This document shows positions 1-2,345 of a stretch of DNA of 2,345 nt, in pieces. The stretch lies in the IMG/VR virus record IMGVR_UViG_2778261454_000008, one strand, 5' to 3'. How positions within the stretch are numbered: position 1 is the stretch's first letter; each line of letters starts with the position of its first letter. Both the position numbers and the translations under genes were made by a program. Source of the stretch: a virus. Taxonomy: Duplodnaviria; Heunggongvirae; Uroviricota; Caudoviricetes. The notes under the pieces were generated by a model. That model saw only the letters and a program-made list of their open reading frames with translations. It was not told the DNA's origin and searched no databases.

Positions 1-71
1 ACCAAAGCATGACATCTCTGTTTCGCACCGAAGGTGACACTTCTGCTTTGCGTTGACAGGAGAAGCAGGCT

Positions 72-227
72 ATGAAGCAGCAAAAGGCGATGTTAATCGC
101 CCTGATCGTCATCTGTTTAACCGTCATAGTGACGGCACTGGTAACGAGGAAAGACCTCTGCGAGGTACGAATCCGAACCGGCCAGACGGAGGTCGCTGTC
201 TTCACAGCTTACGAACCTGAGGAGTAA
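72..227 (+). CDS. hokD: Hok-family type I toxin (HokD/RelF), 51-aa small membrane toxin
   Basis: ATG at 72 to TAA at 225-227; AGGAG Shine-Dalgarno at 58-62, 9 nt upstream. Translation MKQQKAMLIALIVICLTVIVTALVTRKDLCEVRIRTGQTEVAVFTAYEPEE has the Hok architecture (N-terminal hydrophobic helix, conserved Cys, charged tail) and matches my recollection of E. coli HokD/RelF. Too short to appear in the supplied ORF track. Confidence 0.9.
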   Translation: MKQQKAMLIALIVICLTVIVTALVTRKDLCEVRIRTGQTEVAVFTAYEPEE

Positions 228-234
228 GAGACCC

Positions 235-256
235 GGCGGGGGAGAAATCCCTCGCC
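235..256 (+). other. RNA stem-loop in the hokD 3' UTR (9-bp stem GGCGGGGGA/UCCCUCGCC, one G-U pair, GAAA tetraloop)
   Basis: Hand-paired: 235-243 with 248-256, loop 244-247 GAAA (a GNRA tetraloop). Lies 8 nt after the hokD stop. Function not established; hok mRNAs are known to carry structured 3' ends (fold-back inhibition elements). Confidence 0.45.
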
Positions 257-296
257 ACCTCTGATGTGGCAGGCATCCTCAACGCACCCGCACTTA

Positions 297-327
297 ACCC
301 GCTTCGGCGGGTTTTTGTTTTTATTTT
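297..327 (+). terminator. Rho-independent terminator ending the hokD transcript
   Basis: Perfect 6-bp GC-rich stem ACCCGC/GCGGGT (297-302 with 307-312) closed by a TTCG tetraloop (303-306), followed by the T-run TTTTGTTTTTATTTT (313-327). No A-run precedes it, so it looks unidirectional. Confidence 0.8.
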
Positions 328-335
328 CAACGCGT

Positions 336-365
336 TTGAAGTTCTGGACGGTGCCGGAATAGAAT
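336..365 (+). promoter_or_regulatory. Putative sigma70 promoter for rem (-35 TTGAAG 336-341, 18-nt spacer, -10 TAGAAT 360-365)
   Basis: Matches consensus by eye at 4/6 (-35) and 5/6 (-10). It sits just after the terminator and T-rich tract and about 80 nt before the rem start. rem would need its own promoter because the upstream terminator is strong. Not verified. Confidence 0.3.
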
Positions 366-443
366 CAAAAATACTTAAGTAGCGCGCAGGGATAAGAGGG
401 ATGGTCCCTTAAAGGGGAGAGCTAATTATCCGGAAGGATTCTG

Positions 444-695
444 ATGATGAACATCGAAGAACTGCGTAAAATTTTTTGTGAAGATGGCCTCTATGCTGTG
501 TGCGTTGAAAATGGAAATCTTGTTAGTCATTACCGCATTATGTGTTTGCGAAAGAATGGGGCTGCGTTAATTAATTTTGTGGATGCTCGGGTCACGGACG
601 GATTTATCTTGCGCGAAGGTGAGTTTGTCACTTCATTACAGGCATTGAAAGAGATCGGAATAAAAGCTGGCTTTTCTGCTTTTTCAGGAGAATAA
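444..695 (+). CDS. rem: Rem, Qin-prophage small protein of unknown function (83 aa)
   Basis: ATG-ATG at 444/447 with GGAAGGA Shine-Dalgarno at 432-438; 83 codons plus TAA at 693-695. Translation MMNIEELRKIFCEDGLYAVCVENGNLVSHYRIMCLRKNGAALINFVDARVTDGFILREGEFVTSLQALKEIGIKAGFSAFSGE matches my recollection of E. coli K-12 Rem, and the hokD-rem-ydfU-Q gene order matches Qin. Noticeably AT-richer than its neighbours. Confidence 0.85.
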   Translation: MMNIEELRKIFCEDGLYAVCVENGNLVSHYRIMCLRKNGAALINFVDARVTDGFILREGEFVTSLQALKEIGIKAGFSAFSGE

Positions 696-761
696 ACTCA
701 TCTACAATCTTGCGCGGGGCTGAACTCCCGCTGAGTAACACCGTGCCACCGGAGAAAACCG

Positions 762-1040
762 ATGGCACGTAACGCAAAATATTACAATTCTGATAATTCG
801 CCCGTTCTTGCCTGCACGCACGGGCGGTATTCTCACGCATTCAAGTCTGAATGGTTCCAGCACCCTCCATGCACTGCAGAACAGGCCGAATGGCTGATTC
901 ATTCTTACCGCAGGCGCGGGTTCGAGGTTAAGAAAGCTCTCAGTCTCGACTATCGGCACTGGATAATCTCTGTCAGGCTGCCTTATTCCGAACGCCCACC
1001 ACGTGCGTCCCGCACTTTCCAGCAACGGATCTGGAGGTAA
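762..1040 (+). CDS. Hypothetical small basic protein (92 aa), unrecognised family; candidate gene translationally coupled to ydfU
   Basis: ATG at 762 preceded by GGAG at 751-754 (7-nt spacing). The open frame exactly fills the otherwise empty gap of about 345 nt between rem and ydfU. Its TAA stop at 1038-1040 lies 1 nt before the ydfU GTG (1042), and the ydfU Shine-Dalgarno GGAGG (1033-1037) sits inside its last codons. The translation has mixed hydrophobic and charged composition with 4 Trp, unlike the Arg/Pro/Ser-rich antisense ORF that overlaps it. No homolog recognised. Confidence 0.4.
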   Translation: MARNAKYYNSDNSPVLACTHGRYSHAFKSEWFQHPPCTAEQAEWLIHSYRRRGFEVKKALSLDYRHWIISVRLPYSERPPRASRTFQQRIWR

Positions 1041-1041
1041 C

Positions 1042-2091
1042 GTGCGGGTATTACTTAGACCTGTTCTGGTGCCTGAGCTTGGGCTGGTGGTCCTTAAGCC
1101 GGGCCGTGAATCCATACAGATATTTCATAATCCTCGAGTGCTGGTGGAACCGGAACCAAAAAGCATGCGTAATCTGCCATCCGGAGTCGTTCCTGCCGTT
1201 CGCCAGCCGCTGGCGGAAGACAAAACATTGCTGCCGTTTTTTAGTAACGAACGGGTGATTCGTGCTGCTGGCGGCGTTGGCGCATTGTCCGACTGGCTAT
1301 TACGTCATGTTACATCCTGCCAGTGGCCTAATGGCGATTACCATCACACTGAAACAGTCATTCACCGTTATGGTACCGGCGCAATGGTGTTGTGCTGGCA
1401 CTGCGACAACCAACTGCGTGACCAGACATCGGAATCACTGGAGCTGCTTGCTCAACAAAACCTGTCAGCATGGATGATTGACGTCATCGGTCACGCAATA
1501 AGCGGTACGCAGGAGCGTGAATTATCTCTGGCTGAATTATCCTGGTGGGCGGTCCGCAATCAGGTGGCGGACGCGCTACCGGAAGCGGTATTACGTCGTT
1601 CGCTGGGGTTGCGTGCGGAAAAAATCCGCTCAATGTACCGTGAAAGCGACATCGTACCGGGAGAGCAGACCGCCACCAGCATACTGAAACAGCGCACAAA
1701 AAATCTTGCACCGTTGCCTCACGCCCACCAGCAACAAAACCCATCACAAGAAAAGACGGTGGTAAGCATCACCGTTGATCCAGAGTCTCCGGAATCTTTC
1801 ATGAAGCTGCCTAAACGTCACCGTTGGGTTAAGGAGAAATACACACGCTGGGTTAAGACACAGCCGTGTGCTTGCTGCGGTATGCCAGCCGACGATCCGC
1901 ATCATCTGATTGGTCACGGGCAGGGCGGAATGGGAACCAAAGCACATGATCTCTTTGTGTTGCCTTTGTGCAGAAAGCATCACGACGAGTTGCATACGGA
2001 TACCGTGGCATTTGAAGAGAAGTATGGCTCCCAACTGGAGCTGATTTTTCGATTTATCGATCGCGCGCTGGCAATTGGTGTGCTGGCCTAA
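1042..2091 (+). CDS. ydfU: DUF968-family prophage protein YdfU (349 aa from the GTG at 1042)
   Basis: Long open frame ending at TAA 2089-2091. I prefer the GTG at 1042 as start because GGAGG lies at 1033-1037 and it gives 349 aa, the length I recall for K-12 YdfU; the track's upstream GTG at 1003 has no Shine-Dalgarno. The C-terminal segment [64 protein letters not shown] is the conserved DUF968 region as I recall it. Confidence 0.85.
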
Positions 2092-2108
2092 TTTTGTGGA
2101 GTAAGTTG

Positions 2109-2345
2109 ATGCGTGATATTCAGATGGTTCTTGAGCGTTGGGGGGCATGGGCGGCTAATAATCATGAAGATGTGACCTGGTCGTCCATTGCCGCCGGTTT
2201 TAAGGGATTAATTCCTTCAAAAGTAAGATCTCGTCCGCAATGCTGTGACGATGACGCGATGATCATTTGTGAATGTATGGCTCGCCTGAAAAAAACAACA
2301 GCGATTTACATGATTTATTGGTGGACTATTATGTCGGCGGCATGA
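2109..2345 (+). CDS. quuQ: Antitermination protein Q family (phage 82 / QuuD / QuuQ-like), N-terminal 78 codons only; frame ends at TGA 2343-2345, probably frameshift-truncated
   Basis: ATG at 2109 with GGAG at 2098-2101 (7-nt spacing), 17 nt after the ydfU stop. The N-terminus [39 protein letters not shown]...[10 protein letters not shown] matches my recollection of 82-type Q antiterminators, which are about 250 aa. The track's TTG start at 2094 is less likely. See the frameshift finding. Confidence 0.7.

Follow-up and report, generated by a model that had tools for sequence, protein, structure and literature searches.

The window analysed here, i.e. the whole stretch of 2,345 nucleotides, represents the hokD-rem-ydfU-Q stretch of a Qin-type prophage, as deduced from its ORF list and from family searches (Table 1). 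It is 99.96% identical, with one gap, to E. coli 13P484A, and 97.8% identical to K-12 as far as the end of ydfU, beyond which K-12 has a different Q gene. Homology to K-12 MG1655 ends exactly at 2091/2092, and the Q gene found downstream in K-12 is ydfT (250 aa), placing a mosaic joint immediately behind the stop codon of ydfU. The Q-like gene of the window contains a run of seven A residues at 2288-2294, where E. coli 13P484A has eight. The resulting frame shift ends the Q-family antiterminator at TGA 2343-2345, shortening it from 125 aa to 78 aa, and may reflect either a true pseudogene or a homopolymer sequencing error.

YdfU matches PF06147 (DUF968) over residues 160-346 (E = 4e-77), and DUF968 has been placed in His-Me finger group 7 together with YbcO (PMC5714182). 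In related loci, the C-terminal third of ydfU (~1800-2091), which codes for the His-Me finger end, has at least two allelic forms that diverge strongly from each other. One of them reads ...CMTCGNQADDPHHIIGHGLGG...KWKA, and the other is a 21-letter stretch. These divergent C-terminal forms join nearly identical N-terminal parts, indicating recombination inside ydfU. Upstream in the window, the Rfam model of the Hfq-binding sRNA isrK gives a match below threshold (25 bits for a gathering score of 50, E = 0.01) at 236-317 (+), which overlaps the terminator hairpin 296-313 downstream of hokD. A promoter-like sequence at 681-708 (+) (TTTTCA, 16 nt, TACAAT), identified by consensus alone, covers the end of rem and lies ~55 nt before the ATG of the gene described below.

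Table 1. Genes and predicted elements of the window, with the evidence for each
Feature	Position	Strand	Evidence or remark
hokD	72-227		followed by an intrinsic terminator at 296-313
rem	444-695	+	annotation; upstream neighbour of the ORF
Predicted hairpin at the ORF start region	742..769	+	MFE fold, variant pairing
Shine-Dalgarno-like GGAG	751..754	+	sequence; 7 nt before ATG 762
ORF, 92-codon CDS, ATG to TAA	762..1040	+	Escherichia-type PHROG 1212 member; identical to WP_012304870.1
ORF codons 1-26, N-terminal extension	762..839	+	dN/dS, pLDDT, missing from 66-aa homologues
ORF codons 27-92, conserved core and tail	840..1037	+	whole PHROG 1212 profile, dN/dS
Predicted 14-bp hairpin over the ydfU start region	1009..1048	+	fold, z-scores, variant pairing
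ydfU, 349-aa DUF968 protein with His-Me finger nuclease domain	1042..2091	+	PF06147
Q-type antiterminator, N-terminal part	2109-2345	+	Q-like gene

Between rem and ydfU lies a 92-codon ORF. The ORF list bears out exactly the frame opened by ATG 762 and the translation given in an earlier, sequence-only reading of this stretch, and the Shine-Dalgarno motif noticed ahead of the ATG is present as GGAG, most homologues carrying the weaker CAGAG in its place (upstream conservation table). Between the in-frame TGA at 732-734 and position 762, the frame of the ORF contains neither ATG nor GTG nor TTG, which leaves ATG 762 as the only possible start. The claims made about the other end of the ORF also hold. 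Its TAA (1038-1040) is separated by a single C (1041) from the ydfU GTG (1042-1044), and the Shine-Dalgarno GGAGG of ydfU (1033-1037) lies within W91 and R92, its final two codons. The ydfU frame is open across 967-1040 as well, since its nearest upstream in-frame stop is TAA 964-966. The first in-frame start in this open frame is GTG 1003; we do not favour it as the ydfU start, because GTG and ATG replace each other at exactly the 1042 position and no constraint is seen in the overlapping frames.

The sequence-only reading had taken K-12 to have no annotated gene between rem and ydfU. Indeed, NC_000913.3 has no feature between rem (b1561) and ydfU (b1560), and the K-12 MG1655 genome harbours an identical 92-aa ORF at 1644306-1644584 (-). 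The ORF is therefore unannotated in MG1655, but not elsewhere: it is a member of PHROG 1212 (see below) and carries the RefSeq PGAP name hypothetical protein WP_012304870.1. The exact protein is found on at least 1000 contigs, where it is labelled 'hypothetical protein' or 'Prophage protein'. Of 5426 complete E. coli genomes, 4314 (~80%) contain the ORF DNA, with up to 7 copies per genome, and the gene is carried by the inducible phages PhiR42_1, HannyBb and Tritos. Our literature search found no description of the ORF and no experimental evidence for its translation in K-12. The ORF is not new to sequence databases, and it is a curation gap in the MG1655 annotation rather than a new kind of element. 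What is new here is limited to three points, namely the MG1655 omission, two predicted start-region hairpins and the rejection of the idea that the ORF is a split-off domain of YdfU.

Coding evidence and protein family

We collected 245 loci, which gave 97 distinct nucleotide versions of the 89-92 aa gene, and the frame is open in all 97. Among Escherichia-type loci, 238 of 241 harbour an intact 89-92 aa frame (92 aa, n=180; 90 aa, n=56; 89 aa, n=2), the other three being disrupted. Indels in the ORF are multiples of three, and the ATG is invariant. In codons 27-92, substitutions occur mainly at third positions, with many columns showing an invariant amino acid and a variable third position. 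The dN/dS values calculated by the Nei-Gojobori method are 0.56 for codons 2-26, 0.11 for codons 27-70 (core) and 0.06 for codons 71-92 (tail).

As a frame control, dN/dS values and stops were determined in all six frames for 49 sequences. Over codons 27-92, only the ORF frame combines a dN/dS of 0.11 with zero stops. Four other frames have dN/dS values of about 1.8-3.4, and the antisense frame that shares third positions reaches 0.18, yet contains stops in 49/49 sequences. A 137-aa antisense ORF at 702-1115 was dismissed as a shadow frame, with stops in 21/49 homologues and a dN/dS of ~2. The multi-genome alignment that had been suggested as a check thus revealed third-position bias and purifying selection in the ORF frame only, and the refutation tests set beforehand (frame-breaking changes, absent third-position bias) came out in favour of the ORF. 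Its product had been described as protein-like. On these sequence comparisons (intact frames in 238/241 loci, dN/dS of 0.06-0.11, frame control), the ORF is almost certainly a real protein-coding gene.

A search for homologues with tblastn and HMM profiles, also suggested beforehand, revealed a family of 66-aa proteins across Enterobacterales. Residues 27-92 of the ORF match positions 1-66 of the 66-position PHROGs profile phrog_1212 (E = 1.7e-35, 121.9 bits), which describes a phage protein family of unknown function. Homologues of 66-69 aa with 35-50% identity were found by tblastn and protein searches in phages and prophages of Salmonella, Klebsiella, Citrobacter, Enterobacter, Kluyvera, Cronobacter, Yersinia, Edwardsiella, Erwinia and others, and N15 gave a weaker tblastn match (33% identity). 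An exhaustive profile search of 1.84 billion representatives yielded 102 clusters, nearly all of stand-alone proteins of ~66 aa; the few long matches correspond to a duplication, assembly chimaeras or unrelated repeats. In a 37-sequence alignment mixing 92-aa and 66-aa forms, the invariant residues are H34, C37, Q41, Y49, R52, G53, L60, D63 and L73. The C-terminal tail of the ORF, PPRPSRTFQQRIWR, is basic and Trp-rich, and its conserved pattern in the alignment is P-R-P-S-R-x-[WF]-Q-x-[RK]-x-W.

An AlphaFold2 model built with the family alignment has a mean pLDDT of 71, with values of 87-89 in the ten-residue blocks covering residues 31-70. Residues 1-23 (pLDDT <50) are predicted to be disordered. 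The model predicts a strand (27-33), a helix (39-52), two strands (55-60 and 67-74) and a lower-confidence helix (84-91), the core being a predicted beta-alpha-beta-beta arrangement. A fold search of BFVD returned a single match at E <= 0.001, Orf QD1 of N15, and the fold searches provided no functional lead. No Pfam family matches the ORF at E <= 1, and none matches three 66-aa homologues at the gathering score, one of them having a chance-level Glyoxalase match. NCBIfam, PADLOC and PDB sequence-profile searches with the ORF or the 66-aa homologue(s) tested gave nothing.

The 26-aa N-terminal extension is confined to the Escherichia and Shigella forms and absent from the 66-aa homologues. Its codons vary at all three positions and carry in-frame 2-codon indels, and its dN/dS is not distinguishable from that of other frames. 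None of the 49 sequences has a stop in it. As no alternative start exists, the extension must be translated to make the conserved core, and it seems to be tolerated rather than selected for its sequence. A derivation of the extension from the 3' end of a DUF1367 gene, read in another frame, was considered; neither the nucleotide nor the peptide comparison showed any similarity.

The two start regions and Rho

A hairpin is predicted at the start region of the ORF. Its stem pairs 742-748 with 763-769, with inner pairs between 750-752 and 759-761. The inner stem takes up two Gs of the Shine-Dalgarno motif, the loop holds residues 753-754 and the A-run after them, and the main stem contains the UG of the AUG. 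The MFE fold of 700-830 has a z-score of -2.4. The hairpin forms, with the AUG paired, in 41/42 variants, and 91% of cells pair in 30 variants compared with 15-40% in slid controls. Two outer pairs switch from U-A to C-G between prophage lineages, with U-G intermediates; this covariation evidence is modest, as the switches largely reflect one lineage split. The hairpin could account for the invariant Ala (GCA or GCG) at the second codon.

At the junction with ydfU, the stop/start geometry proposed in the sequence-only reading to reflect translational coupling is conserved. The stop-N-start arrangement is kept in 237/238 loci, with GTG or ATG as the start: TAACGTG in 221 loci, TAATGTG in 12, TAACATG in 3 and TAGCGTG in 1. 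The downstream gene codes for a 348-352 aa DUF968 protein in 205/238 loci; it is off the contig end in 16/238, and ~16 have a shorter, apparently disrupted frame. Tight spacing is normal throughout nin operons, and the junction alone therefore says little about function.

For the ydfU start region, folding predicts a second hairpin of 14 bp, with 1009-1022 as one arm and 1031-1037 plus 1042-1048 as the other (dG -19.3 kcal/mol, z = -2.7). It buries the Shine-Dalgarno GGAGG and the GUG of ydfU, with the UAA of the ORF plus one base forming an internal bulge. Three other variant classes are likewise predicted to form it (z -2.8 to -3.2). Pairing is kept in 91% of cells over 31 variants, and no compensatory changes were found, only one-sided changes that keep G-U wobble pairs, six of seven being C-to-U in the 5' arm. 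The absence of two-sided compensation can be explained by the fact that the Shine-Dalgarno, the start codon and the coding constraint fix the 3' arm. The synonymous substitution rate dips at the junction, with dS values of 0.24 in ORF codons 79-89 and 0.19 in ydfU codons 2-16. It is 0.4-1.3 in most other intervals, and ydfU codons 47-91 are similarly low (0.23-0.29). The predicted hairpin would fit translational coupling of the ORF to ydfU, which we regard as moderately probable.

The 5' part of the ORF lies in a region with C > G (700-880, GC skew of -0.16 to -0.18). The terminator upstream of ydfU was reported to be among the strongest Rho-dependent terminators in K-12, and expression of ydfU, not of rem, rises in rho and nusG mutants and with bicyclomycin (PMC9160355). 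The C>G plots in that study were presented as those of 'untranslated sequences' of the genes studied (PMC9160355). The C-rich region 700-880 coincides with the interval of this reported terminator. It is plausible that, in the lysogen, weak, hairpin-limited initiation would expose the 5' part of the ORF to Rho.

Genomic slot and rival explanations

In annotated lambdoid phages, the gene for the 66-aa protein is found in the nin region. In mEp237 the gene order is DUF1367, 66-aa gene, YbcO, RusA and Q; in SPN3UB it is a gene annotated as NinB/Orf recombination mediator, 66-aa gene, NinG and Q; and in phiES15 it is YbcN, 66-aa gene, YbcO-type HNH, RusA and Q. We surveyed the context of family members in 50 loci from GTDB genomes and phages. 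A junction nuclease is encoded downstream in 46 of them, NinG in 18, YbcO in 14, DUF968 in 7 and RusA in 7, and the upstream gene codes for DUF1367 in 28 of 36 loci. The order of the window, with the ORF followed by ydfU and the Q-like gene, corresponds to this nin-region setting. The rem gene is directly upstream of the ORF in only 91/229 loci; it is not an obligate partner or neighbour. Homology between prophage types starts ~20 nt before the ORF ATG.

DUF968 proteins also occur without the ORF. No PHROG 1212 member was found upstream of YdfU homologues in mEp460, SfII, Klebsiella phage 1 LV-2017, YeP3, Vibrio H20 or P1 (HMM E > 0.1), a set that includes phages of Klebsiella, Yersinia and Vibrio. 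In P1, PdcB is a full-length YdfU homologue with 26% identity (L302, 1477-2748). PdcA, a 66-aa protein encoded just before PdcB, was considered as a potential family member and proved unrelated (HMM E > 0.1), and a relationship of the N-terminal part of YdfU with DUF1367 or with the ORF was similarly rejected (hhalign probability <1%). As each occurs without the other and they share no similarity, the ORF and DUF968 are independent modules joined in Qin-type prophages. A specific physical partnership between the ORF product and YdfU is doubtful, because any of four nuclease families can be the downstream partner and because YdfU homologues occur without the ORF.

The family represents an independent gene cassette of the nin (delayed-early) region, which is normally located after DUF1367, directly before NinG/Rap, YbcO, DUF968 or RusA, and upstream of the antiterminator Q. 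In Qin-type prophages, the nuclease in this slot is YdfU. The ORF would be read from the delayed-early transcript, and a ribosome ending at UAA 1038-1040 would melt the hairpin that buries the ydfU Shine-Dalgarno and GUG, so that YdfU synthesis would be coupled to translation of the ORF. In the K-12 lysogen, this stretch is probably silenced by the Rho-dependent terminator reported upstream of ydfU. As for the protein, it might be a small accessory factor of the phage recombination/junction-processing module and bind DNA or a partner through its basic tail. This accessory role is our best guess for its function given the placement of the family in front of junction nucleases, and it is a tentative one that we hold with low confidence. 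Overall, the ORF is very probably a protein-coding gene of lambdoid (Qin-type) prophages, corresponding to a PHROG 1212 cassette. A more ambitious version is unlikely, in which PHROG 1212 proteins would be dedicated accessory or regulatory factors for the nin-slot nuclease, and translation of the ORF in Qin-type prophages would additionally serve as a checkpoint, through the hairpin-gated start and the Rho terminator in the C-rich 5' part, on YdfU and Q and hence on the late genes.

Other explanations were weighed against the same data. The sequence-only reading had envisaged that the ORF might be the N-terminal domain of an ancestral ~440-aa DUF968 protein, detached by a frameshift; the two frames run open side by side across 967-1040, where one indel would join them. 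This proposal did not survive the comparative analyses, as we found no consistent fused form in the 102 clusters, the sole PHROG 1212-DUF968 composite (P0097) being a 96-aa deletion product on one contig. Moreover, 66-aa members stand alone beside NinG, YbcO or RusA, YdfU homologues with 26-58% identity are preceded by other genes, with their own start in the corresponding place, and an hhalign comparison of YdfU with the ORF gave a probability of 0.2%. Such a split is very improbable and, as judged from sequence, the ORF protein is not a domain of YdfU. That the region is a non-coding ydfU leader containing a Rho-dependent terminator, with the ORF as a chance open frame, would agree with the very strong terminator and the 'untranslated sequences' reported upstream of ydfU (PMC9160355), with the C > G bias over 700-880 and with the lack of an annotated gene in MG1655. 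However, the low dN/dS restricted to the ORF frame, the invariant ATG, the indels in multiples of three and the protein-level homologues down to 35% identity in other genera make this highly unlikely, and the lambda nin region illustrates that the same DNA can hold both a terminator and a coding sequence.

It could also be imagined that the peptide is functionless and that the act of translating the ORF is what matters, either by opening the ydfU start or by keeping Rho off, in the manner of a regulatory upstream ORF. The predicted hairpins at both start regions, the conserved junction and the Rho terminator reported in the interval are in line with this idea. Nevertheless, the amino acid sequence of codons 27-92 is under strong purifying selection, and the same protein is kept across Enterobacterales before different genes and with different junctions. 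We therefore consider a functionless peptide quite improbable; a regulatory role may add to the function of the protein, yet cannot be the whole story. Finally, a homologue is labelled 'toxin to Rem' in ON470583.1 (L295, 2001-2279), and the ORF adjoins rem in the window, which raises the question of a toxin paired with Rem. It is extremely unlikely that the ORF codes for one: rem is immediately upstream in fewer than half of the loci and missing from that position in the labelled record itself, and the 66-aa homologues have DUF1367 upstream rather than Rem. Rem is an antirepressor of DicA (PMC10448788), no toxin-family match was obtained in Pfam, NCBIfam or PADLOC, and we found no paper backing the label. 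Thus, a protein-coding cassette of the nin region remains our preferred explanation.

Significance and comparison with known systems

MG1655 has the most heavily curated bacterial genome annotation, and a gene whose protein-coding nature is shown by comparative evidence is missing from it. At least one published Rho-termination analysis counts the sequence upstream of ydfU among 'untranslated sequences', and the omission affects the reading of transcription and translation data in Qin. It is worthwhile to add the ORF to the MG1655 annotation. The consistent placement of the family before phage junction nucleases makes the ORF protein a reasonable candidate for work on phage recombination, and gating of ydfU and Q expression by the ORF is worth testing.

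Among the known systems close to the ORF is the DUF968/YdfU/P1 PdcB group, which provides its immediate neighbour within the same transcription unit in Qin-type prophages; the two are not homologous, and each occurs independently. In translationally coupled gene pairs, a known mechanism is that a hairpin masks the downstream start site. The ORF-ydfU pair shares with them a stop and a start 1 nt apart, a downstream Shine-Dalgarno inside the upstream coding sequence and a predicted burying hairpin; its own hairpin differs in being known by prediction and in showing no compensatory changes.

In lambda and P22, small nin genes (ninC, ninD, ninE and ninF) that look non-essential are packed stop-to-start between a NinB-like gene and NinG/Q, in a region that is read as a delayed-early transcript and is known to carry terminators. 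The packing and setting of the ORF are like theirs, and the possible Rho access at its 5' part would resemble the lambda nin-region terminators. There is no sequence relationship with these genes, the ORF matching none of the Pfam nin-region families (NinE, NinF and similar).

The known proteins that most resemble the ORF product are the PHROG 1212 members, including mEp237_051, SPN3UB gp61, phiES15 gp17 and PY54 ORF47. They share with it the full-length profile match, the same conserved residues and the genomic slot just before a junction nuclease, upstream of Q. The Escherichia/Shigella form differs by its length, 90-92 aa compared with 66-69 aa, owing to its variable 26-aa N-terminal extension, and by its context, without DUF1367 upstream and paired almost exclusively with DUF968. 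The ORF is a stand-alone protein of 92 aa rather than ~66 aa, i.e. a length variant, and its membership of PHROG 1212 stands.

Follow-up and report, generated by a model that had tools for sequence, protein, structure and literature searches.

The small-ORF/ydfU pair beside Q in a Qin-type Escherichia coli prophage is probably a conserved backbone segment rather than accessory cargo

Positions 762 to 2091 of a 2,345-nucleotide stretch of viral DNA (hereafter the window; IMG/VR record IMGVR_UViG_2778261454_000008) lie beside the antitermination gene Q of a lambdoid prophage, and the question is whether they are mobile cargo or part of the phage backbone. In this segment a small basic ORF is followed, one base on, by a gene for a DUF968 protein, and an earlier note, made from the sequence alone, had taken the two as an accessory module with the architecture of a toxin/immunity or phage-defence pair. 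The window is part of a Qin-type E. coli prophage. Specifically, it is 100% identical except for one base to E. coli 13P484A, where the genes run in the order relB, relE, hokD, rem, hypothetical protein, ydfU, Q and lysis genes. The order is the same in the Qin prophage of E. coli K-12 (rem, ydfU, ydfT/quuQ), whose sequence is nearly identical to the window and whose YdfU is about 95% identical to the one described here, as judged from the closest database proteins. Qin of K-12 differs in two respects, as the small ORF of 92 aa is unannotated there and the window carries a shorter type of Q, which is frameshifted. The placement proposed in the earlier note is correct, since the pair lies downstream of relBE, hokD and rem and directly 5′ of Q, that is, in the slot equivalent to the nin region. 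The features that flank the pair are the following.

296..322, plus strand: intrinsic terminator after hokD, found by a terminator scan, with 5 G-C pairs in its 7-bp stem and a T-run behind it
336..365, plus strand: sigma-70-like promoter match 5′ of rem (TTGAAG, 18 nt, TAGAAT), a match to the consensus only
444..695, plus strand: rem, 83 aa, named 'protein Rem' by PGAP and matching phrog_340
2109..2345, plus strand: 5′ part of the Q antiterminator gene (Phage_antitermQ, E=1e-31), which starts 17 nt after ydfU

The terminator sets the hok cassette apart from the block formed by rem, the small ORF, ydfU and Q. The promoter match agrees with the consensus at 9 of 12 positions and is one of 4 such matches seen where 1.9 were expected, which is weak evidence; a possible local promoter for the rem/small ORF/ydfU/Q block could be located here.

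Both ORFs of the pair are as first read, the small one at 762-1040 and the larger one at 1042-2091. The features of the former are:

751..754, plus strand: Shine-Dalgarno sequence GGAG of the small ORF, 7 nt before the ATG at 762, read from the sequence
762..1040, plus strand: small ORF, from ATG 762 to TAA 1038-1040, encoding a basic protein of 92 aa with a pI of 10.17
762..839, plus strand: residues 1-26 of the small protein, an N-terminal extension found only in the E. coli clade, under weak constraint and with predicted disorder
840..1040, plus strand: core of the small protein (residues 27-92), belonging to phrog_1212, a mini-domain predicted to be beta-alpha-beta-beta, whose basic C-terminal tail closes with QQRIWR ahead of TAA

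The small ORF is a real gene and goes beyond a chance ORF. It is annotated by PGAP as WP_012304870.1, and GGAG or AGAG is kept at the 751..754 position across the alleles of the clade of 92-aa proteins. That its product is a real protein follows from the selection acting on the 66-aa core (dN/dS about 0.10, with pS 0.34, over 45 distinct alleles), from the conservation of the family across genera and from the confidence with which AlphaFold2 (AF2) models the core (pLDDT about 88-91). The N-terminal extension has a pLDDT below 50 and a dN/dS of 0.78; its indels keep the reading frame, and premature stops are absent from all alleles. Homologues of 66-68 aa do without it, and ATG 762 is the sole in-frame start codon 5′ of the core.

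The core matches phrog_1212 over the whole length of the profile (residues 27-92 on profile positions 1-66 of 66, E=1.7e-35), and a profile search of 1.8 billion proteins returned 105 representatives of the family at 50% identity. Phages bearing homologues are those of Escherichia, Salmonella, Klebsiella, Citrobacter, Cronobacter, Yersinia, Edwardsiella, Hafnia, Erwinia and Pantoea; phrog_1212 is a narrow family of Enterobacterales phages. Amino-acid motifs are kept across these genera at only 30-50% identity, and the C-terminal tail is conserved in the form Q-x-[RK]-hydrophobic-W. The closest relative found is the uncharacterised Orf QD1 of phage N15. In its size, in its operon slot before Q and in its tight packing the small ORF resembles ninD, ninE, ninF and ninH of lambda and P22, but a Pfam scan at E up to 0.1 matched it to no family, the NinD, NinE, NinF and NinH models included, and its predicted fold is beta-alpha-beta-beta, while NinF is a zinc ribbon and NinH a Fis-like helix-turn-helix (HTH) protein. 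NCBIfam matches neither the small ORF nor YdfU, sequence and profile searches of the PDB gave nothing significant for either protein, a single-protein locus scan with P0348 returned no matches, and a literature search by peptide, accession or PHROG identifier found no mention of the small protein. K-12 MG1655 encodes a 100% identical 92-aa protein at complement 1644306..1644584, an ORF that the reference record leaves unannotated.

The second gene of the pair encodes a much larger protein, with these features:

1042..2091, plus strand: ydfU (PGAP name), from GTG 1042 to TAA 2089-2091, 349 aa
1306..1410, plus strand: N-terminal Cys/His cluster of YdfU (H89, C93, D99-Y-H101-H102, C118-W-H120-C121-D-N123)
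1867..1995, plus strand: His-Me finger motif of YdfU (C276-x2-C279, D284-D-P-H287-H288, C310-x2-H313-H314, H318)

YdfU is predicted to be a zinc-dependent nuclease of the His-Me finger (HNH) type. Residues 160-346 match positions 1-171 of Pfam DUF968 (PF06147) with 258.4 bits against a cut-off of 27.8 (E=4.3e-77), and the protein matches phrog_96, 'HNH endonuclease', at E=4.5e-171. In Pfam it has only DUF968 and HNH-type families as matches, the latter being HNHc_6 and RecA_dep_nuc, both weak and below the cut-off. Across 22 homologues no variation is seen at C276, C279, D284, D285, P286, H287, H288, C310 and H318, while position 313 is occupied by either H or C and H314 is almost always kept. 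The description of a DUF968 protein with an HNH-like motif in the earlier note holds. The zinc knuckle and the catalytic-His motif are intact in sequence, in a predicted beta-beta-alpha-metal core. Alignments of this motif to McrA (6ghc) and YbcO (3g27) place it on their HNH cores with scores that are not significant (E about 1.3), and comparison of the C-terminal domain with the YbcO profile by hhalign gives E=8e-4. The AlphaFold2 model of YdfU, built on an alignment of homologues at 76% identity or more, is poor (pLDDT 52), so that its best Foldseek hit in the PDB (E=3.6) is meaningless and the nuclease fold rests on the sequence motifs and on the published classification. In the latter, DUF968 and DUF1364/YbcO form group 7 of the His-Me finger proteins, NinG is likewise placed in the His-Me finger superfamily, and a role in recombination is proposed (PMC5714182); Curtis et al. 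2014 likewise tie DUF968 to phage recombination functions (PMC4118853).

The Cys/His cluster of the N-terminal region could form a further zinc or HNH-like module, as C93, D99, H101, C118, H120, C121, D122 and N123 are kept in the 58%-identical mEp460 (SfV-type) and the Chris1 homologues; H102 is not conserved in them. A tandem-HNH arrangement was considered and is not established (hhalign of the N- against the C-terminal module, E=0.039, probability 1.3%). Curtis et al. 2014 also proposed for DUF968 an N-terminal domain like that of lambda Orf/NinB (PMC4118853). In YdfU no Pfam NinB match was seen at E up to 0.1, and the NinB-like DUF1367 gave hhalign values of E>=0.2, with shallow profiles and the poor AF2 model. 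The idea that YdfU is a fusion of DUF1367/NinB and YbcO, Qin being a permuted form of the DUF1367/small ORF/YbcO trio, was rejected for want of any such signal.

Among the known nucleases, YbcO of DLP12 (DUF1364, PDB 3g27) shares with YdfU the zinc-knuckle His-Me finger core and the slot before RusA or Q. It has about 96 aa compared with the 349 of YdfU, which has in addition 160 aa at its N-terminus, where the Cys/His cluster lies, and a long linker of poor order. The structure-specific endonuclease NinG/Rap of lambda is encoded in ninR and has a His-Me finger, as YdfU is predicted to have from its sequence; however, YdfU does not match Pfam NinG (PF05766), for which the Gifsy-2 NinG control scores 274 bits, and hhalign of its C-terminal domain against NinG gives E=0.019 only. 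Ref of phage P1, a RecA-dependent HNH nuclease (PF16786), matches weakly over the HNH core (residues 268-316, E=0.0019), but YdfU is not a member of that family, given 18.7 bits against a cut-off of 26.9 and a different architecture.

The two genes meet at a junction of a few bases:

1033..1044, plus strand: coupling junction, with GGAGG, TAA, C1041 and the GTG of ydfU at 1042

The Shine-Dalgarno sequence of ydfU, GGAGG at 1033-1037, thus falls inside W91 and R92, the codons that end the small ORF before its stop, and the stop of one gene and the GTG start of the other are separated by a 1-base gap, which confirms the tight coupling seen at first reading. The 92-aa clade has 13 distinct junction sequences, of which 12 share this layout, and in the clade of 66-aa proteins the equivalent junction is TGG-GGG-TGA-NN-ATG, whichever gene comes next. 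Tight packing is found at every gene junction of this operon, and therefore does not point specifically to a partnership of the small ORF with YdfU. At one locus (L196) a member of the small-protein family is kept even though 133 nt separate it from the following gene, to which it is not coupled.

A survey of co-occurrence, proposed together with the original reading, gives a divided answer: the 92-aa form goes with YdfU throughout E. coli, and at the level of the family the association fails in both directions. In E. coli, the 92-aa form precedes YdfU in all 86 loci surveyed. Their junction is present, at a query coverage of at least 80%, in 4238 of 5426 complete E. coli genomes (78%), in up to 8 copies per genome and with 14 of 7289 copies on plasmids; YdfU itself reaches 9 copies per genome. 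Phage records carrying the pair include Tritos, HannyBb and PhiR42_1, and in such records the 92-aa ORF (n=20) and the Qin-type YdfU (n=20) correspond one-to-one, against 173 records with a full-length YdfU-like gene. In SfV and mEp460 the small ORF is missing, and a KilA-N gene stands 5′ of their full-length YdfU (58% identity). Conversely, among the surveyed loci the short members of the family precede YbcO (63 loci), NinG (33 loci, with NinG directly 3′ also in Gifsy-2 and GF-2) or orf48 of PY54, and elsewhere they are followed by RusA and then YdfU, by the methyltransferase Dcm, NinF and NinG in this order, by a 59-aa ORF and then NinG, by the exonuclease ExoVIII, or directly by Q with no nuclease nearby. 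One identical core stands before NinG in three loci and before YbcO in another. Over the whole survey, a biased sample drawn from IMG/VR and genomes with the 80 closest relatives taken per scan, the gene right after the family member encodes a His-Me finger nuclease (YdfU, YbcO or NinG) in 182 of 185 loci, many of which share ancestry, so that the locus counts are non-independent events. Given this figure and the 86 of 86 loci in E. coli, the small protein may have a functional link with His-Me finger nucleases.

What varies is the gene 5′ of the pair, which is rem in the window, an HTH gene with ImmA/IrrE in phage Tritos and others elsewhere, the pair staying beside Q or beside RusA and Q. 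Being fixed next to Q while the slot 5′ of it changes, the pair behaves as backbone. The proposal that the pair itself is accessory cargo is not supported: the variable cargo slot lies 5′, and is filled by rem. In addition, the segment has the lambdoid ninR-type arrangement, being on the same strand between the replication/early genes and Q, and functional phages share it with the recombination genes NinB/DUF1367, RusA, NinG and YbcO. We consider it probable that 762-2091 is a conserved part of the Qin-type lambdoid backbone, the Q-proximal end of a ninR-like block of recombination and DNA metabolism, rather than a cassette of mobile accessory genes.

A sequence of events can be proposed. Between positions 660 and 1059 of the window C exceeds G, an excess typical of Rho-binding sites. 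In the resting K-12 prophage a strong Rho-dependent terminator 5′ of ydfU halts transcription, and the same study counts ydfU among 'toxic prophage genes' (PMC9160355). As gene order and the biology of lambda suggest, rem, the small ORF, ydfU and Q would be read by early rightward transcripts that get past the terminators located here. Ribosomes would start at ATG 762, stop at TAA 1040 and restart one base on at the GTG of ydfU by means of GGAGG; since that sequence lies inside the small ORF, the synthesis of YdfU would be tied to the translation of the small ORF, as the layout of the junction suggests. YdfU would fill the slot held in other lambdoid phages by NinG/Rap, YbcO or RusA, and this slot, together with its family membership, indicates that it most likely processes branched or single-stranded intermediates of recombination or replication. 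The small protein would be a separate product under selection, with a basic beta-alpha-beta-beta mini-domain and a tail rich in arginine, that works whatever gene follows; given this indifference to the next gene, it most likely acts on a target shared between loci, for example DNA or a host factor, rather than as dedicated antidote or subunit of YdfU.

The backbone reading has to be weighed against others that assign the pair a more specific function. A possibility, which we regard as unlikely, is that the small protein is a dedicated accessory factor of the nin-region His-Me finger nucleases, with the pair acting as a two-component recombination enzyme in which the small protein might target, activate or restrain the nuclease on DNA or at the replisome. 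The near-constant succession of YdfU, YbcO or NinG, only 1-2 nt further on and with a Shine-Dalgarno sequence in the last codons of the small gene, would fit such a role, as would the common His-Me finger fold of the three nucleases (PMC5714182), the one-to-one pairing of the 92-aa clade with Qin-type YdfU, the basic character of the protein and its tail, which could be an interaction peptide. The same family, however, also precedes RusA, which has a different fold, Dcm, ExoVIII, small ORFs, or Q with no nuclease nearby, and its identical cores serve before NinG or YbcO. Moreover, YdfU of SfV and mEp460 has no small ORF upstream, and NinG of lambda and YbcO of DLP12 presumably also go without such a gene; the near-neutral extension of the YdfU-linked clade is unlike a co-evolving interface, and in mosaic lambdoid genomes a conserved gene order can give adjacency without any functional link. 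A wider version holds that the phrog_1212 protein is an unrecognised and widely shared accessory factor of lambdoid recombination nucleases that recruits or restrains whichever His-Me finger nuclease follows. It would explain the near-constant translational coupling and, if true, would have the tail and mini-domain act at DNA branch points or on a replisome or repair protein of the host; we judge it quite improbable. Very improbable, in turn, is a toxin/immunity or anti-phage defence pair carried as cargo, in which the nuclease YdfU would be toxic and the small basic protein would act as antidote to it or as sensor. Such a view draws on the tight coupling of a small ORF to a predicted nuclease, as in type II toxin-antitoxin modules such as relBE, where the small gene likewise comes first; on the genuine toxin-antitoxin cargo nearby (relBE, hokD); on the strong Rho block of transcription into K-12 ydfU and its 'toxic' grouping (PMC9160355); and on one phage record that labels the small ORF 'toxin to Rem', for which the literature search found irrelevant papers only. 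A search of PADLOC-DB v2 (2023) at E up to 1 gave no family for the small ORF, YdfU or Rem, and neither protein of the pair matches a toxin-antitoxin family. In addition, co-occurrence is not obligate in either direction, the coupling is operon-wide, and the pair does not act like a mobile cassette, being confined to the pre-Q slot of lambdoid genomes with few copies on plasmids; the hypervariable slot is the one 5′ of it. The predicted fold of the small protein also appears atypical, since the DNA-binding domains of antitoxins are typically of the HTH, RHH or AbrB type. The toxin/immunity or defence architecture of the earlier note is consequently not supported.

Finally, the small ORF could be a translated leader only, its product having no function, that feeds ribosomes to the weak GTG of ydfU or counters Rho. 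The TAA-C-GTG stop and restart with a Shine-Dalgarno sequence inside the small ORF, the excess of C over G in the region, the reported Rho-dependent terminator 5′ of ydfU (PMC9160355) and the near-neutral first 26 codons are what a leader would show. We hold this to be extremely improbable, because the constraint on the core, the motifs kept across genera, the confident core fold and the retention of the family where the next gene is uncoupled all speak for a functional product.

As a probable backbone segment and not cargo, 762-2091 does not belong among the candidates for defence or toxin systems. An intact, selected gene of 92 codons for amino acids is absent from the annotation of K-12 MG1655, though it is found in most E. 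coli genomes; the family to which it belongs is undescribed and adjoins phage recombination nucleases, and YdfU is among the commonest uncharacterised nucleases of E. coli prophages. Two minor observations concern the surrounding sequence. A minus-strand ORF at 702-1115 (137 aa) overlaps the small ORF and was set aside as a shadow ORF, as selection and homology fit the plus-strand frame. The Q gene of the window is frameshifted at a run of seven A (2289-2295), where the closest record has eight and encodes a Q protein of 125 aa.

The window finds a full-length match, with one base different over its 2345 bp, in E. coli strain 13P484A, and its home is a Qin-type cryptic lambdoid prophage. The order annotated in that strain is relB, relE, hokD, rem, a "hypothetical protein", ydfU, antiterminator Q and lysis genes, and the same arrangement is found in K-12 MG1655. 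The last three genes of the window are:

762-1040, plus strand: small ORF of 92 aa, with an ATG start and a TAA stop at 1038-1040 (ORF list and sequence)
1042-2091, plus strand: ydfU, 349 aa, starting with the GTG at 1042
2109-2345: antiterminator Q (Pfam match), beginning 17 nt past ydfU

The small ORF carries a GGAG 7 nt ahead of its ATG, and its last two sense codons form the GGAGG that precedes the ydfU GTG, a single base separating the two frames. The earlier note had described a coupled pair at 762-2091 just before Q, with a basic small product and an HNH-like motif in the DUF968 protein, and this description is correct; the pI of the small product is 10.2. The minus strand has an ORF of 137 aa at 702-1115, which overlaps the small ORF and the beginning of ydfU in antisense and was taken to be a shadow ORF. 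Within Q, positions 2289-2295 hold a run of 7 A's versus 8 in the otherwise identical NZ_CP019280, so that the frame is shifted and stops at 2343-2345, giving 78 aa rather than the 125-aa protein; either genuine slippage in the homopolymer or an error in sequencing accounts for it.

The small ORF is a genuine gene. PGAP annotates it as WP_012304870.1 in thousands of genomes, residues 27-92 of the product match phrog_1212 (E=2e-35), and tblastn retrieves it from 59 phage records, which span at least 10 enterobacterial genera. Among 45 distinct alleles of the E. coli clade, dN/dS is 0.10 for the core (residues 27-92) and 0.78 for the 26-residue N-terminal extension, in which all indels are in frame and none of the 45 alleles has a premature stop; the ATG at 762 is the only in-frame start upstream of the core. 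Structure prediction returns a disordered extension followed by a confident beta-alpha-beta-beta mini-domain with a basic tail. In K-12 MG1655 the ORF is intact (NC_000913.3, complement 1644306..1644584; minus strand 4307-4585 of the extracted locus L002) and encodes an identical protein, with one synonymous difference in the DNA, and the reference record annotates nothing between rem and ydfU. When 1.8 billion representatives were searched exhaustively with a profile, only 105 relatives came up, mostly of 65-68 aa, which makes this a narrow, phage-borne family. No family was matched in Pfam or NCBIfam, fold and sequence searches gave no informative match, and a literature search found no paper mentioning the protein. 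The viral model library contains a single relative by structure or sequence, N15 Orf QD1 (BFVD O21966, 142 aa; 32% identity over 66 columns), so the domain is also found as part of a larger protein in a linear-plasmid prophage. A contig of a metagenome-assembled genome labelled Veillonella parvula (JAGZPX010000007.1, locus L008) carries the E. coli-type 92-aa ORF at 91% identity, most probably through contamination or a binning error.

YdfU, in turn, matches Pfam DUF968 (E=4e-77) and the PHROG family "HNH endonuclease", together with weak matches to HNHc_6 and the P1 Ref family that fall below Pfam's cut-offs. DUF968 has been classed with DUF1364/YbcO (PDB 3g27) in His-Me finger group 7, in a classification that assigns NinG to the same superfamily and suggests roles in recombination and repair (PMC5714182), and Curtis et al. 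tied DUF968 to phage recombination proteins (PMC4118853). YdfU is thus probably a His-Me finger nuclease of the recombination/repair type. The predicted motif, C276-x2-C279 ... D-P-H287-H288 ... C310-x2-H313-H314 ... H318, is intact in the window and largely invariant across 22 homologues; it aligns with the McrA and YbcO cores at non-significant scores, while hhalign of YdfU against the YbcO profile gives E=8e-4. The N-terminal 160 residues hold another conserved Cys/His cluster outside the DUF968 match (residues 89-123, window 1306-1410; C93, D-Y-H101, C118-W-H-C121-D-N), a candidate for a second zinc or HNH-like module; hhalign detects no significant resemblance between it and the C-terminal module (E=0.039). 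Structure prediction for YdfU, with close homologues only as input, was unusable. In the alignment of YdfU homologues, the C-terminal nuclease part (residues about 250-349, window about 1790-2091) splits E. coli homologues that are otherwise alike into two sharply distinct allelic types, "...ESFMKRPKRRRWVNEKY...CACCG..." versus "...AQYLQRQKPQREEMPVY...CMTCG...", a pattern that points to within-gene recombination.

How specific the partnership is was surveyed in 190 family copies at about 190 loci, taken as the closest relatives per scan from GTDB genomes, IMG/VR contigs and annotated phages. Every one of the 86 readable loci of the E. coli 92-aa clade, which represent 33 different small-protein cores, has YdfU as the following gene and a TAA-N-GTG junction. 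The 92-aa form occurs in 20 phage records, and a YdfU with 79% identity or more likewise in 20. Of 5426 complete E. coli genomes, 4238 cover at least 80% of a junction probe (860-1240), with as many as 8 copies in a single genome. Within E. coli the two genes thus form a stable unit. Co-occurrence holds within that species but not family-wide, and the link breaks down at this level. Specifically, Pfam-checked genes following the 66-68-aa members are YbcO/DUF1364 (63 loci), NinG/Rap (33) or PY54 orf48, and one and the same core precedes NinG at three loci and YbcO at another. In the distant phages Chris1 and L193, RusA stands between the small-ORF relative and YdfU; elsewhere the next gene is a cytosine methyltransferase (Erwinia phage 59), exodeoxyribonuclease VIII (PhiR46_1), a short ORF without known function (Hafnia and Pantoea phages) or, 133 nt off, Q itself (locus L196). 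A full-length YdfU-like gene is present in 173 phage records, and the SfV/mEp460-type YdfU (58% identity) lacks the small ORF and has a KilA-N protein gene upstream instead.

The earlier note had read the pair as accessory cargo of toxin/immunity or phage-defence type. What varies is the position upstream of it, in the interval that separates the hokD terminator from the small ORF (window 340-761). There, rem is present in this window and in K-12, phage Tritos (2638-4394 of its locus, L205) and some E. coli genomes have an HTH and ImmA/IrrE metallopeptidase pair, and elsewhere the interval is filled by other small genes. The pair itself is constantly joined to Q, or to RusA and Q, and its relatives neighbour NinB/DUF1367, YbcN, RdgC-like, RusA, NinF and NinG genes in functional lambdoid and N15-like phages. 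We consider it likely, then, that the two genes, coupled in translation, belong to the ordinary backbone of the recombination segment preceding Q. Coupling alone is no sign of partnership, because all junctions in these operons are equally tight; the constant E. coli adjacency would suit a genuine nuclease-cofactor relationship, which the varied partners across the family leave rather doubtful. The earlier note's interpretation is thus right only in part, in that the two genes form a genuine, jointly inherited pair in E. coli. A toxin or defence system is very improbable: neither product matches any PADLOC defence model and the link is loose family-wide. One GenBank record names a small-ORF homologue "toxin to Rem" (phage vB_EcoS-689R5, L007, 3501-3779), a name for which a full-text search found no supporting paper.

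As for expression, a strong intrinsic terminator follows hokD, the promoter-like match ahead of rem is weak, and a published study counts the terminator lying upstream of ydfU with the strongest Rho-dependent ones of K-12 (PMC9160355). Around the small ORF (window 660-1059) C exceeds G, with a GC skew down to -0.29, the opposite of rem, where G exceeds C; Rho-binding sites show the same excess of C over G. In the lambda nin region, terminators are overcome by antitermination only, and the terminators around the pair would fit this arrangement.
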